A DNA stretch of 64,000 nt from positions 11,178 through 75,177 of the forward strand of contig LCRX01000004.1 in assembly GCA_001004885.1 (NCBI GenBank), read 5' to 3'. Each line of letters opens with the position of its first letter. Positions within the stretch are counted from its first letter, which is position 1. The stretch comes from Candidatus Magasanikbacteria bacterium GW2011_GWA2_56_11. GTDB taxonomy: Bacteria; Patescibacteriota; Patescibacteriia; Magasanikbacterales; UBA922. Of this stretch, positions 1 to 64,000 are shown one piece after another. The notes beneath the pieces were generated by a model, which saw nothing but the letters and a program-made list of their open reading frames with translations, was not told the origin of the DNA and searched no databases. A program made the position numbers and the translations under genes.

Positions 1-557
1 AACATGGTGATCATTCCTTGCTTTTCTTCGGCATACTTTTTTATTTCGTCGGCGCTGGCGCGGGAGTTGATAAGCGCCGTCAACTCCTTGTCTATCTCGA
101 GCACCTCGTAAATGCCGACGCGGCCTTTGTAACCGCTCGATTTGCAGCGCGAACAGCCGGCGCCGCGAAAGAAGCGGAGCGTTTCCAGGCTTTTTTCGCC
201 GGGTTCGAGCTTGATTCCGGCAGCGCCGTAAAGCGTGAGCAATTTTTTGGCGTCAAGCAGGCGGGAAAGTTCGGCGGTGGCCGATTTATCGAGAGGGTAC
301 TCCTGCTTGCAGTAGGCGCAGATTTTGCGCACCAGGCGTTGAGCAACGATAATATTGGCAGTAAAGGCAATCAGGAAGGCCGGAATATCCATGTCAGCCA
401 GCCGGGGGATGGTGGTGGGCGCGTCGTTGGTGTGCAGGGTCGAGAGCACCAAGTGCCCGGTCATGGCGGCGTGGATGGCAATTTCGGCCGTCTCTTGGTC
501 GCGGATTTCGCCGACCATGATGATGTCCGGATCCTGGCGCAAAAAGGCGCGCAGCCC
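1..557 (-). pseudogene. pilB: C-terminal part of the same PilB/GspE ATPase in a shifted frame ([20 protein letters not shown], His box [10 protein letters not shown], Cys tetrad CAYC...CSRC); runs off the window start
   Basis: Manual translation of minus-strand codons ending at 555-557. About 40 conserved codons between Walker A and the Asp box are missing, and the frame is offset by 1 nt in the C-run at 555-558. Confidence 0.6.
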
Positions 558-1584
558 CTAAAAGGGAGTAAAGAGTGGTGGTTTTGCCGCTGCCGGTGGG
601 GCCGGTAACAAGGACCATGCCGTGCGGTTTGGCGATGGCGCGCTCGACGATGGCCTTGGGACCGGGCAGAAAACCGAGTTCGTCCAAGGTGAGCGGTTTT
701 TGGCCTTCCTGCAAAACGCGCATGACGATTTTTTCGCCGTCATAGACCGGGATGATGGAAACGCGGAAGGACAGCTGTTCGTCGTGCAGTTTTATTTTGA
801 AGCGGCCGTCCTGCGGTATCATGTGCTCGTCAATTTTGAGATTGGCGAGAATTTTGAGGCGGGCGACAATGCCCTGGGCCACGCGCTCTGGCAGCTGCAT
901 GGCCTCGCGCAGGGCGCCGTCTACGCGGTAGCGCACGACAAGCGTGCTTTCCGTCGGCTCAATATGGATATCGCTCGCGCCTTCGTATATGGCGTGTTCG
1001 ATAACCGTATTGACGATGTTGACTGTCGGCGCTTCGGCGGCCAGTTTTTTGAGGTAGTCGGTGTCGCCGTGAGTAAGGCCTTCGGTAAGTTTGGTGATAA
1101 ATTTTTCGCCGGTGGTGTCGGTGTGGTAATTTTTTAGGCCCTCTTTGAGCTCGCGCGCCGCGGCCAGGTGGACTACCGGGGTGAGCCCGGTTTTGCGGCG
1201 CAGAAATTCGATGGTCTGGATGTCGGTAGGATCGGCCACGGCCACGAAAAGACCCTGGTCGTTTTTGTCGAAAGCGACAACTTGGTGGGTTTCGGCAAAT
1301 TCTCTGGGGATGGTGGTGAGGATTTCTTGCCTGATTTCTCTGTCTGACAAGCGAACCAGCGGAACGCCGAGGGCGGCCGCGGCTTTTTCGTAGAAAACGC
1401 CTTCCGGGACCAGGTTTTTGTCCACTACAACCGTCTCAAGCGGCAGACGCTCGGCGCGGGCGCTGGCAGCGGCCGACTCTATATCCGGCTCGGCCAGTTT
1501 GAATTCGGTCAGTAAAAGCGACCGCACGATATCGGTGGGAAGCATAGGAGGGGAATTGCAGGGGGTATAATAACACATCCGCAC
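394..1584 (-). CDS. pilB: Type II/IV secretion / type IV pilus assembly ATPase (PilB/GspE family), N-terminal two thirds incl. Walker A; frame breaks at ~556-560
   Basis: ORF track translation has the GspE N-domain and Walker A motif [20 protein letters not shown]. After LYSLL the frame continues as His/Arg/Pro-rich junk, which is atypical. Confidence 0.8.
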
Positions 1585-1680
1585 TAATAAAAAAACCGCC
1601 GGAAACGCGGTGTGGTGGTCCGGAACGGCGGCCGCTCCCGTCGGCGCACAGGGCGCTGGGTGCGGCCGCCGGTCCGGCGG

Positions 1681-1839
1681 TCAGAGGACCAGGTAGACGA
1701 GCAGGCCGACGAGGGCCAGGAAAGCGAAGAAGCGCATGCTGTCGTTCCAGACGACGAGCTCCTCGGCCCGGTCCGGCTCGAACGCTCTGTGCCCCAGGTC
1801 GTAGGCCTCGGACAGGGAGAGAGTCTTGCTCCTGATCAT
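1681..1839 (-). CDS. Small (52 aa) protein with C-terminal TM helix (MIRSKTLSLSEAYDLGHRAFEPDRAEELVVWNDSMRFFAFLALVGLLVYLVL)
   Basis: Below the ORF track cutoff. A perfect AAGGAG RBS lies 5 nt upstream of the ATG (rc of 1840-1853), and codon usage matches the neighbours. Confidence 0.45.
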   Translation of the reverse strand: MIRSKTLSLSEAYDLGHRAFEPDRAEELVVWNDSMRFFAFLALVGLLVYLVL

Positions 1840-1991
1840 GGGACTCCTTTTCCAGCGCCTGGGCTGGTTTAAACATATTAAGCTAGGTTTATATTTTCGT
1901 CAAATTGGCGCTTAGTTTGCAAGCGTTAAAAAAGGGCTTTGTACACACCAGTTTACATCACGTACGGCTTTCTCTATACTTTAAGATATAG

Positions 1992-2154
1992 AAAACTCAC
2001 AGCGGGTCCCCCCCCCCCCTTTTTCGCCTCAACGTATCCTTATTTTCGCGGCACCAAAACTCGCTCTTGTGGGGTAAGACATTGGTGCCGCGAAAATCAG
2101 GATACGTTTCGGCCAAAATTAGAAGATAATTGCTAATAGCTCACTATTCAGTTT
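1992..2154 (+). repeat. Copy A of the ~155-nt nested-palindrome MITE/REP-like intergenic element (diverged copy with compensatory stem changes)
   Basis: Aligns to copies at 8682-8836(-), 19255-19410, 24559-24714, 32525-32680 and 59350-59447. Termini are GAACTCACAGCG... and ...AACTCACTATTCAGTT. Confidence 0.85.
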
Positions 2155-2169
2155 AAAAATATATTGACT

Positions 2170-2700
2170 ATGGTACCAAAATTTTTGGCTTTATTAAGCT
2201 TAATAATCATAATACCGGTATTGGCGCAGGCCCAAACCACGCCCGCGGTTACGACCACGCCGACCACCACTTATGAGCTGCCCACCACGACCGCGGCGGA
2301 TAGCGGCTCATTGTCCCCGACTACCGCGCCCGGACCGGTTATAGAGGACGACGGCGCTGGTGCGACAGTCGTGCCGGTAGGAACCCTGGTAGCAAAAGAC
2401 GACCCTTTTTCCCTGGATGAATTCGGCGACATCCTTAACCTGGGCGACGCCGAACTGCCGACGATTGTGGCGCGGCTGATCCGCGTTTTTTTGAGCCTGC
2501 TCGGCCTGGTGTTTTTTCTTATGATCCTTTATAGCGGCGTGCTTTGGCTGACTGCGGGCGGGGATGACGAGAAAGTGGGCAAAGCTCGGCGCACCCTCAT
2601 AAATGCGCTCATTGGACTAGTGATCATATTCGTCGCCAACAGCCTGGTGAGATTTCTTATCGACGCCCTGACCGAGGCGACGGGCGCAAACGGCGGATAA
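2170..2700 (+). CDS. Secreted Thr/Pro-rich protein with C-terminal TrbC/VirB2-like (T4SS-pilin-type) helix-loop-helix membrane domain
   Basis: Signal peptide MVPKFLALLSLIIIIPVLAQA, then a TTPTTT-rich linker. The C-terminus LIRVFLSLLGLVFFLMILYSGVLWLTAGGDDEKVGKARRTLINALIGLVIIF is shared with 12 other proteins in this window. Confidence 0.7.
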   Translation: MVPKFLALLSLIIIIPVLAQAQTTPAVTTTPTTTYELPTTTAADSGSLSPTTAPGPVIEDDGAGATVVPVGTLVAKDDPFSLDEFGDILNLGDAELPTIVARLIRVFLSLLGLVFFLMILYSGVLWLTAGGDDEKVGKARRTLINALIGLVIIFVANSLVRFLIDALTEATGANGG

Positions 2701-2721
2701 AGCCGGTTAACCGTAATAATT

Positions 2722-3105
2722 ATGGAATCGCTTATTTTCTTTCTTGGCCGGGTTATATTCGGCGGGTACTTCGTTATCAACGCGATCAACCACTTTACAA
2801 AAACCGACCGGCTAGTCGGGTACGCTGAGTCCAAAGGCGTGCGCCGGGCGCGGGCGGCGGTGCTCGGCGCCGGACTCTTGATTCTTGGCGGCGGGCTGGG
2901 AGTGATCTTCGGCGTCTATGTGGACTTGGCGGCCCTGGCCTTGGCGTTGTTTTTGTTGCCGGTATCATACCGGATGCACGCATTTTGGCGGGAAACGGGC
3001 GAGGCGCGGATGATTGACCAGATAAATTTTAACAAGAACATGGCCCTGCTGGGGGCGGCGCTGATGATGAGCTACATCAGTGAACCCTGGCCATGGAGTC
3101 TATAG
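2722..3105 (+). CDS. DoxX-family membrane protein
   Basis: 127 aa with 4 predicted TM helices and a DoxX-like GGYFVINAINHF...LGAGLLILGG pattern. Confidence 0.55.
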   Translation: MESLIFFLGRVIFGGYFVINAINHFTKTDRLVGYAESKGVRRARAAVLGAGLLILGGGLGVIFGVYVDLAALALALFLLPVSYRMHAFWRETGEARMIDQINFNKNMALLGAALMMSYISEPWPWSL

Positions 3106-3200
3106 CTTCTTGACGTTGTTTGGTCGGCAGAGAGGTAAAAGGGCAGTTTTGATTGACGCCCAAGTCGGCCAATGTTACGATACGTCCGTTATTTTCTTCT

Positions 3201-4061
3201 ATGGCGATAATCGGGGCACACGTGTCGGCCGCGGGGGGGCTCCACAATTGTTTCGCCAATGCCGAGGCGATCGGGGCCGAATGCCTGCAGATTTTTGGCG
3301 CTTCGCCGCGGCAGTGGACGGCCAATTTGCCAAGCGCCGCGGCGGTCAAACAGTTTAAGGCGGAGGAAAAACGTTCCGGGCTCGGACCGGTGTTTTTGCA
3401 TGCCGCTTATTTGGTCAATCTCGGGTCAAGTCTTTCTGAATTGCGTTCGAAATCAGTCGCCAGCCTGGCGTCGCACCTGAAAATCGTCGAGCTCATCGGC
3501 GCCCGGGGGCTGATTTTCCATATCGGTTCGGCCGGCAAGGGGAGCCGCCGCGAGGCGATCGAGCTGGTCGCCCATGGCATGAAATCGGTGCTCGACCGGG
3601 TGCCCGGCAAGGCGCAGCTGATAATGGAGAACGGCGCCGGCGGAGGCGGGAAACTCGGCGCGACGCCGGAGGAGATCGGAGAAATTTTCCGGCTGGTGAA
3701 AAACAAGCGGGTAAAGGTCTGCCTCGACACCCAGCACGCGTTTGCCGCCGGAGTTTTGGCTTCTTACAGCCCGGAGGAGATCAGGGCGACAGTGAAGCGT
3801 TTTGATGACGCTCTCGGCTGGGAGAATGTCGTCGCTCTGCACGCCAACGATTCGCAGAGCCGGTCCGGGTCGTTCCATGACCGGCACGAGAATATCGGCG
3901 AAGGATATATCGGGTTAGGGGGATTCAGAAATTTGGCCGCCGACCCGGACATAAACGGGCGGCCGTGGATTCTCGAGGTGCCGGGGTTTGCCAATGACGG
4001 GCCGGACGCTAGAAACGTAGCGATATTGAAGAAAATTTTTGGGCAGGCGGCCGCGGTCTAA
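3201..4061 (+). CDS. nfo: Endonuclease IV (deoxyribonuclease IV, AP endonuclease)
   Basis: Motifs HAAYLVNLGS, IFHIGS, IMENGAGGG, LDTQHAFAAG, LHANDS and HENIGEGYIG match the Nfo TIM-barrel metal sites. The ORF track starts at 3153; Met17 at 3201 fits Nfo N-termini better. Confidence 0.85.
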   Translation: MAIIGAHVSAAGGLHNCFANAEAIGAECLQIFGASPRQWTANLPSAAAVKQFKAEEKRSGLGPVFLHAAYLVNLGSSLSELRSKSVASLASHLKIVELIGARGLIFHIGSAGKGSRREAIELVAHGMKSVLDRVPGKAQLIMENGAGGGGKLGATPEEIGEIFRLVKNKRVKVCLDTQHAFAAGVLASYSPEEIRATVKRFDDALGWENVVALHANDSQSRSGSFHDRHENIGEGYIGLGGFRNLAADPDINGRPWILEVPGFANDGPDARNVAILKKIFGQAAAV

Positions 4062-4125
4062 GTTTGTGTTTGACAGACGAACAGAAACATGCCAGGATAC
4101 GTGAAACTTGGTTGGGAGGCAGAGC

Positions 4126-4308
4126 ATGCGGGAGGAAGTTTCCCTTGGGCCCACGACGGCAAACGAGTATCAACGCGCCAAGGAGGCGCTGGCGCAGTGG
4201 CGCGCCGAGCATCCCGGAAGCCGTGTAACCACTGCGGAAATCGAGCGCCGGGTTCGGACCCTGCCCTCGGGCCGGGTACAGTTCAGCTTCCTGGTGGTGC
4301 AATACTAG
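4126..4308 (+). CDS. Small hypothetical protein (60 aa)
   Basis: GGGAGG SD sits 6 nt upstream of the ATG at 4126. A hairpin plus T-run terminator follows at 4388-4415. Confidence 0.4.
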   Translation: MREEVSLGPTTANEYQRAKEALAQWRAEHPGSRVTTAEIERRVRTLPSGRVQFSFLVVQY

Positions 4309-4387
4309 CCCGCCATCACCGTTTTCGCCGCCGTCCGCCCCTCCAAGGAGGCGGGGCCAGCACCATGCCCCGATACTTCTTATTATC

Positions 4388-4415
4388 GCCGCCCGACCGG
4401 GCGGATTTTTATTGG
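4388..4415 (+). terminator. Rho-independent terminator (CCGCCCGACCGGGCGG + ATTTTTATT)
   Basis: GC stem-loop followed by a T-run, downstream of the nfo/small-ORF unit. Confidence 0.5.
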
Positions 4416-4581
4416 ATAAAGTTGCCGCTGGCGGCGTCCGGAAGCAACTGGTAACTGGGGTGAGACCGGCGCGGCGTTGGTGTTTTCATGTTATACTGGC
4501 CGCAGCCAGATAAAAGTTTCCGCGGCTTTCATTCGCGCGCCGGTCTGAACCCGGTCGGTATTAATAATCGACACTCCATTT

Positions 4582-5145
4582 ATGAACGGTCTAGAAATGG
4601 GTTTGGTGGCGGTGGCGCTATCGCTGGATTCATTTGCCGTGGCGCTGTCCGCCAGCGCGGCCAGCCGGCGGGCGCCGGTTCTTCGCTTGGGACTGCTGGT
4701 TATCACTTTTGCTGCCACGCAGACCGGGCTCGCTTTTGCCGGCTGGCGATTGGGCGAGGGGATGGCTGTTTGGTTTGAACGGTTCGGGCCCTGGCTGGCG
4801 TTTGCCCTGCTGGCGGGAGTGGGGATGAAAATGATCCATGAATCGCTGACCAGCGGCCGGAAAGAGAAAAAGCCTCCGCGTGATTATTTGAAATTCACGG
4901 TGATAATTCTTCTGGCTTTGGCCACGAGCATTGACGCCTTTGCTGTTGGCATATCCTTGGCCCTGGTCGAGGCGTCGCGGGCGCTCTCACTTGTGGCCAT
5001 CGGCACGGCTACCGCGGTATTAGCCGGCGCCGGCGCCGGTTTGGGGCGGCGGTTCGGATCGGTTTTCGGCGACCGGGCGGGTGTTGCCGGGGGTTTGGTG
5101 ATTGTCGGGATCGGGGTGAAAATGCTGTTGCTTCATTTGTTTTAG
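4582..5145 (+). CDS. mntP: Manganese efflux pump MntP (DUF204 tandem repeat)
   Basis: Two DUF204 halves with LSLDSFAVALS / TSIDAFAVGISLA motifs and six TM segments. Confidence 0.8.
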   Translation: MNGLEMGLVAVALSLDSFAVALSASAASRRAPVLRLGLLVITFAATQTGLAFAGWRLGEGMAVWFERFGPWLAFALLAGVGMKMIHESLTSGRKEKKPPRDYLKFTVIILLALATSIDAFAVGISLALVEASRALSLVAIGTATAVLAGAGAGLGRRFGSVFGDRAGVAGGLVIVGIGVKMLLLHLF

Positions 5146-5454
5146 TTCCAGGACGCCGACTATACGATGCCTAAATGGTGGTGGAGGAGGGCGGCAAGGT
5201 ATTAGGCGATCTTTTTCCTCATCAGCTTTCTTTTTGGATCCCTTTTACTTCTCCTTTCCTTGGGGATGCCAGCCTTATTCTCCGCCGCGGCTTTTATGGC
5301 CGACGGGCCTTTGAACACTGTGGGATCGAAGCAGGGGAGACCGAAAGTATGCACCCTCGGTCTTTTCCGCGCTGTTTTTTTCATCCTTGTCTCTTTTCTG
5401 CCGCCCTCCACTTTTGCCTGGTAATTAACAGGCAAAAGCGGAGGGTACGAGGTT

Positions 5455-6180
5455 TTAGCCCTCGCCTAAAAATATCTCCTTGAGAATGGGATTATTTATC
5501 TGGTTGTTTTTTCCTTCATAAGCCACCTGGCCTTGTTTTAGGATATATACCCGGTCGGCAATGGACATGGCTGACCGGATGTTATGTTCCACCAACAACA
5601 CGGCTGTTGCGAAGCGGTTATTAATTTCTTTGATCTGGGCAAAAACTTCTTTGATTATTTTTGGTGCCAGTCCGATAGACGGTTCATCCAAGAGCAACAG
5701 CCGCGGCCGCGTCATTAGTCCCCGGCCGATGGCCAGTATTTGCTGCTCGCCGCCGGAGAGCCGCCGGGCTGGAGTTTTTCGATTTTCTTTCAGAATAGGG
5801 AACAGGGAGATGATGTCCGCAATTCGCTGTTTTTTTTCTTGTTTGTTTTTAAGGCTTAGGCCGCCTATTTCCAGGTTTTCTTCCACTGTCAGCCCTCCGA
5901 AGACCGCCTTGCCCTGCGGGACGTAAACTGCACCGCGCGAAAGCATCTCGTCCGGACGGGGGCGGACACGATTTTTCTGCCAGTGAACGCTCCCCCCCGA
6001 AACAGGGACCAAACCGAAGATGGCTTTCAAGACCGTGGATTTACCGGCCCCGTTCGGCCCCATGAGGGCGACTATTTCGCCGCGGTTGACATATAAATCA
6101 AGGCCGTCGATTACCCTGAGTTTTTTATAATCAACGCATAGGTCGCGCAATTGTATGAGGGAGCGGTTTCGTTTCGACAT
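5455..6180 (-). CDS. livF: Branched-chain amino acid ABC transporter ATP-binding protein LivF
   Basis: Walker A GPNGAGKST and signature LSGGEQQ. Last gene of the liv operon. Confidence 0.85.
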   Translation of the reverse strand: MSKRNRSLIQLRDLCVDYKKLRVIDGLDLYVNRGEIVALMGPNGAGKSTVLKAIFGLVPVSGGSVHWQKNRVRPRPDEMLSRGAVYVPQGKAVFGGLTVEENLEIGGLSLKNKQEKKQRIADIISLFPILKENRKTPARRLSGGEQQILAIGRGLMTRPRLLLLDEPSIGLAPKIIKEVFAQIKEINNRFATAVLLVEHNIRSAMSIADRVYILKQGQVAYEGKNNQINNPILKEIFLGEG

Positions 6181-6216
6181 AGAGATTGATCCGGAATTAT
6201 TTTTACCTCGGGGGTT

Positions 6217-6948
6217 TTAATTCCCCAAGTACGCTGCTAGTACTTCCGGGCGGCTTAAGGTCTCGCCGGGCGGCCCGCCGGCTATGAGTTTGCCCCGGTC
6301 GAGAACATAGACGACGTCGCACAGCTCGCGGATTATTTTCAGGTTATGCTCTACGAGCATCACAGTCCGTCCGTCGGCGCGCGTTTTTTTCAACAGGGCG
6401 CTCACTTTGACGATTATTTCGGGAAACAGGCCGGCAAACGGCTCATCGAGCAGGATGATGTCTGCCGGAGCCGCCAAAACACGCGTTATCTCCAATAATT
6501 TGCGCTGGCCGTATGACAGCTCCCCGGCCGGCTTATAGGCCCAGTCTGCCAGTCCGGCTGCGCGCAAAATTTCGTTCGCCCGAAGGGCGAGGTTTTTTTC
6601 TGTCCGTCTGCTCAAAGAGCGGAAAAAACTTTTTTCGGACAAAGCCAGCAGAATGTTGTCGATCGTTGTCATTTGGTTGAACAGCCGGACACCTTGGAAG
6701 GTGCGCGCGATGCCGTAGCTGGCAATCCGGTGGGGGTTGACGTCCGCGAGGGCGCGGCCTTTAACTTTTATTTTGCCTTGGTCGCTTTTGCATATTCCCG
6801 ACAACAAATTCAGCAAAGTGCTTTTGCCCGAGCCGTTGGGCCCGATTATGCCGGTGATATTTCCGGCGGGCAGGGAAAGAGTCAAATTATCCACCGCTTT
6901 GACGGCAAAAATTTTTTTGGTGAGATCTTTTGTCTCGAGCGCGGCCAT
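6217..6948 (-). CDS. livG: Branched-chain amino acid ABC transporter ATP-binding protein LivG
   Basis: Walker A GPNGSGKST and LSYGQRKLLEI signature. Confidence 0.85.
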   Translation of the reverse strand: MAALETKDLTKKIFAVKAVDNLTLSLPAGNITGIIGPNGSGKSTLLNLLSGICKSDQGKIKVKGRALADVNPHRIASYGIARTFQGVRLFNQMTTIDNILLALSEKSFFRSLSRRTEKNLALRANEILRAAGLADWAYKPAGELSYGQRKLLEITRVLAAPADIILLDEPFAGLFPEIIVKVSALLKKTRADGRTVMLVEHNLKIIRELCDVVYVLDRGKLIAGGPPGETLSRPEVLAAYLGN

Positions 6949-6949
6949 A

Positions 6950-7816
6950 CTAAATTTTATATTTACCCAAAAAACCTTGCGGCCGGAAAAACATCATCAA
7001 TATCAGCGCGGCGCCGTATATGATCTGCCGCAGATTGTCGGCCATGACCGCGGGCAGGCCCAGAAAACGCAGGCTTTCCGGCAAGGTTACCAGGATGGTG
7101 GCGCCCAGAAGCGAACCTTTGAGATCGGCCAGGCCGCCCAAAATTACCATCACTAAAATTAGTATTGATTCATTGATGTCAAACGAAGACGGGCTGACAT
7201 AGGTAACATAGGCAGCCAGTATCGAACCGGCAATAGCGGCCACGCCGCCGCTCACGGCAAGAGCAACGGTCTTAAAAAGGGTTGTGTTGTAGCCAAGCGT
7301 TGCCACGACTTCTTCATCTTCGCGTCCGGCCCGGAGTATGCGTCCGAACGGGGCGCTGGTAATATAGGCCAGTAAAGCGTAGACCAGGACGCAAATGAGA
7401 AACGCCAACAGGAAAACGGACAAGTGGCTGCGTAAAATATTATCTAAAATTGCCGGAGGGGGGATGCCGGCGATGCCGAGCGCCCCGCCGGTGATATTAT
7501 TCAAGTTGTTAAAGACGCTCGACATGATGATGACAAAACCCAAAGACGCGAGCAGGTAGTATTCGCCCTGTAAACGGTTCAAAACCAAGCCGATGACCAG
7601 AGCGCCGGCGGCGGCGATGGCGGCGCCAAAGAGCATCGAAGCGAAAAAGCCGGTATGATAATTTGCGGTCAAAATAGCGGTGGCATAGGCTCCGGTGCCG
7701 TAAAAAGCGGCGTGGGAAAGCGAATACCGTCCGCAGTACCCCACTACCAAATTTAAGCTGAGGCTGAGGATGCAGTAGATGGCGGCCATTATTCCCACGT
7801 GGGCCAGGTATTCCAT
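6950..7816 (-). CDS. livM: Branched-chain amino acid ABC permease LivM
   Basis: Polytopic permease of the BPD_transp_2 type, adjacent to livG and livH. Confidence 0.8.
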   Translation of the reverse strand: MEYLAHVGIMAAIYCILSLSLNLVVGYCGRYSLSHAAFYGTGAYATAILTANYHTGFFASMLFGAAIAAAGALVIGLVLNRLQGEYYLLASLGFVIIMSSVFNNLNNITGGALGIAGIPPPAILDNILRSHLSVFLLAFLICVLVYALLAYITSAPFGRILRAGREDEEVVATLGYNTTLFKTVALAVSGGVAAIAGSILAAYVTYVSPSSFDINESILILVMVILGGLADLKGSLLGATILVTLPESLRFLGLPAVMADNLRQIIYGAALILMMFFRPQGFLGKYKI

Positions 7817-7817
7817 A

Positions 7818-8675
7818 TTATTTCAGCGCACCTTCCGGCCGCAGCCGCAAAAAAATAATTAACAGGATAAACGTAATGGCCGGCTTCCATTCTCCGCCGA
7901 TCAGCCAGGCCCCCAGGTTTTCCGTCAGGCCCAAGACAACAGAGCCGACCAAAACGCCACCGAAACTGCCGAGCCCGCCGACGATCGCCCCGACAGTGCC
8001 TCCCATAAGCAGGTTGGTGCCCATGGCCGGCTTGAGTCCGGTGTCGAATCCGACTAAAATTCCGGCCAAACCGGCCAGTACGGAGCCGGCAAAAAAGGCC
8101 CGGCCGGCAATGGTTTCGGTTTTGATTCCCGCCGCCGCCGCCATTTCTTCGTTGTCGTTTAGCGCCCGCAGCTTTTTGCCCGCTCCGGTGAACCGGTATA
8201 CCGCGGCTAGGCCGAGAAAAATAAATCCGGACAAAACGACCATCAGGAGTTGCGGGCGCGTGACAATCGCCCCGGGCAAAATTAGACTTGATACGGTGGA
8301 ATAATTGCGGTAAAGCACCTGGAATTGGTTGGTGAAAAGCAGGGCGAGCGCCGATTGGAGCAGCACCATGAGGCCTAGGCTGGCGACCATAACAACTCCG
8401 GGCGACGAACCCCGGTGTTTCATGGGCTGAAAGATAATTTTATATGAGACTAACCCCAGCAGGCCGGCCGTTACAAGGGCTAGCCCGACTCCCACGCCGA
8501 CAGGTAAATGCCGCGTCCGGCTGAAGTACAGGACAGCGTAACCGGCGACCGTCGCCATTGAGCCGTGGGAGAAGTTAAAGAATCTGGTTGTTTTGTATTG
8601 CAAATAGAATCCCATGGCCATGAGAGCGTAGATTGAGCCCGAGATTAGGCTGTCGGCCGCTATTTGCCCTAACAT
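7818..8675 (-). CDS. livH: Branched-chain amino acid ABC permease LivH
   Basis: Polytopic BPD_transp_2 permease whose start codon immediately follows repeat copy B. Confidence 0.8.
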   Translation of the reverse strand: MLGQIAADSLISGSIYALMAMGFYLQYKTTRFFNFSHGSMATVAGYAVLYFSRTRHLPVGVGVGLALVTAGLLGLVSYKIIFQPMKHRGSSPGVVMVASLGLMVLLQSALALLFTNQFQVLYRNYSTVSSLILPGAIVTRPQLLMVVLSGFIFLGLAAVYRFTGAGKKLRALNDNEEMAAAAGIKTETIAGRAFFAGSVLAGLAGILVGFDTGLKPAMGTNLLMGGTVGAIVGGLGSFGGVLVGSVVLGLTENLGAWLIGGEWKPAITFILLIIFLRLRPEGALK

Positions 8676-8681
8676 ACAACG

Positions 8682-8836
8682 AACTGGTAGCGAGTTATCA
8701 GCAATTCTATCCTAAGTCGAGCCGAAACAGAGACTGATTTTTACGGCACCAATGTCTGAGCCTGTAAGAGCGAGTTTTGGTGCCGTGAAAATCAGTCTCT
8801 GTTTGAGGCGAAAAGGGAGAAACTCGCTGTGAGTTC
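8682..8836 (-). repeat. Copy B (reverse orientation) of the MITE/REP-like element, between livJ and livH
   Basis: The reverse complement aligns full-length to copies C and E. It is co-oriented with the minus-strand liv operon. Confidence 0.85.
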
Positions 8837-8844
8837 AACCTGAT

Positions 8845-8879
8845 TTTAGAGACAAAATATCCCGGGATGGCCGGGATAT
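8845..8879 (-). terminator. Rho-independent terminator/attenuator after livJ (ATATCCCGG-CCATC-CCGGGATAT + TTTGTCTCT on minus strand)
   Basis: Perfect 9-bp stem followed by a T-rich tract on the minus strand. Confidence 0.5.
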
Positions 8880-8887
8880 TTTGGTTC

Positions 8888-10033
8888 TTACTCCTCCGCC
8901 ACGACTATCTTCCCGTCCCTAAATTCTTTTATCATGTAGTCGGCCGTGGCCAGATCGCCGTTTTTGTCCAGAGTATAGGAGTCAGCGATGCCCTGGTAGC
9001 CGTTTAGCTTGTACAGTCCGGATTTAATTTTGTCCGGGTTGTCTCCGGCGTCCTGCATGATTTTCGCCAGTATCTTGACCGCGTCATAACCGCGCGGGGA
9101 ATAGGCGTTGACGTTTTGCCCCTGGGGGGTTTTGTTCATGTCGTCAACAAACGTCTGGGGCAGCTGCCGATTGGCGATCACGGTATATTTTACGCCGTCG
9201 GCCAGACTGCCTAATGACGCGGCGATTTTGGGATCTTCCCAGACATCGCCGCCCAAAATCGGGGCGGTTACTCCCAGCTCTTTCAACTGTTTGAGGCCGA
9301 CCATTCCGGAGTTGACCATGCCGGGAAAGTACACCAGTTCCGGATCGGCGTCTTTAATTTTTAAAATTTCCGTGCGGTAATCCCGGCCGTCCGCTTTGAC
9401 GCCTTGTTCGGCCACAATTTCTCCGCCGAGGTCCGTGAATGTTTTGCGGAAGACATCCTTTACTCCAGCACTCCATTCGCTGTCATTGTTGAACAGAATG
9501 GCGACTTTCTTTTTATTGAGTTTTTGGTAGACATACTCCGCTACGTATTTGCCCTGAAAAGAGTCGGAGGCGATGAGGCGGAAGACGTAGTCGCCGGCAT
9601 CAGTGAGCTTGGGGTTGGTCGAAGCCGGGGACAGGAGCACTTTTTTGTTGTTTTCCGCCACCGGGGCGACGCCCAGGCTTTCGGTGGAACAAAGGGTAAG
9701 AATCACCGGCGTATTATCCGTCAGGATTAATTTATTGCCGGCGTTGAGGGCAGTCTTGGTGTCGCACTGGCCGTCCTCGGTAATGATCTCCAGGCGGCGG
9801 CCGTTGATTCCGCCGGCACTATTGACCTCGGATACGGCGATATTAAGGGCCGCCTGCATGTTTTCGCCGTAGCTCGCGGCGTCTCCGGTCATAGGGCCGA
9901 CAAAGCCGATCTTGATCGGGCCAGCTGTTTTGCCGGCGGCGGTGTTTTCGCCCGAACTGTTGCCGCAGCCGGCGCCGACCAGCATGAGAATCGCTGCCAC
10001 GGCCGCGGGGATGAAGAAAAGTCGTTTCTTCAT
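8888..10033 (-). CDS. livJ: Branched-chain amino acid ABC transporter substrate-binding lipoprotein (LivJ/LivK-like, Peripla_BP_6)
   Basis: Lipoprotein signal LMLVGAGCGNSS and a type I periplasmic binding fold. First gene of the liv operon. Confidence 0.8.
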   Translation of the reverse strand: MKKRLFFIPAAVAAILMLVGAGCGNSSGENTAAGKTAGPIKIGFVGPMTGDAASYGENMQAALNIAVSEVNSAGGINGRRLEIITEDGQCDTKTALNAGNKLILTDNTPVILTLCSTESLGVAPVAENNKKVLLSPASTNPKLTDAGDYVFRLIASDSFQGKYVAEYVYQKLNKKKVAILFNNDSEWSAGVKDVFRKTFTDLGGEIVAEQGVKADGRDYRTEILKIKDADPELVYFPGMVNSGMVGLKQLKELGVTAPILGGDVWEDPKIAASLGSLADGVKYTVIANRQLPQTFVDDMNKTPQGQNVNAYSPRGYDAVKILAKIMQDAGDNPDKIKSGLYKLNGYQGIADSYTLDKNGDLATADYMIKEFRDGKIVVAEE

Positions 10034-10069
10034 AGGGGTTGAAAATTAATTCGCTAAATTAACTGAAGA

Positions 10070-10098
10070 AGTATAGGTTTAGTTTTAAAAAAAGTCAA
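10070..10098 (-). promoter_or_regulatory. Sigma70 consensus promoter for the liv operon (TTGACT-17-TATACT on minus strand)
   Basis: The rc of 10093-10098 is TTGACT, the spacer is exactly 17 nt, and the rc of 10070-10075 is TATACT, about 35 nt upstream of the livJ ATG. Confidence 0.6.
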
Positions 10099-10131
10099 CG
10101 GTTATATCGTAAGCGGCATTTAAATTTATTT

Positions 10132-10158
10132 TTGCTTATTTTTATGTAAAATAAGCAA
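10132..10158. promoter_or_regulatory. Perfect 11-bp inverted repeat TTGCTTATTTT-tatgt-AAAATAAGCAA (candidate operator) abutting the -35 of the trmB-like promoter
   Basis: Exact palindrome read directly from the sequence, in the divergent liv/trmB-like control region. Confidence 0.5.
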
Positions 10159-10162
10159 AATA

Positions 10163-10191
10163 TTGACAGAGACGCGAATCTGTGCTATAGT
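10163..10191 (+). promoter_or_regulatory. Sigma70 consensus promoter TTGACA-17-TATAGT
   Basis: TTGACA at 10163-10168, TATAGT at 10186-10191, about 60 nt upstream of the 10252 start. Confidence 0.6.
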
Positions 10192-10251
10192 CTAAAAAAT
10201 AGACATAGTGATTTTTTGGCTGAGTTAAGATAAATAATATCCACCGGCGGT

Positions 10252-10989
10252 ATGGATTTCGAGCTGCAAACAATTCAAAACCTTGGTTTAGACGAAAAAC
10301 AGGCCAAGGTTTACTTGGCCGCTCTGGAGCTGGGGCTGGCTTCGGTCTGCGAGCTGGCGGAAAAATCCGGGGTGAAAAGGACGAGTATCTATAATTTTTT
10401 GGAAGAAATGAAAGCGCGCCGTTTATTGTCCGAGGTCAAGAAAGGGGGAAAGGTTTTTTTTCAGCCGGGGAGTCCGGAGTTACTGGTGTCGCAGGCCAAG
10501 GAACAGCTCAAGAAGGTGCAGGATTCGGTTCCTTTTTTGCTGGGCTTGTATAATTTGCCGGCTAATAAGCCTAAAGTTAAATTTTTTTTGGGTATTGACG
10601 GCTTAAAAAATCTCTATGAAGAAATTTGGCAGGTGGGGGAGCCCATTTACGGTTATTCCGATTATGAAAAAATGCTGGGCGGAATGGACCAGGAGTATGT
10701 GGAGTACATGTGGGGGTTTGCCAAAAGGCGCGCGGCCCTGGGTATACCTTTTTACAGCATAACCGAGGATGGACCGTACGGCCGGCTGGCAGTGGCCAGG
10801 GACAAAGAGCAGAAACGCGTTACCAAGCTGGTCAAGGGCGGAGCGTTTGAAACCGAAGTAAATATCTACGGCAAATATGTGGCGATTGCCAGTTTTCGCC
10901 GCCCCTACGCCGGGGTGATTATCGAGGACGTGGCGATCGCCAAGACTATGAAGTCTATTTGGAAGATGCTCTGGGATAAACTCGAGTAA
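10252..10989 (+). CDS. TrmB-family transcriptional regulator (N-terminal wHTH)
   Basis: N-terminus LGLDEKQAKVYLAALELGLASVCELAEKSGVKRTSIYNFLEEM is a TrmB-type wHTH. Transcribed divergently from the liv operon. Confidence 0.65.
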   Translation: MDFELQTIQNLGLDEKQAKVYLAALELGLASVCELAEKSGVKRTSIYNFLEEMKARRLLSEVKKGGKVFFQPGSPELLVSQAKEQLKKVQDSVPFLLGLYNLPANKPKVKFFLGIDGLKNLYEEIWQVGEPIYGYSDYEKMLGGMDQEYVEYMWGFAKRRAALGIPFYSITEDGPYGRLAVARDKEQKRVTKLVKGGAFETEVNIYGKYVAIASFRRPYAGVIIEDVAIAKTMKSIWKMLWDKLE

Positions 10990-11062
10990 TATCCGGAGTC
11001 GGGGTGGGATAGAGGAAAGAAAATGGCATTCGCCGGCGTACTATATAGTATAAGCATAAATT

Positions 11063-11653
11063 ATGCTGACGGAGGCAGACGCCCGTGCCAAAAGCGACCG
11101 GGAACTTATCGCCCTCTCGGCTCGCGAGCCAGAGGTTTTTCTGTATTTGGTGCGGCGGTACGAAGACCGTCTGGCGCGGTTTGTCCGGCGGATATCGGCT
11201 GTCTCGGCCGAGGACGCCGAGGATATTTTGCAGGAAGCTTTTTTGAAAATGTACACGCATCTGCATAGCTACGATCCGCACTGGGAGTTTTCGTCGTGGG
11301 CTTACCGGATAGTCCGGCACGAGACGATCAGCGCCTTTCGCAAGCGCCAGGCCCGGCCGTGCGTTACCTTTGCCGATTTGGGCGATGAGGCGGTTTCGCG
11401 CCTGGCCTCGTTTGCGGATATGGCCGCGGAAACCGACCAGACGCTCGGCCGCGAGCGTCTGGAGCGGGCGCTCAATAAGCTGGATGTGAAGTACCGTGAG
11501 GCCGTGGTTCTAAAATTTTTGGAAGATAAAACTTACGATGAGATAGCGGATATATTAAAGCTGCCGCCCGGCACGGTGGCGACCCGGATTAACCGGGCGA
11601 AGAAAAAATTAGCCGGCATTTTGCGCCTAACCGCACCGTATGTCCGTAGCTGA
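11063..11653 (+). CDS. ECF-type RNA polymerase sigma-70 factor
   Basis: Region 2 (ILQEAFLKMYTHLHSYDP...FSSWAYRIVRH) and region 4 (YREAVVLKFLEDKTYDEIADILKLPPGTVATRINRAKKKL). Confidence 0.8.
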   Translation: MLTEADARAKSDRELIALSAREPEVFLYLVRRYEDRLARFVRRISAVSAEDAEDILQEAFLKMYTHLHSYDPHWEFSSWAYRIVRHETISAFRKRQARPCVTFADLGDEAVSRLASFADMAAETDQTLGRERLERALNKLDVKYREAVVLKFLEDKTYDEIADILKLPPGTVATRINRAKKKLAGILRLTAPYVRS

Positions 11654-12401
11654 CAGGATTGGCAAAAAAATTCACGATGAACGCCTGACGCCCTCTCCGC
11701 GTTGGCACACAGCGGCCTCTCGGGCCGCGCTCTACACGCTCGCGGCGCTGGTGCTTATTTTGGGCGCGGTGGCCATCGCGGTTACCTGGTATATTGTCGA
11801 GCATTTCGACGCCGAAATGGCGCGCTACTCCCGGCGGGGGTTCGCCGCCGAATGGCTGCTGGCGCTGCCGTATGTCTGGATCGGGCTGTTTGTCTTGATC
11901 GCTGTTTTGCTGGTCGTACAAATTCGCCATGTGGGCCGGGGCTACCGGCTCCGCCTGTCTTTTTTGGCGACGGCAGCCGTGATTATCAGCTTGGCTACCG
12001 GCGCTATTCTGCGCAGCGCCGGAGTGGGCGACGTGGTGGACAGCTCCTTGGTGGAGGCAGTGCCCGGATACCGCGCGGCCGGATCGCTCCAGGAGCGGCA
12101 CTGGCTGCGGCCCGGCGACGGTCTGTTGGCCGGCGTTGTCCATGAGCGGCTGGCGGGACAGGAGTTTGTTCTCAAAGACGTCTCCGGGCGGCAGTGGCGG
12201 GTTATTGTCGTTTCGTCCACTATGCCGCAGCGCTTTATCCCGCCGACCGGCTCGCGCGTGCGCGTCGCCGGGGAACTTTTGGACGAAGACCGTTTCCGGG
12301 CATACTTCATCCGGCCGCTCATGCCGGGCAAGCGGCGGTTTATGCACCGCCTGCTGGAGAGACCGCCCCAGGGCAACCTGCCGGCGCACCTTTCGCCGTG
12401 A
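11640..12401 (+). CDS. Putative anti-sigma factor / membrane protein co-transcribed with the ECF sigma
   Basis: Overlaps the sigma-factor gene by 14 nt, with TM helices at ~30-55, 70-95 and 105-125. Confidence 0.5.
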   Translation: MSVADRIGKKIHDERLTPSPRWHTAASRAALYTLAALVLILGAVAIAVTWYIVEHFDAEMARYSRRGFAAEWLLALPYVWIGLFVLIAVLLVVQIRHVGRGYRLRLSFLATAAVIISLATGAILRSAGVGDVVDSSLVEAVPGYRAAGSLQERHWLRPGDGLLAGVVHERLAGQEFVLKDVSGRQWRVIVVSSTMPQRFIPPTGSRVRVAGELLDEDRFRAYFIRPLMPGKRRFMHRLLERPPQGNLPAHLSP

Positions 12402-12487
12402 AAGAAACTCATGGGCGGCCGCGTAATACCCTATAGGCGCGAGTTTATCGCGCCGGAGCGGGCCCGCTCATTAATATATCTTTATCT

Positions 12488-13081
12488 ATGCCTTTGCCAA
12501 TTACAGCCCTCGCGGCCTTGGGAATGACTGGAGCCCTTATGGCCGGCGGCCCGGCGGCGGCCAGTTGGCCGAATCGCCATATGGGCGGCCTGGGTCTCGG
12601 TTCCGAGACGCACCAGGCCGTGCACCAGGCCATGGCGGCGCATGATTATGCCGCCTTTAAGACTGCCGTGGGCGACAAACTGCCTGCGGGCATGACCGAG
12701 GAGAAGTTTAACCAGCTCGCGGACAACTTAGCCGGGAGAAAAGACAAGTTTCTGGCGAAACACCCAGGGGTTAGTCTTGACGCCGAGTCTGCGGCGGCGT
12801 TTAAAACGGCCCTGGAACAGAAAGATTACGATGCCTGGAAAAAAATTGTCGGCGATAAGGCGCCATTGGGCACCCTGATTACCAAAGACAATTTTGGCTT
12901 GTTCGTTGATAGGCACAATTTGATGCGGGCCGGAAAGTTTAAGGAGGCCGAGGAACTGCGCGTCAAGCTGGGTTTACCGGAGATGAAAATGAAAAGGCTG
13001 CATTCCGGCCGAAAGATAATGAAAGGGGTGAGGGCCGAGCGGCGCGCGGATCGGACAGCGCCGGAAGCGCCGCAGAGCTAG
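12488..13081 (+). CDS. Secreted hypothetical protein with two ~35-aa internal repeats
   Basis: Signal peptide MPLPITALAALGMTGALMAGGPAAAS. The repeats are HDYAAFKTAVGDKLPAGMTEEKFNQL and KDYDAWKKIVGDKAPLGTLITKDNFGL. Confidence 0.5.
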   Translation: MPLPITALAALGMTGALMAGGPAAASWPNRHMGGLGLGSETHQAVHQAMAAHDYAAFKTAVGDKLPAGMTEEKFNQLADNLAGRKDKFLAKHPGVSLDAESAAAFKTALEQKDYDAWKKIVGDKAPLGTLITKDNFGLFVDRHNLMRAGKFKEAEELRVKLGLPEMKMKRLHSGRKIMKGVRAERRADRTAPEAPQS

Positions 13082-13105
13082 GGGAACAGCGGAAATTTTA
13101 GACGC

Positions 13106-13136
13106 AAAAACCACCATACGCTATGGTGGTTTTTGT
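13106..13136 (+). terminator. Rho-independent terminator (AAAACCACCATA-CGC-TATGGTGGTTTTT-GTT)
   Basis: Perfect 11-bp stem with a T-run. Confidence 0.6.
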
Positions 13137-13282
13137 TGGTGGCTCGTCTGGCAGGACAAATCAGACGAGGCGGACAGATTGGAACTTGGAGCGACAGAGA
13201 GCAGCGGCGGTTAGGGGATTTTCGTGAGTTAAACAGCTTTGACCCGCTGGCGGCGGAATGGTATCATGAGAGGACTTTATAT

Positions 13283-14701
13283 ATGAAAAAATCCGTTGCC
13301 GCCATTGACTTTAACCCTCAGTTCACGGTTGCTTTTGCTGCCATGGAAAAAACTCGCAAGCACATATTTTTGACCGGCCGGGCCGGCACGGGCAAGTCTA
13401 CGTTGCTCCAGCATTTTCGGCTTCATACCAAGAAGAAGATCGCGGTGCTGGCCCCGACCGGGGTCGCGGCCGTGAATGTTTCCGGACAAACTATCCACTC
13501 TTTTTTTCACTTCAAGCCGGACATCACCGTCTCGAAGGTGGAGCGCCTGCCGCCGGACGAGGCGGTGCTTTACGTCAATCTAGATACGATTGTCATTGAT
13601 GAAATCTCCATGGTTCGGGCGGATCTCCTCGACTGCGCGGACACGTTTTTAAGACTGAACGGGCCGGACAAGCGCCGGCCGTTCGGCGGCGTGCAGATGA
13701 TTTTTGTCGGCGACCTCCACCAGCTGCCGCCGGTCGTAACTGCGGACGAGGAGTCTATTTTTTCCTCGCACTACGCCAGCCCCTATTTTTTTTCGGCCCA
13801 AGTTTTTTCGGGGCCACCGCAGCAGCGGGAATTGTTTGACGATCGGCTGGATTTTTGTTTGGAACTCATTGAACTAAAAAAGATTTACCGCCAGACTGAC
13901 CGTAAGTTTATCAGCCTTCTCAACGCTATCCGCGATAACGCCGCGACTGACCAGGATATCCGTACTCTCAACAGCCGCTGCGTCGAGCATGAAGCCGTGG
14001 CGCGCGACGACCTCGCCATGTATCTCATGACGACCAACGCCATGGCCGCGGAGCGCAATGCCCGCGAACTGGCGCAGCTTAAGGGCACGGAGCATGTCTA
14101 CCCTGGCACGGTCAAAGGCGTTTTCGATTATAAGGCTCTGCCGACAGATATGACGCTCGCGGTGAAAGTCGGGGCGCAGGTTATGATGCTCACGAACGAT
14201 CCGGAGGGCCGCTGGATCAACGGCACGACCGGCACGGTCAAAAGCATCAAGCACGACGAAGAGATCAAGGCGGATCTGATTAAAATCGAACTCGCGACCG
14301 GGCGGACTGTTTCCGTCGGACCGCATACCTGGGACATGTTCGAGTTCACCTACGACCGTTCGAGCCAGATGATCACCTCGGACACGGTCGGCTCGTTCAT
14401 CCAGTATCCGTTCAAGCTGGCCTGGGCCATCACGATCCACAAGGCCCAGGGCAAGACGTTCGAGCGGGTGGTGCTCGACATCGGGCGGGGGACGTTTTCG
14501 CCCGGCCAGCTCTACGTGGCCCTGTCGCGCGTTACGAGCCTGGAGGGGCTGAAGTTGACGAAGCCGATTCAGCCGCGCCATATCTGGAACGACCGCCGGG
14601 TGGCGGAGTTTTTGCGCGCTCTCTCGGGTCGAGCCCGGCCTGCTACTTGCCTTTTGCCCGGAAAGAGGATAGACTCCACACCCGATTCAATTAATAATTA
14701 A
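13283..14701 (+). CDS. PIF1/RecD-family ATP-dependent DNA helicase (AAA_30 + PIF1-like C-terminal domains)
   Basis: Walker A FLTGRAGTGKST, motif Ia VLAPTGVAAVNV, Walker B IVIDEISMV and C-terminal WAITIHKAQGKTF. The ORF track starts at 13133; the ATG at 13283 carries a GAGAGGA RBS. Confidence 0.8.
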   Translation: MKKSVAAIDFNPQFTVAFAAMEKTRKHIFLTGRAGTGKSTLLQHFRLHTKKKIAVLAPTGVAAVNVSGQTIHSFFHFKPDITVSKVERLPPDEAVLYVNLDTIVIDEISMVRADLLDCADTFLRLNGPDKRRPFGGVQMIFVGDLHQLPPVVTADEESIFSSHYASPYFFSAQVFSGPPQQRELFDDRLDFCLELIELKKIYRQTDRKFISLLNAIRDNAATDQDIRTLNSRCVEHEAVARDDLAMYLMTTNAMAAERNARELAQLKGTEHVYPGTVKGVFDYKALPTDMTLAVKVGAQVMMLTNDPEGRWINGTTGTVKSIKHDEEIKADLIKIELATGRTVSVGPHTWDMFEFTYDRSSQMITSDTVGSFIQYPFKLAWAITIHKAQGKTFERVVLDIGRGTFSPGQLYVALSRVTSLEGLKLTKPIQPRHIWNDRRVAEFLRALSGRARPATCLLPGKRIDSTPDSINN

Positions 14702-14713
14702 TGATTGAGCAGT

Positions 14714-15208
14714 ATGGCGTTTTATAACAAAGAAAAGAGAACCGGCGCCGGCGGACCGAATAAATTCGGCGGCCGGGGCAATAAAGACCGCCAATTCGGC
14801 GGCCGGGGATTCGGCGGCCGCGACGCCGGCCGACCGGCAATGTACCAAGCGGTCTGCGACAAATGCGGCGCCGATTGCGAAGTCCCCTTTCGGCCGACCG
14901 GCAACCGGCCGGTATTTTGCCGCGCGTGTTTTGGAAAACAGGGAGCCGCCCAGGCGGATCGCCCGGCCGGCAGAAACTTCGCCGACCCGGGTTACGGCAA
15001 CAAACGAGTCCGTGAGTTTGACCCGGGCAGAAGCGCGGATAAAAGCACCCAGAATTTCAAGGAACAGTTCGACCTCCTGAACGCCAAGCTGGATAGGATT
15101 TTGGAGACGTTGGCCGCGCCGGCCCCCCGGACCGAGACGCCCGAGGAGATAGAAGAAGAGGCAGCTCCGGTGAAAGTTAAAAAAGTAAAAAAAGCCAAGA
15201 AGAAATAG
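14714..15208 (+). CDS. Stand-alone RGG/Gly-Arg-rich protein with CxxC...CxxC zinc ribbon (DEAD-box helicase C-terminal-tail-like) and Lys-rich tail
   Basis: GGRGNKDRQFGGRGFGGRDAGRP followed by CDKCGADCEVPFRPTGNRPVFCRAC, ending KVKKVKKAKKK. Confidence 0.55.
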   Translation: MAFYNKEKRTGAGGPNKFGGRGNKDRQFGGRGFGGRDAGRPAMYQAVCDKCGADCEVPFRPTGNRPVFCRACFGKQGAAQADRPAGRNFADPGYGNKRVREFDPGRSADKSTQNFKEQFDLLNAKLDRILETLAAPAPRTETPEEIEEEAAPVKVKKVKKAKKK

Positions 15209-15323
15209 CGAGTAAGCAGCCTAAAGAACTGTCCCCAAAGGACGGTTTTTTAGTACTCCGGTCGCCCCGGCCGCTGCCAAGGCCGGTAATTTGTGGTACA
15301 GTAGCGGCATAGAATTTGAACTT

Positions 15324-16694
15324 ATGCTTCGTTCTGACGACTTCCAACTTACTTTGGCTACGGGTCTGGATGCCCCGACATCCGTGGCCGCCTATCTGGC
15401 GGCGCTCAACGCGGCTCTTAGGAATAAGCCGGCCCGGGTGATCGGGGAGGTGGGCGCGATAAAAATCGCGAGCTCGGGCCACGCGTATTTTTCTCTGCGC
15501 GATGCCGACAACGACAGCGTGCTGCAGTGCGTGGTGTGGCGGTCGCGCTACGCGCTCTACGGCGTCGAGCTCCGGGACGGGATGCAGATAGTAGTTTCGG
15601 GCACGCCCGAAGTGTATGCGCCCCGCGGTTCGCTGTCGTTTATCGTGGAGAGTCTCGAACTTGTAGGGGAGGGCGCGTTGTGGAAGCGGTACCAGGAATT
15701 GAAACAGAAATTAACGCTTGAGGGAGCGTTCGCGGACGAGCGCAAACGGCCGTTGCCGGAGTACATCGAGAACGTGGGCGTCATTACTTCGGCTCAGGGC
15801 GCGGTTATCCATGATTTTTTGAACAATCTGGGCCAGTTTGGATTCAAGATTCACTTTGTCGACGCCCGGGTAGAAGGCCCGCGCGCCGCGCCGGACTTTA
15901 TCGCGGGCCTACGCGCCCTGCGCCGGCGCCCGCTCGATGCGGTCGTAATCATGCGCGGCGGCGGATCGCTCGAGTCGCTCGCCGGTTTCGATAACGAACT
16001 CCTTGTCCGCGAGATCGTCGGCTTTCCCGCGCCGGTGATTGCCGGTATCGGGCACCACAAAGACGTGCCGCTCGCGGCGCTGGCGGCCGACCGCGCCGTT
16101 TCGACCCCGACGGCCGTAACGCAGCTTCTCAACGCGCCTTATCAGCGGGCGGGACACGAGATTGCGCGCCACGAAGACGCCATCTCCGGGCGGTACCGTT
16201 CGTTCTTGGAGGGGATCGGGCAGAACTTGGATTGGAGTGAAGGTAAGATTTATGACCGCTTCGAACGAAGCCTGGAAGCGCATGGTCGCGAGTTCGAAAT
16301 TATGACCGAGCGCGGGCAGTCGCGGCTGGAAAGTATTTTCGCAGGCTACGACGAGGTCGTCCGGCGTTTGGCCTCCGGAGTCGGGCGTACGGGCAGGGCG
16401 GTGGCTGCGGCCGAACAAACCGCGGCTGGGCTGGGTGCCCGCTCCGCCGCGCTCTATGCCCGGGTCCTTGTCCGCGCCGAGGCGTATTTTTGGCAATCCG
16501 AACACCTGGTACGCGCCCACGATCCGGAGCGGCGCCTAAGGCAGGGCTACAGTATTGTCTGGAAAAATGGTAGAGTAGTGAAGAGCGCGGCCGATGTGGC
16601 GCCCGAAGATTTGATTGACATCCAAACCAATGACGGATCAATCGCCGGTAACGTCATCGGAGTTAGCCGCCGCCAGAATTTATCTCCAAAATAA
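15324..16694 (+). CDS. xseA: Exodeoxyribonuclease VII large subunit
   Basis: OB-fold N-terminus (VIGEVGAIKIASSGHAYFSLRD) and a catalytic core with IMRGGGSLESLAGFDNE and IGHHKDVP. The ORF track start at 15291 is probably 11 codons too long. Confidence 0.85.
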   Translation: MLRSDDFQLTLATGLDAPTSVAAYLAALNAALRNKPARVIGEVGAIKIASSGHAYFSLRDADNDSVLQCVVWRSRYALYGVELRDGMQIVVSGTPEVYAPRGSLSFIVESLELVGEGALWKRYQELKQKLTLEGAFADERKRPLPEYIENVGVITSAQGAVIHDFLNNLGQFGFKIHFVDARVEGPRAAPDFIAGLRALRRRPLDAVVIMRGGGSLESLAGFDNELLVREIVGFPAPVIAGIGHHKDVPLAALAADRAVSTPTAVTQLLNAPYQRAGHEIARHEDAISGRYRSFLEGIGQNLDWSEGKIYDRFERSLEAHGREFEIMTERGQSRLESIFAGYDEVVRRLASGVGRTGRAVAAAEQTAAGLGARSAALYARVLVRAEAYFWQSEHLVRAHDPERRLRQGYSIVWKNGRVVKSAADVAPEDLIDIQTNDGSIAGNVIGVSRRQNLSPK

Positions 16695-16708
16695 TTTCTC
16701 ATTTTTGT

Positions 16709-16972
16709 ATGCCGCCCAAAACTAAAGCCAAGGATTCGGTGAACTTGACCCGCACTCTGGGAAGACTCCAAGAGATAGCCGAGTGGTTTGACGCCCAGGA
16801 AGAGGTGGATATCGAGGAGGGGCTCGAGAAGGTAAAAGAAGCGGCAGTTCTGATTAAGGCGGGCAGAAGGCGCCTGACCGAGGTGAAGAACGAATTTGAA
16901 GCGGTGAAAAAAGAGATGGGAACAGAAGAAACAGCCGTGATTTCGCCAGAGGCGGAGGAGATGACGTTCTAG
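16709..16972 (+). CDS. xseB: Exodeoxyribonuclease VII small subunit
   Basis: 87-aa helical protein (LEKVKEAAVLIKAGRRRLTEVKNEFEAVKKEM) immediately after xseA. Confidence 0.75.
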   Translation: MPPKTKAKDSVNLTRTLGRLQEIAEWFDAQEEVDIEEGLEKVKEAAVLIKAGRRRLTEVKNEFEAVKKEMGTEETAVISPEAEEMTF

Positions 16973-16982
16973 CGGGACGAAC

Positions 16983-17008
16983 AAAAAAATACCATTGCCA
17001 ATGGTATT
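16983..17008 (-). terminator. Terminator hairpin ATACCATTG-GCA-ATGGTAT flanked by an A-run/T-run (serves the minus-strand gene; weak for plus)
   Basis: The rc reads ACAATACCATTGGCAATGGTATTTTTTTGT. Confidence 0.55.
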
Positions 17009-17067
17009 GTGGCCGCCGCTCCCTTAGACGGTGAGTCTTCGGGAGCGGCGTTGTTTGATGCCTACGA

Positions 17068-17409
17068 TCAGGCGGCGCGTGGCATCACTTCCTCGGAGCA
17101 TCGCCCGCAGCGCCAGACCGGCCCGCTGCGGATGGCCGTGGTGGGCCCGCATTTCGGGCAGTGCCCCTGGCCGCTGCCGCTCTCGTTGTCGATGACGGGC
17201 GGCTGTACCTGCCGCGTGAGGGGCGGGGCGCAGTTGAGGCAGACGCCGTTGGCCATGGTCGTCTGCCGCCGGCACAGGTCGCACTCCTGCATCTCGATGG
17301 TGACGTTTAAGCCTTCATGGCTCATCACCTTAAAGCCGGCGAGGGCAAGCTCGAGGCAGAACTGCTCCACTATGTGGGCGACTTCCGGGTTTAGGACAGC
17401 ATCGGACAT
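17068..17409 (-). CDS. Hypothetical zinc-ribbon protein (CDLC...CLNC...CPKC...CGRC)
   Basis: Strong AAGGAGG RBS (rc of 17411-17423). Start at Met8 of the track ORF. Confidence 0.5.
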   Translation of the reverse strand: MSDAVLNPEVAHIVEQFCLELALAGFKVMSHEGLNVTIEMQECDLCRRQTTMANGVCLNCAPPLTRQVQPPVIDNESGSGQGHCPKCGPTTAIRSGPVWRCGRCSEEVMPRAA

Positions 17410-17590
17410 CGGGACCTCCTTGTTACGCACACACTAGCGGTTTTGGGAGTTTTTTGCAAGTGGAGGCGGCCAGTTAAGGTGTATGGGTCTACGTAGAAAT
17501 CAGCCGGGCGCAGAAGCTACCTTATTTTTGGCCGTCGAAAGTGGTACAGTACCAGAGGGCAAAATGTTTGCCCTCTAATTGTACTTTAAT

Positions 17591-17776
17591 ATGTCCATGA
17601 GAAAAGTCGCCGATTGCCGCAAGATGCCGAGCGAAAAGAACTGTTCGGTAGTGATCAGCGGCACGGAAGAAGAAGTCGTACCGCTGGCGGTGCATCACGC
17701 CGTGTCCGACCACGGCCACGAGGATACGCCAGAGCTCCGGGATGAGGTCCGCCGTACTCTGGAGGACGAAGTATGA
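17591..17776 (+). CDS. DUF1059 family small protein
   Basis: MSMRKVADCRKMPSEKNCSVVISGTEEEVVPLAVHHAVSDHGHEDTPELRDEVRRTL matches the DUF1059 pattern (C..C..GETEEE..HA..H). Confidence 0.55.
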   Translation: MSMRKVADCRKMPSEKNCSVVISGTEEEVVPLAVHHAVSDHGHEDTPELRDEVRRTLEDEV

Positions 17777-17876
17777 GTGGCGCAGCCGATGGCTGGAATC
17801 TGGCTTACGGCCAGGTTCCAGTGTTTTTCCGGCTCCGTCGCCGGCACTGCCGAGCTTTGTCCGCCGGGATCGATTT

Positions 17877-18599
17877 ATGACAGCCGCATCCTCCACAAAA
17901 ACCACTGCCGGGGCCGTGCGGCGGGCGCTGAGGGCAGACGCCCAACCAGAGCGGGCGCGGACGAATGCCTGGTTTTTCAAAACCGGTAGGGGAGAGTATG
18001 GCGAACATGATAAATTTATCGGGGTGGCCAACCCGGACATGCGCCGAGTGGCGCGGGAGTACCGAGATTTGCCGCTCGAAGAGATCGAAAGTTTGCTGCA
18101 CTCGCCCTGGCACGAAGAACGCCAGACAGCGCTGTTCATCCTGACGTTGCAATTCGCCCGCGCCGGCCGGCGTACGCGCCGGGAGATTTATCGGTTTTAC
18201 CTGGCCAATACCGCCTGGATAAACAACTGGGACCTGGTGGATTGCTCGGCTTATAAAATTTTAGGTCCTTACCTGGCGGATAAGCCGGCCGCGGTGTTAA
18301 CCCGGCTCGCGCGTTCAAAAAATCTCTGGGAACGCCGCCTAGCGATTGTGGCCACGCTGGCTTTTATCGTCGAGCGGCGGTTTGAACAGACCCTAAAATT
18401 GGCCGTCATTTTGCTCCATGACGAGCACGATTTGTTGCACAAGGCCGTCGGCTGGATGCTGCGGGAGGTGGGAAAACAGGACCGCCGGGAGCTGCGGAAT
18501 TTTTTAGATACTCACGCCGGCCAAATGCCCCGGACGATGCTCCGCTACGCGATTGAAAAGTTTCCGGACAAAGAGCGTCGAAAATATCTGAGCCGGTAG
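17877..18599 (+). CDS. DNA alkylation repair protein (AlkD/AlkC-like HEAT-repeat glycosylase family)
   Basis: NAWFFKTGRGEYGEHDKFIGVANPDMRRVAREY...WDLVDCSAYKILGPYL...WMLREVGK is AlkD-like. The ORF track starts at 17742; Met46 at 17877 is the likelier start. Confidence 0.65.
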   Translation: MTAASSTKTTAGAVRRALRADAQPERARTNAWFFKTGRGEYGEHDKFIGVANPDMRRVAREYRDLPLEEIESLLHSPWHEERQTALFILTLQFARAGRRTRREIYRFYLANTAWINNWDLVDCSAYKILGPYLADKPAAVLTRLARSKNLWERRLAIVATLAFIVERRFEQTLKLAVILLHDEHDLLHKAVGWMLREVGKQDRRELRNFLDTHAGQMPRTMLRYAIEKFPDKERRKYLSR

Positions 18600-18619
18600 A
18601 CAACCCGGCAAATGTAGTT

Positions 18620-19384
18620 ATGCTCACCCCGCACGAGGCCACCAACCGGCGTATCTTCAGCCGCGTAGCGAAGCGCTATGATTCCCCGCTTGCCCGCCGG
18701 GTATATTTCGGGCGGCTCTACCGCCATCTTTTGAAAATACTTGAACGCGAGGCCGGCACTACTCTCGGCGGCGCACGCGTACTGGATGTTGCCTGCGGCA
18801 CTGGCGAGATAATAAACAACCTGGCCCGGCGCTTTTCGGGTTCTGCCTACACCGGCCTCGATATTACCCCGGCGATGCTCGAGCGGGCAAAAAAGAAAAC
18901 CGCCGGCCTGGCCAACGTATCTTTTGTCGAGGCAACCGTGGATGAATTGCCGTTTTTGGACGGTGCGTTTGACTTGGTAATCTGTTCTGAAGCCTTTCAT
19001 CACTTCTCCGATCCAGGCCGGGCTCTAAGCGAAATGCGCCGCGTACTCTCGCTCCGGGGCAGACTGTTATTGGTTGATCCGGCGTTCAACCGGCCGTGGA
19101 TAAGGCGCCTGGCCAATAAATTTTTACCGCGCCTGGAGCACGCCCACGCCGTCTACAGTACAGGGGAATTAGCCGGGTTGATGGAAAATTACGGATTTAC
19201 GGTCGAGTTTCGTTCGACATACGCCCTGAATAGCTTTATACTGGGGGCCAAAAAGAACTCACAGCGAGTTTCCCCCCTTTCGCCTCAAACAGAGACTGAT
19301 TTTCACGGCCCCAAAACTCGCTCTTACAGGCTCAGACATTGGTGCCGTAAAAATCAGTCTCTGTTTCGGCTCGACTTAGGATAG
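18620..19384 (+). CDS. Class I SAM-dependent methyltransferase (Methyltransf_11); last ~40 codons are read through repeat copy C
   Basis: SAM motif VLDVACGTGEII plus LPFLDGAFDLVICSEAFHHF. The C-terminal NSQRVSPLSPQTETDFHGPKTRSYRLRHWCRKNQ is encoded by the repeat. Confidence 0.75.
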   Translation: MLTPHEATNRRIFSRVAKRYDSPLARRVYFGRLYRHLLKILEREAGTTLGGARVLDVACGTGEIINNLARRFSGSAYTGLDITPAMLERAKKKTAGLANVSFVEATVDELPFLDGAFDLVICSEAFHHFSDPGRALSEMRRVLSLRGRLLLVDPAFNRPWIRRLANKFLPRLEHAHAVYSTGELAGLMENYGFTVEFRSTYALNSFILGAKKNSQRVSPLSPQTETDFHGPKTRSYRLRHWCRKNQSLFRLDLG

Positions 19385-19410
19385 AATTGCTAGTAACTCA
19401 CTACCAGTTC
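19255..19410 (+). repeat. Copy C of the MITE/REP-like element
   Basis: Full-length alignment to copies D, E and B. Confidence 0.85.
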
Positions 19411-19419
19411 AAAGTCTAT

Positions 19420-20499
19420 ATGACCAAGCTATACGCGTTGTTTATTTCATTGGCGCTGTTTGGCGCGACGGCTTTTGTTTTGGCGCGCCTGGACAGACCG
19501 GAAGCGACCGGGCCGCGGCCGTCGCCCGGCAAGCCGGCGCTGCTTTCGCCAGAGGAAATTTTTCCGGAGGAAAGTATCGCGGCGGAGGAAATAAAGGCCG
19601 TACCGGCAGAAAAAACATCGAATTCCATGCCGGCCCCCAACAAGCCGGTTACAGTTCCGGTCTCCAACCCTCCGGCGGCACAGCCTAAAATAGAACCCAA
19701 GTCCGCCCTTGGAGCGGAAACTAAAATCGAAGCGGAACTAAAGGCCGTGCCGCCGCCAGCCATAAAAACACCGGCCCCGGAAATTTCCGCTCCGCCGCCT
19801 TTGACGGTCGTGGCTCCGGGTACGGAAGCCGCCGGCGCGCTGACGGCTTCCGGAGTCGTCTCCTGGACCAACACGCACCGCGCTAAGGCGGGTTTGGCGT
19901 CTCTTTCGGCCAACGCGGCGCTAGCCAGGATGGCCGACGCCAAGGCGCGCGACATGATAGACAAGGGTTACTTCGCGCATGTATCCCCGGCGGGCGTGGG
20001 GATAGAGGATCTGGCCGGCCAGGCCGGTTATGCTTACCTTCTCGTGGGCGAGAACCTGGCTTTGGGTAATTTCAAAACCGATCAAGCGCTGGTGCAGGGC
20101 TGGATGGACAGCCCCGGACACCGGGCAAACATTTTGCGGGCGCAGTTTACCGAGATCGGAGTGGCGGTGATACCGGGCACGCACAAAGGTCTGCCGGTGT
20201 GGTACGCGGTGCAGGAATTCGGCAAACCGCGATCCGATTGTCCCTGGCCGGACGGAAACACGAAAGCGCAGATTGACAGTATCCAGAGTCAGGCCGAAAA
20301 ACAGGCGGGCGATATCCAAGCCAAACAAAAAGAACTTGTTTCTCTTTCAAAAAACAACATACCAGAGTACAACCGGCAGGTGGCGGCGTACAATGAACTG
20401 GTGAACGCGTATAACATCCTCGCCGCCGAACTCAAGAAATTGGTTGAGGAGTACAACTTTCAGGTTGGCGAGCTTAACGCGTGCACGCGCGGCGGTTAA
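19420..20499 (+). CDS. Membrane-anchored/secreted CAP (SCP/PR-1, YkwD-like) domain protein with Pro/Ala-rich linker and C-terminal coiled coil
   Basis: CAP motifs GWMDSPGHRANIL and FTEIGVAV after a TM/signal segment MTKLYALFISLALFGATAFVLA. The ORF track start at 19387 lies inside the repeat. Confidence 0.65.
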   Translation: MTKLYALFISLALFGATAFVLARLDRPEATGPRPSPGKPALLSPEEIFPEESIAAEEIKAVPAEKTSNSMPAPNKPVTVPVSNPPAAQPKIEPKSALGAETKIEAELKAVPPPAIKTPAPEISAPPPLTVVAPGTEAAGALTASGVVSWTNTHRAKAGLASLSANAALARMADAKARDMIDKGYFAHVSPAGVGIEDLAGQAGYAYLLVGENLALGNFKTDQALVQGWMDSPGHRANILRAQFTEIGVAVIPGTHKGLPVWYAVQEFGKPRSDCPWPDGNTKAQIDSIQSQAEKQAGDIQAKQKELVSLSKNNIPEYNRQVAAYNELVNAYNILAAELKKLVEEYNFQVGELNACTRGG

Positions 20500-20507
20500 T
20501 CCGTTAT

Positions 20508-20921
20508 ATGGCGCGCATGGCATTCATTCCCCAGTCCGAATACACGCTTCACGGCGTGCGCTCTTCCGGACCCGGCGGACAAAATGTCAACAAAGTATCG
20601 ACCAAGGTGGAATTGCGCTGGCCACTGGGAGCCTCCCGTTTTTTCACGGACGAGGAAAAGGAGCGTCTGAGGATAAAACTCAAAAATCGCCTTACTGCCC
20701 GCGATGAACTGGTAATCACCGCGGATAATACCCGCTCCCAGGCTCAAAATCGCGCTCTAGCGGTCGAGCGTCTGCATGATCTGGTGCGCGCCGCGCTCGC
20801 CGTGCCCAAAAAACGCCGGCCGACTAAACCAACCGCGGCTATGCGCGAGCGGCGGCTTCGGCAAAAAAAAATCACTAGCGAGCGCAAACGCCGGCGCCGG
20901 ACGGTTGAGCCCGGCGAGTAG
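20508..20921 (+). CDS. arfB: Alternative ribosome-rescue factor ArfB (peptidyl-tRNA hydrolase, GGQ family)
   Basis: GGQ motif SSGPGGQNVNKVSTKVELRW and a basic C-terminal tail. Confidence 0.8.
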   Translation: MARMAFIPQSEYTLHGVRSSGPGGQNVNKVSTKVELRWPLGASRFFTDEEKERLRIKLKNRLTARDELVITADNTRSQAQNRALAVERLHDLVRAALAVPKKRRPTKPTAAMRERRLRQKKITSERKRRRRTVEPGE

Positions 20922-20936
20922 CCGGCTTGTGTTTGT

Positions 20937-20968
20937 CCACAGCCCTTGCCAGCGGCCGGGCTGTTTTT
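20937..20968 (+). terminator. Rho-independent terminator (CAGCCC-ttgccagcggcc-GGGCTG + TTTTTT)
   Basis: Stem-loop plus T-run, 16 nt after the arfB stop. Confidence 0.55.
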
Positions 20969-21320
20969 TATGCTACCAGGGTAGAGTCATTTTGAGCCCG
21001 GTTTCGTTTCTATTACCCGGGCCTGGCAATCGCTGACTAAACTTTGGCTATGAGCATTACCCTAAGGTCACCTTGATTTTCGCTGGTCCGCCGCAGTAGG
21101 GCGAAGTCGGGCTTAGAATGACACTTAAACCGAACCCGGGCGTATAGGCCAGCTAGTCCGCGGCCGGCGCCCGGTTTTAATTTTCAGGTAAAAATTTTTA
21201 TCCGGACGTATTTTTTCGGCCGATAATCGGGTCCCTGGAGAATACCCGCGGTACCGTGTACAATACCGCTTATAGAGTCTCTTGGGGGTAAATTGGGACA
21301 AGAGTGGTAACCCTTTAGAT

Positions 21321-22262
21321 ATGAAAAACGCCGTATTGTACAGTCTGGTCGGGGTGGGGCTGGCATTGACCTTGGTTATTTTTTGGGCCGCCCGGGAGCG
21401 GGCGCAGAAAATCCCGGCCGTGTCTACTTTCGCCGAGTGCGCCGCCGCCGGATACCCGGTGGCGGAGAGCTATCCGCGGCAGTGCCGTACCCCGGACGGG
21501 CGGGTACTGGCAGAAGACGTGCCCGAGCTTCTAAGCGTAGTCGTGGATGCGCCGCGACCCAACGAACTTGTGGCCAGTCCGGTAACGGTTAGCGGCCAGG
21601 TTCCGGGAACATGGTTTTTTGAGGCTAATTTGCCGCTTAAGATTACCGACAGCTCCGGAAAGACGCTTGGGATCGGGTATGCCACGGCCGAGGGGGAGTG
21701 GATGACCGAAAAACTTGTCCGCTTTAGCTCCCAGGTGGCGTTCGAGTCGCCGTCCGCTGCCACTAGTACCGGTTTTGTCGTAGTTATGAAGGATAACCCG
21801 TCGGGATTGTCCGAGAACGAGGCCGAATACCGCGTGCCGGTTCGGTTTGCCCCCCGGGCGCCGGCCGGCGATACAACTTTGCGGGTTTATTTTGGCAACA
21901 GCCAGCTGCTTGGGCCTGGGCAGGACGATTGCGCGACGGTTTTTCCGGTCGAGCGCCGGGTCTCGTCTACCTTGGCCGTAGCCCGTGCCGCTGTCCAGGA
22001 GCTTTTGCAGGGGCCGACCGCGCAGGAGAAAGCTGCCGGTTATACGAGCAGTCTTAATCCTGGCGCGCAGGTGCAAAAACTAGTGATCAGCTTTGGACAG
22101 GCCTATATTGATTTCGATGAACAGCTTCAGTTTCAGGTGGGCGGTTCCTGCCGCGTAGCGGCCATCCGGGCGCAAATCCGCGAAACCCTCAAGCAATTCC
22201 CCAGCGTGGAAGACGTGGTCATCTCGATTGACGGCCGGACCGAGGATATTTTGCAGCCCTGA
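21321..22262 (+). CDS. Membrane-anchored protein with Gmad2 Ig-like and GerMN domains
   Basis: N-terminal TM segment, then ELVASPVTVSGQVPGTWFFEANLPLKITDSSGKTLG (Gmad2-like) and a GerMN-like C-terminus. Start taken at Met14 of the track ORF. Confidence 0.55.
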   Translation: MKNAVLYSLVGVGLALTLVIFWAARERAQKIPAVSTFAECAAAGYPVAESYPRQCRTPDGRVLAEDVPELLSVVVDAPRPNELVASPVTVSGQVPGTWFFEANLPLKITDSSGKTLGIGYATAEGEWMTEKLVRFSSQVAFESPSAATSTGFVVVMKDNPSGLSENEAEYRVPVRFAPRAPAGDTTLRVYFGNSQLLGPGQDDCATVFPVERRVSSTLAVARAAVQELLQGPTAQEKAAGYTSSLNPGAQVQKLVISFGQAYIDFDEQLQFQVGGSCRVAAIRAQIRETLKQFPSVEDVVISIDGRTEDILQP

Positions 22263-22418
22263 GCGCCGGTCTGTGTGGCCGCGCCGGAGCCGCCGTCAGG
22301 ATGGTTGTCCGCGTTTATCCACATCCGCTGTAAAATTTTATTATTTTGTCATCCTCACTCAGCTATATTTATTCATGGATAGACACGGTCTATCCAGTGT
22401 CCGGCCCGAGATACCTGC

Positions 22419-24560
22419 ATGCGCGATCTGCTTAAAATCCACTTTGGCTACGATGAGTTCCGTCCTTTGCAAGAGGATGTCATCAAGACCGTCCTCGGAC
22501 GCCGGGACGCGCTGGTGCTTATGCCCACGGGTGGCGGTAAATCACTTTGTTACCAGCTGCCCGCGCTACAGTTTTCTGGCATAACTCTAGTGGTCTCACC
22601 GCTCATCGCGCTCATGAAGGACCAGGTTGACGCGCTTCAGGCCAACGGCATCGCCGCGGCCTGCCTCACCAGCACGCTCGCGCCCGAAGAATTACGTGTT
22701 CGGGAACGACAGATAGCCGCCGGGGAGATAAAAATCGTGTATCTCGCCCCGGAGCGGCTGGCCATGCCAGGTTTCCGGCAATTTGTCCGCACGCTGCCCG
22801 TGGATTTTATTGCCGTGGATGAGGCGCACTGCATCTCGGAGTGGGGGCATGACTTCCGCCCGGAGTACCGCAAACTTCAGGGTCTCCGGGCGGATTTCCC
22901 CCGCTCTCCGGTCGTCGCGCTCACCGCGACCGCGACGAAGCAAGTGAGGGAGGATATAGTCCGGGAGCTGAGATTAAAGGAGCCGCGGATTTTTGTCTCC
23001 AGCTTCAACCGGCCGAACCTGACCTACCGGGTGGAACCAAAAGACAAAACTTTCGATCGGTTAGCGCGGATTTTGGATCAATATCGCGGCGAGTCGGCTC
23101 TGGTTTATTGCTTTTCGCGCCGCGACACGGAAACACTCTCCCGCGATTTGACCGCTGCCGGGTTCTCGGCCCTGCCGTATCACGCCGGTTTGGACCCGAA
23201 GACGCGCGGGGAGACGCAGGAAAAGTTTATCCGCGACGAAATTCCGCTAGTCGTCGCGACGATTGCCTTTGGCATGGGCATTGATAAACCAAACGTCCGG
23301 CTGGTGGTGCATTATCATCTGCCCAAAAGCATTGAAGGGTATTACCAGGAGACCGGCCGCGCCGGCCGCGACGGCTTGCCGAGCGAGTGCGTGCTGTTCT
23401 ACTCGCCGGCGGATTGCGAAAAGCACCGCTATTTTATCGCCGAGATCGGCGACCCGGCGGAGCGCGCGCGCTCCGAGAGAAAACTGGCGGAGATGGTGCG
23501 GTTTGCCGAGCTGACCGCATGTCGCCGCGCGTTTTTACTCCGGTATTTCGGCGAGACGGACGCTGCAAATTCCTGCGGCGCTTGCGACCGGTGTCTGACG
23601 CCGCGGGAAACATTTGACGGCACATTGGCCACGCAGAAGATACTGTCGGCTGTTATCCGAACCGGCGAACATTATGGCGCGAGTTATATTACGGACGTTT
23701 TGCGCGGTTCCCGAAGCGCGGATATTTCCGCCCGCGGGCATGACCGGCTGGGGGTTTTTGGTTTGTTTTCGGACACGAGCAAGCCGGAGTTGCGCGATTA
23801 CATGGCGCAGCTCACAGCTGCCGGCTATCTGGGCAAAGAGGCCGGCAGGTACCCGACGCTTTTTGTTACTGCCGCCGGCAAACGCTGGCTCAGGGATCGC
23901 GGAACAGTCAGCTTGACGCGCCCTTGCGAACCGGACGAGCCTGCCGCCGGCAGGCACAGCGACTTGCCCTACGAGGTCGAACTTTTTGCTTCTCTTAGGG
24001 ACTTACGTAAACATTGCGCCCAGAAAGAAAACGTGCCGCCGTTTGTAATTTTTGGCGATCGCACTCTAATCGAGATGGCTTACTACTTGCCGGACTCGCT
24101 CTCTGGCCTGCGGGCGATTACCGGCGTGGGCGAGGCAAAGCTTGAACGCTATGGGCAGATATTTTTGCGCGAGATAACTGCCTATGCCCAGGCGCGCGCC
24201 CTTGGCGCCCGGGAACGGCCGCGGCGCCACCGCCCCGAGACTGTCCGGGCCACTTCGACGTATCTGGCCACCAGGGACCTGGTCGCCCGGCAGCTGCCGC
24301 TCTCTGCCATTGCCTCAGCCAGGGAATTGGCCCCGGAAACTATCGTGGGCCATTTGGAAAAATTGTTGGCCTCCGGCGAGGCGCTCGATATAGAATACCT
24401 CAAGCCGCCGCCGGAGAGGTTTGCCGCCATCGAGGCGGCTTTCCGCCGGAGCGGGCAGCCCTGGCTAACGCCGGTGCGGCGTCTTTTGCCGGAGGAATAC
24501 AGCTACCTTGAGCTGCGATTGGCTCGGCTGTGGCTGCGTGATATACTCGATTCCGAATGA
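22419..24560 (+). CDS. recQ: ATP-dependent DNA helicase RecQ (helicase + RQC + HRDC)
   Basis: LVLMPTGGGKSLCYQLPAL, DEAHCISEWGHDFRPEY, the Zn-binding CxxC...CxxC and a C-terminal HRDC domain. Confidence 0.9.
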   Translation: MRDLLKIHFGYDEFRPLQEDVIKTVLGRRDALVLMPTGGGKSLCYQLPALQFSGITLVVSPLIALMKDQVDALQANGIAAACLTSTLAPEELRVRERQIAAGEIKIVYLAPERLAMPGFRQFVRTLPVDFIAVDEAHCISEWGHDFRPEYRKLQGLRADFPRSPVVALTATATKQVREDIVRELRLKEPRIFVSSFNRPNLTYRVEPKDKTFDRLARILDQYRGESALVYCFSRRDTETLSRDLTAAGFSALPYHAGLDPKTRGETQEKFIRDEIPLVVATIAFGMGIDKPNVRLVVHYHLPKSIEGYYQETGRAGRDGLPSECVLFYSPADCEKHRYFIAEIGDPAERARSERKLAEMVRFAELTACRRAFLLRYFGETDAANSCGACDRCLTPRETFDGTLATQKILSAVIRTGEHYGASYITDVLRGSRSADISARGHDRLGVFGLFSDTSKPELRDYMAQLTAAGYLGKEAGRYPTLFVTAAGKRWLRDRGTVSLTRPCEPDEPAAGRHSDLPYEVELFASLRDLRKHCAQKENVPPFVIFGDRTLIEMAYYLPDSLSGLRAITGVGEAKLERYGQIFLREITAYAQARALGARERPRRHRPETVRATSTYLATRDLVARQLPLSAIASARELAPETIVGHLEKLLASGEALDIEYLKPPPERFAAIEAAFRRSGQPWLTPVRRLLPEEYSYLELRLARLWLRDILDSE

Positions 24561-24714
24561 ACTCACAGCGAGTTTCTCTCCTTTCGCCTCAAACATAGAC
24601 CGATTTTCACGGCACCAAGACTCGCTCTTGTGGGCTCAGACATCGGGGCCGCGAAAATCAGTCTATGTTTCGGCTCAACTTAGGGTAGAATTGCTGATAA
24701 CTCACTATCAGTTC
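24559..24714 (+). repeat. Copy D of the MITE/REP-like element (starts at the recQ stop codon)
   Basis: Full-length alignment to the other copies. Confidence 0.85.
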
Positions 24715-24868
24715 AAAGTTAGCGCGGATTTAGAGTCCACCCGCGTTGGCCAGCTCTTTTTGGTCTTGTTTGATCGGTGTTCTTGTCGGAATAGGCAGGA
24801 TTTTGGCTTCGGGCGGCAAGCCGTTTATCGTTCGCAGTTGGTTCGTCTTACATCTTTGAATTCATTTT

Positions 24869-25738
24869 ATGCCTCCGGATAAATACTCGGCGCTCTGGAC
24901 TTCCCATACCTCCATCAGCGACTTTCTCAAATGCCCGCAGTCCTATTTCTTAAAGCATATTTACCGCCATCCGGGGACTAACCATAAGATAAAACTTATG
25001 ACTCCTTCCCTGGCGCTGGGTTCGGCGGTGCACGAGGTGCTGGAGTCGTTGTCGGTTTTGCCGCGCGAGAAGCGTTTTTCGGAGCCGATTATGGAAAAAT
25101 TTGACAGCGCCTGGGCCAAGGTAAGCGGCCGGCGCGGCGGATTCTTTGACAAGGACACGGAGTTTCGCTACGAAACGCGCGGCCGCGCGATGATGCGGCG
25201 GGTAACGGAAAACCCCGGTCCGATCGCGCGTTTGGCGGTTAAAATCCAAAAAGATTTGCCGTATTTTTGGCTGTCGGAGGAAGATAACATTATCCTTTGC
25301 GGCAAGATTGACTGGCTGGAGTACTTGCCGGAAACTGACAGTGTGCATATTATTGACTTTAAAACCGGTAAAGGCGAGGAGGATGCCGAATCGTTGCAGC
25401 TGCCGATTTATCACCTTTTGGTCCACCATTGCCAGCACCGCCGGGTGGAAAAAGCCAGCTACTGGTACCTCGAGAGAGAGGACACGCTGACGGATAAGGC
25501 GCTGCCGGATATCGCCCAAGCGCGGGAAAAGATCCTGGCCGTGGCCCGGCAGATGAAGCTGGCCCGACAGCTTGACCGGTTGCGCTGCCCCGAAGAGAGC
25601 GGCTGCCAGGCGTGTCGGCCGCTCGCGGCCGTAGTCCGCGGCGAGGCCGAGCTGGTCGGGACTGACGAGTATGGCTATGATACCTATGTTTTGGCGTATT
25701 CAGCAGCGACAGATGAGAAGGCGAGTGTTGTCTTGTAG
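24869..25738 (+). CDS. PD-(D/E)XK nuclease, Cas4/RecB-like with Cys cluster (1 N-terminal + 3 C-terminal Cys)
   Basis: FLKCPQSYFLK, nuclease core GKIDWLEYL...VHIIDFKTGK and QLPIYHLL, and C-terminal CPEESGCQAC. Confidence 0.6.
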   Translation: MPPDKYSALWTSHTSISDFLKCPQSYFLKHIYRHPGTNHKIKLMTPSLALGSAVHEVLESLSVLPREKRFSEPIMEKFDSAWAKVSGRRGGFFDKDTEFRYETRGRAMMRRVTENPGPIARLAVKIQKDLPYFWLSEEDNIILCGKIDWLEYLPETDSVHIIDFKTGKGEEDAESLQLPIYHLLVHHCQHRRVEKASYWYLEREDTLTDKALPDIAQAREKILAVARQMKLARQLDRLRCPEESGCQACRPLAAVVRGEAELVGTDEYGYDTYVLAYSAATDEKASVVL

Positions 25739-25766
25739 GCCCAGGAGTCCTGCTCGACGGCCAGGC

Positions 25767-25795
25767 TTGACAAAATAGCTCTCCGCTGTTATAGT
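25767..25795 (+). promoter_or_regulatory. Sigma70 consensus promoter TTGACA-17-TATAGT for the rpsF-ssb-rpsR operon
   Basis: TTGACA at 25767-25772 and TATAGT at 25790-25795. Confidence 0.6.
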
Positions 25796-25858
25796 AGCCA
25801 CGCCTACCCTTAGGCTTTTATTGTCTAAATCTTCAGCAGATACCCCTGACGGCAATCT

Positions 25859-26377
25859 ATGAAACACTACGAGATGCTGGCTGTGCTCCCCGGGACCCTA
25901 GCCGAGGCCGATGTCCCGCCGGTAGCGACGGTAATTAAAGAAACGCTTGAGCGCTTTGGCGGCACCGACGTGTCGCTTAACGACATGGGTAAAAGCCGTT
26001 TGGCGTATCCGATGCAGCACATCCGGTACGGCTATTTTTATTTGGTGCATTTTAGGGCCGAAGCCGACCGGCTGAAAGAAATCCAGGAGCGTGTCCGGTT
26101 GGTGAACAATGTTTTGCGTTTTGTGGTGCGTGCTTTTGATTCCGAGTCGCAGATTTTGGACACGGCCAAACTTAACCTGACTCCGGTGGCGAACGTGGTA
26201 GGCGGCTCCGAAACCGAGACGGCGCCGGCGCCGGCGCGAGAGCCGCGCCGGGAGTACCGCAGTCCGGTCAAGGAAAAGGCGGCCGAAGAAACCCGGGGGA
26301 CTGAGCCGACGGTAAGCATGGAGGACATAGAAGACAAGCTGGATCAAATTTTGGAAAAAGATCTGGAAAAAGTTTAA
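25859..26377 (+). CDS. rpsF: 30S ribosomal protein S6 (with acidic C-terminal extension)
   Basis: MKHYEMLAVL...RLAYPMQHIRYGYFYLVHF is S6-like, in the conserved rpsF-ssb-rpsR arrangement. Confidence 0.8.
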   Translation: MKHYEMLAVLPGTLAEADVPPVATVIKETLERFGGTDVSLNDMGKSRLAYPMQHIRYGYFYLVHFRAEADRLKEIQERVRLVNNVLRFVVRAFDSESQILDTAKLNLTPVANVVGGSETETAPAPAREPRREYRSPVKEKAAEETRGTEPTVSMEDIEDKLDQILEKDLEKV

Positions 26378-26543
26378 GCGTTGCTCCTAGAATCTCCAGT
26401 TTTACAATTTTCAAATGGACTCCGGCTGAGGCCACAAGAGCGCACGGCCGCGGAGATCGTCGTACCGGTATTTGGAAGTTGTCTGCCCTGGCCTCGGGCA
26501 TAAGCATTTGGAGATTGGGTGTTATCCTTAAAACTATTACAGT

Positions 26544-26984
26544 ATGGACTTGAACCGAGCTACTATCCTCGGTCGCCTGACGCGCGACCCGGAGGTGCGC
26601 ACTACCCCGTCGGGGCAGTCTGTGGCCACTCTGGCGGTGGCGACGAACCGCGTCTGGACCGACCAGACCGGCGTGCGCCAGGAGCGCAGCGAATTTCATA
26701 ATTGCGTTCTTTGGGGCCGGTTGGCAGAGATTGCCGGGCAGTACCTGGCCAAGGGCCGCCGACTGTACGTGGAGGGACGCATCGAGACGCGCGATTGGAC
26801 CGGACAGGACGGCGTTAAGCGTTACCGCACGGAAATTGTCGCTGAAAATATTATCATGCTCGACGGCCCGCGGTCCGCGCCAGGCGGCGAGGCCCAGGCA
26901 GGCGGAGCGAGCGTGCCGCCGACCCCGAACGCGCCGCGCGAGGTGGTAGAAGAAGAAATCAAAGTCGAAGACATTCCCTTTTAA
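26544..26984 (+). CDS. ssb: Single-stranded DNA-binding protein
   Basis: OB fold (TILGRLTRDPEVRTTPSGQSVATLAVATNRVW) and the C-terminal acidic tip DIPF. Confidence 0.9.
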   Translation: MDLNRATILGRLTRDPEVRTTPSGQSVATLAVATNRVWTDQTGVRQERSEFHNCVLWGRLAEIAGQYLAKGRRLYVEGRIETRDWTGQDGVKRYRTEIVAENIIMLDGPRSAPGGEAQAGGASVPPTPNAPREVVEEEIKVEDIPF

Positions 26985-27011
26985 TAATACTTAACGTCTG
27001 TCAAGTATCCT

Positions 27012-27245
27012 ATGGCCCTGGACATCAAGAAGGACAAAAAAAAAGAAAAGCGCTGCTATTTTTGTATCAACAACAAGAGCGTGATTGACTACAAAGAAGT
27101 GCAGACCTTGCGCCGTTTTGTTTCGTCCTACATGAAAATCGCCCCGCGCCGCCGGAGCGGCCTGTGCGCCTGGCATCAGCGCAAGGTATCGCGGGCGATT
27201 AAGCAGGCGCGGATAGCCGGATTGCTGTCGTTCGTTTCGAAGTAA
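27012..27245 (+). CDS. rpsR: 30S ribosomal protein S18
   Basis: CYFCINNKSVIDYKEVQTLRRFVSSYMKIAPRRRSGLCAWHQRKVSRAIKQARIAGLL. Confidence 0.9.
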   Translation: MALDIKKDKKKEKRCYFCINNKSVIDYKEVQTLRRFVSSYMKIAPRRRSGLCAWHQRKVSRAIKQARIAGLLSFVSK

Positions 27246-27265
27246 AAAACCCGCATAGGATACCA

Positions 27266-27296
27266 AAAACATCCCGACTCAATCGGGATGTTTTTC
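27266..27296 (+). terminator. Rho-independent terminator (AAAAACATCCCGA-ctcaa-TCGGGATGTTTTT-CTATTTTT)
   Basis: 13-bp stem with a T-run after rpsR. Confidence 0.65.
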
Positions 27297-27438
27297 TATT
27301 TTTATTTTTGGCGGCGCCGGGTTTACTTATCCACCTGGGATAGCTCAGCCGTATTGCGTTTTCGTGCGGGTATGTTAGCATTTAACCCAGGCAAGCCGGC
27401 TTCTGGCCGGTGGTGTTCAACTGCGATGGAGGTGTCCC

Positions 27439-27873
27439 ATGTATCGACGGGGTGTCCCGATCGCCGCGCTCGTCGCGGTGTGTCTCTTCATCTGGTACCC
27501 GATGGCGGCGTCCGCCCACACGGTGCTCGGTGGCGATGTCCACGATCACGGCATGCCGACCGACTTCCAGGCGACGAGCCTCGCCACGGCCGGGCACGAC
27601 GGTCCCGGCGCGGTGTTCGAGCAGACGGATCTCCTGCTGACGTTCCAGTCGGGGCACGACGGCGTCGGCATGTGCATGCGCGCGGCGAACCTCGACACCG
27701 GTGGCGCGAGCCTGGAGGCTCACAGCAAGATGACGGACGTTGCCTTTCCCGAGTCTGGCGGCAACCCGGACACGGTGGGCGAGGAGACCACCGCTCCCGG
27801 CGTCCCGGCCAGGACGGGCCGCAACCACTCGAGCGAGTCGTCCGGCCGGAGGGTGCACCGCGCCGTGCCCTAG
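27439..27873 (+). CDS. Secreted His-rich hypothetical protein encoded in a ~68% GC island (GC3 very high)
   Basis: GGAGGTG SD lies 5 nt upstream. Signal peptide MYRRGVPIAALVAVCLFIWYPMAASA. Codon usage is unlike its neighbours, and terminator-like structures flank the unit. Confidence 0.5.
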   Translation: MYRRGVPIAALVAVCLFIWYPMAASAHTVLGGDVHDHGMPTDFQATSLATAGHDGPGAVFEQTDLLLTFQSGHDGVGMCMRAANLDTGGASLEAHSKMTDVAFPESGGNPDTVGEETTAPGVPARTGRNHSSESSGRRVHRAVP

Positions 27874-28077
27874 GCCTAGGCGCGCTCCCGAGCGCGCCGC
27901 CACACTCTCCACTCTCGACCCCTCTACCATCCCTGCCAAGCTGGCTGCCTAGCAAAGCCACTCCGCATCACCCTGTCTCGCTAAACCGATTGACGCTACA
28001 GGGTGGAGGACCGGAGTGGTTTTTTGCGTTTATAATTCGGCCCCAATACTAATATATTTTGTGTTCCTATCGGACAA

Positions 28078-28107
28078 TTGTCCTCTGCCCGCCGGGCAGT
28101 GTATAAT
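28078..28107 (+). promoter_or_regulatory. Candidate promoter TTGTCC-18-TATAAT just upstream of the 28117 ATG (near-leaderless)
   Basis: TATAAT at 28102-28107, with the ATG 10 nt downstream. Confidence 0.35.
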
Positions 28108-28116
28108 ACCGCCGCT

Positions 28117-28590
28117 ATGTCTATATTCGAGCCAGAAAGGGAAGCCGGCCAGCGCTCGCGCGAGGCCGCGGAGATGGCCGCCGAGCAGCGCGAGTCCAAA
28201 GAGGGCGAGCCGGACGAGGAGTTGAAGGCCGCCGCGGCGATGGAGCGGGCGGATTATCTGGTGCGCGAGGTGAAAAGCAGCCAGACACAGATGCAAAATA
28301 TTATTCTGCACATGCAGCAGGTGCTCGCGGCCATCCGGGCGCTGCGCGACGAGCTGCAGCTCTCGCCCGAAGATGATCCGGCGTCGGTGTCCCAGGACCG
28401 GGCGCGGGTGGAAGCGCTCAAAAAGCGCATTGCCGCCTATACCGACGAACTGCTAAAAATGAAAGGGGAACTGATACGCGAACAGGCCGAGGTGCTGCGC
28501 GCCGGGGAGGGGCAGACAATGAGCGGCCAGATGTTAAAGCAGAAAGCAGAGGCCATGGTAGAGGAATTGTTGGCCGAAATCCAAAGTTAG
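28117..28590 (+). CDS. Coiled-coil hypothetical protein (first gene of the long plus-strand pilin cluster)
   Basis: Acidic, helical ORF. The track start at 28078 lies upstream of the candidate -10 element. Confidence 0.45.
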   Translation: MSIFEPEREAGQRSREAAEMAAEQRESKEGEPDEELKAAAAMERADYLVREVKSSQTQMQNIILHMQQVLAAIRALRDELQLSPEDDPASVSQDRARVEALKKRIAAYTDELLKMKGELIREQAEVLRAGEGQTMSGQMLKQKAEAMVEELLAEIQS

Positions 28591-28618
28591 ATAACTCAAA
28601 TTCAGCTTTAGGCCTGTC

Positions 28619-30415
28619 ATGCCAGCCGCCAGACAATCCAGACACGGCGGATTTTCTCTCCTCGAGATCGTGATCGCGCTCGGCGTGTTTGCGATTTTTG
28701 TCTTGGGCATTTACGCCGGCATTCAGACGGTTTATCGCATCGTTTACCAGGCGCGGGTGCAGATAATCGAATCGGGGATTTTGAATGAGCAGGTGGAGTT
28801 CGTCCGCAATCTGTCGTATTTCGACGTCGGCCTAGAAAATGGCAGTCCAGCCGGAGTTATGGCGCGCACGGCCACTACCACCAAAAACGGAATTGAGTTT
28901 ACCCTTACACGGACCGTACGCAGCATTGACGACCCTTACGACGGCACTATCGGCGGCACGCCGAATGACACGGCGCCGGCCGATTACAAGCTGGTGGAAA
29001 TCGCCGTCATATGCGTTTCGTGCGGCCAAAAAGCGGCCCGCACGGTAACTACCACGGTCGCGCCCAAGTACTTGGAAAACAACGCGGACAACGGCGCCCT
29101 GTTCATCCGCGTTTTCGATGCTGCGGCCGTCCCGGTGAGCGGAGCATCCGTACACCTGAGCGCGCCGGCGGCCAACCCGGCCATAGATTTGACCGACACG
29201 ACTGGCAACGACGGCATGCTTAAGCTCGTGGACCTGCCGCCCGGGGTCGGCATTTATAATATCGCGGTCAGTAAACCCGGTTACACTTCCGAACAGACCA
29301 GAGTCGAGAGCGAGAGCCTGCCCAACCCCTTCCATCCCCCGGCCTCGGTAGTGGCCCAGTCGGTGAGCGAAGTCAGCTTTACGATCGACCGGGTGTCTTC
29401 TTTTACCGCCTCTACGATGGACACGCTGTGCGATCCGATCGGAAACGTAAGAGTCGGGATAGAGGGCAGCCGGGTGATAGGCACCGAGCCGGATACGCTC
29501 AAAGTTGACACTACTTTTGTGACCGACGGGAGCGGGGCCAAGACGCTTGCCGATTATGAGTGGGACGTTTATACCTTCAGCCCGAGCGGCTATGATATCG
29601 CCGGCTCGATCCCAAGCGTGCCGCTTGACCTGCCGCCCGGCGTGGACCAGCCGGTGCAGCTGATTTTGCGGCCGAATACGGCCTACTCTCTTTTGGTTAG
29701 TGTGCGCGATAATATTACCAAACAGCCGGTTTCCCAGGCTACGGTGCACGTTACGTCCACGGCCGGCTACGACGAGAGCGCCGTAACCGGTGTCGGCTAT
29801 ATCCGCCAGACCGACTGGTCTGGCGGAAGCGGCCAGGCGGCGATGGCAGAGACTACCCGGTACTGGAGCGATGACTCGGGAGTGGATACCCTGGAATCGC
29901 CGGGCAACATCTATCTGCGGCATTTGGGCAGCGATTATGTGGGCCTCGGCAGCCTGGAGTCTTCCACCTTTGATCTGGGAGTAGCGGCCGACTATATTTC
30001 CCTTTTGTGGGAACCTTTTTCCCAGCCGGCTCCGGCCGGGGCAGCCCCGGTGCGCTGGCAAATCGCCACCGCTAGCACGACCGACCCGGAAGCCTGGGAA
30101 TACCGCGGGCCGGACGGAACCGGCGGGAGCTACTACACGCCGACCGCGACGGCCGTAAATACTGTCCATAACGGCGACCGGTACGTACGCTACCGGCTTT
30201 GGCTCTCGACCGTTTCGAGCACTTACTCGCCGCTCATTTCGGACATGACTTTGAGTTACACCAATAGCTGCACGCCGCCCGGGCAGGCGTACTTTGGCGG
30301 ACTTTCCAGCGGGACGCACACGGTGGAGGTGACCGTGCCGGGTTATCAGACCTACCGCAGCGATGTTTTGGTCGGCGGAGATACTTATTTCACTGTGGAA
30401 TTAGTGGGAGTCTAG
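28619..30415 (+). CDS. Large type IV pilin-like (minor pilin/pseudopilin) protein with class III prepilin leader and CarboxypepD_reg-like beta-sandwich domains
   Basis: Leader MPAARQSRHG followed by FSLLEIVIALGVFAI (Gly-1, Phe+1, Glu+5). Repeated GASVHLSA...GIYNIAVSKPGYTSEQ and GTHTVEVTVPGYQTY motifs. Confidence 0.7.
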   Translation: MPAARQSRHGGFSLLEIVIALGVFAIFVLGIYAGIQTVYRIVYQARVQIIESGILNEQVEFVRNLSYFDVGLENGSPAGVMARTATTTKNGIEFTLTRTVRSIDDPYDGTIGGTPNDTAPADYKLVEIAVICVSCGQKAARTVTTTVAPKYLENNADNGALFIRVFDAAAVPVSGASVHLSAPAANPAIDLTDTTGNDGMLKLVDLPPGVGIYNIAVSKPGYTSEQTRVESESLPNPFHPPASVVAQSVSEVSFTIDRVSSFTASTMDTLCDPIGNVRVGIEGSRVIGTEPDTLKVDTTFVTDGSGAKTLADYEWDVYTFSPSGYDIAGSIPSVPLDLPPGVDQPVQLILRPNTAYSLLVSVRDNITKQPVSQATVHVTSTAGYDESAVTGVGYIRQTDWSGGSGQAAMAETTRYWSDDSGVDTLESPGNIYLRHLGSDYVGLGSLESSTFDLGVAADYISLLWEPFSQPAPAGAAPVRWQIATASTTDPEAWEYRGPDGTGGSYYTPTATAVNTVHNGDRYVRYRLWLSTVSSTYSPLISDMTLSYTNSCTPPGQAYFGGLSSGTHTVEVTVPGYQTYRSDVLVGGDTYFTVELVGV

Positions 30416-30448
30416 GAGCGCCGGCGGGCAGCCGGCGGGGTAAATCGA

Positions 30449-31069
30449 GTGTTAATTAAGTTTATGCGTTTAAATCGCTCCGGTGTTACCATGGTCGAGG
30501 CGGCGGTCGCTATTGGCGTCTTTTCGCTGCTTTCCCTGGCTATCGGCTGGATAGTTATTATCAGCAGTCGAACCAACAGCACGGTGAGCGATCAGTTGCG
30601 CTCCCAGGGCGATATGCGCCGGACTTTGCGCGAGGTGGTGGATACGGTCCGCAAGGCCGAGACCTCCAGCCTGGGCGCTTACCCATTGGCGGTCGCGGGC
30701 AGTTACGAACTGGCGGTCTACGCCAATATTGACGGCGATAGCCTGAAAGAGCGGGTGCGGTTTTGGCTCGACGGCCGGACGCTTAAGCGGGGGCTGACAG
30801 AGCCGGCGGGCAATCCGCTTGGTTACTCTGGTGCCGAGAGCGTGGTAGAGTTGGCGCATGACGTAATCAACCAGGAACAAAGCACGCCGCTATTTCTCTA
30901 TTTTGACGAGTCGTATACCGGCACGCAGGCGGCCCTGGCGCAGCCGGTAAGCAGCACGGCCGTGCGGTTGATAAAAATGCAGCTTGATCTGGAGCGCGAT
31001 CCGGCGAAAAGCCCGGTGCCGCTGCATGGAGAGAGTCTGGTGCAGATAAGGAATACTAAAAACAATTAA
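30449..31069 (+). CDS. Type IV pilus minor pilin/pseudopilin-like protein (prepilin-type N-terminus)
   Basis: MRLNRSG followed by VTMVEAAVAIGVFSLLSLAIGWIVII (Glu+5). Confidence 0.6.
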   Translation: MLIKFMRLNRSGVTMVEAAVAIGVFSLLSLAIGWIVIISSRTNSTVSDQLRSQGDMRRTLREVVDTVRKAETSSLGAYPLAVAGSYELAVYANIDGDSLKERVRFWLDGRTLKRGLTEPAGNPLGYSGAESVVELAHDVINQEQSTPLFLYFDESYTGTQAALAQPVSSTAVRLIKMQLDLERDPAKSPVPLHGESLVQIRNTKNN

Positions 31070-31071
31070 TT

Positions 31072-32463
31072 ATGTCTGTGTACCCCTGTCCGCAAAAATA
31101 TTTAGTCCGCGACCGGCGCGGTTCGGCCCTCCTGTTCGTAATGATCTTTGGCGCGATCGCCTTTACCATGATTGTGATGGGGCTCTCCGGCTACGCGCTA
31201 TTCGAGCACCGGGCGGCGCGGCGGCTCGGACACCGCGACCAGGCGTTCCATGTGGCCGAAGCCGGCATTGACTATTACCGCTGGCATCTGGCGCACAGTC
31301 CGACCGATTATACCGATGGTACCGGGGAGGCGGGTCCTTATCTGCACGAGTACACCGACAAAGACGGTACGGTTCTGGGCGCGTTTTTGCTCGCGGTCAG
31401 CCCGCCCGACTCCGGTTCGACCGTGGTAACGGTGAGTTCCACCGGCTGGACACTGGCCGAGCCGACGGCCAAGCGCACTGTCCAGGTGCGGCTGGGCTAC
31501 CCGGCGCTGACGGACTACGCCATTATGGCCAACTCCAACATGCATTTCAGCTACACTACCCAGGTATCCGGCGCGGTGCAGGCCAACGGCGGCATCCGTT
31601 TCGACGGTACGTCGGATTCGTGGGTGAGGAGCTCCAAGGAGACGTACCAGTACCAGAACCAGACGCATAACGGGGTCTGGGGCGGCGGCGGTCCGAAGTC
31701 TTTTTGGCAGTATCCGGTGCCGGCGGTCGATTTTAACGGCCTCACGGCCGATCTGGCCGCGATCAAGACCCAGGCGCAGGCAGGCGGGGTTTATCTCACT
31801 TCGTCGGGAGACGAGGGCTGGCACCTGGTGTTTAAGCCTGACCGCACTTTCGACGTGTACCGCGTGGATACCCGGCGGTGCTACAACGGCGAGGGTAAAT
31901 ATATCGGCAAATGGTGGCAGGGCAACGTGTACTGTTACGATATCGACGCGGAACAATTCGTGGCGAACTACCCCCATCCGGGCAACGGATACATTTTTGT
32001 CGAAGACCATATTTGGGTGGAGGGCATAATAGCGGGCCACCTGACGGTCGGGGCGGGACGGTTTCCCTCGTCGCCGGCCAACTACCGCAACATTTACCTG
32101 CCCGGAAATATTACCTACGCCGCTGTTTCGCAGGACGTTTTGGGGCTTATCACCCAGGGGGATATCGTGATCCCGCACGACGTGCCCGAGACGATGACGG
32201 TCCAGGCAGCCCTGCTATCGCAGTACGGCAAAATTTACCGGCCGTATTATTACCAGGATGAGCGCGATTCGTTGACCATTTTCGGCTCCCAGATATCCTA
32301 CAACGGTTCGGGCTACAAGTATGTAAACGGCTGGGGGAACGTCGTGTCCGGATTTGTGAATACGAACCATATGTACGACGCCAATTTGAAATATTACCCG
32401 CCGCCGGGGTTTCCGGTGGAGAATACCTACGAGATGATTAGCTGGGAAGAAGTCGGAAGTTAG
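31072..32463 (+). CDS. PilX-like type IV pilus minor pilin / pilus assembly protein
   Basis: N-terminus RRGSALLFVMIFGAIAFTMIVMGLSGYALFEHRAA resembles the PilX_N domain. Large C-terminal region. Confidence 0.55.
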   Translation: MSVYPCPQKYLVRDRRGSALLFVMIFGAIAFTMIVMGLSGYALFEHRAARRLGHRDQAFHVAEAGIDYYRWHLAHSPTDYTDGTGEAGPYLHEYTDKDGTVLGAFLLAVSPPDSGSTVVTVSSTGWTLAEPTAKRTVQVRLGYPALTDYAIMANSNMHFSYTTQVSGAVQANGGIRFDGTSDSWVRSSKETYQYQNQTHNGVWGGGGPKSFWQYPVPAVDFNGLTADLAAIKTQAQAGGVYLTSSGDEGWHLVFKPDRTFDVYRVDTRRCYNGEGKYIGKWWQGNVYCYDIDAEQFVANYPHPGNGYIFVEDHIWVEGIIAGHLTVGAGRFPSSPANYRNIYLPGNITYAAVSQDVLGLITQGDIVIPHDVPETMTVQAALLSQYGKIYRPYYYQDERDSLTIFGSQISYNGSGYKYVNGWGNVVSGFVNTNHMYDANLKYYPPPGFPVENTYEMISWEEVGS

Positions 32464-32524
32464 AAACCGGGATAAGAGCCGGGCTTTTTCCCGCCGGTGT
32501 TCTCTGGTATAATACTTTCAGCTA

Positions 32525-32680
32525 GAACTCACAGCGAGTTTCCCCCTTTTCGCCTCAAACATAGACTGATTTTCACGGCGCCAAAACTCGCTCTTGTGGG
32601 CTCAGACATTGGTGCCGCGAAAATCAGTCTCTGTTTCGGCTCGACTTAGGAGAGAATTGCTAACAACTCACTATCAGTTC
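32525..32680 (+). repeat. Copy E of the MITE/REP-like element (reference copy)
   Basis: GAACTCACAGCGAGTTT...CGCCTCAAACATAGACTGATTTTCACGGCGCCAA...TTGGTGCCGCGAAAATCAGTCTCTGTTTCGG...AACTCACTATCAGTTC. Confidence 0.85.
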
Positions 32681-32698
32681 TTATTCCATCGCACCTGT

Positions 32699-33571
32699 AT
32701 GCCGACACCAAAAGTGAAGAAAGGAGTCATAACCGTCGCCGGACTCGGCACCAGATTTTTGCCGGCCACCAAGGCCATGCCCAAGGAAATGCTCCCGGTT
32801 TTGGACAAGCCGGTGGTGCAGTACATAGTGGAGGAAATGGCCCAAAGCGGGATTACCGAAATTATTTTTGTTACCAGCTCCCAAAAACGCCCGATCGAGG
32901 ATCATTTCGACCGCGACGGCGATTTTGAGCGCTACCTAAAGGAAAAGGGCAAATCAGACCGGATTCAGCCCCTGGTCGAGCTGTCCGAGCGGGTGCGGTT
33001 TTTTTATACCCGCCAGAGCGCCCCTTTGGGCAACGGCCACGCGCTTTTGTGCGCCCGGGAATTCATCGGCAGCGAGCCGTTCGCTTTCTCGGACGGCGAC
33101 AGTATTATTGACTCCAAAACTCCGGTTACGAAACAGCTGCTCAAGGTATTCTACCGGGTGCGTTCGTCCGTCATTGGGGTGCAGCGCATTGACGATCGCG
33201 CGGCCATGACCAAATACGGGAACGTGTACGGCAAGCGCACGCGCGAGCCGCGCACTTACCGGGTGAGCGAGTTTCGGGAAAAACCTCCGGTCGAGGCAAC
33301 CTCCCCGGAAGGGCTGATAGTCGGCGGTATGCGGTATATATTCACCAAAGACATCTGGCCCATCCTAGAGGGACAGTCCCGGGGCAAAGACAATGAAATT
33401 TGGGTGGCGGATGCGGCCAATGCCCTGGCCAAACGCCGGTCATTTTACGCCTACGAGTACGAGGGCATCTATTTTGACACGGGCGACAAAGTGGCGCTCC
33501 TGAAAACGGCGCTGCACTTTGCTTTCAAGGATCCGGCTATTGCCCTCGAAATCAAAAAATTAGTGCAGTAG
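32699..33571 (+). CDS. galU: UTP--glucose-1-phosphate uridylyltransferase
   Basis: GVITVAGLGTRFLPATKAMPKEMLPV and VQYIVEEM are GalU motifs. The track ORF start at 32594 is inside the repeat; the ATG at 32699 is used. Confidence 0.85.
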   Translation: MPTPKVKKGVITVAGLGTRFLPATKAMPKEMLPVLDKPVVQYIVEEMAQSGITEIIFVTSSQKRPIEDHFDRDGDFERYLKEKGKSDRIQPLVELSERVRFFYTRQSAPLGNGHALLCAREFIGSEPFAFSDGDSIIDSKTPVTKQLLKVFYRVRSSVIGVQRIDDRAAMTKYGNVYGKRTREPRTYRVSEFREKPPVEATSPEGLIVGGMRYIFTKDIWPILEGQSRGKDNEIWVADAANALAKRRSFYAYEYEGIYFDTGDKVALLKTALHFAFKDPAIALEIKKLVQ

Positions 33572-33589
33572 TTATCCCTAACCCGACCT

Positions 33590-34480
33590 ATGCCTACTAT
33601 TTTGAGAATTCAACTCCGTTTGGCGTGTGCCGGGTTAGCTATCCTGTTTTTGTTTTTTGCCGCCTCACCAACGCTGGCCCTTGACGCATCGGCCTGCGCG
33701 CAGCTTTATGGCCAATCATATTCTGGCTGCGTTCTTCTTGAAAAGGGGGCTTTTGCAGACGCCTGTCAGAATGCCCAAGGACCGTTCAAGGCCAAACTGG
33801 AGCAAACTTTGTCAAGCGGCGCGGCGCAAACCGGATCGGCCTGCACCCAGACGTTTTTGCTCATGTATAATAATTCCCAGGGAGACTTCGCGGCTGATAC
33901 CGATATCGAAAAATGCGTCGCCGAACTGGTAAACTGCGCCGAGTTGTTTTTGCAATGCCAGGGCAATACCGGCCAGGTGGACATGAACGATTTGGAAAGC
34001 CAGTGCAATTATTTTCTGGCGGGCGGCACCAAAAATTGGTCGCAGTTTAAGGGGCAAGACTTATGCAGCGCGGCTATAAAATCCGAGGGAGTCTGGGGAG
34101 AGAAGTGCGCCAAATATACCGGCGACCTGGAGAAGACCAAGGCCGAAGAAGGGTTGACGCCCCCAGCCGGCAAAGACCAGCAGGCTGAGTACGCTGCCGC
34201 TCTGGCGGAACTTCAGGCCAACGCCGCCGGGCTGAACCAGCTCAAAACCAAGGACATACGTTTGCTTATCGGCGGCCTGATAGCGAAGGCGCTCGGCGTC
34301 GTGGGCAGCATCGCGTTGTTGATGTTCGTGTATGGTGGTATACTGTGGATGACCGCGGCCGGCTCGAGCGAAAAAACCGAGAAAGGGCGCCAGATTTTGG
34401 TCTGGAGCGCTCTGGGGGTAATAGTGATTTTTTCGAGCTACGCTCTCTTGGATATAGTCTTCGAGGTGTTCCGTCCATAG
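33590..34480 (+). CDS. Secreted Cys-rich protein with C-terminal TrbC/VirB2-like pilin-type membrane domain
   Basis: Signal peptide and ~14 Cys in the N-domain. C-terminus LIGGLIAKALGVVGSIALLMFVYGGILWMTAAGSSEKTEKGRQILVWSALGVIVIFSSYALL. Confidence 0.65.
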   Translation: MPTILRIQLRLACAGLAILFLFFAASPTLALDASACAQLYGQSYSGCVLLEKGAFADACQNAQGPFKAKLEQTLSSGAAQTGSACTQTFLLMYNNSQGDFAADTDIEKCVAELVNCAELFLQCQGNTGQVDMNDLESQCNYFLAGGTKNWSQFKGQDLCSAAIKSEGVWGEKCAKYTGDLEKTKAEEGLTPPAGKDQQAEYAAALAELQANAAGLNQLKTKDIRLLIGGLIAKALGVVGSIALLMFVYGGILWMTAAGSSEKTEKGRQILVWSALGVIVIFSSYALLDIVFEVFRP

Positions 34481-34528
34481 CCAGCCTCGGCCGCGCGCGC
34501 ACGCGCCCGGGAAGAAAATTATTGCCGT

Positions 34529-35944
34529 ATGGTTTTGTCTTTGACAGGTTTAGAGGCGCCGCGGGGCGGGAAGACTCGCCGTTGGGTATCCCTCGCCGTG
34601 CTTGGCCTGTTTTTTGTTACCCTGGGTTTCGGTTGCAAGGGTCTTTCCCAACAAGAGAGGGCGGCGGTCAAACCGGTAACTCTCAACTACTGGACCGTGT
34701 TCAACGATACCGAGGAACTCAAACGGCTGGCGTCCGAGTACCGCCAGCTCCGGCCTTATGTCAAGGTCAACATCCGCCAGGTCCGCTACGAGGAGTTCGA
34801 CCGCCTGTTTCTAAACGCGCTCGCCGACGATGTCGCTCCGGACGTGGTTTCTCTGCACGCGCGCTGGATTAAAAAATACCAAAATCGCCTCGCCGAAATG
34901 CCGGCCAGCGTTTCCACGGCCCGCCTGATAGTGAAGGGCGGCCTGACCAAAGAAACCCAGGTAGTAGTCGACACTACTCCCATGCCCGGCATCGGCGACA
35001 TTAAGCGCGATTATGTCGGCGCGGTGGCCAATGACGTAATTATTGGCGAGGCTGTCTACGGACTGCCGATCGCTCTCGACACGCTGGCCATTTATTACAA
35101 CAAGGACCTTTTGGACAAGGCCAACATCGCCGAACCGCCGGCCACCTGGGACGAATTTTTGGAGGCGGTGAAAAAAACCACCAAATTCGGCCCGGACGGC
35201 AAGATCGTCCAGTCTGGCGCCGCCCTCGGTACGGCCAACAACATTGACAACGCTTTCGATATCCTGTCGGTTCTCATGATGCAAAACGGGGTCAAAATGG
35301 CCGCCAAAGGATCGGTGCAGTTCGCGAGCGGTCTCGACAAGGCGGGCGAGACGCATCCCTCGCTCCAGGCTCTGCGTTTTTACACCGATTTTGCGCGCCC
35401 GACCAAGGAATCATATTCCTGGAACGAAACCATGGAGCCGGCTCTCGATGCTTTCGTGCGCGGCAAGGCCGTGTTTTACTTTGGGTTCGCCTACGACAGT
35501 TCCCGTATCACCAGCCGCGCGCCCGAGCTGAATCTGGAGGTTATCCCGCTGCCCCAGCTGAACCCGTCCGCGCCGGTGAACGTCGCCAATTACTGGGTAG
35601 AGGCGGTAGTAAAAAAATCCAAGCACCAGAACGAAGCCTGGGATTTCATCCGGTTTATGACCGCGCCGGATCAGGCCAAGCGGTACGCCCTCTCTACCGG
35701 CCGGCCGTCTGCGTACCGGACGCAGATCAAAGAATTGGCGGACAATCCCCGCCTCGGTCCGTTCGTGAGCCAGACGCTGATAGCGGAAAACTGGTACCAC
35801 GGAGAGGATATTACGCAAGCGGAAAAAGCTTTTGACGATTTAATCACCGCCACCCTGCGGCCTTACGCCGACAAGGACGACCCGACCAAACGCGATGCCG
35901 GGTTTATCGCTACTGCGGCGCAGATGGCGCAGCAGACTTTTTAG
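34529..35944 (+). CDS. ABC transporter substrate-binding lipoprotein, family 1 (sugar/oligosaccharide type)
   Basis: Lipobox LGFGC and a type-2 periplasmic binding fold typical of SBP_bac_1 (~470 aa). Confidence 0.7.
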   Translation: MVLSLTGLEAPRGGKTRRWVSLAVLGLFFVTLGFGCKGLSQQERAAVKPVTLNYWTVFNDTEELKRLASEYRQLRPYVKVNIRQVRYEEFDRLFLNALADDVAPDVVSLHARWIKKYQNRLAEMPASVSTARLIVKGGLTKETQVVVDTTPMPGIGDIKRDYVGAVANDVIIGEAVYGLPIALDTLAIYYNKDLLDKANIAEPPATWDEFLEAVKKTTKFGPDGKIVQSGAALGTANNIDNAFDILSVLMMQNGVKMAAKGSVQFASGLDKAGETHPSLQALRFYTDFARPTKESYSWNETMEPALDAFVRGKAVFYFGFAYDSSRITSRAPELNLEVIPLPQLNPSAPVNVANYWVEAVVKKSKHQNEAWDFIRFMTAPDQAKRYALSTGRPSAYRTQIKELADNPRLGPFVSQTLIAENWYHGEDITQAEKAFDDLITATLRPYADKDDPTKRDAGFIATAAQMAQQTF

Positions 35945-35947
35945 GGT

Positions 35948-37453
35948 ATGCGGAAATTAAACTGGCAAAAGGCGAGTGTTTGTCTTTTAGGCATATTCTT
36001 TTTGCTGTTTCTATTTTGCCCGCTGCCGACCGGGGCGGAACTTAATAAAGGAGTTAGCTATAAAGCAGTAAACGAGTGCCCTGATCCTGGCACAGGCAAA
36101 AAAATTGCTTTGTTCGTACTGGCTTTGAATCGACCACCGGCTGATTCACCGCCTCCACCTGAGGAGTACTGCGTCCCCGTTACTGACACCCAAAATACGG
36201 TCTCCTTTCAGGATTTGGTTAGTGCCGGTGTTTTCACAGACGATTGGGCAGGAGAAACATATACTTTTTCCGTTTCTGATGGCGCGGGCTGTAATTTAGA
36301 TCCGAAGATTGTCTATTGGAAAGAGGGCGCGCTGAAAGATTTGCCTCAGGCTAAATGGCCAGAACTTTCTCCGGAGATGCCGCTTTCTGGGGCGCAGTTC
36401 GTGGTGAGTGGTAAGGTCGATTATAAATGCATTGTGATGGCAGGGTCGGAACCGGAGTTACAAGACAAAAAAGATTTGAATATTATTTACTTTGTCACCG
36501 ATCCGAAATATGGACCGGAGATGGAGAAGGGGTGGGCGACTCTTGTCCCCAAGGGATTTTATGGGGACTTAGCGTACGACCAAGACGCCATTGATTGGGA
36601 AGGCGCAACAGAGATAAAGGTGGATTTTGGCGCAGTAAAGGAAATCACTGTGTTTGCCGAAGAGGACGGAGCGGGCACCAGTGGGGAGGTAAAAATAGAA
36701 TGCCTTGACTGTAACAAGGACTGGTCCGGGTTTAAGACAGAAAAAATCGAGGGCGGCGAAACAAAGGCAGTTATCAAGGTAGACACCGGCGCCTATTATG
36801 AAAAAATGGGAGTGGAGCTGCCGGCAAAATTTACCGTTAAGCTCAAAGGGACGGTGGGGAGCAAAAAAGGGCCTAGGTACAGCTTCTTTGAGTTTTCCAT
36901 CACCATCAACAAATTCAACTGCGCGGAAAAGAAAACCGGGAGCGACTGCAACAAAAACACGCAGTGTTTCTTTTTTGAAAATATTTGTCAGAGCAAGTAC
37001 GACAAGAATATCTGCAAACAGCTGCCGCAGACCCTGTGCGCCCCGGCGCCGGGCGGCAGCAAGGTTTGCACCTGGAACGAGGCCACCAAGCAGTGTCTCG
37101 AGCCGGTCGCGACGAGCATCGCCGAGAGCTACGGCGTGCCGGACGGCTACAAAGGCCCGCTGCCGCCCTGCGCCTTCTCCGGGACGTGCGACAATATCAA
37201 TATCCTCCTGAATTTGTTTATTGCCCAGGGCAAAGGCATTTTCGGCCTCATCGGCGTGGTGGCGCTCGGCGCTTTCGTTTACGGCGGTTTTATGATGATT
37301 TTCTCTCTCGGCAGCTCCGAGAGGGTAGAGACAGGGAGAAAGGCGATGACCGCGGCCGTAGTCGGGCTCATCATATCCTTTAGCGCTTATATCCTGGTGG
37401 ATTTTGTTCTCGACGCCCTCAAAGTGAGCGATTCATTCAAGGTCATAAAATAA
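35948..37453 (+). CDS. Large secreted Cys-rich protein (501 aa) with C-terminal TrbC/VirB2-like pilin-type domain
   Basis: Signal peptide and a Cys-rich ectodomain. C-terminus IFGLIGVVALGAFVYGGFMMIFSLGSSERVETGRKAMTAAVVGLIISFSAYILVDF. Confidence 0.65.
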   Translation: MRKLNWQKASVCLLGIFFLLFLFCPLPTGAELNKGVSYKAVNECPDPGTGKKIALFVLALNRPPADSPPPPEEYCVPVTDTQNTVSFQDLVSAGVFTDDWAGETYTFSVSDGAGCNLDPKIVYWKEGALKDLPQAKWPELSPEMPLSGAQFVVSGKVDYKCIVMAGSEPELQDKKDLNIIYFVTDPKYGPEMEKGWATLVPKGFYGDLAYDQDAIDWEGATEIKVDFGAVKEITVFAEEDGAGTSGEVKIECLDCNKDWSGFKTEKIEGGETKAVIKVDTGAYYEKMGVELPAKFTVKLKGTVGSKKGPRYSFFEFSITINKFNCAEKKTGSDCNKNTQCFFFENICQSKYDKNICKQLPQTLCAPAPGGSKVCTWNEATKQCLEPVATSIAESYGVPDGYKGPLPPCAFSGTCDNINILLNLFIAQGKGIFGLIGVVALGAFVYGGFMMIFSLGSSERVETGRKAMTAAVVGLIISFSAYILVDFVLDALKVSDSFKVIK

Positions 37454-37462
37454 CCTGCCGCT

Positions 37463-38167
37463 ATGCGCTCTGCCCGCTGGTTTGGCCTCATGGCCGCGTT
37501 CGCGATTTTTGGCGCCGGTTTGGCGTCCACGACTACAGCCCTGGCCGTCGCCTCTCCGAGCAAAGTGCCGCTCATAAATCCGATCGGCGGCACGGTGGCC
37601 AAACCGGAAGGCCAGACCAGCATCCCGAAAATTATCGGGGGCATGATTAAAACCGTTCTCGGGATAATGGGCTCTTTGGCTTTCATTGCTTTTATCTACG
37701 GCGGGTTTGCCTGGCTCACGGCCGCCGGCAACGCCGACCGGGTGCAAAAAGGAACGCAGGCAATGGTATGGGCGGCGATAGGCGTATTTATTGTTTTTTC
37801 GAGTTATGCTATACTCAGTCTAGTTTTTGAGGGACTGGGGATAGAAGACCAGGCGCCGCCGGGTACGACCGTTTGGTGCATCGACAATGCCAACAGCGTG
37901 TGTGCCGAATTTTTGGCGGACGAGTGTCCCGGCTCCCCGTACGTTACCGAACAGGAGTGCCAGACAGTGCTGGAAAATTACCTGGACGCCCCCCCGCCGG
38001 TTGATTTGGAAGGCTGTTTCTGCACCATCGACTCGGTGGCGCAGCAAAAAGTAAGCGGCAGCCCGCTCTATGACGACCCGACAAAATGCGCGGCCGCGAG
38101 CGATACGACCGACCCGGCCCTCGGCCACCTGACCGAATGCGGCTGGATCGGCGGGGCATTTGAATAA
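37463..38167 (+). CDS. Protein with N-terminal TrbC/VirB2-like pilin-type domain and C-terminal Cys-rich domain
   Basis: Signal peptide, then IIGGMIKTVLGIMGSLAFIAFIYGGFAWLTAAGNADRVQKGTQAMVWAAIGVFIVFSSYAIL, followed by a tail containing 9 Cys. Confidence 0.65.
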   Translation: MRSARWFGLMAAFAIFGAGLASTTTALAVASPSKVPLINPIGGTVAKPEGQTSIPKIIGGMIKTVLGIMGSLAFIAFIYGGFAWLTAAGNADRVQKGTQAMVWAAIGVFIVFSSYAILSLVFEGLGIEDQAPPGTTVWCIDNANSVCAEFLADECPGSPYVTEQECQTVLENYLDAPPPVDLEGCFCTIDSVAQQKVSGSPLYDDPTKCAAASDTTDPALGHLTECGWIGGAFE

Positions 38168-38216
38168 AAGAGTAAAGCTATGGAATTTATCTACATAATA
38201 GAAGGGAGGTGATATC

Positions 38217-38723
38217 ATGTCTACGTTAACAAAATTGGCGAAGCACCGGTCGGTTATCGCGGCCGTGTCAGTTTTCGCCCTCGCTGTGGCCCTTTTGCCG
38301 GGTACAGTGTCCGCCAAAGCCGTGGGAGAAACTTGTGTCAAAGATTTGGAGTGCGACGCCGGACTCACCTGCCAGAGCGGTAAATGCGGCAAGGATGTCT
38401 TTGGGTTAAACCCGATCGACGAAGAAGTCGGCAACACCCTCGGCAATGAGGACCTGCGCAGCACCATCGGTCGTTTGATCAACGTGGCGCTCAGCTTGCT
38501 CGGTATCATCGCCGTCGTCATCATTCTCGCCGGTGGCTTCAAGTGGATGACCGCCGGAGGCAATGAAGACAAAGTGGGAGAGGCCCGCAAGATGATCTTT
38601 TCGGGTATTATCGGCCTGGCCATCATATTGTCGGCTTGGGCGATTGCCTTGTTCGTCTTGAATCAGCTTAACAAGGCGACGAACCCGGACGCGTCTGAGG
38701 ATATCTCCGATATTATCGACTAG
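38217..38723 (+). CDS. TrbC/VirB2-like pilin-type protein with small Cys-knot N-domain; first gene of the 9-gene tandem array (candidate major subunit)
   Basis: GAAGGGAGGTG RBS. Signal peptide, CVKDLECDAGLTCQSGKCG, then RLINVALSLLGIIAVVIILAGGFKWMTAGGNEDKVGEARKMIFSGIIGLAIILSAWAIALF. Confidence 0.7.
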   Translation: MSTLTKLAKHRSVIAAVSVFALAVALLPGTVSAKAVGETCVKDLECDAGLTCQSGKCGKDVFGLNPIDEEVGNTLGNEDLRSTIGRLINVALSLLGIIAVVIILAGGFKWMTAGGNEDKVGEARKMIFSGIIGLAIILSAWAIALFVLNQLNKATNPDASEDISDIID

Positions 38724-38730
38724 TTTCCGC

Positions 38731-38765
38731 GGGCAGGGGGTCGCCCCCTGCCCTTGCTCTTTATT
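38731..38765 (+). terminator. Strong GC hairpin GGGCAGGGGG-tcg-CCCCCTGCCC + T-rich tract (terminator/attenuator after first pilin-type gene)
   Basis: Perfect 10-bp stem read from the sequence. Confidence 0.55.
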
Positions 38766-38778
38766 CCCGGTTTGACGG

Positions 38779-38806
38779 GTGATACCTGGCCGGGGCCAGG
38801 TATCAC
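38779..38806 (+). promoter_or_regulatory. Second perfect 11-bp hairpin GTGATACCTGG-ccgggg-CCAGGTATCAC upstream of the next pilin-type gene
   Basis: Read from the sequence, followed by a T-rich region. Confidence 0.45.
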
Positions 38807-38829
38807 GTGTTAAATTCTTTTACTTTTCT

Positions 38830-39267
38830 ATGACTTCGCGCCGCCTTTTCCAGGCCCTGTCCCTGGGTATTATGGCCTGGGCCTCTTTGGTCCAGGTTAC
38901 GTTCGCCGATCCGCCGGCACCCCAGCCGCCATGCGGCATTGACCCCAACGACCCGCTGGCGCTCGACTGCGCCGCGGCCAGCGGACTGGTAGCCACCGAT
39001 CCGCGCCTCATAGCCGCGCGGATTATCAACGTAATTCTGGGCGTTCTAGGCACGGTGGCGACCCTGCTTATCTTCTACGCCGGCTTTCTCTGGATGACGG
39101 CCGCGGGCAACGAAGACCAGGTAACCAAGGCCAAAAGCATTATGTTCAGCGCAGTGGTGGGGTTGGTAATTATTTTGAGCGCCTTCGGCATCTCGACTTT
39201 CATCGTGCGCTACATTTACGAGGCCTCGTCCGGCGCGGGCTACGGTTCGGGCCCGGTCATTCCCTAA
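38830..39267 (+). CDS. TrbC/VirB2-like pilin-type protein
   Basis: Signal peptide MTSRRLFQALSLGIMAWASLVQVTFA and DPRLIAARIINVILGVLGTVATLLIFYAGFLWMTAAGNEDQVTKAKSIMFSAVVGLVIILSAF. The track ORF start at 38779 lies in the hairpin. Confidence 0.7.
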   Translation: MTSRRLFQALSLGIMAWASLVQVTFADPPAPQPPCGIDPNDPLALDCAAASGLVATDPRLIAARIINVILGVLGTVATLLIFYAGFLWMTAAGNEDQVTKAKSIMFSAVVGLVIILSAFGISTFIVRYIYEASSGAGYGSGPVIP

Positions 39268-39293
39268 ACCAACTCTCTTACTTTTAGGCTGTT

Positions 39294-40118
39294 ATGGCAA
39301 ACTTCCGCTCAAAAAGAATCCTGATTGCCGGCTTTGTCGCGGCCGCGGCCTGCTTCTTTTCTTTTTCCGCGGCCCTGGCCCAGTATGGCCTGGCCGAGAC
39401 CGCGAAAAGCGCGGGAATTCCCACCAACAAGAGCATTCCGGTGATACTGGGCGACGCCATCGGCACCGGACTCTCCATGATTTCCGTGGTTTTCTTCGCG
39501 CTCATGCTCTACGCCGGCATCCGCTGGATGATCGCGCGCGGCAATGATGAAGACGCCAAAAAGGCGCAGGATACCATTATTGCCGCGGTTATTGGCATTG
39601 TGATAGTGATTGCCGCCTACGCGCTGACCAATTTTGTTTTTACGAGCGTGGGAATTAGCACCGCCGGCGGGGCGGCGGCGCCCAAGGCTCCGGGCGGGGG
39701 GGCAGCACCGGCAGTACCGGTTGTGCCGGGCGGGGGAGGCGCGCCTGGAGGTTGGCCCGATCCGGTACCCGAACCAGAAATCCCGCCAGGCCCAGGACAA
39801 CCCCCAGGTCCGGGTGCTCCGCAACCACCTGGTGGTTCTAGCGGGGCCTGTGTGCCGAAAAACAATGATGCTTCTTGTCAGAGTCAATTTGAACAACAAT
39901 GGGCAGGTTACAAGGGGGCAGGTGGAACCGCTACGGATGACAACGCCAAGAAAGTTGCCTGTGTCGGAGATGACACAAACGGCTGCACATGGGACATCGC
40001 AGCACAAAAGTGTGTATTGTCCGGGGCTGCCGAACAATGTACAGCTCTTAATGAAGAGCCGGACACCGAGGAAGCGAAGGCGTCTTGTGGAGCAAGTTTT
40101 TACTGTAAGTGGCAGTAA
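39294..40118 (+). CDS. TrbC/VirB2-like pilin-type protein with Gly/Pro-rich linker and C-terminal 8-Cys domain
   Basis: Pilin-type domain LMLYAGIRWMIARGNDEDAKKAQDTIIAAVIGIVIVIAAYAL, then PGGGGAPGGWPDPVPEPEIPPGPGQPPGPGAPQPPG, then a Cys-rich tail. Confidence 0.7.
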   Translation: MANFRSKRILIAGFVAAAACFFSFSAALAQYGLAETAKSAGIPTNKSIPVILGDAIGTGLSMISVVFFALMLYAGIRWMIARGNDEDAKKAQDTIIAAVIGIVIVIAAYALTNFVFTSVGISTAGGAAAPKAPGGGAAPAVPVVPGGGGAPGGWPDPVPEPEIPPGPGQPPGPGAPQPPGGSSGACVPKNNDASCQSQFEQQWAGYKGAGGTATDDNAKKVACVGDDTNGCTWDIAAQKCVLSGAAEQCTALNEEPDTEEAKASCGASFYCKWQ

Positions 40119-40160
40119 AAACAGGGTTCGTTCTGTCAGAAGGTGGATTAACAGTACCGC

Positions 40161-40844
40161 ATGAGCATAAAACCTTTTACACTTAGTTTGCTGGTGCTGG
40201 CCCTAACTCTGGCGCCGGCGTATACGGCGCAGGCCAAGAAAACCCTGGGCGATACGCCGACTGCCCTCAACAGCGCGGTGGCCCCGACCGGCATTGAAAA
40301 AACCGATGTATTGTCCATTAGCGGCAAAGTAGTGAAAGGGGCGCTCGGGATGGTGGGGCTGGTTTTCTTCGTTCTCATGGTCTATGCCGGCATCCGCTGG
40401 ATGACGGCCCGGGGCGACGAGGACGCGGCCAGCAAGTCGCGCGACACGATGATAGCGGCAGTAATCGGACTGATAATAATCGTGGCCTCGTATGCAATTA
40501 CCAGTTTTGTTACCGACCGTATTGTACTGATGCAAACGGCAGTGGATGTTGACGGCTCCGGCCTGAGCGGCGACATGCTGGGAAACGAACCACTGGCCTG
40601 CTGCATCGTGCCGGCCACCGCTAACCCGAACAGTCCGTATACGGCGAGCCTGCGCACCGAGGCCGAGTGCGCCAGTTTGTCCGAGGGCGGGGTGCAGGGA
40701 GCGGACTGGGAAATTTATCATATTCCCAACAATAATTTTACCGTTTGCGAAGCGATCAATAATTGCTGGAATAATCCCAACGGCAGCCAGAGCACTTTTT
40801 TTGCTGAGTGCCTATCCAAGGCAGGCGTAAAGAGCGAACCTTAA
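40161..40844 (+). CDS. TrbC/VirB2-like pilin-type protein with C-terminal Cys-rich domain
   Basis: LVFFVLMVYAGIRWMTARGDEDAASKSRDTMIAAVIGLIIIVASYAI followed by a tail containing 7 Cys. Confidence 0.7.
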   Translation: MSIKPFTLSLLVLALTLAPAYTAQAKKTLGDTPTALNSAVAPTGIEKTDVLSISGKVVKGALGMVGLVFFVLMVYAGIRWMTARGDEDAASKSRDTMIAAVIGLIIIVASYAITSFVTDRIVLMQTAVDVDGSGLSGDMLGNEPLACCIVPATANPNSPYTASLRTEAECASLSEGGVQGADWEIYHIPNNNFTVCEAINNCWNNPNGSQSTFFAECLSKAGVKSEP

Positions 40845-40848
40845 ACCT

Positions 40849-41214
40849 ATGAAGTACTTATATTCTTTTCTACTGGCTGTTCTCGGCCTGGCACCGGGCA
40901 TATTATCGGCCGCCGGTATCCAGAGTTCCGGGCCTAATTTGTCCACGGTAGCCAAAAAAGCCGAGTTTTCGGAAAACGTACTCCTGCCGGAAATAGTCGG
41001 CACGGTTATTAACGCCGTGCTTAGTTTGGTCGGGCTAATTTTTTTGGTCCTCATGGTCTATGCCGGCATACTGTGGATGACGGCTAGGGGCGACGAAAGC
41101 AAGGTGGAGAAAGCGAAAACCATTATCGAGGCTTCGCTTATCGGGCTGTTCATTACGGTCAGCGCCTATGCCATCACCGTATTTCTTACCGGCCGCTTTG
41201 AAACCGCACCCTAA
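40849..41214 (+). CDS. TrbC/VirB2-like pilin-type protein (minimal, 121 aa)
   Basis: Signal peptide plus LIFLVLMVYAGILWMTARGDESKVEKAKTIIEASLIGLFITVSAYAI. Confidence 0.7.
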   Translation: MKYLYSFLLAVLGLAPGILSAAGIQSSGPNLSTVAKKAEFSENVLLPEIVGTVINAVLSLVGLIFLVLMVYAGILWMTARGDESKVEKAKTIIEASLIGLFITVSAYAITVFLTGRFETAP

Positions 41215-41224
41215 TTTATTTTTT

Positions 41225-41677
41225 ATGACCGCTCTCGCCCAAAAGTTTGCCCCCTTCCTGCTGATATTCATTCTCGGACATTTTTTGGCGGCCCCGGCCC
41301 TGGCCCTGAACCTGGGCGGTGGGGACACCGGTAGCACCTGGCAGGCCGCGGACAAGGCCGGGTACGACAAAGCCGGAGAGACGACACTGGCCGAGACGGC
41401 GGGTAAGATAATAAAAATTGTGCTTTCGGTGGTGGGCGTAATATTTACCGCCCTCATGGTTTATGCCGGCATACTGTGGATGACGGCTAGGGGCGACGAA
41501 AGCAAGGTGGAGAAAGCGAAAGATATTATTGAGGCCTCGATAATCGGGCTCGTGATTGCTCTGGCTTCGTACGGACTGACGAGTTTTGTGGTGAATAACG
41601 TGCTCGATCAGACGGCGCCGTCGCCGGCCGCGCCGGAGCCGGTTCCCGAATCTGGTGCAGGGGGTGCTGGCGAGTAG
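41225..41677 (+). CDS. TrbC/VirB2-like pilin-type protein with short Ala/Pro-rich tail
   Basis: VIFTALMVYAGILWMTARGDESKVEKAKDIIEASIIGLVIALASYGL. The track ORF starts at 41168; Met20 is used. Confidence 0.7.
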   Translation: MTALAQKFAPFLLIFILGHFLAAPALALNLGGGDTGSTWQAADKAGYDKAGETTLAETAGKIIKIVLSVVGVIFTALMVYAGILWMTARGDESKVEKAKDIIEASIIGLVIALASYGLTSFVVNNVLDQTAPSPAAPEPVPESGAGGAGE

Positions 41678-41726
41678 TAGTTTTTTGTCCGGCATTTAAC
41701 GGTCGTCCTCCTCTAAGGATATACTT

Positions 41727-42155
41727 ATGCCCTTCTGGTACAAAATAAACGTGATGGTGCTCCTGGGGGCTTTTACCCTCACAGCCTCTCCGGCAGCCGC
41801 GGCTCCGAAATTCCTGGGTGATATAGACAAGCAACTGAACGCCGGAGCCGGGACTGCCGGCCTGGCCGCCAAGAATGTCGCCCCGGCCGATCCGCGCCTA
41901 GTGGCCGCCAGCTTTATCCAGACGATACTCAAGGTGCTAGGCGTGGTTTTCGTCGTCCTTATTGTTACGGGCGGTTTCCGTCTGGTCAAAGCCAACGGCG
42001 ACGAGAGTAAGATTGAAGAGGGCACGAAGACCGTCCAGATGGCGGTCATCGGGCTTTTGGTAGTTTTGTTTGCCTACAGCATCGCCTGGTTTGTCGGCAC
42101 CCAGATCCAAAAAGCTATTAATAACGCCGCGCAGGCGACCTCTGCCGGCAGCTGA
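41727..42155 (+). CDS. TrbC/VirB2-like pilin-type protein
   Basis: DPRLVAASFIQTILKVLGVVFVVLIVTGGFRLVKANGDESKIEEGTKTVQMAVIGLLVVLFAYSIAWF. Confidence 0.7.
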   Translation: MPFWYKINVMVLLGAFTLTASPAAAAPKFLGDIDKQLNAGAGTAGLAAKNVAPADPRLVAASFIQTILKVLGVVFVVLIVTGGFRLVKANGDESKIEEGTKTVQMAVIGLLVVLFAYSIAWFVGTQIQKAINNAAQATSAGS

Positions 42156-42158
42156 CCT

Positions 42159-42668
42159 ATGAGACAGTTCGCAGTCGCCACTGTTTTTTTAGCCGCCTTT
42201 GCCGCTTTGGCCGCGGTTAGTTTGTCGCCCGGCAGGGCCGGCGCGCAGTCTTTGGCCGACGAAATTAACAAGCAGAGCGGCGCTTTTGCCGGAACGCAAG
42301 GCGCCAATTTAAAGAATGCCGATCCGCGCCTGCTCATGGCCCAGATAATTAAAATCTTTCTGACCCTTATCGGGACACTTTTTCTCGCCTACACCACCTA
42401 TGGCGGTTTCCTTGTTTTTACCGCGGCCGGCGACGCGGACAGGATCGAACACGCCAAAAAGATTATCTTCTACGGCAGTATCGGGGTGTTGATCGTCTTG
42501 ACTGCCTACAGCATCGCCTGGTTTATCTGGCAAATGTGGCTTGACGCGCAAAATCAAAATCCGTTTGGCAGCTTTTTCGAGTGGGGCGTGCAGCCGGACA
42601 CCAGCCAGTTTTACATCAAAGATCCGCTTTACGGACCGACAGTGCCAAAAGAGCTGGGCCCTCTCTAG
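42159..42668 (+). CDS. TrbC/VirB2-like pilin-type protein (last of tandem array)
   Basis: DPRLLMAQIIKIFLTLIGTLFLAYTTYGGFLVFTAAGDADRIEHAKKIIFYGSIGVLIVLTAYSIAWF. Confidence 0.7.
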   Translation: MRQFAVATVFLAAFAALAAVSLSPGRAGAQSLADEINKQSGAFAGTQGANLKNADPRLLMAQIIKIFLTLIGTLFLAYTTYGGFLVFTAAGDADRIEHAKKIIFYGSIGVLIVLTAYSIAWFIWQMWLDAQNQNPFGSFFEWGVQPDTSQFYIKDPLYGPTVPKELGPL

Positions 42669-43780
42669 AGCGACGAAAGAATCGTACGCAAAATACACCG
42701 CGCCGCCGGTGTATTTTTTGTTTCCGGCGCTGGCTTGGTCTGTGGCCGGTCAAGGCAGTCCTTTACCCGCTCGATGATTTCCGGCACGGAATTGGCCGCG
42801 GCTCCGCCGCCGGTGGCGGCCAGAAAACGGGCATTGCCTTCTTCCTGGCCGGGAATGGGACTAACGGCGATGAGAGGCCGGCCGAGCACCTCGCACTCGG
42901 CCATGGTCAGCCCGCCGGGTTTGCTAATGACGGCGGCGGCCAGGCGCAGGTAATCATCCAGCCGGTCGGTCCACCCCAGAACGCCGAACGTAATGTGCGG
43001 GGGGGCGGCCAGACGGCACAGTTCACGGTAAAGTCCGCGGTTTTGGCCGGCGACAGCGATAACTGTTAAGGGGCGGGAAATAGAGAACAACGCGGACACG
43101 ATACGCTGCGTGTCTATGAGTCCTTGGCCGCCGGATAAGACCAAAAGCATTGGCCGGCCGGGCGGAATCTCGCACGAGCGGTAAAGCGCCGCCGGCTCGC
43201 GCTGTTCATAAAAGCGGGGGTGGACCGGTATTCCGCTCACCATGACCCTGTCGGACGCTATTTTAGTTTCGCGTATCACCGCGAGGCGCAGCTCTGCTGT
43301 CGGGACAAAGTAAAAACTGGCGCCGGGGGCGGACCAGTATTGATGGAAGCTGTAATCGGTAACCACAACCGAGAACGGTACGGGCGAAAAAAAACGTTCA
43401 GGCGGCCTGGCCAGAGCCTGGGCCGCGATGCCGTTCGTGCAGATGATATGGTCGGGCCCAAAGCGGGTGATAGCCTGGTACAGGCGGCGGGCGGCCAGTG
43501 GTTTGAGCGGGGCGGTAAGGAGGCTGAAAATTTCGTGCGCCGGCCGGTAGTTGGTCGTCTGGTAAAACATTTTCCAGGCGAAAGGCAGATAACGCGCCAA
43601 AAGGTGGAAAGAAGAGATGAATCCGGTTCCGAGCCCTAAATCCAGGTAGCGGGAAATTTCTATATGCTTGATGACTGCCTCCGGGCACTCCTGCCTGGCA
43701 GCGGCCGCTATAGCCTCGGCCGCCCGGACATGACCGGAGCCGGCCGCGAGAGAAAGCAGGAGGAGGCGGTGGCGGGCCAT
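42665..43780 (-). CDS. Glycosyltransferase family 28 (MGDG synthase / UgtP / MurG-like)
   Basis: N-terminus LLLSLAAGSGHVRAAEAIAAA is the GT28 glycolipid-synthase type, with a C-terminal GT-B half (KPGGLTMAECEVLGRPLI). Confidence 0.65.
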   Translation of the reverse strand: MARHRLLLLSLAAGSGHVRAAEAIAAAARQECPEAVIKHIEISRYLDLGLGTGFISSFHLLARYLPFAWKMFYQTTNYRPAHEIFSLLTAPLKPLAARRLYQAITRFGPDHIICTNGIAAQALARPPERFFSPVPFSVVVTDYSFHQYWSAPGASFYFVPTAELRLAVIRETKIASDRVMVSGIPVHPRFYEQREPAALYRSCEIPPGRPMLLVLSGGQGLIDTQRIVSALFSISRPLTVIAVAGQNRGLYRELCRLAAPPHITFGVLGWTDRLDDYLRLAAAVISKPGGLTMAECEVLGRPLIAVSPIPGQEEGNARFLAATGGGAAANSVPEIIERVKDCLDRPQTKPAPETKNTPAARCILRTILSSL

Positions 43781-43791
43781 GGCGCGTTTGG

Positions 43792-46098
43792 TTATAAGAG
43801 ATTAGTCTGCAGGTGATAGTACGGCGGACGGTGGCGGTAGCGCTTGATGGCCATTTCGATGATAGCTTCGAGGAAGTCGCCGTAGTCCATGCCGACAAGC
43901 TGGGCTACGGACGGGACGCAGTCGCCAATATCTATCGAGGGGTTGGGGTTGAGCTCCAGCACATAGGGGTTGTCATCCGCGTCGACGCGCAGCTCGACGC
44001 GGCCATAGTCGTGGCAGTCGAGAATAGTGTAGGTGTCAAGAGCGATCTCGGTAATGAGAGATTCGAGTTTTTTGGCGATATTTTTGGGCGGTTTTTGGGT
44101 AATTACTTTGTTGTCATACACCGGGTCAAGCGACCATTTGGCATTGTAGGGGAAAATGTGCCAGTAGCCTTCGGGCAGGTCCTTGAAGATACTGCGCGAC
44201 AGGGGCAGCACCTGCAGGTCGTGGCGCTCGCTGCCGAGAATGGAGACGTCGTACTCGTCGCCTTCGATGTATTCCTCCACCAGGGCCGGGCTGCCTACTT
44301 CGACGATAATCCTTTCCAACTGTTTTTGCAGCTCCCGGCGGTTGGTAACCACCGAATCGTTCGTAATGCCGATCGAGTTATCGGTGTTGGCCGGTTTGAT
44401 AATGAGCGGGTAACGCAAGTCTTCGCTGATTTTGTCCTCCATGGTGTAGGCGTAGTCCCATTTGGGAGTGGGGATGTTGTGGTAGGACAGCAGTTTTTTG
44501 ACCCGGATTTTGTCTATACACAGCGAGAGCGTGAACGGGTTGGAGTTCAGGTCGTCAATCACTTCGGGGAAGCGGTTGAAATTGAAGATACTTACCCGGT
44601 AGCCGCGCTCGCGCAGGGTCCGTTCGATGTTTAACGCCCGGTTCATCAGGTCGCTTTCTTCGCTTTTCGCTTCGCCATTGTAGACGTTGGCCGCTATCCC
44701 CAAGTGCAGGCGGCGTTTGTCGGATTTGGCCAGCCGGCGCAGCCGTTCAATGCGGCTGTTCGCCTTGGTGAGAGGATTGGAACTGATGAGGGCCGACGAG
44801 AAGCGGTTTTTGCGCGAGGTTTTGCCGAGCGACGAGTAACTTTTGAAAGGCGCTACCTCAATGTGCACGCGCTCTTCAACCTCGGCGAGCGCGGCCTCGG
44901 CCTCGGCGTAGGACTGGCCTTGGATGAGCACCCAGCCGATGTCCTCGAAGCCCTCGGGCGGGACGAGCACGGTATCGCCGACTTCCTTGGCCAGGAAATA
45001 ATCAACCACGGAGGGGTGTTTTTTTATCTCGTCAAAACCGCTGATCTGCGTGATCAGGCCGGAGCTTTTGGGAATGAAGTACTTGGCGACGATATGTTTT
45101 TTCGGTTCTTTGGCTTGGTCCGCGACATTGAGTCCGAGCGCGATTTCGGCGCCGGCTTTGATGAGATCGACGCCGTAAATTTCCTGGATCGATTTGTGCG
45201 TGTAATCGCCGCCCAGCCGCGAGGCCGCCTCGATCACTTTCGGCCCGTCTTTAGTCAGTTTGATTTCCACCTGCGCCAGGCTGTTTTGGACTTTGAGCAC
45301 GATAAGGGCCGCTTTGGCCGCTTCAGTCAGGGCCGCGAGCTCTCCCTCGTCGATGCGCGGTGGCGCGTAGTCGCCGGTTTCAAGAAAGAACGGCAGATTC
45401 ATCGCTGTTTTTTCGTGAACCCCGACAATGTGCGGGACGCCGTGTTGGACGTAACCTTCGAGGCTGAATTCGTGTCCCTCAATGAATTCCTGGTATAAAA
45501 AGAGCTTTTTATTGTACTTGTACACCGGATCGTAGTCCGGGTTACAGTTTTTCATCAAGTACTCGTAACCCTCTTCGGCTTCGTGGCGGTCGGAAACGTA
45601 GACTACGAATTGGCTGTCCGAACCGAGCAGCGGCTTGAGCACGGCCGGGAATTTGATCCGGCGCATGGCCGCCGTCAGGTCTTGGCGGTTCTTGATCAGC
45701 TCCTGGGAAATATACGGTTCGCCGCAGGCCCGCAGTACTTCCTGCATGTGGAATTTGTTGCGCGTATTCACGGCCGCCTCGGGCGAGTTGCCGATCCATT
45801 TAAACTCGGCGCATAGCTTGGCCAGAAGGGGAATGTCGTCTTCCCAGAAAGTAACCGCGCCGTCGATGGCGAGCGCTCCGCGTGAAGAGAGATAGGTTCT
45901 AACCGCCTCGACAGACTCGGTGTGGCTGTAGGTGTCGGCCGGTATCCACTGGTCTACGTACGGGTTGGCCCAGGGTTTTTCGCGGCCGAGCACCACCAGG
46001 TTGAGTCCGAGTTTTTTCAATTTTTGGAGGATAAATTTTTTTTTGATTGACCCGGTATTTACCACGAGCAAATTTTTTTTAGCCAGTCTGGTGGTCAT
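43792..46098 (-). CDS. Fusion of two ATP-grasp ligase domains (N-terminal carboxylate-amine ligase-type + C-terminal D-Ala-D-Ala ligase-like)
   Basis: N-domain NTRNKFHMQEVL...FPAVLKPLLGSDSQFVVYV...LYQEFIEGHEFSLEGYV. C-domain YIEGDEYDVSILG...DCHDYGRVELRVDADDNPYVLELNPNPS. The track ORF uses GTG at 46116; ATG at 46098 is used here. Confidence 0.65.
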   Translation of the reverse strand: MTTRLAKKNLLVVNTGSIKKKFILQKLKKLGLNLVVLGREKPWANPYVDQWIPADTYSHTESVEAVRTYLSSRGALAIDGAVTFWEDDIPLLAKLCAEFKWIGNSPEAAVNTRNKFHMQEVLRACGEPYISQELIKNRQDLTAAMRRIKFPAVLKPLLGSDSQFVVYVSDRHEAEEGYEYLMKNCNPDYDPVYKYNKKLFLYQEFIEGHEFSLEGYVQHGVPHIVGVHEKTAMNLPFFLETGDYAPPRIDEGELAALTEAAKAALIVLKVQNSLAQVEIKLTKDGPKVIEAASRLGGDYTHKSIQEIYGVDLIKAGAEIALGLNVADQAKEPKKHIVAKYFIPKSSGLITQISGFDEIKKHPSVVDYFLAKEVGDTVLVPPEGFEDIGWVLIQGQSYAEAEAALAEVEERVHIEVAPFKSYSSLGKTSRKNRFSSALISSNPLTKANSRIERLRRLAKSDKRRLHLGIAANVYNGEAKSEESDLMNRALNIERTLRERGYRVSIFNFNRFPEVIDDLNSNPFTLSLCIDKIRVKKLLSYHNIPTPKWDYAYTMEDKISEDLRYPLIIKPANTDNSIGITNDSVVTNRRELQKQLERIIVEVGSPALVEEYIEGDEYDVSILGSERHDLQVLPLSRSIFKDLPEGYWHIFPYNAKWSLDPVYDNKVITQKPPKNIAKKLESLITEIALDTYTILDCHDYGRVELRVDADDNPYVLELNPNPSIDIGDCVPSVAQLVGMDYGDFLEAIIEMAIKRYRHRPPYYHLQTNLL

Positions 46099-46545
46099 AA
46101 AATAAAAAAACAACACGCCTAATTAGTGTTGATTAGTTGGCCAGGATGAAAATTGTCTGCCGTACCGGCAGCTGCCGGCTCGTCGGTGTTATCGACCATA
46201 GGCGCGGGATGCCCGCCGGGGGAACTATACCGCATTTTTAGCCGCGGCGCAAGGGCCGGAAAATCGCCCCGCACAGGGGGGAAGTAGCGGGCGCTCGCCA
46301 AATGTACGCACTAAAATGGCGAGCGCCCGCGGCCAGAAATCGCCAGCGGTTCGGCACCGTGTAGCCGAATTCCCTGGGTAAGCAGGGCGGGGCGGAATGC
46401 CCCCAGGAGGAGCGGGGCATCCCCCCGGCGTTTAACTGGCATTAAGTACCATACTGGCGGGCGCGGGCGGCGTCAACCTTGGGGATAAAACCATGGACCC
46501 GCTTTATTCCGCTGAGATAACAGCCGTTATCAGCGCGGTCAGCCC

Positions 46546-48366
46546 TCATTCGCAGTAGTAGGCGAATAGTGTCCGGACTCGATTTTTGATCGGATCTTTT
46601 TCGCTGGTCGGTTTGTCCGGATCAAGCTTCATTGCTCCGGCCACATCAATTATCTTTATTTCCTGGGTGCGCTTGTCGACCACCAGCTCGACGTCGCCCG
46701 GCCAGACGGATAAGCGTTTGAGGGTTCGGATTAGGTGTTTGGCCCAGCGCCGGCGTTGCCCGGGCGGGCTGTTTTTGATGGCTTCGGGATCAAAGTCAAC
46801 CCGTTCCATGACAATGATCGGCAGCCGGCTTGATCTGCCGGAGGAGGGATTATTATTCTCTTCGGCCTCACCGCTCTGGGGGAGATAGCCAAGCAATTTG
46901 GGCGCGATGTCGGCCTGAGACAGCAGAGCGAGCATTTCAGCCTCTTTTTTGAAATATTTTTGGTCGGAGTCGCCAAGATGAAAGTCGGCCGGATCGTCGG
47001 CTCGGGTGGCTTCTCCCCGCCTCGGGCTGGCTACTTTGTAAAGCACGTCCGGCTGTTCTTCGCGATAGAAGATGCAGGCCGTGCTGCCGTTGCTTGCGAA
47101 TACTTTAAAGTTAACGCCGGGATAAGCCTCGGAGAGCGCCTGCAGAGTAACCTTTTTTTTGTATTGCAGTGACTGAAAAAAATCCGTCGAGGCGATGGAT
47201 TCGTGTCCGGGCAGACCGCTTAACCCTTGATCCTCAAAATACGCGCCGATGTCGGCGTAATCTTCCGGCCGAAGGCCGTATTCCCGCGCGCGCGTGCTCA
47301 GGTTGCTCTTTTTAATCGCGCGCAGTCTTTTGGCTATGAGTTCCAGCGCGGAAAACAGCGCCATTCCTTTATCTTCTTCATTGTCGGTCCGTAGCCCGAC
47401 CTCATACATCGGTTCCAGGCCTGCTTCCGGTCTGACAAACATCACGTTTTTTTCCGGCCGGGCGCCAGGGGACAAGAGTATGCCGGTTCGCCGGAGAGCA
47501 TCCGGACGGGGAAAATTGGCCAGAAAAGCCAGGGCATCGTCGTAGTGGCTGGATTTTATCATGTCCGCCAGGGAAGCGAGCATGTCGGCGAGAAGCCGCT
47601 CTTTTTCCGCCGGGGATTCGGGGACAAACTCGCCGGGTTCGGATTGTAAAAATGCTTCTCCATGCAGACGTCTGGCCGTCCGCAGCACATCGCCGAGAGT
47701 GGCATTGGCATAGCCTACGCAGTGGCGATTCGGGAACAGGCCGGGCTGAGACAGCGCGACGGCCTGAACCGGTATTTTGTCCGGGTGCACTCCATGTTGG
47801 GCCGCGGCATACAGGCGTTGCCGGCCGTATTGGTAAGCTTCGATCCGTCCGTCGGGGTTGAGGGCTATGTCGATGGGTACTCCGGTCTCCGCCTCTTCTC
47901 GCAGGTCCGCCTCGAGGAAGGCTTTCCGCCGGGCATTCTTATTAAAAGAATACCAACGAACGCCGGAGCGGCGTAGCAGCTCGCCGTTTTGTTTTTTGAG
48001 CATTTCCGGTCGGCTTTGTCCGCCGAACACGATTATTTGATCGCGGATTAACTGCGATAGCGAGGGGAGAGGGGAAGGCTCGTTTTCTTTGGAGCGCGTT
48101 TTTTTGTCGGCGGACGGTGTAGCGGGCAGGTTCTCGATTTCTCTTCTGGCGGCCGCGAGATCCGGTTCATCGTCTAATGCGTTTTTAACAAACGGACTGC
48201 CGTCTCCTAATTCCGGTTTTGGGAAAACAATTTCGCCGCCGCCAGTCTCTCCTGTTCCGTCTTCTCTGCGGGTTTGTTTACCCTCCGCGCATTCCTGACA
48301 AACGGCCGGATGAAGGCCGTGAGGGCAGGACGGGGACTCAATTGTCGTGGGTTTCCCCAGGGACAT
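46546..48366 (-). CDS. Multidomain hypothetical: N-terminal Cys motif, ParB/Srx-like nuclease-type domain, C-terminal kinase-like domain
   Basis: CPHGLHPAVCQEC, then DIALNPDGRIEAYQYGRQRLYAAAQHG...IPVQAV (ParB-like), and a C-terminal LPIIVMERVD...IKIIDVAGA reminiscent of the APH/protein-kinase fold. Confidence 0.45.
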   Translation of the reverse strand: MSLGKPTTIESPSCPHGLHPAVCQECAEGKQTRREDGTGETGGGEIVFPKPELGDGSPFVKNALDDEPDLAAARREIENLPATPSADKKTRSKENEPSPLPSLSQLIRDQIIVFGGQSRPEMLKKQNGELLRRSGVRWYSFNKNARRKAFLEADLREEAETGVPIDIALNPDGRIEAYQYGRQRLYAAAQHGVHPDKIPVQAVALSQPGLFPNRHCVGYANATLGDVLRTARRLHGEAFLQSEPGEFVPESPAEKERLLADMLASLADMIKSSHYDDALAFLANFPRPDALRRTGILLSPGARPEKNVMFVRPEAGLEPMYEVGLRTDNEEDKGMALFSALELIAKRLRAIKKSNLSTRAREYGLRPEDYADIGAYFEDQGLSGLPGHESIASTDFFQSLQYKKKVTLQALSEAYPGVNFKVFASNGSTACIFYREEQPDVLYKVASPRRGEATRADDPADFHLGDSDQKYFKKEAEMLALLSQADIAPKLLGYLPQSGEAEENNNPSSGRSSRLPIIVMERVDFDPEAIKNSPPGQRRRWAKHLIRTLKRLSVWPGDVELVVDKRTQEIKIIDVAGAMKLDPDKPTSEKDPIKNRVRTLFAYYCE

Positions 48367-48399
48367 ACGCCAAAGTTTGGTTGTTTAATTGCCTTCAGG

Positions 48400-48816
48400 T
48401 TAGGGGTCGAGACGGGCGATCAGCCACCCGGCCGCGATCGCGCCCAAGAAGCCGCTGCCGGTCCAGGACAGGACCATCGGGAGCGAGACTTGAAAACTGC
48501 TGTAGGTGATGAACATTCCCGGCAGCAGGGAGACCGCGGCGTATACGGAAGCGAAGGTTAGGCCACGACGGAAAGAGCTTGTTCCGGCGAATAGGGATTT
48601 GGTTTTGGCCCAGACCCAGGAGAAAATTACGCCCAAAAGAAGCGGATAAAGAAAGTAGAGCATCATGAGCGGATCGGACCAGGGGCGGAAAATCGCCTGG
48701 TTCTCGTATTCGGTCTTGAGGCTGGGAGCGAGCAGGTTAAAAAGCGGGGTTAAGACGGTGCCGACGGCCAGGAGCAAAAGTCCGGCCAGGAGGCCGCGAG
48801 AAAAAATCTTGCCCAT
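48400..48816 (-). CDS. Hypothetical 4-TM membrane protein
   Basis: 138-aa hydrophobic ORF with consistent codon usage. Confidence 0.45.
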   Translation of the reverse strand: MGKIFSRGLLAGLLLLAVGTVLTPLFNLLAPSLKTEYENQAIFRPWSDPLMMLYFLYPLLLGVIFSWVWAKTKSLFAGTSSFRRGLTFASVYAAVSLLPGMFITYSSFQVSLPMVLSWTGSGFLGAIAAGWLIARLDP

Positions 48817-49029
48817 AATTTATTGTTTTAGCCCCGCCGGCGGACGCCGGTTGGGCGGGAATAAAAGATAAAATTTGTCTGTTCAAACCTGTCAGGACTT
48901 ATTTTATCATCTTCTACGGATAGCGGCTAGCCGGCGCGGCGGGCAGAATTTTGCTGGCCGTTCATCAATTTTGACAGAGACAGGATATGGACTTCCTGGT
49001 GAATTTAATCTCAAGAAGGGGAGCACGAA

Positions 49030-50097
49030 TCATAAATTGGCGGTCCATTTTCCGGAAAAATCCCGGAAGCCGGAGTCGTCGAAATCCCACGCTCCGGCTT
49101 CGGGTACCGGAATTTTTCCGAGCGCGCCCTCTTTCTCAATGGTGAATTTTACCGTGGCGGCCAGTCCTGAGAGGCGGGGGCGGAGTTCCGACCAGATGTT
49201 GAGAGCGTCTTTGGTTGGCACGGTAAAATGCTTTGCCCAGTAGACAGGGTCGTTTTGGAACAGGTAATACGGACGGATGCCCTCGATGGCGAGACGGTTG
49301 AACAGTTCCTGGAGCACTTCCACTTGGTCGTTTACCCCTTGGAGCAAAACCGTCTGGGACAGGATCACGGCCGAACTTTCACGGCGCAGGCGGTAGAGAA
49401 CCGCGAGCGTCGCCGGCGCGAGTTCGGCCGGGTGGTTGACGTGGAGCAAAATATACGGATTTTTTATCCGTCCGATGTAAGCGTAATGCCAGTCGCGCAC
49501 GAGAGACGGATTTTGCACCGGCAGCCGCGTGCCGAAACGGACAATATCCAGATGGCCCCGGGCCTGCAAATCCGCGAGCCCGCTGACTATTTTCGTAAAA
49601 TACGCTTCTGGCGCGAAAAGGGGATCGCCGCCCGACACGATGATCTCGTTGAGCTCCGGGTGTTCTTTGATAAAGGTAAAAACAGTTTCGAGTTCGCGGT
49701 CGGAAAGGAACGCGGAGCGCCGGATGGCGGCTTTCGCCCCCGGATCATCTTTTGCCGCTCCGATCTCCCGGCCGCGGAAGCAAAACCGGCAGTAGCTCGC
49801 GCAGTGGCGCGCGACTGTCCAGAGTCCCCGGCCGTAGTAATCTACCGTCCCGTCCGGTTTGAACCGCCCCCGGTATTTGTATACCAGGCCGGGCGCCGCC
49901 TCGTTCCGGTCTTCGTCAAACGGGTCGCTTGGGCCAATCCCGGCGTGTTTTTTCTCGGCCTCAGGCTGGGCGATAAACTGCCGGCCGATCGGCCCCTCGG
50001 CCCCGCCGGTTTTTTCGATCAAACGCAACAAGTGCGGAGAGACAATCTCCGGGAGGGCTCCTTCGGGGTTGGCGACGGCAGCGCCGCGGGGGTGCAT
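49030..50097 (-). CDS. KamA-family radical SAM enzyme (lysine 2,3-aminomutase / EpmB-like)
   Basis: CASYCRFC radical SAM cluster motif, plus the KamA-type IVSGGDPL and YLFQNDPV motifs. Confidence 0.75.
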   Translation of the reverse strand: MHPRGAAVANPEGALPEIVSPHLLRLIEKTGGAEGPIGRQFIAQPEAEKKHAGIGPSDPFDEDRNEAAPGLVYKYRGRFKPDGTVDYYGRGLWTVARHCASYCRFCFRGREIGAAKDDPGAKAAIRRSAFLSDRELETVFTFIKEHPELNEIIVSGGDPLFAPEAYFTKIVSGLADLQARGHLDIVRFGTRLPVQNPSLVRDWHYAYIGRIKNPYILLHVNHPAELAPATLAVLYRLRRESSAVILSQTVLLQGVNDQVEVLQELFNRLAIEGIRPYYLFQNDPVYWAKHFTVPTKDALNIWSELRPRLSGLAATVKFTIEKEGALGKIPVPEAGAWDFDDSGFRDFSGKWTANL

Positions 50098-50319
50098 AGG
50101 TCGGTTGAGAATAGGCGCGATGATAGTATCACGAATACGGCGAGGGGTCTATTATTCGTTCTTACTCCATTTCCCGACCGCTGTTCGGAACATCGTGTGC
50201 GCGCCTGCCCGCCGATCCTCGATTGGCAGCCATCAAAAGACCTAGAGTTATGGTGTCTTTTGGTTCGAAGACTTAAAAATTTTTCTTTTTGGGAGGAGGG
50301 CTTAAATGTAAGAAAAGGT

Positions 50320-52119
50320 CTAGACCGACAGGCTCTTTTCTCGGAGTAGCAGACTGCGGAAGTTCCCTTCCCGTTCGGATAGCCCTTTGAATGTACCCTC
50401 TTGAATGACCTGCCCATTATCAAAAACAAGTATCCGACCGCAGCCTTGCAGCGTGCTTAGACGATGGGCGATGACGATTACCGTACTATCCTGGCCAAGA
50501 CTTTCAATTGCCTGTTGTACGAATGCCTCGCTCTGGTTATCGAGGGCGGCTGTTGCCTCATCGAGTATAACTAGAGGGGCACCTTTCAAAAATACCCGGG
50601 CCAGCACCAGTCGTTGTTGTTCGCCGCCGGACAAGTTGCGGCCCTGCTCGGCGATCATTGCGTCCAGCCCACCCGGTAGAGCGCGCACGCGAGTTTCCAT
50701 ATGGGCACTTTGAAGCGCCTGCCATAGGGTTGTAGCAGGTACGTTCGTGAGGGCAGTGCCGTATTCTACATTCTGCCGTACCGTCCCGTGGAGTATAAAT
50801 GGCCGCTGGGGGACATACGCGACCAACTTAGACAACGCCAGCTTATCGAGGTTTTTAATTTCTTGTCCGAAGACGCGTACGCTACCGGTGTAGGTAGGTA
50901 TGAGACCAAGCAGAACCTTAACAAACGTACTTTTCCCCGAGCCGCTAACACCAGCAATGCCAATTTTCTCTCCCCGTTTAATAGCCACCGTTAAATTAAC
51001 GAGCGCCGGGTGGCGGTTTTCGGTTTCGTCGAGGGTATCGGTATAATTCACTGACAGTTGATTTGTTTCAATCAGTGGCGCAGGTGCTTTGGTCTTGGGG
51101 CATCCACTACCGGCTAGACCGGGATCGGTAGGCAGCTGACGTAGGTTTACGAGCTCACGTACTTTCAGTATGGCTTCAAAGCCTTCGTCAACAATGCGAT
51201 GTAACTCACGCAGCGGGGCAGCCACCGCCGTGTAGAGCATGGCAAAAGTGAGCACGTCGCCTTTTGAAACTAATCCTCGAGAGGCGTACCAGGCGCCAAG
51301 CGCGACCACGATTACGTAGCCCGCGCCTTCCGCCAGTTGTTTTACGGCGTCGAACGACATCATAAAGCGGTGGTGGCGAAATTCTTTGGCGCGCAGAGAT
51401 TCTGCTAATTCCCCAGCCGCTGTGGTTTCATATTCCCGCATGCCGCTCGCGCGCACGTAGTCGATTCCTAGAAGGAGTTCCGTTACCTTTGCCCCGATGC
51501 CTTCCTTGGCGGAAAAGAGCTCTAAACGGATGCCTTTTTGGGAGACAATCTGCAAAAGCGTTACCAGGGCTCCGAATATACCTGCGCCTACCATAACCAA
51601 GGCCATGACCCAGTTGCGGGTGAAGGCTAAATAGATGGCAATCCCGGCCGTGATGATGGCCGGGAAGAAGTCCAAAAATAACAGTTTCAGGAGTCGCACC
51701 ACACCTTCTATACTTCGGTGGATCCGGACGTTGATGGCGCCTACCCGTTCGCGCATGAGTCGAGACAGGTCGAGCGACAGTATATGTCCAATAACGCCGA
51801 CGAATTCGTCCCGCTCGACCCGGGTAGCAGTATTCTCGACAATATATTTTCGGATCCAGACAGCCACTTCACGGCCGATCACGGATAAGAGAATGAACCA
51901 GAGAACTGGCGCCACGTCGGCAAAGGCCGTGGCCGAACTCTCAACCACCCGGTCCAAAATTTGACCCAAAAGAATCGCTGGCAGGTTCGCGAGCCAACCA
52001 GCGGCAAGCATGAGGAGAAAGGCCATTGAGAAGGCGATCAGACGCATTCGCCCCAGGCGGGATATAAGGTAGCCTAAGGCTCCGGGGATGAGAGTCTTTT
52101 TATTCGTAATTTTGGGCAT
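50320..52119 (-). CDS. ABC transporter, fused permease/ATPase (type I exporter, MsbA/Lipid A-like)
   Basis: 6-TM N-domain, Walker A GVSGSGKST, signature LSGGEQQRLVLARVF and Walker B LILDEATAALD. Confidence 0.8.
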   Translation of the reverse strand: MPKITNKKTLIPGALGYLISRLGRMRLIAFSMAFLLMLAAGWLANLPAILLGQILDRVVESSATAFADVAPVLWFILLSVIGREVAVWIRKYIVENTATRVERDEFVGVIGHILSLDLSRLMRERVGAINVRIHRSIEGVVRLLKLLFLDFFPAIITAGIAIYLAFTRNWVMALVMVGAGIFGALVTLLQIVSQKGIRLELFSAKEGIGAKVTELLLGIDYVRASGMREYETTAAGELAESLRAKEFRHHRFMMSFDAVKQLAEGAGYVIVVALGAWYASRGLVSKGDVLTFAMLYTAVAAPLRELHRIVDEGFEAILKVRELVNLRQLPTDPGLAGSGCPKTKAPAPLIETNQLSVNYTDTLDETENRHPALVNLTVAIKRGEKIGIAGVSGSGKSTFVKVLLGLIPTYTGSVRVFGQEIKNLDKLALSKLVAYVPQRPFILHGTVRQNVEYGTALTNVPATTLWQALQSAHMETRVRALPGGLDAMIAEQGRNLSGGEQQRLVLARVFLKGAPLVILDEATAALDNQSEAFVQQAIESLGQDSTVIVIAHRLSTLQGCGRILVFDNGQVIQEGTFKGLSEREGNFRSLLLREKSLSV

Positions 52120-52291
52120 AAGTTATTAGTTAAGAGCATTCTATCACTCTCTGGGGTAGTGAGCCAGCAGCTAGGTTGGTTTACTATTGAAATTCACACC
52201 GGTATAAAGTACGATGGTCATGACACCGCATTAAGACAGTTTTCATTAGAATTTAGGATGGGTGGTGTGGTCTATCTAGGAGGAAAAGGAC

Positions 52292-52588
52292 ATGCCGCAG
52301 AAAGCACGAGAATTGAGGATGGCCGACCGGCTTTTGTTGGCCGCGTTAGTTTTCCTTGTGTCCGGCGTTGCCTTCGAGCTGCTCGCACGACAGCTCGACC
52401 CTGGCGCCTTTTGGTCTGACGCCTTCTGGCCCATGAACGGCGATCCGAGGGAGCTCTACCCGATGGTCGCGGAGCTGGTCTTCATGGGGACCAGCATCGG
52501 GGCCACTGCCTTGGCGATCGTCTACAGCGCACTGTACTGGTTCAGGCGTCGGCAGCGTCGGCATCATCTCAAGCTCGTCCAGAGCTGA
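52292..52588 (+). CDS. Small membrane protein encoded in GC-rich DNA (high GC3)
   Basis: AGGAGG SD lies 9 nt upstream, with two TM helices. Confidence 0.45.
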   Translation: MPQKARELRMADRLLLAALVFLVSGVAFELLARQLDPGAFWSDAFWPMNGDPRELYPMVAELVFMGTSIGATALAIVYSALYWFRRRQRRHHLKLVQS

Positions 52589-52745
52589 CGGCGCGCGGCG
52601 GGGTACGGAGGGACCGCGCCGCATAGCATCACCCCTCCATCTTAGATTCCAATGGATTAGAGTTTGAGCGAGGTAAAACGAGTGATGTTTAGTTTGAAAT
52701 AAAATAAGAGCTAAAAAAGGCTCTTATTTTAGACAAAATCCATTT

Positions 52746-52821
52746 TGGGGTGGCTAATGGGAATCGAACCCATGCTAAAGGTTCCACAAACCTCTGTGCT
52801 AACCATTACACCATAGCCACC
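52746..52821 (-). tRNA. tRNA-His (anticodon GTG) with genomically encoded G-1 and CCA
   Basis: The rc folds as G-1, acceptor GTGGCTA/TAGCCAC, D-arm GTGT..GCAC, anticodon stem GAGGT / loop TTGTGGA / ACCTT, T-arm ATGGG-TTCGATT-CCCAT, discriminator C, then CCA. Confidence 0.85.
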
Positions 52822-53138
52822 CCACAAGGGACTTTGTTTTTAGATTGTAAAATCAACGATTTTTATCCGCCGCCAAACCGCGACAATGCGTGGTGGTAAG
52901 TCTGGGGCCATCTGCAATCAAACCCGTACTGCGAGTAACGTAAACTCGCGTGATAACCATTTTAGTAAATGGCGCCTTTATTGCGTTACGCAGTATAAAA
53001 AAAAAAGTCCTTTTTGTCAATAACAGACGGTCCCATGTCAGCGGTCCCGTTAGCTCGTCAGTCGTTTCCTTCTCAAGAGAAGAAAGCAGCAGTCCGAGGG
53101 TGCAGTCGAGGGTAGAGCTGCACCGGAAAAGAGCGTGG

Positions 53139-54482
53139 CTAGGCAGCCTTGGCCGGCTTGTCAGTAACGGCCCGGAGCTTGGGCTTCGGCTTGGCGTGCC
53201 AGATGCTCGAGGCGAACAGAAGGCCGAGGCCCGCGGCTGGCAAGAGGACCAGGGGCCAGTAGAACCAGTTGGCCGGATCCTTGGCGGCCTCCCCGGTGGG
53301 GACGATCCACCCGATCACGAGCGACTGCAACCCCGTGCCGAGGTAGACCATGCCGTCCACGATGCCGACCGCGGCGCCGGTGTTCTTGGCGCCGGCGAAG
53401 TCGGCCGTGGCCGTGCCCGAGAAGATCCCGTGCACGCCGATCACGCTCATCGAGATGGCCATGACGGCGATGCCGGCGAACCACCAGTTTAGGTCCAGGC
53501 TCAGGCCCATGACGGCGGTGGCCAAGAGCATGAGGCAGTAGAGAATGGTGGCCATGGGCGCGCGGCGCGACTGGAAGAAGCGGTCCGACATCCAGCCGGT
53601 GAAGATGCCGCCCAGGAGTCCGGCGATGAGGAGGGCGAGACCCCAGTTGTCGCTCACCCAGAACTCCTTCTTGAAGCCGACCTCCTTGGCAAACATCGGG
53701 TACCAGTGCATGACGCCGTTGCGGAGGATGCCGCTCATGAGCTCGACGACGCAGACGATCCGGAGCACTGGGTGCCTGATGATTTTACCGAAGATCTGCC
53801 GTGTCGTCTCTTTGTGGTCGCTTACTCCCAGGTGGTCCTCGCCGGTGTCAAAGTCGCGGAAGCCGGCCTCGCCTGGCGTGTTGCGCAGCCAAGCGAACAT
53901 GAGGAGCCAGAAGACGCCAAGCAGGATCGAGGGGATGAAGAAGATCATCCAGTCCTCGTTCCAGCCGCTTTGGCCGAGCCCGAAAGCCGTGCCGAAAGCG
54001 CTGGCCCAGAAGCCGAGGTCGGCCTTGGGCGTGGCCCGTGATGCTTCGACGATGGCGAAGCCCCAGTCGAAGGCGAAGTAGACGCCGAGAGCGATGAGGA
54101 CGCCGAAGATCGTCGAGAAGGTGCCGCGCTCGCTGACGTGGAACCAGGGCGCCTTGGTGGTGACGATCGCCACCGCGCCGAAGCTCTGGAAGTACATGTT
54201 GACGGCGTAGAGCACGAGGAACGTGCTGAACACGGACACGTTCCATTGCCAGTAGTTTATCCCGTAGAGGACGAGGCCCATGAGGAGATTGGCGCCGATG
54301 GCGCCAGCGACGCCGATGAGCATCGTGCGCCGCCCGCCCCAGCGGTCCGTGAGCGGGCCGTTGAGCAGGAAGGAGAGCCCGTAGACCCAGGCGCCGACAC
54401 CGAAGATCGTGCCGAACTGCGCCTTGGTCATGAGGCTGTCGCCGAGGGCGCCCTGAGCGACGGTGAGGTTGTAGCGCCCCAT
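53139..54482 (-). CDS. MFS organophosphate:phosphate antiporter (GlpT/UhpT family), very high GC3 (putatively horizontally acquired)
   Basis: Clear similarity to E. coli GlpT across the protein (GWMSDRFFQSRRAP vs GWMSDKVFRGNRGA; HWYPMFAKEVGFKK vs DWSPTYLKEVKH), with the MFS motif GPLTDRWGGRR. Confidence 0.75.
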   Translation of the reverse strand: MGRYNLTVAQGALGDSLMTKAQFGTIFGVGAWVYGLSFLLNGPLTDRWGGRRTMLIGVAGAIGANLLMGLVLYGINYWQWNVSVFSTFLVLYAVNMYFQSFGAVAIVTTKAPWFHVSERGTFSTIFGVLIALGVYFAFDWGFAIVEASRATPKADLGFWASAFGTAFGLGQSGWNEDWMIFFIPSILLGVFWLLMFAWLRNTPGEAGFRDFDTGEDHLGVSDHKETTRQIFGKIIRHPVLRIVCVVELMSGILRNGVMHWYPMFAKEVGFKKEFWVSDNWGLALLIAGLLGGIFTGWMSDRFFQSRRAPMATILYCLMLLATAVMGLSLDLNWWFAGIAVMAISMSVIGVHGIFSGTATADFAGAKNTGAAVGIVDGMVYLGTGLQSLVIGWIVPTGEAAKDPANWFYWPLVLLPAAGLGLLFASSIWHAKPKPKLRAVTDKPAKAA

Positions 54483-54651
54483 GTAGAGGAGCGCGTAAGC
54501 CAGACCCGAGCGGCAGCCAGTTTATGGCGCGCCGTTGACGGTAGGCCAAGGAATGCTTGATTTCTCCCATTCGGTCCTCCACCCGGCGTTGATGCCGGTC
54601 CGCGCTAACTTAACAGCTAAAATGGCGAATTGTCAATGGGCCGATCGCGGT

Positions 54652-54686
54652 TGAAATAAAAACCCCCGGCAGATACCTGCCGGGGG
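54652..54686 (-). terminator. Rho-independent terminator (CCCCCGGCAG-gtat-CTGCCGGGGG + TTTTTATTT on minus strand)
   Basis: 10-bp GC stem with a T-run downstream of the SPFH gene. Confidence 0.65.
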
Positions 54687-54711
54687 TAAGGCGTTTTGGG
54701 TTGGCGGCAGA

Positions 54712-55446
54712 CTACTTCTTCATGCCTTCAAAAGCCCGCAACACCTCAAGCGGTATCGCGAAGATAACCGTATTTGACTGGTCAGAGCTCAGGTCGCTAA
54801 TCGTGCTCAAAGTGCGCAAGTGGAGCGCGCCCGGAGAGGAGGAGAGCATGTCGGCCGCTTTGGCGATATTCTCGGCCGCGATGAGCTCGCCGCTCGCCTT
54901 GATGATCACCGACCGTTTTTCGCGCTCGGCCTCGGCTTGTTTGGCGATCACGCGTTGCATGTCGTCCGGGAGGGTAACGTCTTTGAGTTCGACGCTTTCC
55001 ACCTTGATGCCCCATGGATCGGTAGCCTTGTCGACGATGGTCTTGATTTTTTCCGCCGCCGCCTCGCGGTTGGCGAGGAGTTCATCGAGTTCGAGTTCGC
55101 CGACGACGTTGCGCATGGTGGTCTGGGCCAGCTGGCTGACCGCGTACCAGAAGTTTTCTACTTCGAGTATAGCCTTGTCCGCGTCCGAAACGCGGTAGTA
55201 GATGACAGCGTTGATCTTGGCCGAGATGTTGTCCTTGGTAATGGCCTCTTGGAACGGCACGTCCACGGCCTTGGTGCGCATGTCGACCCGCGTCATGCTT
55301 TGGAATACCGGAACAACGATGCGCCAGCCCGGATCGACTACTCGGACGAACTTGCCCAACTGAAATTTGACCCCGCGCTGGTACTGGTTGACCTGGCGGA
55401 TGCTCACGAGGAGCACGATCACTATGAAGGCGACGATATAGCCCAT
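54712..55446 (-). CDS. SPFH/Band 7 (stomatin/prohibitin-like) membrane protein
   Basis: N-terminal TM segment followed by an SPFH domain (YQRGVKFQLGKFVRVVDPGWRIVVP...). Confidence 0.8.
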   Translation of the reverse strand: MGYIVAFIVIVLLVSIRQVNQYQRGVKFQLGKFVRVVDPGWRIVVPVFQSMTRVDMRTKAVDVPFQEAITKDNISAKINAVIYYRVSDADKAILEVENFWYAVSQLAQTTMRNVVGELELDELLANREAAAEKIKTIVDKATDPWGIKVESVELKDVTLPDDMQRVIAKQAEAEREKRSVIIKASGELIAAENIAKAADMLSSSPGALHLRTLSTISDLSSDQSNTVIFAIPLEVLRAFEGMKK

Positions 55447-55462
55447 AGGTTTAGAGTAAAAA

Positions 55463-56200
55463 TTACTTAGACAAAATTTGCAAGGAGCGGTCCCAATTTA
55501 TTTCGTAATATCCGGCTTCGCTTTTCGTCGATCCGTCGGACGTTAGCAAGTACTGGCCGACAGACACGAACACAAACCGATCAGGATTATTTTCGTTCAT
55601 GAGGAAATAGCTGATGCCGTTGGACTCGCTGTACGGCGGCGAACACTTCTCGCTATTGGCCCAGCCAGGTTCTTCTGGGTCGGCCGGGGGCGGATAGGAG
55701 ATGGCGGCGGCAGTGTAGCCCGGCCGCTGATCCAGCTTTATACTATCTGACTGTCTCACAAAGCAATCCTTGGGGTCAAGTCCTTTTAGGAACCGCGCGG
55801 CCACGGCGGCGGCGAGGGTCATTTGGGGATCTTTATCGAAAATCTCAACCCACTGGCCGTCGGCCGGAGCTTGGCTGGCCAGGTGGACATATATCTTGTT
55901 GCCGGTTTCAGTTAGTTTGACCTCTTCCGACGAGTCTGAGATCGGATTGTAGGTGAAGCCGACGCCCAGAGGGCCGGAGACGTACACTCTGGTTCCCGGC
56001 TCTTTGCGACCAAGATCAAAGATAGCGGAATAGTCCGGCGCGTCCGCGATCGGTTCGGTTTTTTCTGTCGGGGCACTCGCTTCGGGGGCGGGGGCGTTGG
56101 TTTCCCCGGCGTCAGATTTTTTAAATCCGGTCCGGTAACCGATGACTCCGGCAAGAACAACGAGAACCGCCGCTGCCGCCAAAGCTGTTTTGTGGTTCAT
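55463..56200 (-). CDS. Membrane-anchored hypothetical protein
   Basis: N-terminal TM segment and a Pro/Ala-rich linker. No recognisable domain. Confidence 0.45.
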   Translation of the reverse strand: MNHKTALAAAAVLVVLAGVIGYRTGFKKSDAGETNAPAPEASAPTEKTEPIADAPDYSAIFDLGRKEPGTRVYVSGPLGVGFTYNPISDSSEEVKLTETGNKIYVHLASQAPADGQWVEIFDKDPQMTLAAAVAARFLKGLDPKDCFVRQSDSIKLDQRPGYTAAAISYPPPADPEEPGWANSEKCSPPYSESNGISYFLMNENNPDRFVFVSVGQYLLTSDGSTKSEAGYYEINWDRSLQILSK

Positions 56201-56227
56201 ACGCTGGTTGTTAGCTCGGTGAATACG

Positions 56228-56299
56228 TGTCCCGACCAGGAGTCGAACCTGGGTTTAGAGCTTAGAAGGCTCCCGTTCTATCCATTGAACTATCGGGAC
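56228..56299 (-). tRNA. tRNA-Arg (anticodon TCT)
   Basis: The rc folds with acceptor GTCCCGA/TCGGGAC, D-arm GTTC..GAAC, anticodon stem GGAGC / loop CTTCTAA / GCTCT, T-arm CCAGG-TTCGACT-CCTGG, discriminator A. Confidence 0.85.
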
Positions 56300-56355
56300 G
56301 TGGCGGCCGTTTAGGCCCGGCGTCCCGGAAATTTTCCCATTTTTAAGGCTTTTTG

Positions 56356-57351
56356 TCAATCTGAACCCCGCTTTTTGCCGTGGAATTTTTTGTGTATGTT
56401 GCGCAGCTCCCGGTCGGTAATGTGGGTATAAATCTGAGTAGTGGTGATGGAGGTGTGGCCGAGCATAGCCTGCACGCTGCGGATGTCGGCGCCGTTTTGC
56501 AATAGATCCGTGGCGTAGGAGTGGCGCATTGTGTGCGGGGTAACGGGCTTGGTAATGCCGGCCGCCTTGGCGTACCGTTGCACCAGGCGCTGGACCGAGC
56601 GGGGAGTAAGGGGAACCTCATCGGCCTCCAGGCCTTTTTTGGTTGCCTTGACGCGCTTGCCGGTGCGCTTGTCGTGCGAGACGAACAGAAAGGGATTGAG
56701 GTCCGGCCGGATATCCAGATATTTTTTCAGCCAGTACTTGGCCTGGGCGGACAAAAATACCACGCGCGTTTTGCGCCCCTTTCCGGTAACCGTAAATTCA
56801 TCCTTTTTTAGGTTGACATCGCTTTTTTTGAGTCCGACCAGCTCGGATACGCGCAGGCCGGTGGAAAAAAGCAGCTCGAGGGCGGCCTTGTCGCGGTATT
56901 TGATCAGGTTGCCGCCGGTATTATTTCCGGCCGCGCCCTGGCGGATAGCCGCCATTTGCGCGAGCGGCGCCTCCAGTAGGCGCGAGAGGTCGCTGCCGTC
57001 AAGAAAGGATACCTGCCGGTCCGGCATTTTCATGAGTTCGATTTTTTCCGGCGTCAGCGAGGCGATGTCGCGTTTGGCGAGGTACTTTAAAAATGACCTC
57101 AGAGCGATAAGGTGATAATTTTGCGTATTCTTTTTGAGCGGGTCGCCGTGCACGTCAATGAGGCGGTTGAGCCAGAGCCGGTACTCGCGCACCTTGTCGG
57201 TTGTTACGGCCTCCGGTTTTTTGTCGCCGAACCATTCGATGAAACGTCCCAGATAGAAGTCGTAATTGCGCACGGTCTGAAGGCTGCGGTTTTTTTCGAT
57301 TTCCAAATATTCCAGAAATTCGCGCAGGTAACGCGAGAGCAGGTAAGACAT
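56356..57351 (-). CDS. xerC: Tyrosine site-specific recombinase XerC/XerD family
   Basis: N-terminal SAM-like domain (LREFLEYLEIEKNRSLQTVRNYDFYLGRF) and a catalytic C-terminus HTMRHSYATDLLQNGADIRSVQAMLGHTSITTTQIYTH. Confidence 0.8.
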   Translation of the reverse strand: MSYLLSRYLREFLEYLEIEKNRSLQTVRNYDFYLGRFIEWFGDKKPEAVTTDKVREYRLWLNRLIDVHGDPLKKNTQNYHLIALRSFLKYLAKRDIASLTPEKIELMKMPDRQVSFLDGSDLSRLLEAPLAQMAAIRQGAAGNNTGGNLIKYRDKAALELLFSTGLRVSELVGLKKSDVNLKKDEFTVTGKGRKTRVVFLSAQAKYWLKKYLDIRPDLNPFLFVSHDKRTGKRVKATKKGLEADEVPLTPRSVQRLVQRYAKAAGITKPVTPHTMRHSYATDLLQNGADIRSVQAMLGHTSITTTQIYTHITDRELRNIHKKFHGKKRGSD

Positions 57352-57451
57352 ACGCGAGTATTGTACGACACAATTGACGACCGGTCAATTTTGGACTACA
57401 GTCTAGAACCCACTCCCAAAATTTCGCTCTGCCGATGCCTGCGGCGTAGGT

Positions 57452-57817
57452 ATGATTTATTTGGTGGGTTATACCGCTTGCCCGCCCAAGCCGCAAATAG
57501 ACAAGGTGGCGCTGGGCGCGGAAAAGTGGGTCAGCTGGAGACGGTACCAAAGCCTAAAGCGGCTGGTTCGGGAATTAAAAAAGCGGGGAGTAAAGATCGT
57601 GGCGCTCGAAAAAACCGACCGCAGCATAGATATCGGCCGGGCGCAATTCACGCCGCCTTTGGCGCTCATTGTCGGCAACGAAGTGGACGGCGTACCGGAG
57701 GCGATACTTAAAGAATGCGACCAGGTAGTCCATGTACCCATGTACGGCCGCAAGGAGAGCCTGAACGTCAGCGTGGCGGCCGGGATAGCTCTCTACGTGG
57801 TTAAATCCAAAATTTAA
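57452..57817 (+). CDS. SpoU/TrmL-like SPOUT RNA 2'-O-methyltransferase, N-terminally short (121 aa; SAM-binding N-motif apparently missing)
   Basis: LALIVGNEVDGVPEAILKECDQVVHVPMYGRKESLNVSVAAGIALY matches the TrmL C-terminal half. An in-frame stop at 57404-57406 prevents a longer N-terminus. Confidence 0.55.
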   Translation: MIYLVGYTACPPKPQIDKVALGAEKWVSWRRYQSLKRLVRELKKRGVKIVALEKTDRSIDIGRAQFTPPLALIVGNEVDGVPEAILKECDQVVHVPMYGRKESLNVSVAAGIALYVVKSKI

Positions 57818-57894
57818 ATTTGGCCGGTTTTTCTCCGGCCGGAGCGTATTTTTAGACTCTCGGGGCTCCCCATGCTATACTTTGTCTACGAGCT

Positions 57895-58599
57895 ATGCCC
57901 GCCGCGACCCCCCCCATCAACCATACCGTTTCCATCTTCGAGCGTCTGTACGCCAACTTGCCGCCCCTGGTACCCCAGGCGGTAGTTGAAGATATGGGGC
58001 GCGCGCTCGAGCAGGTAAAAGCCGACCAGGAGCTCTCGACCGAGGAGCTCGAAGACGTCATGATCGCCTTTGGCAAAAAAGTCTGGCCGTACATCCAGGC
58101 GTTTGAAGAATTTTACCAGGTTTACGAGAATCAGCTCGGCGAAAAACTGCTGCGGCAGCGCTCCTCGCCGGCGCTTCAGCGTTCGTACCAGCTGTTTAAA
58201 GAAATGGGCGGAACCTGGCGCGATCTCTATGCCGGATCCATGGCACACGTGTTCGGCCATGAAGAACGCACGGAACTTGGGCAGGTATTGGTGGACATTA
58301 AGTGCGATATCCGCGCCTTTGCTTTTCAGGCCGTAACAGCGACCGATCGCGCTGCCTATGAAACGCGGATTCGCGAGTTCGCGCGCATCGCCGACGATAT
58401 CTCCGACCGGCTCACCGCTCTTGAGGGACTGGCCGCCGCCGAGCAGGAACATCCCAGTCTGGCGGCCGAAATTCGGGCCCAGGTTCGGGCCTTTGAGTAC
58501 GGTTTGGCCTTTCTCGGCCCCAAAGTAGACTACCAGGCCGTCTGTTCGGCGCCGGAGCACTTCCAAGGACGCCGTCTGGAGTTAAAAATCCGGGTTTAA
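57895..58599 (+). CDS. Hypothetical helical protein (paralog 1 of a tandem pair)
   Basis: 234 aa. Shares the motif WPY[IF]QA.EEF...Y and overall architecture with the next gene. Confidence 0.5.
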   Translation: MPAATPPINHTVSIFERLYANLPPLVPQAVVEDMGRALEQVKADQELSTEELEDVMIAFGKKVWPYIQAFEEFYQVYENQLGEKLLRQRSSPALQRSYQLFKEMGGTWRDLYAGSMAHVFGHEERTELGQVLVDIKCDIRAFAFQAVTATDRAAYETRIREFARIADDISDRLTALEGLAAAEQEHPSLAAEIRAQVRAFEYGLAFLGPKVDYQAVCSAPEHFQGRRLELKIRV

Positions 58600-58612
58600 C
58601 CGGCTGGCGGAG

Positions 58613-59317
58613 TTGTCTTTGATTGTAAATTTTATGGTTACGGCCACTCTTCAATTATTCCGTCTATTGCTTGACCGCCACCCTGTCGGTTTGGCGCCAG
58701 AGGCAGTCGAGCGCGGAGAGGCCGCTTACGCCGCTGCGCTGGCCTCTCAGTCGCGGTCGGACTCCGGCATCGAAAAAAGTCTGATAGAGTACGGCCTGGC
58801 CGCTTGGCCCTACTTTCAGGCGCAGGAGGAGTTTAGGAACCGCTATGGCCAGGACAGGGAACGCGTATTGCTCTACGAGCTTTTGCCCGTGGATTTGCGA
58901 GAAAAATGGCGGCATTTCGAGGCCAAGGGCGGCAGTCTTCACGATTACCGGCATGGCAACATTGTCGAGCAGTTTTTTTCGCCCGAGGAGGACGTGCAGA
59001 TAGAAAACGCCTTGGTGGAAGCCGGGCTCCGGGTTCGGGATTATTGCCGCGAGCTGGCCTTGGGAGAGAAACAGGCCGAGTACGAAGAGCGCGTAAAGAT
59101 ATATCAGGCCGAGGAGACGGCCATACAGGAGTTAATCGCGCAGTTGCGCGGTCTATGCGACGAGAGCGGCAAATGGAGCGCGGAGATTGCGGACGAGGCG
59201 CTCGCGCTCGAACGCGGATTCGCCGAACTGGAGGAGAGACCTACCTTACGCCGGGCGCAAGAAAAAATTGAGTACTACCGGAGTCATTTGCAGACTTTCA
59301 GCGCCAGCAGCGACTAA
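58613..59317 (+). CDS. Hypothetical helical protein (paralog 2 of a tandem pair)
   Basis: 234 aa, with GLAAWPYFQAQEEFRNRYGQ vs GKKVWPYIQAFEEFYQVYEN in the previous gene. Confidence 0.5.
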   Translation: MSLIVNFMVTATLQLFRLLLDRHPVGLAPEAVERGEAAYAAALASQSRSDSGIEKSLIEYGLAAWPYFQAQEEFRNRYGQDRERVLLYELLPVDLREKWRHFEAKGGSLHDYRHGNIVEQFFSPEEDVQIENALVEAGLRVRDYCRELALGEKQAEYEERVKIYQAEETAIQELIAQLRGLCDESGKWSAEIADEALALERGFAELEERPTLRRAQEKIEYYRSHLQTFSASSD

Positions 59318-59349
59318 AAGAACACAAAAAAATTGAAATTAATACAATT

Positions 59350-59447
59350 GAACTCACAGTGAGTTCCCCCCTTTCGCCTCAAACATAGACTGGTTTTCAC
59401 GGCCCCAAAACTCGCTCTTACAGGCTCAGACATTGGTGCCGTAAAAA
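59350..59447 (+). repeat. Copy F of the MITE/REP-like element, 3'-truncated
   Basis: The first ~98 nt align to the other copies. Homology is lost after GTAAAAAT. Confidence 0.75.
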
Positions 59448-60404
59448 TGGGGTGATCTTGGGGTGCCGGGCTATCATTCGGCGCACGTCTTTTTCGGTGA
59501 GGAGGCCGGTTTGCGCCCCCCACTGTTGGATAACGCCGCCGGCATTGGCTGTGCCCCACTGCATGGCTTCGGGGAGGGAAGACCCAGACATGTAGGCGCG
59601 CAGAAAACCGCTGGCGTAGGCGTCGCCGGCACCGGTTTTGGAAACCACCTTAACAGGGTAGCTGGGCAGGAAATAAAGGTCGTCTCCTTGGGAGGCGAAT
59701 GAGCCGCGGACGCTGTCGGTAACGACAACAGTTTTGGGTCCGAGACGGCGCACCGCGGCGCACAGGGCGCGCATAGTCCTTTTTTCGCCGGCGAGACGCT
59801 CCGCTTCTTGTTTGTTAACAATCAGAAGATCGGTCAGAGGCAGAATTTTGGCGAATTCCTCCCGGCCTTTTTTGAGCTGGTATGATCCCGGATTCACGGC
59901 CAGCTTGAGCGTGCGGTGCCGCTTTAGATACGCGGCGAGCCGTGCCTGGAGGCGTTCGAAAGATTCGCCGAGCGATGTGTAGTACAGCCACCGCGCTGCC
60001 GGCAGAGCCGGCAGGCGATAACGGCGGGCGGCATGATAGGCCAGAATGGTACGTTCTCCGCGGTAGCTCAGGACAATCGAGTAACGCGTGGTCGCGCGCG
60101 GCTGCAAAGAGACGAGGCCGGTGTCAACCCCGGCCTCTTGCAGAGCGTCGTGTATGGCGTAGCCGTTCAAGTCGTCGCCAAGCTGGGTTACAATCGCGGC
60201 GGCCAGGCCCAGCCGGCTCGCTCCGGCCGCCACATTGGCCGCGTTGCCGCCGACCGATTGCGCGGTTTCTTTGATGGGGATTTTTTCCGCGTAGTCCAAA
60301 CAGAGCTGGCAGTGTTCGCGGCGCACGTCGCACTGGAGCGTGGCGTCGTCCACGATGAGGAAAGTGTCCAAGGTGGCGTCGCCAATGGTGATAAGGTCGA
60401 ACAT
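59418..60404 (-). CDS. PfkB-family carbohydrate kinase (ribokinase-like)
   Basis: C-terminal TGAGDAYASGFL motif and N-terminal GG motif SVGGNAANVA. The last ~10 codons overlap repeat copy F. Confidence 0.75.
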   Translation of the reverse strand: MFDLITIGDATLDTFLIVDDATLQCDVRREHCQLCLDYAEKIPIKETAQSVGGNAANVAAGASRLGLAAAIVTQLGDDLNGYAIHDALQEAGVDTGLVSLQPRATTRYSIVLSYRGERTILAYHAARRYRLPALPAARWLYYTSLGESFERLQARLAAYLKRHRTLKLAVNPGSYQLKKGREEFAKILPLTDLLIVNKQEAERLAGEKRTMRALCAAVRRLGPKTVVVTDSVRGSFASQGDDLYFLPSYPVKVVSKTGAGDAYASGFLRAYMSGSSLPEAMQWGTANAGGVIQQWGAQTGLLTEKDVRRMIARHPKITPFLRHQCLSL

Positions 60405-60406
60405 AA

Positions 60407-60715
60407 TCAGCGAAGCTTTTTGTAGCGTTTTAAATCTTCGGGACTGTGCTTGTGCAAGCCAAACATTATTTCCGCGAATTCGATGAGCGAGGCCAGGCCC
60501 AGCCCGGCCATGGCGATCATAAATATTTTGTCGCCGGTAAACAGGGCATAGACAAACAGGCAGGCGGCGCCGATAAATTTGACCAGATCCTGGCGCCGTT
60601 CCTGCTCGAGAAACACTCCGTAAGTTATCATGATGGCGCCCGCGGCGGCGGCAACGTAGACTAAGGTTTCGGCCAGGGTTACGGGCAGGCGGGGCAGTAT
60701 GGATTGCAGAAGCAT
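60407..60715 (-). CDS. Small 3-TM membrane protein (paralog pair member)
   Basis: 102 aa. Shares a Y.A..TGD.IF...ASLIEF-type pattern with the adjacent 82-aa ORF. Confidence 0.45.
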   Translation of the reverse strand: MLLQSILPRLPVTLAETLVYVAAAAGAIMITYGVFLEQERRQDLVKFIGAACLFVYALFTGDKIFMIAMAGLGLASLIEFAEIMFGLHKHSPEDLKRYKKLR

Positions 60716-60746
60716 AAGTTCGAAATGAGGCTAAAATTTAGGCAAT

Positions 60747-60995
60747 TCAAGTTCGTGGTTTGCGAACCAGCTCGTAAATACTGGCCGAGGTAAAGATAAC
60801 TTGCAGCGGAATGAAAATAGGATCCCGAAGATAGGCGCTGTAAGCCAGGAGGCACAGGCCGCCGGCCAAAAAAAGCGTGTTTTGCCGGCGGTGATTTTTG
60901 TTTACCACCCCCCCCGAAATGAGGATAAGACCCAGGGCCGCGAGGCCGCGGAAAAATATAAGAGGCATACAGGTACGATCTAAGTATAGCAGCAA
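60747..60995 (-). CDS. Small membrane protein (paralog pair member)
   Basis: 82 aa, with AYSAYLRDPIFIPLQVIFTSASIYEL. Confidence 0.4.
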   Translation of the reverse strand: MLLYLDRTCMPLIFFRGLAALGLILISGGVVNKNHRRQNTLFLAGGLCLLAYSAYLRDPIFIPLQVIFTSASIYELVRKPRT

Positions 60996-60998
60996 CCA

Positions 60999-62390
60999 AT
61001 GGGTTTGTCAGCCCGACTTTGGTATACTTTCTTCCGTATGAGAAAAGATTTTGCCTGGCGCCTGGGGGCGGCCCTATTGGGGGTATTTTTCTTCGCGGTC
61101 TACTGGTGGAATGCGTGGCACTACAACGTGTGGTCGAGCTACGATGGCGGCGGGCACATTGATTACATTTTTGATCTGGCCGCCGGACAGGGGCTGCCCC
61201 GGCCAAAGAGTAATTATCTGGCCTGGCACGAGCCGGCATATTACGCCGCCAACGCCGTTTTGGTGCGCGTCCTCCAGCCGCTCGGCCTGTCGCGAGAGGC
61301 GCTGTACAAGATTTTGCAGCTGGAGAGTGCCGTCTTTGCGTGGGCGATAGCCGCGGCGGCCGGTGTCCTGGCTTGGCAGACAACCCGCCGGCGCTCCCTA
61401 GCGTTCTTCGTGGCGGTATTTACCGGGTCGCTTTTTGTGGTTTCGGCGTCCGGACGCTATATTACGAACGAAACGCTGTTCCAGGCCCTGGCGCTGTGGT
61501 GGTTGGCGTGGTTTATGCAGTGGCGTATGTGGGACACCTCTGCCTGGAGCGCCAGGCGGTGGTCGGCCCTGGCGCTCGGGCTTTCGGCGATACTATGGGT
61601 CAAGCTTTCGGGCTTTATCCTATTGGCCGCGCTCTTGATTTTCCTCGGGATTATCGCCTGGCGCGAGCGCCAGTGGCGGCCGCTCTTTGTCGGCGCAGCC
61701 GTGGCCGGGTGCGTGCTTTTGAGCTATGTTCCCTGGATGATCCATAAGCAGCGCCTGTACGGGCAAGCTTTGACGATAAACAACTACGAAGTCGCCGTCC
61801 GTCCGGGACAAGGGGCCGGTCTGCCGGCGCGATTTTTCCTCACTTGGGATACCGAAATTTGGCAACATCCGTTCTGGACTGCGGGCCGCGGCTCGTTTTG
61901 GAGCCTGCTCACGGCCAGCGCTCTTGGCGACTACGATAACATTTTCCAGAATTACGCTGTCCATGGACGCCAGGTTAATTTTGTTACTGCCAACGGCCGG
62001 ACTATGGCCGTGCAGACGGCAGCGCTGACCCTGGCGCTCTATTGGTGGTCGGTGCCTTTGCTGGCGTACCTGGCGGCCGGTTTTTTGGTCTCTTTTTGGC
62101 GGCTGCTGCGGGGACAGCTCAGCGCGGCGGCGTCTTTTTTGTTGGTAACGGCGGCCGGTTTTCTCACCGCGCTTATATATAACGTTTACCGTTATCCGTA
62201 CCTGGAGCGCGGTACGCTGAAAGCGATTTTCATCGTTTCTTTTTTTCCGCTGGCGGCTATTCTCGCCGGCGCCAGTTTGCCGCCGGCTGGGGAGCGCCCC
62301 CACCGTCGTCTGCGGTTTATCGCCGTTTTGGTATATTTTATTTTTTGGCTAGGGTTTAGCCTGAGTATTGTCATCTTGCCGGCGTTGTAA
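60999..62390 (+). CDS. Polytopic membrane protein, GT-C-type glycosyltransferase-like (PMT/ArnT/DUF2029-like)
   Basis: 463 aa with ~11 TM helices and Trp/Tyr-rich loops typical of GT-C enzymes. Confidence 0.5.
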   Translation: MGLSARLWYTFFRMRKDFAWRLGAALLGVFFFAVYWWNAWHYNVWSSYDGGGHIDYIFDLAAGQGLPRPKSNYLAWHEPAYYAANAVLVRVLQPLGLSREALYKILQLESAVFAWAIAAAAGVLAWQTTRRRSLAFFVAVFTGSLFVVSASGRYITNETLFQALALWWLAWFMQWRMWDTSAWSARRWSALALGLSAILWVKLSGFILLAALLIFLGIIAWRERQWRPLFVGAAVAGCVLLSYVPWMIHKQRLYGQALTINNYEVAVRPGQGAGLPARFFLTWDTEIWQHPFWTAGRGSFWSLLTASALGDYDNIFQNYAVHGRQVNFVTANGRTMAVQTAALTLALYWWSVPLLAYLAAGFLVSFWRLLRGQLSAAASFLLVTAAGFLTALIYNVYRYPYLERGTLKAIFIVSFFPLAAILAGASLPPAGERPHRRLRFIAVLVYFIFWLGFSLSIVILPAL

Positions 62391-63974
62391 CAGATAAAGC
62401 CGGCGGTTGGGGTTCCACCCGGGCACCGACTCGGCGCGTAAAACAGTATACGACTCGAGGGGAGACGCGCTGACTACGTACTCCTCCGTATTGTTAACAA
62501 TCAAATACCGTATCCACCACGGCGAACCGACCGGCCCCTTTTTCCTTCCTGAGGCCTGGGCTTCCCAGTAACTATGCCAGCCGTCCCATTCATAGCCGCC
62601 GTCGATCATCGCCGCCGGAGTGCCGGCAGATAGCACCGAATCGGCCAGGCGCCACCGGGTTTCATTCCACGCTAAATAGAAGGCGGTCTGGCTGAGGCTA
62701 AAGACGGCATAGAGCGCCAGCACCGCTCCCAAGGCAACATAGCCCAGAGGCCGGAATTGTTGTTCGCGCAGGCGATAGAGGACAAGCGCGGCAAGCAAGC
62801 TAAGTAAGGGCAGAAGGTAACGGTCAAAGCTTTGGAAAAGTAAGATCGGGGCCGATAGCAGCGCCAGAGACAGCCAGACGAAACGCAGTGCCGGCGGCGT
62901 TGCCCGCCGCGCGGAGAGAAATTGGACCAGCCAGCCAGCGCCCAGGGCGCCGGCGGCTGTGAGCGTTAAGCGGGCGAAATCGGTAAACAGCGGCACGAAG
63001 TCGCCGCGCAGGACACCCGCCATCGGTCCCAGGCCGAAGGCGTGAATCATATTGGGCGCGTAAGGAAAAAGCCGCTCGGTTCTAATAAATATCATCACTG
63101 CCAGAGCCAACATGACAGTACCCGCCGCCAAGGCGGGCAGTTTTTTGTCGCGAGGCCGGGCCGTGATCGCCCCCAAAATTAGCGGCAGAAAGAACAACCC
63201 GGAGTATATGAGCAGATACCAGATCCACCAGGCGCCATGGGAGAGGGCCGGGCGTATTCCGGAAATAAAGTGCAGGGAGCCTCCGGCGGGCAACAGATTT
63301 TTGGCGGCCAACCAGAGATAGACGGCTGCCCAGATCGCGAGCGGCAAGCCGAAGCCGAAGAGAATTTGGCGTCGGCTAAAGCGGTTTTGGTACCACAGCA
63401 GGGCCGCGATGCCGGCGGCGGCCAAGATCATCAGGTTGGTTTGCCGCGTGTAAAAACCCAGGACCGCGGCCAAACTGCCAACGCACAGCCAGCGGGCGCC
63501 GTCTCCGCTAAATGCGCGGTGGTAGGCGAACAGGCTGCCGGTAAGCAGGCAGAGCGCCGGGATGTCGGTCATGTAAGTGAAGGAAAGATTATACGCAATG
63601 GGGTTTAGCCAGACCAGCAGAGCGCCGATGAAAGCCAAGTCCTGGCGGCGGGTAACGCGGTGTAAAAAATAGTATGTCAGCAGAATAAGCGCCAGAGTGA
63701 AAGCCAGCGTTGTCAAGCGCAGGAGGGTAAAAGAAAAACCGCCGATTTTGGCGGCGAGCGCGCCGAGGAGTATGAGCCAGTGAAGCGTCGGCCCGGTAAA
63801 AGGGTTCATTTTGAGCTCGCCGGTTTCCACCCAGTGTCTAATCATTTCCGCGTGCACCCAGTCGTCGTTGAGAGCGAATTCGCCCGCCGGGGAGACGAAA
63901 AAAAATTGTACCGCGAAGAGTACAATTAAGAGTAAAGGGTAAGGGCGGTTGGCTGGCCGCATATTTATGGGCAA
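62349..63974 (-). CDS. Polytopic membrane GT-C-type glycosyltransferase (family 39/83-like, ArnT/PMT)
   Basis: 541 aa. The first loop carries ALNDDWVHAE (acidic DD/DE motif of GT-C). Convergently overlaps the previous gene by 42 nt. Confidence 0.55.
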   Translation of the reverse strand: MPINMRPANRPYPLLLIVLFAVQFFFVSPAGEFALNDDWVHAEMIRHWVETGELKMNPFTGPTLHWLILLGALAAKIGGFSFTLLRLTTLAFTLALILLTYYFLHRVTRRQDLAFIGALLVWLNPIAYNLSFTYMTDIPALCLLTGSLFAYHRAFSGDGARWLCVGSLAAVLGFYTRQTNLMILAAAGIAALLWYQNRFSRRQILFGFGLPLAIWAAVYLWLAAKNLLPAGGSLHFISGIRPALSHGAWWIWYLLIYSGLFFLPLILGAITARPRDKKLPALAAGTVMLALAVMIFIRTERLFPYAPNMIHAFGLGPMAGVLRGDFVPLFTDFARLTLTAAGALGAGWLVQFLSARRATPPALRFVWLSLALLSAPILLFQSFDRYLLPLLSLLAALVLYRLREQQFRPLGYVALGAVLALYAVFSLSQTAFYLAWNETRWRLADSVLSAGTPAAMIDGGYEWDGWHSYWEAQASGRKKGPVGSPWWIRYLIVNNTEEYVVSASPLESYTVLRAESVPGWNPNRRLYLLQRRQDDNTQAKP

Positions 63975-64000
63975 TATTACCGCTTGGCGGTTTTGGTAGG

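Follow-up and report, generated by a model that had tools for sequence, protein, structure and literature searches.

An interrupted pilB gene in the draft genome of Candidatus Magasanikbacteria bacterium GW2011_GWA2_56_11 probably reflects a local assembly error

The pilB locus and nearby pilin genes

The stretch of DNA analysed here, which we call the window, comprises 64,000 nucleotides of contig LCRX01000004.1 from the draft genome of Candidatus Magasanikbacteria bacterium GW2011_GWA2_56_11. Its left edge falls within a gene for a PilB/GspE-type ATPase on the minus strand, whose open reading frame starts at 1545 and opens with MLPTDIV. The parts of this gene, in the order in which they are translated, are as follows.

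1545..1, minus strand: PilB/GspE-type ATPase gene, continuing past the left edge of the window
556..1545, minus strand: pilB codons 1-330, in frame and the same as in intact alleles, with the MshEN N-terminal domain, the start of the T2SSE ATPase domain and the Walker A motif GPTGSGKT
555..558, minus strand: deletion junction, reading GGGG (CCCC on the plus strand), at which 116 nt found in other assemblies are missing; microhomology of 2 nt
394..555, minus strand: out-of-frame tail of 53 codons with a stop at 396-394, forming the end of the 383-aa product KKW42680.1
1..557, minus strand: pilB codons 369-553 in another frame, with the Walker B motif and catalytic Glu, the His box and the tetracysteine motif, leaving the window

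A preliminary description of this DNA had reported a break in the minus-strand frame, and both the translations of the open reading frames and the alignment to the best solved relative, which is interrupted at the same place, confirm it. The junction indeed lies in the CCCC run at 555-558, GGGG on the minus strand, and translation also bears out that the gene carries on in the neighbouring frame from 557, through CAYC...CSRC. The sequence spanning the junction in the window is CTTTTAGGGGCTGCGCGCC. The 53 out-of-frame residues that follow it in the upstream frame are low-complexity junk, and the fragments are annotated as two proteins, KKW42680.1 (383 aa) and KKW42679.1 (173 aa), of a 91,996-nt contig. 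Past the left edge of the window, a sister contig (L002) supplies the remaining 24 pilB codons.

When the two fragments are joined, they match the Pfam family T2SSE (PF00437) at 345.8 bits against a cut-off of 24.9, with the match split into two stretches because of the gap, and they also match the MshEN domain. Their best solved relative is the PilB of Geobacter metallireducens (5TSG/6OLJ; E=5.3e-100), with a match that stops at chain index 360 and restarts at 398. The Walker A motif GPTGSGKT is present in the upstream frame, while the atypical Walker B motif with the catalytic Glu (DPDIIMVGE) and the His box are present in the downstream frame only; this second frame also holds the tetracysteine Zn-binding motif, CAYC...CSRC. 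Missing from the window copy is the Asp box with its Mg-coordinating Glu, and in place of a single continuous frame of about 570 aa there are two of 383 and 173 aa, compared with 577 aa in sister contigs. Both shortcomings of the window copy, the missing Asp box and the split frame, are due solely to the gap. The preliminary description had taken the Walker B neighbourhood to be lost, having swapped the two motif labels: DPDIIMVGE is retained downstream, and it is the Asp box that has gone.

The same description had pointed to a large investment in pilin genes nearby. Pilin genes are present, and most of them belong to the VirB2/TrbC-like family T4SS_pilin (PF18895), for which seven open reading frames score above the Pfam cut-off, one at 2164-2700 and six within 33590-39267. 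At the sister locus the run of T4SS_pilin genes goes on to about 42.7 kb (42668), in part as weak matches, and it is broken up by an SBP gene (34529-35944). The T4SS_pilins of PF18895 are distinct from type IV pilins and, to our knowledge, are not assembled by PilB. A type IV pilin N-terminal methylation motif is found only in the open reading frames at 28619-31069 (28619-30415 and, more weakly, 30449-31069).

Intact alleles of the same population and the missing segment

A protein search returned a 577-aa relative that equals the window fragments except for the missing block and two residues just downstream of it. For comparison at the nucleotide level, we used ten contigs from independent assemblies of the Rifle aquifer, found through the neighbouring 52-aa open reading frame. 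The junction is covered by nine of these ten contigs, from nine assemblies, and the 116 nt are present in all nine, between flanks that match those of the window exactly or almost so. Seven of the nine encode an intact 577-aa PilB; of the other two, one is broken by a run of 10 Ns alone and one solely by a divergent, low-coverage contig end. The disruption is thus reproduced in 0 of the 9 other assemblies. An exact look-up found no other assembly encoding the truncated 383-aa product, and the 39-mer just left of the junction had no exact match in the public genome and metagenome contig collections that were scanned.

Outside the gap, the window copy is indistinguishable from its intact counterpart. 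Compared with L002, pilB nt 1-990 carry no substitution and nt 1105-1661 are 100% identical, which amounts to 0 substitutions over the roughly 1,550 nt outside the gap, with no further frame disruption or decay. The flanking 11.3 kb are 99.97% identical to L002 and L003, and over the rest of the 64-kb window identity to the closest assemblies is about 99.97-100%, some four substitutions being private (at 1672, 8033, 29452 and 46176). The proposal that the pilus extension ATPase is a pseudogene therefore finds no support for the organism, given intact 577-aa alleles with nucleotide-identical flanks and the lack of further decay. Three sister contigs (L002, L004 and L005) continue beyond the left window edge and show pilB followed by T2SSF (pilC) and then PilM_2; the pilC and pilM genes beside pilB are intact in the organism.

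Per-run assemblies of BioProject PRJNA268031, a filter-fractionated Rifle aquifer series covering six time points, supplied two of the intact contigs; we infer that this series is the one behind the GW2011 genomes. The contigs with an intact gene may derive from time points or filters of the series other than those of the window. Two contigs (L001 and L008) carry a second pilB haplotype, which starts 60 nt downstream of the gap with seven substitutions in 21 nt (window 477-497) and changes DQETAEI to DNETAEL. In L008 it passes into a far more divergent 3' part, which suggests either recombination between strains or a chimeric low-coverage contig.

Alignment to the intact alleles places the missing block at pilB nt 991-1106, that is, 116 nt or 38 codons plus 2 nt. 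The residues lost are L331-G368, encoded as LLNTPDVNICAIEDPIEYHVGGINQSQINPKAGFTFAG, and the block comprises the Asp box, along with the Glu that corresponds to E357; in intact alleles of the same population the Asp box reads AIEDPIEY. Residues are numbered with a 20-residue tag offset, which we verified on T327, T411, H413 and H420 (named in PMC5424180), and with this offset the last Glu of EDPIE falls on E357 in the G. metallireducens PilB. In that protein E357 coordinates Mg2+ and is reported to be completely conserved in the family, and the tetracysteine motif is conserved in the PilB/GspE clade (PMC5424180). The missing segment is encoded nowhere else within the 64-kb window, and tblastn over the same 64 kb found no second PilB/PilT-type (T2SSE) ATPase.

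The break had been described as a deletion of about 120 nt plus a 1-nt offset, with alignment to intact PilB homologues proposed as a check. That alignment shows one missing block at the junction. The absence of sequence from the record is confirmed, and the separate 1-nt error is not, since a single 116-nt gap in the alignments to intact alleles accounts for both. The same result bears on a homopolymer miscall, in which one C gained or lost in the CCCC run would shift the frame of an otherwise complete gene. The frame switch does fall on a 4-nt homopolymer; however, the 116 missing nt encode 38 conserved residues and occur nowhere else in the window, and a one-base correction would leave the Asp box missing. 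With 116 nt missing rather than 1, the alignments refute this alternative, which had been offered in the preliminary description, and we give it next to no credence.

We also considered that the two fragments might make up a functional split or recoded PilB, through either a programmed frameshift or two polypeptides that together form an active ATPase. Both fragments retain long open frames and both are annotated as proteins, yet neither frame encodes the Asp box, whose E357-equivalent Glu is a Mg2+ ligand with reportedly complete conservation across the family (PMC5424180). The 120 best homologues listed are, moreover, all single proteins of 559-605 aa, with no split or Asp-box-less form among them, and a normal protein of 577 aa is encoded in the same population, all of which makes a working split enzyme exceedingly improbable. 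An intein or intron was rejected as well, as sequence has been lost rather than inserted, and the lost part is the conserved Asp box.

Several other features of the region were observed in the course of this comparison. A family of repeats of about 150 nt has six copies in the 64 kb, with an invariant core, CCAAAACTCGCTCTTnnnGGnnnAGACATTGGTGCCG, lying within an inverted repeat of about 23 bp.

1994-2150, plus strand: repeat copy
8684-8840, minus strand: repeat copy
19251-19407, plus strand: repeat copy
24555-24711, plus strand: repeat copy
32521-32677, plus strand: repeat copy
59345-59448, plus strand: repeat copy, cut by a 103-nt gap

In the copy at 2054 the pairing is kept despite a different stem sequence, and most copies lie directly upstream of an open reading frame on the same strand. 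A search of Rfam gave no family above threshold and only weak generic hairpin matches, and the core has no exact match in the GTDB species representatives. Possible identities for the repeat are a MITE-like element and a shared leader or regulatory hairpin. Within one copy, between a divergent T4SS_pilin gene and the 52-aa open reading frame and pilB, is a poly-C tract (2008-2019; poly-G on the pilB strand), with a length of 12 in the window, L002 and L003, 10 in L001, L004, L005, L006 and L008, and 7 in L007. Two contigs end at this tract, which could be phase-variable or merely error-prone. At 1672 the window has a private G where 10 of 10 other contigs have T. This G disrupts what would otherwise be a perfect GC-rich hairpin of 16 bp (CCGGAACGGCGGCCGC...GCGGCCGCCGTTCCGG), located downstream of the 52-aa open reading frame; at the same position, the L001 scaffold is interrupted by a gap. 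The context, a T read as G after CCG in an inverted repeat, looks like that of a typical Illumina systematic error.

Four private gaps and the origin of the break

The gap in pilB is private to this record, as are three like gaps on the same scaffold, which are listed here without strand.

44545..44546: gap 2, 111 nt missing; microhomology of 0 nt; private to the window
57422: gap 3, 118 nt missing; microhomology of 1 nt; the segment is present in four independent contigs
59448..59449: gap 4, 103 nt missing; microhomology of 0 nt; within a copy of the ~150-nt repeat

All three affect genes. At 44545, sister-scaffold genes of 567 aa and 216 aa appear in the window as a single 774-aa open reading frame (43792..46116); L019 has a 10-N scaffold gap 14 nt away, and the contig L020 starts within the missing segment. 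The gap at 57422 takes away the beginning of a SpoU-type methylase gene, with its start codon and N-terminus, and that at 59448 gives a PfkB-family gene a changed 3' end; the resulting product, specific to the window, does not occur in any other assembly. Each of the three is contradicted by two to four independent contigs. The four gaps span 103-118 nt and share no sequence, and microhomology at their junctions is 0-2 nt.

A gap of this kind could nevertheless be a real deletion, namely a null pilB allele in the dominant sub-population of one sample, produced by illegitimate deletion beside short repeats and leaving cells without the extension motor. A 6-nt direct repeat, GGGCTG, flanks the missing block, standing at both of its ends one base out of register, an arrangement reminiscent of slippage, and microhomology at the junction amounts to 2 nt. 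The consensus is presumably derived from reads, and the few private substitutions are consistent with a window that may come from a slightly distinct sub-population or strain. However, repeat-mediated loss would take 117 nt and stay in frame, while 116 nt are lost here. Nine other assemblies are intact, and the flanks show no extra decay. In addition, three more private gaps of 103-118 nt, without common sequence and with 0-1 nt of microhomology, lie within the same 64 kb, so that this explanation needs four deletions of nearly identical size to have occurred while about four single-nucleotide variants became fixed. We therefore regard a real deletion of pilB as unlikely. That all four gaps are real, with a sub-population having undergone a burst of uniform-length deletions, among them one that inactivates the pilus extension ATPase gene, strikes us as more doubtful still; if they were, they would hint at a hitherto unknown deletion process or at pilus loss in an episymbiotic CPR bacterium.

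Four gaps of the same size set against about four single-nucleotide variants are not plausible as a mutation spectrum and point instead to systematic local misassembly. Similar private defects elsewhere on the scaffold are what an assembly error would lead one to look for, and here there are three, of 111, 118 and 103 nt. Taken together, these sequence comparisons lead us to conclude, with a probability of roughly 88%, that the pilB frame is broken by a local error, made in assembly or in joining scaffolds, in the draft metagenome-assembled genome GW2011_GWA2_56_11. Some 116 nt would have been lost while the genome was being assembled or curated, with the flanks joined directly, and the real organism would have an intact and ordinary PilB-type pilus extension ATPase of 577 aa, its gene being followed by pilC and pilM. 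An assembly error was among the alternatives first put forward for the break, and it is the one that the data support, with a gap private to the record, nine assemblies that carry the segment and three more private gaps of 103-118 nt.

The assembler itself is the presumed cause of the gap. Among the points that count against an assembly error are the possible origin of the intact contigs in other samples of the series and the fact that a de Bruijn assembler should make no junction that lacks reads unless a scaffolding or patching step does so. The genome name suggests a coverage of about 11x, if its '11' is read in this way, as the window's GC content of 56.7% fits the '56'. For sister Rifle data sets from the same laboratory, 150-bp reads were assembled with IDBA-UD, and flagged regions were reassembled by Velvet or turned into Ns (PMC4736985; PMC5079060); passages in these papers credit the procedure to Brown et al., 2015.

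Local assembly errors have been described by Chen et al. 2020, who reported 13 in one 1.13-Mb CPR genome (PMC7111523). The gaps in the window resemble the IDBA-UD local errors of that paper in that short stretches of the consensus disagree with assemblies of the same population, in that they recur several times per scaffold, and in that the genome concerned is that of a CPR bacterium, has low coverage and comes from the same laboratory's pipeline. They differ in their narrow size range of 103-118 nt, which is absent from that paper's description (PMC7111523).

Consequences for the record and comparison with known PilB proteins

The main value of the finding is in quality control. In GenBank and UniProt, KKW42680.1 and KKW42679.1 would be pieces of one ordinary PilB, and at least three other gene models on the scaffold are probably damaged likewise: the 'fusion' of 774 aa (43792..46116), the SpoU methylase that has been cut short and the PfkB-family protein with a changed C-terminus. 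Claims from this record that a CPR bacterium lost its pilus motor, or that it encodes novel fused proteins, would be wrong. The uniform gap size of 103-118 nt may also be useful as a signature when further GW2011 draft genomes are screened for this defect.

The intact gene is an ordinary PilB-clade T2SSE ATPase of a CPR bacterium. Among the matches listed, homologues of 573-577 aa with 55-60% identity number in the hundreds, in Magasanikbacteria and other Patescibacteria. In alignment with the PilB of G. metallireducens, a type IVa pilus extension ATPase (5TSG/5TSH/6OLJ), the intact allele needs no gaps from the Walker A motif through the Asp box, the Walker B motif and the His box to where the Zn motif starts, and the residues T327, E357, T411, H413 and H420 of that protein are identical in it. 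Compared with the same protein, the window copy is frame-shifted and has no equivalents of chain index 361-397, which include E357, whereas the intact sister allele shows no notable difference. The same T2SSE core is found, at E values of 1e-53 to 1e-58 over the core segment, in Myxococcus xanthus PilB (3JC8), Thermus thermophilus PilF (5IT5/6F8L) and Vibrio GspE/EpsE (1P9R, 4KSS), which also have the tetracysteine motif in common with the window gene (PMC5424180). GspE differs in its N-terminal region, and the MshEN domain, together with the T2SSF/PilC and PilM context, is more in keeping with a PilB than with a type II secretion ATPase.

What the first reader, a model, noticed from the sequence alone, without database searches (positions are those of the whole stretch)
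1992..2154. Diverged repeat copy A preserves the long hairpin through compensatory substitutions
In copy A the internal arms read AACGTATCCTTATTTTCGCGGCACCAA and TTGGTGCCGCGAAAATCAGGATACGTT. The other copies have AAACATAGACTGATTTTCACGGCGCCAA / TTGGTGCCGCGAAAATCAGTCTCTGTTTCGG. Both arms changed (ACATAGACT to ACGTATCCT on the left, AGTCTCTGT to AGGATACGT on the right), so pairing is maintained, and is in fact better than in the canonical copies. This is the signature of selection on secondary structure, or of palindrome-directed repair.
Basis: seen in the sequence. Interest (0 to 1): 0.55.

Follow-up and report, generated by a model that had tools for sequence, protein, structure and literature searches.

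The report
Promoter-hugging mini-transposon with self-correcting hairpin
The "diverged repeat copy" is one of at least 17 copies of a 156-base non-coding mobile element in a groundwater Candidate Phyla Radiation bacterium. Its hairpin arms probably stay complementary through DNA copying errors that mirror one arm onto the other, and almost every copy sits just after a promoter, pointing at the next gene.

Summary
In copy A (1993-2154), three base pairs of a 28-bp hairpin changed on both arms and still pair (chance about 2e-4).

[quoted passage not shown] It is 156 nt long, has imperfect 16-nt terminal inverted repeats, 3-bp target-site duplications (perfect in 8 of 16 loci, p about 1e-5) and no gene. 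There are six copies in the window and 17 independent loci in all. Rfam has no match.

Across the family the arms do not covary in the way a structured RNA does. Seven private stem changes outside copy A are unmirrored, two or three hot positions vary independently, and the RNAalifold covariation term is about zero. One copy has a mirrored 2-nt insertion in both arms and another has its loop inverted. Both are hallmarks of DNA template switching within palindromes. I therefore favour palindrome-directed repair over selection on RNA structure.

An unexpected extra finding is where the element sits. In 14 of 17 loci its first base lies 10-13 nt downstream of a sigma-70 -10 hexamer. Every full-length copy with a readable downstream flank points at the next gene, so it forms that gene's 5' leader in a genome that is almost free of Shine-Dalgarno sites and has short leaders.

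The parts
1993..2154 (+). MITE copy A, the most diverged copy (about 75% identical to the others). It forms the 5' leader of a T4SS-type pilin gene (ATG at 2170).
   Evidence: nhmmer 150.5 bits; identities; Pfam of downstream gene
2030..2057 (+). Copy A, left arm of the 28-bp hairpin. The changed block ACGTATCC is at 2032-2039.
2082..2109 (+). Copy A, right arm of the hairpin. The mirrored block GGATACGT is at 2100-2107.
1952..1980 (+). Sigma-70-type promoter upstream of copy A: TTTACA, 17 nt, TATACT. The -10 hexamer ends 12 nt before the element.
8681..8836 (-). MITE copy B, between a LivK-like binding-protein gene and a LivH-like permease gene (ATG 5 nt downstream). Perfect target-site duplication GTT. 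No -10 hexamer at the usual spacing.
19255..19410 (+). MITE copy C, with perfect target-site duplication AAA. It was inserted 7 nt before the start of the CAP-domain gene and inside the 3' end of a methyltransferase gene, whose ORF it lengthens by 40 codons.
19214..19242 (+). Promoter TCGACA, 17 nt, TATACT, ending 12 nt before copy C.
24559..24714 (+). MITE copy D. Its first bases complete the RecQ stop codon (T+GA).
24519..24547 (+). Promoter TTGGCT, 17 nt, TG-extended TATACT, ending 11 nt before copy D.
32525..32680 (+). It forms the 5' leader of galU (ATG at 32699).
32505..32513 (+). Extended -10 element TGGTATAAT, ending 11 nt before copy E.
59350..59448 (+). MITE copy F, truncated in this window after ...CCGTAAAAAT in the right arm. 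Four other assemblies carry a full-length copy here, so the window version is a 112-bp deletion variant.

Best explanation
The 163-nt feature is copy A of a family of 156-nt MITEs in Candidatus Magasanikbacteria bacterium GW2011_GWA2_56_11 (Candidate Phyla Radiation, Rifle aquifer).

Each element, from 5' to 3', has these parts:
- a 16-nt terminal inverted repeat (GAACTCACAGCGAGTT ... AACTCACTAYCAGTTC);
- a C/T-rich linker;
- a 28-bp imperfect palindrome around a conserved 24-nt loop;
- an A/T-rich spacer.

It is flanked by a 3-bp target-site duplication, often A-N-T, and encodes nothing. It would be moved in trans by a transposase that has not been found (inferred).

I propose that the hairpin arms stay complementary mainly at the DNA level. 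During replication or repair the nascent strand briefly uses the other arm as template (template switching, or quasipalindrome correction). This copies a patch of changes from one arm onto the other in mirror image. In copy A, one such event covering stem positions about 2-11 would explain the three clustered compensated pairs. The same process explains the mirrored 2-nt insertion in L025, the perfected GCCG/CGGC stem base in three copies, and the inverted loop in one copy.

What is shown: the repeat family, the terminal repeats, the target-site duplications, the non-random mirrored changes, the loop flip and the mirrored indel.

What is inferred: that template switching, rather than selection, produced them, and that the element moves by a DDE-type cut or copy mechanism.

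The element is also a transcribed 5' leader in most loci. It starts 10-13 nt after a -10 hexamer and points at the downstream gene. RNA-level effects of the 28-bp duplex are therefore likely, for example RNase III cleavage or leader stability, but they are untested.

The confidence of 0.58 is for the whole statement. Identity as a MITE alone is about 0.9. Template switching as the main cause of the compensated changes is about 0.55-0.6.
For: MITE identity:
- Six copies in the window and 13 more in metagenome contigs, giving 17 independent loci.
- The terminal repeats match at 13 of 16 positions.
- The 3-bp flanking repeats are perfect in 8 of 16 loci; only 2 of 200,000 permutations reach that number.
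- No reading frame is conserved. The internal TTG frame is in frame with the downstream gene in 5 of 15 copies, which is what chance predicts.
- Removing the element plus one duplication copy restores sensible gene ends. The methyltransferase stop then overlaps the CAP-gene ATG as ATGA, and RecQ ends two codons later.
- Rfam has no match.

Arm co-evolution:
- 7 pairs carry double changes, which 0 of 500 shuffles reach. The covariation score is 0.090 against 0.060 +/- 0.008.
- Copy A has three mirrored changes within 5 bp.

DNA-level mechanism:
- The L025 arms read ATACAGAC / GTCTGTAT against ATAGAC / GTCTAT in the other copies, a mirrored 2-nt insertion.
- The loop of the copy at L021 8984-9137 matches the reverse complement of the consensus loop at 21 of 24 positions.
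- Arm homogenisation, spacer inversion and multibase compensatory changes are the documented outcomes of template switching (PMC8604942; PMC8794818).

Against RNA-type selection:
- Private stem changes outside copy A are never compensated, 0 of 7.
- Wobble pairs are not enriched.
- The arms are no better conserved than the other parts of the element.
- The RNAalifold covariation term is about 0.
Against: - Template switching only copies changes. It does not explain where the three original substitutions in one arm of copy A came from, and no donor for ACGTATCC was found nearby.
- Copy A is old (about 25% diverged in every region) yet keeps 26 of 28 pairs. This is also what long-term selection for a hairpin would give.
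- The events are few: roughly four independent ones in 16 sequences. The copies are related by descent, so the shuffle statistics overstate significance.
- No empty site and no autonomous transposase were found, so mobility is inferred from the duplications and not observed.
Confidence: 0.58

Rival explanations
1. Selection on RNA secondary structure. The element is a functional 5' leader, and its long hairpin is needed in the mRNA, for example as an RNase III site, a stability determinant or a protein-binding platform. Mutations that break pairs would then be selected against, and compensatory mutations would be fixed.
For: The element lies in the predicted 5' UTR in 14 of 17 loci, and every full-length copy with a readable downstream flank points at the downstream gene. 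Copy A has diverged about 25% in sequence but keeps 26 of 28 pairs. The fold is far more stable than shuffled sequence, z = -6. The loop is the best-conserved region, 92%.
Against: The RNAalifold covariation term is about 0. None of 7 private stem changes outside copy A is compensated. Positions 18, 19 and 24 vary freely, with many A-C and pyrimidine-pyrimidine mismatches and no excess of G-U. One copy has the loop inverted and still occupies a normal promoter-proximal site. A mirrored 2-nt insertion is very unlikely to arise by stepwise selection. The downstream genes are functionally unrelated. The opposite strand folds 5-17 kcal/mol better in all 16 full-length copies folded.
Confidence: 0.25
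2. The two arms are inverted binding sites for one protein, either the transposase or a host factor. Both arms would then track the protein's specificity as double-stranded DNA, and no hairpin ever needs to form.
For: Inverted repeats in mobile elements commonly co-evolve with their transposase (general knowledge of insertion sequences). Both arms changed in the same 5-bp block in copy A.
Against: Only a single copy carries the variant block. A change in protein specificity should affect a whole subfamily. No A-like copy exists among 17 loci, and no transposase was found. This model does not explain the loop inversion.
Confidence: 0.08
3. Coincidence. Copy A's arm changes are independent mutations that happen to be complementary.
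For: Only one copy shows the three-pair block.
Against: The probability is about 2e-4 given 6 left-arm and 3 right-arm changes in 28 positions (counts). Other mirrored events occur in the family.
Confidence: 0.01
4. The repeat is a conserved cis-regulatory RNA (riboswitch or leader) or a multi-copy small RNA gene, not a mobile element.
For: A promoter lies immediately upstream. The fold is structured. The orientation is conserved.
Against: The element has 3-bp target-site duplications and terminal inverted repeats. Identity among copies is about 89% over every region while the flanks cannot be aligned. There is no terminator, since the start codon lies 0-21 nt downstream in most copies. The downstream genes are unrelated. 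Rfam has no family for it, and no copy occurs in any of 185,579 species-representative genomes.
Confidence: 0.05

Closest known systems
Bacterial MITEs that are co-transcribed with neighbouring genes, especially Neisseria Correia elements (CREE) and enterobacterial ERIC elements
   Same: They are small (100-160 bp), non-coding, have terminal inverted repeats, short target-site duplications and many copies in intergenic DNA. They are transcribed as part of mRNAs, where a long duplex can be cut by RNase III or alter stability (review PMC10969869).
   Different: Correia and ERIC elements duplicate TA, and their hairpin is formed by the terminal repeats themselves. Here the duplication is 3 bp (often A-N-T), and the 28-bp hairpin is an internal palindrome distinct from the 16-nt terminal repeats. 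No reviewed MITE is reported to sit at a fixed 10-13 nt from a -10 hexamer in one orientation. There is no sequence similarity to any known family.
Template-switch (quasipalindrome) mutation in inverted repeats (Ripley model; PMC8604942, PMC8794818, PMC7202029)
   Same: It produces multinucleotide changes mirrored between arms, perfects imperfect palindromes, and inverts the spacer. All three outcomes are seen in this family.
   Different: Those studies concern short inverted repeats in genes, or rRNA stems. Here the substrate is the 28-bp core of a dispersed mobile element. The process is inferred from comparing copies, not from a reconstructed phylogeny or an experiment.
Mycobacterial MIRUs and other orientation-biased intergenic repeats within operons
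   Same: The orientation is fixed relative to transcription, the repeat lies immediately next to start or stop codons, and it overlaps the ends of ORFs.
   Different: MIRUs are tandem direct repeats without terminal inverted repeats or target-site duplications (my knowledge, not tested here).
Yeast Ty3, which integrates at Pol III transcription start sites
   Same: It is only a conceptual analogue. Its insertion position is tied to the transcription start by the transcription machinery.
   Different: Ty3 is a eukaryotic LTR retrotransposon. No such tethering has been shown for this element.

Membership tests
MITE (non-autonomous DNA transposon) | Small size and no coding capacity | tested here: met
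   The element is 154-162 nt. The only recurrent frame (TTG...) is 8-13 codons long unless it runs into the next gene, and it is in frame in 5 of 15 copies, which is the chance rate.
MITE (non-autonomous DNA transposon) | Terminal inverted repeats | tested here: met
   The first and last 16 nt are complementary at 10-13 of 16 positions in all 15 full copies. The mismatches are mostly transitions.
MITE (non-autonomous DNA transposon) | Target-site duplication of fixed length | tested here: met
   A 3-bp direct repeat abuts both ends. It is perfect in 8 of 16 loci and matches at 2 of 3 positions in 6 more. Permutation gives p about 1e-5.
MITE (non-autonomous DNA transposon) | Multiple dispersed copies with unrelated flanks | tested here: met
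   There are 17 independent loci, and the flanks cannot be aligned.
MITE (non-autonomous DNA transposon) | Presence/absence polymorphism (empty sites) | tested here: inconclusive
   Every alternative assembly of loci A, B, C, E and F carries the element. Only in-silico reconstruction of the empty sites was possible.
MITE (non-autonomous DNA transposon) | A cognate autonomous insertion sequence with the same terminal repeats | tested here: not met
   No extra terminal-repeat matches exist in the window or in 38 loci. The precomputed Pfam lists for the neighbouring genes show no transposase. Most of the genome could not be searched.
Structured cis-regulatory RNA or small RNA family | Base-pair covariation across many independent sequences | tested here: not met
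   The RNAalifold covariation term is +0.12 kcal/mol. The double changes are dominated by a single copy.
Structured cis-regulatory RNA or small RNA family | Association with functionally related genes, or a match to a curated family | tested here: not met
   The downstream genes are a pilin, a permease, a CAP protein, a nuclease, GalU, MgtE, glycosyltransferases, epimerases and others. Rfam gives no hit.
REP/BIME or IS200/IS605-derived palindromic elements | No target-site duplication, insertion next to a fixed 4-5 nt target, 20-40 nt units | tested here: not met
   Variable 3-bp duplications are present and the unit is 156 nt.
Integron attC site | RYYYAAC/GTTRRRY core sites bounding gene cassettes in an array beside an integrase | tested here: not met
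   The copies are 5-27 kb apart, among housekeeping genes, with variable flanking triplets.

The most novel reading that the evidence does not exclude
The element is a promoter-seeking MITE. Its integration would be directed, by the promoter DNA or by the RNA polymerase-sigma complex, to positions about +1 to +6 of sigma-70 promoters in a single orientation. In a genome that is almost free of Shine-Dalgarno sites and has short-leader or leaderless mRNAs, this would convert those mRNAs into mRNAs with a common 156-nt structured leader. A set of unrelated genes, many of them for the cell envelope or glycans, could then be wired to one post-transcriptional control.

The pattern itself is shown:
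- The first base lies 10-13 nt after a -10 hexamer in 14 of 17 loci.
- 8 of those 14 carry a TGn extension (p = 5e-7).
- 8 of 14 have a -35 match at 16-18 nt, against 4% in controls.
- Every full-length copy with a readable downstream flank points at the downstream gene.
- The distance to the ATG varies from 0 to about 230 nt.

What is not shown is whether targeting or selection after insertion creates the pattern.
Probability: 0.4. Interest if true: 0.75.

Novelty: new variant of a known kind. Interest (0 to 1): 0.52.

Why it matters
There are three reasons.

1. It is a clean natural example of 'compensatory' changes in a hairpin that come from a DNA copying mechanism and not from selection on RNA. 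This warns against reading covariation in repeated palindromic elements as proof of a functional RNA.

2. It documents a MITE family in a Candidate Phyla Radiation genome. I found no paper describing one in these small, compact genomes.

3. The strict placement of the element a few bases after the predicted transcription start, in one orientation, is unusual for bacterial transposons. If it reflects targeting, it would be a new mode of target-site choice. If it reflects selection, the element has been co-opted as a shared mRNA leader. Either way it is directly testable with existing Rifle metatranscriptomes and time-series metagenomes.

Tried and rejected
- Rfam at gathering and permissive thresholds gave only tRNAs and chance miRNA-like hairpin hits.
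- The scan of 185,579 species-representative genomes gave only five chance hits, so the element is lineage-restricted. The viral contig scan gave nothing.
- I tested whether AGGA-N5-TTG inside the element is a donated ribosome-binding site and start codon. Gene callers do start CAP and GalU there. However, the frame is in phase with the gene in only 5 of 15 copies, the AGGA is not conserved, and the genome uses Shine-Dalgarno sites in only 2 of 60 genes. Rejected.
- A pseudoknot between the 5' end (AGCGAGTTT) and the loop (AAACTCGCT): the complementarity is real, but nothing covaries with it and the loop-flipped copy abolishes it. It is more likely an internal partial copy of the terminal repeat. 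Left unexplained.
- Riboswitch, small RNA, REP/BIME, IS200/IS605-type element, integron attC and IS110 bridge RNA were all rejected on the target-site duplications, the terminal repeats and the genomic context.
- Empty-site search: the closest RecQ relative is only 60% identical, and all alternative assemblies of five loci contain the element. Four exact-protein look-ups found nothing.
- A search for a local donor of copy A's new block found none.
- A sensitive search for decayed relics in the window found none.
- A search for extra terminal-repeat copies, which would mark an autonomous element, found none.

Full report
**1. The observation**

The arm motif TTGGTGCCGCGAAAATCAG occurs 11 times in the window with up to 3 mismatches, against 0.03 expected. 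These matches define six copies of one repeat:
- A, 1993-2154, plus strand
- B, 8681-8836, minus strand
- C, 19255-19410, plus strand
- D, 24559-24714, plus strand
- E, 32525-32680, plus strand
- F, from 59350, plus strand, truncated

Copy A's arms lie at 2030-2057 and 2082-2109. Against the family consensus, stem positions 5, 8 and 9 changed on both arms to complementary bases: A-T to G-C, G-C to T-A and A-T to C-G. Copy A has 6 left-arm and 3 right-arm substitutions in 28 positions. The chance that all three right-arm changes mirror left-arm changes is about 2e-4. Copy A is about 75% identical to the other copies in every region, while the others are about 89% identical to each other. It nevertheless keeps 26 of 28 Watson-Crick pairs. 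The claim that A pairs better than the canonical copies is only marginally true.

**2. What the repeat is**

Rfam has nothing for it. A scan of one genome per species for the conserved loop found only chance hits. The metagenome scan found 13 more copies, mostly on contigs of one IMG genome (Ga0076004) and in Rifle aquifer metagenomes.

Exact protein look-ups place the window on a 160-kb Rifle groundwater scaffold. They also name the organism as Candidatus Magasanikbacteria bacterium GW2011_GWA2_56_11, a Candidate Phyla Radiation bacterium. Its closest RecQ relative is only 60% identical. None of the extra loci overlaps the window. Their GC content matches the window's, so they are probably other parts of the same genome or population (inference).

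Aligning all copies with their flanks shows a sharply bounded unit of 154-162 nt, from GAACTC... to ...CAGTTC:
- The first and last 16 nt are imperfect inverted repeats, matching at 10-13 of 16 positions.
- A 3-bp direct repeat of variable sequence abuts both ends. It is perfect in 8 of 16 loci (AAT, ATT, CAC, ATG, AAT, ACT, GTT, AAA; often A-N-T) and matches at 2 of 3 positions in 6 more. Only 2 of 200,000 permutations reach 8 perfect matches.
- No reading frame is conserved.

Deleting the element and one repeat copy in silico restores sensible gene ends. At C, the methyltransferase then ends ...GAKKSI*, with its TGA overlapping the ATG of the next gene (ATGA). At D, RecQ ends two codons later.

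These are the defining features of a MITE. No autonomous partner or empty site was found, so mobility is inferred and not observed. A sensitive search found no decayed relics.

**3. Do the arms covary across the family?**

On 16 sequences, the 31-pair hairpin is 92.7% paired. Seven pairs carry double changes, which none of 500 shuffles reaches. The covariation score is 0.090 against 0.060 +/- 0.008, and slid controls collapse to 30-43% pairing.

The detail matters, however:
- Three of the seven double-change pairs come from copy A alone.
- One pair (position 6, T-A or G-C) is a subfamily polymorphism with T-C intermediates.
- The others (positions 18, 19 and 24) are hot spots where both arms flip among CG, CA, TG and TA or among A, C and G with little correlation. 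Pair 65/98 is unpaired in 9 of 16 copies.
- Outside copy A, none of seven private stem substitutions is mirrored.
- Non-Watson-Crick cells are 10 G-T, 16 A-C and 20 other, so wobble pairs are not favoured.
- The arms are no better conserved than the rest of the element.
- RNAalifold assigns a covariation term of +0.12 kcal/mol.

This is not the profile of a helix under steady RNA-level selection.

**4. Evidence for a DNA-level mechanism**

Three features point to information passing directly between the arms:
- L025 carries a 2-nt insertion in the left arm (ATACAGAC against ATAGAC) and the complementary insertion at the mirror position of the right arm (GTCTGTAT against GTCTAT).
- Three copies have GCCG/CGGC at the stem base where the others have an internal loop.
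- The copy at L021 8984-9137 has its whole 24-nt loop reverse-complemented (21 of 24 matches to the inverted consensus), while the rest of the element keeps its orientation.

Arm homogenisation and spacer inversion are the two documented products of polymerase template switching between inverted-repeat arms (PMC8604942). The same process has been shown to generate multibase 'compensatory' changes in hairpins (PMC8794818).

Copy A's three compensated pairs lie within 5 bp, between uncompensated changes at positions 1 and 12. That is what one short conversion tract would give. By my count, three random pairs fall within such a span about 4.5% of the time.

I therefore favour palindrome-directed template switching, with confidence about 0.55-0.6. 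Selection on an RNA or single-stranded DNA hairpin is the main rival, at about 0.25. The mechanisms are not exclusive, because template switching supplies the variants and selection can retain them.

**5. Context: an unexpected regularity**

In 14 of 17 independent loci, a -10-like hexamer (TATAAT, TATACT or TATTAT) ends 10-13 nt before the first base of the element, most often at 12 nt. No such hexamer occurs at nearly any other offset.
- Eight of the 14 have the TGn extension (binomial p = 5e-7).
- Eight have a -35 match of at least 4 of 6 at 16-18 nt, against 4% in control spacings.
- The independent consensus scan flags the promoters before C and D.

The sequence between the -10 hexamer and the element is not conserved, and the target-site duplication lies between them. 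The promoter therefore belongs to the target and not to the element.

Every full-length copy with a readable downstream flank (14 independent loci) is followed by a co-oriented gene. All but the one after L019, which I did not scan, have Pfam matches. The genes are functionally unrelated. The gap between element and ATG ranges from 0 to about 230 nt. The position is therefore tied to the promoter, not to the start codon.

The genome itself is unusual. Only 2 of 60 genes have a Shine-Dalgarno motif, and many have their -10 hexamer only 8-15 nt before the ATG, which implies short-leader or leaderless mRNAs. In L015 the duplicated triplet is the start codon ATG itself.

The exceptions are B (inside an operon, after a terminator), F (between convergent genes) and L008 (inserted into the -10 hexamer).

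Whether integration is targeted to the promoter or open complex, or whether only such insertions survive, cannot be decided here. At D, the 'promoter' lies in the RecQ 3' end, upstream of terminator-like hairpins. That hints at targeting of promoter-like DNA and not at selection for function.

The orientation bias has a plausible selective reading. The reverse strand folds into a rod 5-17 kcal/mol more stable in all 16 full-length copies folded, because the terminal-repeat mismatches are A-C on the sense strand and G-U on the other (37 against 5 cells). A reversed copy would therefore bury the region just before a start codon that has no Shine-Dalgarno site. This is inference.

**6. Comparison and verdict**

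Functionally the element resembles co-transcribed MITEs such as Correia and ERIC elements (PMC10969869). It differs from them in three ways: a 3-bp duplication, an internal palindrome distinct from the terminal repeats, and strict promoter-proximal, single-orientation placement. A recent review of MITE insertion preferences does not report the last feature, and I did not find it in a literature search.

The feature is a new MITE family with an unusual placement rule. It is ordinary in kind and interesting in detail.

Noticed in passing
window 59350-59452 versus L031 8249-8403 and L034 874-1028: Copy F is full length in four other assemblies. In the window, 112 bp are missing: the element's 3' half, a terminator hairpin and the PfkB stop codon. 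As a result the PfkB ORF runs into the element (328 aa against 325 aa). The break is after CCGTAAAAAT in the right arm.
   Followed up: partly
L024 2943-3044 versus L022 1816-1941: This is the same locus in two samples. One copy is truncated after CCGTAAAAATC, within 1 nt of the break in copy F, and the other continues. Two independent truncations at the same point in the right arm suggest a structure-specific break, or an assembly artefact at the hairpin.
   Followed up: no
L021 8984-9137 (minus strand): The 24-nt hairpin loop is inverted relative to all other copies, matching the reverse complement of the consensus at 21 of 24 positions. The terminal repeats, the arms and the promoter context are normal.
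   Followed up: yes
window 2010-2021; L037 5820-5977: The poly-C tract in copy A is C12 in the window and C10 in another assembly. Other copies have C4-C7. This is either a hypervariable homopolymer tract or sequencing noise.
   Followed up: partly
whole window: Only 2 of 60 genes have a Shine-Dalgarno motif. Many have a -10 hexamer 8-15 nt before the ATG (for example at 28117, 57895, 56356 and 62349), which implies leaderless or very short-leader mRNAs.
   Followed up: partly
stem positions 18/19 and terminal-repeat position 11 in all copies (for example window 32574-32575 and 32618-32619): The variable sites are CpG dinucleotides that flip among CG, CA, TG and TA on both arms. This pattern is expected from deamination of methylated cytosine in CGCG.
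   Followed up: no
window 19255-19384 and 19387; window 32657: Copy C adds 40 codons to the upstream methyltransferase ORF. Public gene calls start the CAP gene (370 aa) and galU (304 aa) at a TTG inside the element, so these annotated N-termini are probably artefacts.
   Followed up: partly
L015 2092-2260: The target-site duplication is the start codon ATG. The upstream copy, 9 nt after TATAAT, now opens a roughly 46-codon reading frame running through the element.
   Followed up: no
all copies, element positions 9-17 and about 60-68: The 5' end (AGCGAGTTT) is exactly complementary to the 5' part of the hairpin loop (AAACTCGCT). This may be a potential pseudoknot or an internal third partial copy of the terminal repeat. 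Its function is unknown.
   Followed up: partly
genes downstream of the copies (window and loci L007-L025): Many of the genes that carry the element as a leader concern the cell envelope or glycans: a pilin, a CAP-domain secreted protein, GalU, a GT4 glycosyltransferase, two NAD-epimerases, a sugar transferase, and DUF11 and TSP3 surface proteins. Enrichment was not tested statistically.
   Followed up: no

Follow-up and report, generated by a model that had tools for sequence, protein, structure and literature searches.

An orphan gene between two conserved operons

The DNA analyzed here, a stretch of 64 kb that we call the window, belongs to a Candidatus Magasanikbacteria (CPR/Patescibacteria) genome from the Rifle aquifer. 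Within it, rpsR and p170 are separated by an 871-bp interval that holds one ORF of 144 aa, which we refer to as ORF A (Table 1). This is the deposited hypothetical protein UY92_C0004G0048, to which no function has been assigned. On the upstream side lie rpsF, ssb, and rpsR, recognized by their Pfam families (S6, SSB, and S18). On the downstream side, p170 is the first gene of the p170-p598-p206-p463 cluster, in which p598 (598 aa) carries a prepilin N-methylation motif and is followed by further pilin-like genes.

Table 1. Features of the rpsR-p170 interval and its flanks, in window coordinates
Feature	Position	Strand	Basis
rpsR (ribosomal protein S18), final gene of rpsF-ssb-rpsR; left native flank	27012..27245	+	Pfam Ribosomal_S18; kept in 80/80 sister loci
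Intrinsic terminator of rpsF-ssb-rpsR (stem 27265-27295, T-rich tail)	27265..27305	+	Folding energy
5' spacer, ordinary composition, 51.5% GC	27297..27427	+	Composition, promoter scan, fold, Rfam
Canonical Shine-Dalgarno (SD) sequence GGAGGTG, ATG 4 nt downstream	27428..27434	+	Sequence
ORF A, 144 aa, orphan gene, GC 70.3%, GC3 89.7%	27439..27873	+	Composition, homology searches
Predicted Sec signal peptide, aa 1-26: MYRRG / VPIAALVAVCLFIWYPMAA / ASA	27439..27516	+	Hydropathy, AF2 helix, AxA rule
Mature part, 118 aa, predicted disordered	27517..27870	+	Composition, pLDDT ~30, direct repeat
GC-only hairpin GGCGCGCT-CCCG-AGCGCGCC, without T run, directly 3' of the stop codon	27879..27898	+	Fold; end of GC island
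C-rich, G-poor tract (C 26, G 7 per 53 nt)	27899..27951	+	Base counts
Long imperfect hairpin plus TTTTTT, native-type intrinsic terminator	27952..28027	+	Fold
Promoter-like TTGTCC-18-TATAAT of the conserved downstream operon	28078..28107	+	Promoter scan
p170, 157 aa from ATG, conserved coiled-coil protein; right native flank	28117..28590	+	Sister-locus conservation

An earlier note on this DNA, made from the sequence alone, described the gene as bracketed by terminator structures, and folding bears this out. The upstream terminator has a perfect 13-bp stem, a 5-nt loop, and a T run (-17.4 kcal/mol, z -5.6). Downstream of ORF A, the GC hairpin (-20 kcal/mol, z -3.9) has no T run, unlike the native terminators, and the longer hairpin that follows (-36.3 kcal/mol, z -5.0) insulates the downstream operon. 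The -10 element of that operon's promoter-like site ends 9 nt upstream of the p170 ATG, which implies a very short leader. The 5' spacer folds no more stably than shuffled sequence (z -0.14). We found no sigma-70-like promoter matching at 9 or more of 12 positions upstream of ORF A; the best candidate in the spacer, TTGCGT-16-TAGCAT at 27354-27381, matches at 7 of 12.

Composition and translation signals

The earlier note had marked the whole of 27300-28025 as GC-rich. The high GC is real (65.6% over that stretch), but the island is limited to ORF A and the first hairpin: a maximum-likelihood fit with two change points places it at 27445-27903, with 71.9% GC versus 57.0% in the surroundings. 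It begins and ends abruptly, in register with the gene plus the hairpin at 27879-27898, while the DNA on either side is of ordinary composition (51.5% GC in 27297-27426 and 58.4% in 27904-28028). Relative to a native reference of 59 ORFs (GC 57.1±3.1%, GC3 68.2±5.5%), ORF A deviates with z-scores of +4.2 for GC and +3.9 for GC3 and is the strongest compositional outlier of the window. None of 959 native in-frame windows of 145 codons reaches its GC or its GC3, and the only other 435-bp stretch with at least 68% GC in the 64 kb lies in an MFS transporter gene (53139-54482). The Karlin codon bias of ORF A is 0.52, compared with 0.30-0.49 for native genes shorter than 200 aa, with one exception. 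The G/C-biased codons, unlike those of the neighbors, that the note had remarked upon are a measurable property of the gene, and codon statistics, whose uniformity the note had named as one of two possible refutations, are not uniform between ORF A and the native genes. Its codons are too few for codon preferences to name a donor taxon.

ORF A has GC1/GC2/GC3 values of 0.68/0.54/0.90 and a pronounced three-base periodicity (chi-square p 1.3e-10). On the antisense strand the GC3 signal recurs in a single frame, which is interrupted by 3 stops; ORF A is therefore genuinely coding, in a frame of high-GC type. Three overlapping ORFs, at 27288-28052 (+), 27382-27939 (-), and 27488-27961 (-), show no coding-type pattern of GC1>GC2<GC3, and a Pfam scan of the first two gave no match. 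They are by-products of high GC.

The canonical GGAGGTG sequence reported in the earlier note is present 4 nt ahead of the ATG (Table 1), and it is the sole canonical or strong SD among the ~55 genes of the window. Even a 4-mer SD at -16 to -4 occurs in only 1 of 51 native ORFs there. Across the 80 sister loci described below, 4-mers precede 22 of 670 ORFs (3.3%), versus 8% at random positions. Native genes of this lineage avoid the SD, and the rare ORFs in sister loci that do bear one are elevated in GC3 (Mann-Whitney p 1e-4). A survey found the anti-SD motif to be absent from the 16S rRNA in about half of Parcubacteria (PMC9297842). Neither the window nor any fetched sister locus contains a 16S rRNA gene. 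The SD of ORF A may be useless in its host, and expression of the gene is doubtful, given this, the lack of a recognizable promoter, and the strong terminator upstream.

Authenticity of the locus

Could a fragment from a GC-rich organism have been joined into a CPR contig by assembly or binning? Such a chimera would account for the sharp compositional edges, and one contig of 543 bp (L006) covers 27351-27893 only, roughly the island alone. However, the identical ORF A protein is encoded on nine contigs of public collections, and the six assemblies that we read, which derive from different samples and assemblers, show 0 mismatches to the window over 27000-28600. Both junctions are spanned in five of the six (ENA k141, two ANAN16 scaffolds, and two JGI assemblies), and these longer contigs repeat them base for base. 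Because six independent assemblies reproduce the locus, ORF A does not appear to be a chimera, and we give an artifact of this kind almost no credence.

Searches for homologs, RNAs, and mobility functions

Self-matches were the only result for ORF A both in a word-indexed search of 5.8 billion proteins and in an exhaustive phmmer search against 1.84 billion cluster representatives. Profile searches gave no Pfam match at E<=1 and no NCBIfam match at E<=0.1. Plasmid and phage sequences searched with tblastn gave no match, and metagenome contigs and viral contigs scanned for patterns returned self-matches or nothing. Two PDB matches, both to HIV gp120 with E ~1 in a search that allowed E<=10, are due to chance. 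There is accordingly no donor or homolog in other lineages among the proteins, plasmids, phages, metagenome DNA, and viral contigs searched.

We ran Rfam on the whole window at the gathering threshold and on 27230-28130 at E<=1, which yielded two tRNAs elsewhere in the window and terminator-like noise. ARAGORN reported nothing at the ORF A locus and no tRNA nearby. A reading of the region as a non-coding RNA was rejected: no Rfam family matched, and the strong three-base periodicity marks the sequence as coding.

Within ±10 kb of ORF A we found no integrase, transposase, or recombinase, nor any intI or attI, and the attC core GTTRRRY does not occur in 27251-28120. Inverted repeats and target duplications around ORF A do not rise above chance; one 8-nt sequence, TTGCGTTT, recurs at 27354 and 28024, which is no more than chance would produce. 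The window contains just one copy of the insert.

The same junction in sister genomes

Scanning the GTDB species genomes with the SSB protein gave 80 Magasanikbacteria-type loci, among which the gene order rpsF-ssb-rpsR-p170-p598-p206-p463-NTP-transferase is widely conserved. A search by tblastn found no relative of ORF A in these 80 loci. The earlier note's other possible refutation, a clear vertical homolog at the same site, was not observed either: no ORF A homolog lies at the conserved locus in the sister genomes. The gap from rpsR to the next gene is typically 45-300 bp and AT-rich in the sister loci. In the 34 that have p170, the rpsR-p170 spacer has a median of ~120 bp, and it reaches at least 500 bp in 7, versus 0-1 such cases at each of six other cluster junctions; since those six are intra-operon, the contrast mainly shows that an operon boundary tolerates insertions. 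The nearest p170 homolog among 5.8 billion proteins is 59% identical, and metagenome contigs scanned for exact matches to the 5' end of p170 gave none. With no close relative of the host locus, there is no empty-site allele to compare, and neither insertion boundaries nor dN/dS can be had.

The seven sister-locus inserts share no DNA or protein similarity with the ORF A insert. They are also mutually unrelated, except for non-coding matches in the pairs L008/L015 and L041/L054. A TrmB-like regulator of native composition is the product of one insert; the rest hold orphan-like ORFs. Most inserts exceed their own genome in GC, and in three of the five that do so an SD leads the ORF, as it does in ORF A. 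Across six inserts, the GC of the insert tracks that of the host at +12 to +20 points. Together with the elevated GC3 of SD-bearing ORFs, this comparison places ORF A in a class of foreign-looking genes of the lineage and points to no mechanism specific to the locus.

One of these inserts, L024:8064-9146, resembles ORF A in several respects. It is the hypothetical protein H6758_02845 of a Magasanikbacteria-like genome from Hong Kong activated sludge. Like ORF A, it sits in the rpsR-p170 spacer and combines a canonical SD (AGGAGGA) with high GC3 (0.88 versus a native GC3 of ~0.4), an N-terminal secretion signal, and a C-rich 3' tail with a GGCGCG.TCCC hairpin; the L024 hairpin, GGCGCGTTCCC...ACGCGCC, resembles the GGCGCGCTCCCGAGCGCGCC of the window. 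It differs from ORF A in its length of 360 aa, in its lipoprotein-like character with a lipobox, and in being preceded by a strong promoter of native type (11/12 match). The two proteins have no sequence similarity. A word-indexed search of 5.8 billion proteins with the L024 protein found only itself.

The encoded protein

The N-terminus of ORF A consists of a basic MYRRG, 19 hydrophobic residues, and ASA, with a hydropathy of 1.5-1.8 over residues 1-25. An AF2 single-sequence model has a pLDDT of 45.6, and its only confident part is a helix at residues 8-24; the mature part is unstructured at a pLDDT of ~30, and the model is uninformative on the fold. Applying the -3/-1 AxA rule, we predict cleavage between ASA and HT, which would leave an N-terminal His on a peptide starting HTVLGGDVHDHGMPTDF, with an HDHGM motif close to that His. 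It is plausible from these sequence and model features that the product is Sec-secreted, although the h-region is long, so the segment may instead be an uncleaved membrane anchor. The earlier note called the protein secreted; the N-terminal features and the AF2 helix make export plausible, but the cleavage itself comes from the AxA rule alone.

The mature part is acidic (pI 5.3) and is abundant in Gly, Thr, Asp, and His, with a single Lys and no Ile, Tyr, or Trp. His makes up 8 of its 118 residues, a 3.8-fold enrichment over the 1.8% in native proteins (binomial p 0.0013). The description as His-rich therefore stands as a real enrichment, but a modest one. Two GHDG[PV]G motifs lie 20 residues apart, as a direct repeat (D5). 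Order-promoting residues account for 20% of the mature part versus 36% of native proteins; this and the lack of Ile, Tyr, and Trp are consistent with intrinsic disorder, and the mature part is probably disordered. The metal-binding role that the earlier note suggested is speculative, with nothing in its favor but the His enrichment and the predicted N-terminal His.

Origin of ORF A

We put at about 0.72 the probability that ORF A is a foreign gene from a GC-rich, SD-using donor that was captured at a permissive operon boundary, is intact, and encodes a preprotein with a Sec signal. The earlier note had proposed an acquired gene, and that proposal is sustained by the deviant GC, GC3, and codon usage, the canonical SD, the hairpin without a T run, and the lack of a homolog at the locus or elsewhere. 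It had also spoken of a cassette. That term fits insofar as the insert is a single gene unit, but not in any stricter sense: an attC core, an integrase, and a transposase are all lacking, and so are inverted repeats and any significant target duplication.

A foreign piece comprising at minimum the SD, ORF A, and the GC hairpin (~27428-27903) would have been taken from such a donor and inserted between the rpsF-ssb-rpsR terminator and the promoter of the conserved pilus-associated operon. The spacer at this boundary would tolerate extra DNA, and several sister lineages appear to have gained other, unrelated genes there independently. Entry may have been by illegitimate recombination or by uptake of environmental DNA, as we infer from the lack of mobility machinery; most economically, environmental DNA would have integrated illegitimately where it did no harm or good, at a neutral site. 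The captured gene would have stayed intact, giving the 144-aa preprotein, and cleavage at ASA/H would release the 118-aa mature product, which, if made, would reach the cell surface or be released into the medium. The transfer looks recent, since GC3 (0.90) has not drifted towards the host value. The main weakness of the capture reading is that no donor homolog turned up, which is odd for a transfer that has kept a GC3 of 0.90. In addition, random GC-rich donors offer no obvious explanation for why the GC of inserts tracks that of their hosts at +12 to +20 points.

Within the capture reading, the odds are roughly even that the gene yields an exported protein with a function or is inert cargo of recent arrival. 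It is quite conceivable, though we lean against it, that the DNA was integrated by chance and has no useful transcription or translation and no function in the host. The best promoter candidate is only a 7/12 match, a strong terminator lies directly upstream, the GC-rich 5' leader differs from the short or leaderless, SD-free starts of the host, and the anti-SD may be absent in the group (PMC9297842). An orphan protein without a predicted fold would also be expected of such DNA, and a composition without drift towards the host could mean that the ORF is intact only because it is recent. However, the insert is no random piece of a gene. It is a complete unit of SD, start, signal peptide, stop, and hairpin, followed by a second terminator with a T run, and it is fixed and identical in all assemblies of the population. 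The 11/12 native-type promoter of L024 further indicates that some inserts at this site look domesticated.

Could ORF A instead be a native lineage-specific gene, inherited vertically or arisen de novo, whose high GC reflects amino-acid composition or a local process, such as GC-biased gene conversion where an operon boundary is prone to recombination? The tracking of host GC at 12-20 points above it across six inserts would suit such a gene, as would the missing donor and a junction that is recurrently variable. Yet amino-acid content cannot produce a GC3 of 0.90 versus 0.68, a canonical SD is what native genes avoid, and the GC-only hairpin without a T run is unlike native terminators. The sharp island edges coincide with the gene, and no sister locus has a homolog. 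We therefore regard a native origin as very unlikely. An integron-type or other site-specific mobile cassette, or a structured non-coding RNA, is harder still to credit. A single promoterless ORF with an SD and hairpins after it, in a spacer that is recurrently occupied in sister genomes, does recall a cassette, but GTTRRRY is missing from 27251-28120, the ±10 kb around the gene hold neither an integrase nor a recombinase, there is no array, and the inserts have no common sequence. For an RNA, the strong three-base periodicity and the lack of an Rfam match both speak against it.

Significance and comparison with known systems

If ORF A was captured, it is a clean case of foreign DNA in a reduced CPR genome, given away independently by its GC3, its SD, and the style of its terminator. 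In this lineage, which avoids the SD, inserts unrelated to one another repeatedly occupy the same operon boundary, often with raised GC and a leading SD. If this pattern holds genome-wide, the SD could flag recent transfers cheaply in CPR lineages that do without it, and SD-led genes might hint at donors or hosts. It is tempting to go further and see ORF A as one of a recurrent group of GC-elevated, SD-led, mostly exported orphans captured at permissive operon boundaries of Magasanikbacteria, among which the spacer between rpsR and the pilus operon would stand out, but we consider this generalization improbable at present. Were it true, the putative episymbionts could have taken such orphans from GC-richer hosts or neighbors, with pilus-mediated DNA uptake as one conceivable route. 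The sequences of the orphans would then help to identify the hosts, and one would have to ask how mRNAs led by an SD fare in a translation system that does without it.

CopC/PcoC and YcnI are periplasmic copper proteins that have an N-terminal His after cleavage of the signal peptide. ORF A is like them in its signal peptide, in a predicted cleavage after ASA that would expose His1, in the HDHGM motif nearby, and in its 3.8-fold enrichment in His. Unlike CopC/PcoC (PF04234) and YcnI, it is of low complexity and has neither sequence or profile similarity to them nor a predicted beta-sandwich. Integron cassettes likewise share several features with ORF A, namely a single promoterless ORF preceded by an SD of its own and a 3' end that forms a hairpin, and the locus resembles them in that unrelated genes recurrently occupy the site in related genomes. 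In contrast to integron cassettes, ORF A has no attC (GTTRRRY, R'/L' boxes) and no array, and its hairpin is 20 nt.

Acquired DNA and ORFans are usually AT-richer than their host. The GC deviation of ORF A is opposite in direction: it is 13 points GC-richer than its host. It further differs from acquired islets in carrying an SD that is foreign to the host lineage and in having no flanking tRNA, integrase, or repeats. In other respects, ORF A closely resembles acquired ORFans and genomic islets, with its deviant GC, GC3, and codon usage, its short length, and its lack of detectable homologs, and, like them, it lies at an operon boundary where relatives with conserved synteny do not have it. 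Altogether, ORF A is ordinary in kind, almost certainly a horizontally acquired orphan, and its lineage context is mildly interesting.

Other compositional outliers in the window

The window's other strong compositional outlier, with a GC content of 65% and a GC3 of 0.92, encodes an organophosphate:phosphate antiporter-type MFS transporter and is directly adjoined by tRNA-His (see the table). The protein is GlpT/UhpC/PgtP-like, and its match to TIGR00881 (1e-34) falls well under the model's curated cut-off. No Shine-Dalgarno (SD) motif precedes the gene. It looks like a second foreign acquisition, independent of ORF A. A further GC-rich stretch (17009-17437, 65% GC) holds two overlapping ORFs on opposite strands. 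The minus-strand ORF is the more protein-like, with CxxC...CxxC zinc-ribbon-like motifs, and the true gene is probably on that strand.

The window also contains three copies of a ~157-bp repeat (90-96% identity), all of which lie directly 5' of a gene or overlap the gene's 5' end. Every copy contains a long hairpin (AAACAGAGACTGATTTTCACGGC ... GCCGTAAAAATCAGTCTCTGTTT). The repeat matches no Rfam family and may represent either a MITE-like element or a structured RNA.

Features in the window and in sister Magasanikbacteria-type loci (L handles)
Feature	Location	Strand	Remarks
MFS transporter gene	window 53139-54482	-	organophosphate:phosphate antiporter type
tRNA-His	window 52746-52820	-	adjoins MFS transporter gene
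142-aa ORF	within window 17009-17437	+	GC3 0.83
120-aa ORF	window 17068-17430	-	overlaps 142-aa ORF
~157-bp repeat	window 8681-8836	-	
~157-bp repeat	window 19254-19410	+	
~157-bp repeat	window 32524-32680	+	
GC3-elevated ORF	L024:8064-9146	+	
GC3-elevated ORF	L085:2358-3464	-	
GC3-elevated ORF	L057:4347-4700	+	
GC3-elevated ORF	L059:10069-10629	-	
GC3-elevated ORF	L009:1916-2896	+	
GC3-elevated ORF	L009:3310-4818	-	
MGCFFVY... element	L027:7718-7990		conserved, GC-elevated, ORF-like; directly 3' of rpsR terminator
MGCFFVY... element	L049:7719-8105		as L027

Translation starts and assembly at the ORF A site

Across the whole window and sister loci L007-L086, native genes of this Magasanikbacteria lineage avoid the SD motif, which is found in 3.3% against 8% by chance. 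Many -10-like TATAAT elements in these sequences lie 7-20 nt from a start codon (e.g., 28102-28107, with the ATG at 28117), which points to mRNAs with no leader or a very short one.

In an independent assembly (SRR2177954, k127), a 543-bp contig corresponds to window 27351-27893, and its ends almost match the edges of the GC island formed by ORF A and its GC hairpin. These ends may reflect either reduced coverage caused by GC bias or branching of the assembly graph; if the latter is true, it would hint at population heterogeneity at the ORF A site.

Further elements in sister loci

One sister locus carries a group I intron beside a tRNA gene (L008:4233-4594; Rfam RF00028, 87.9 bits). The two genomes with the MGCFFVY... 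element are without the p170 cluster at that position, and the element matches no Rfam family.

The sister genomes carry further GC3-elevated ORFs: GC3 of those tabulated exceeds the median of their own genome by 0.3-0.56, and several combine a canonical SD with a signal sequence or one of lipoprotein type. A word-indexed protein search with the L024 ORF returned only the self-match; this ORF lies, like ORF A, in the spacer between rpsR and p170, the coiled-coil protein gene heading the pilus-associated cluster.
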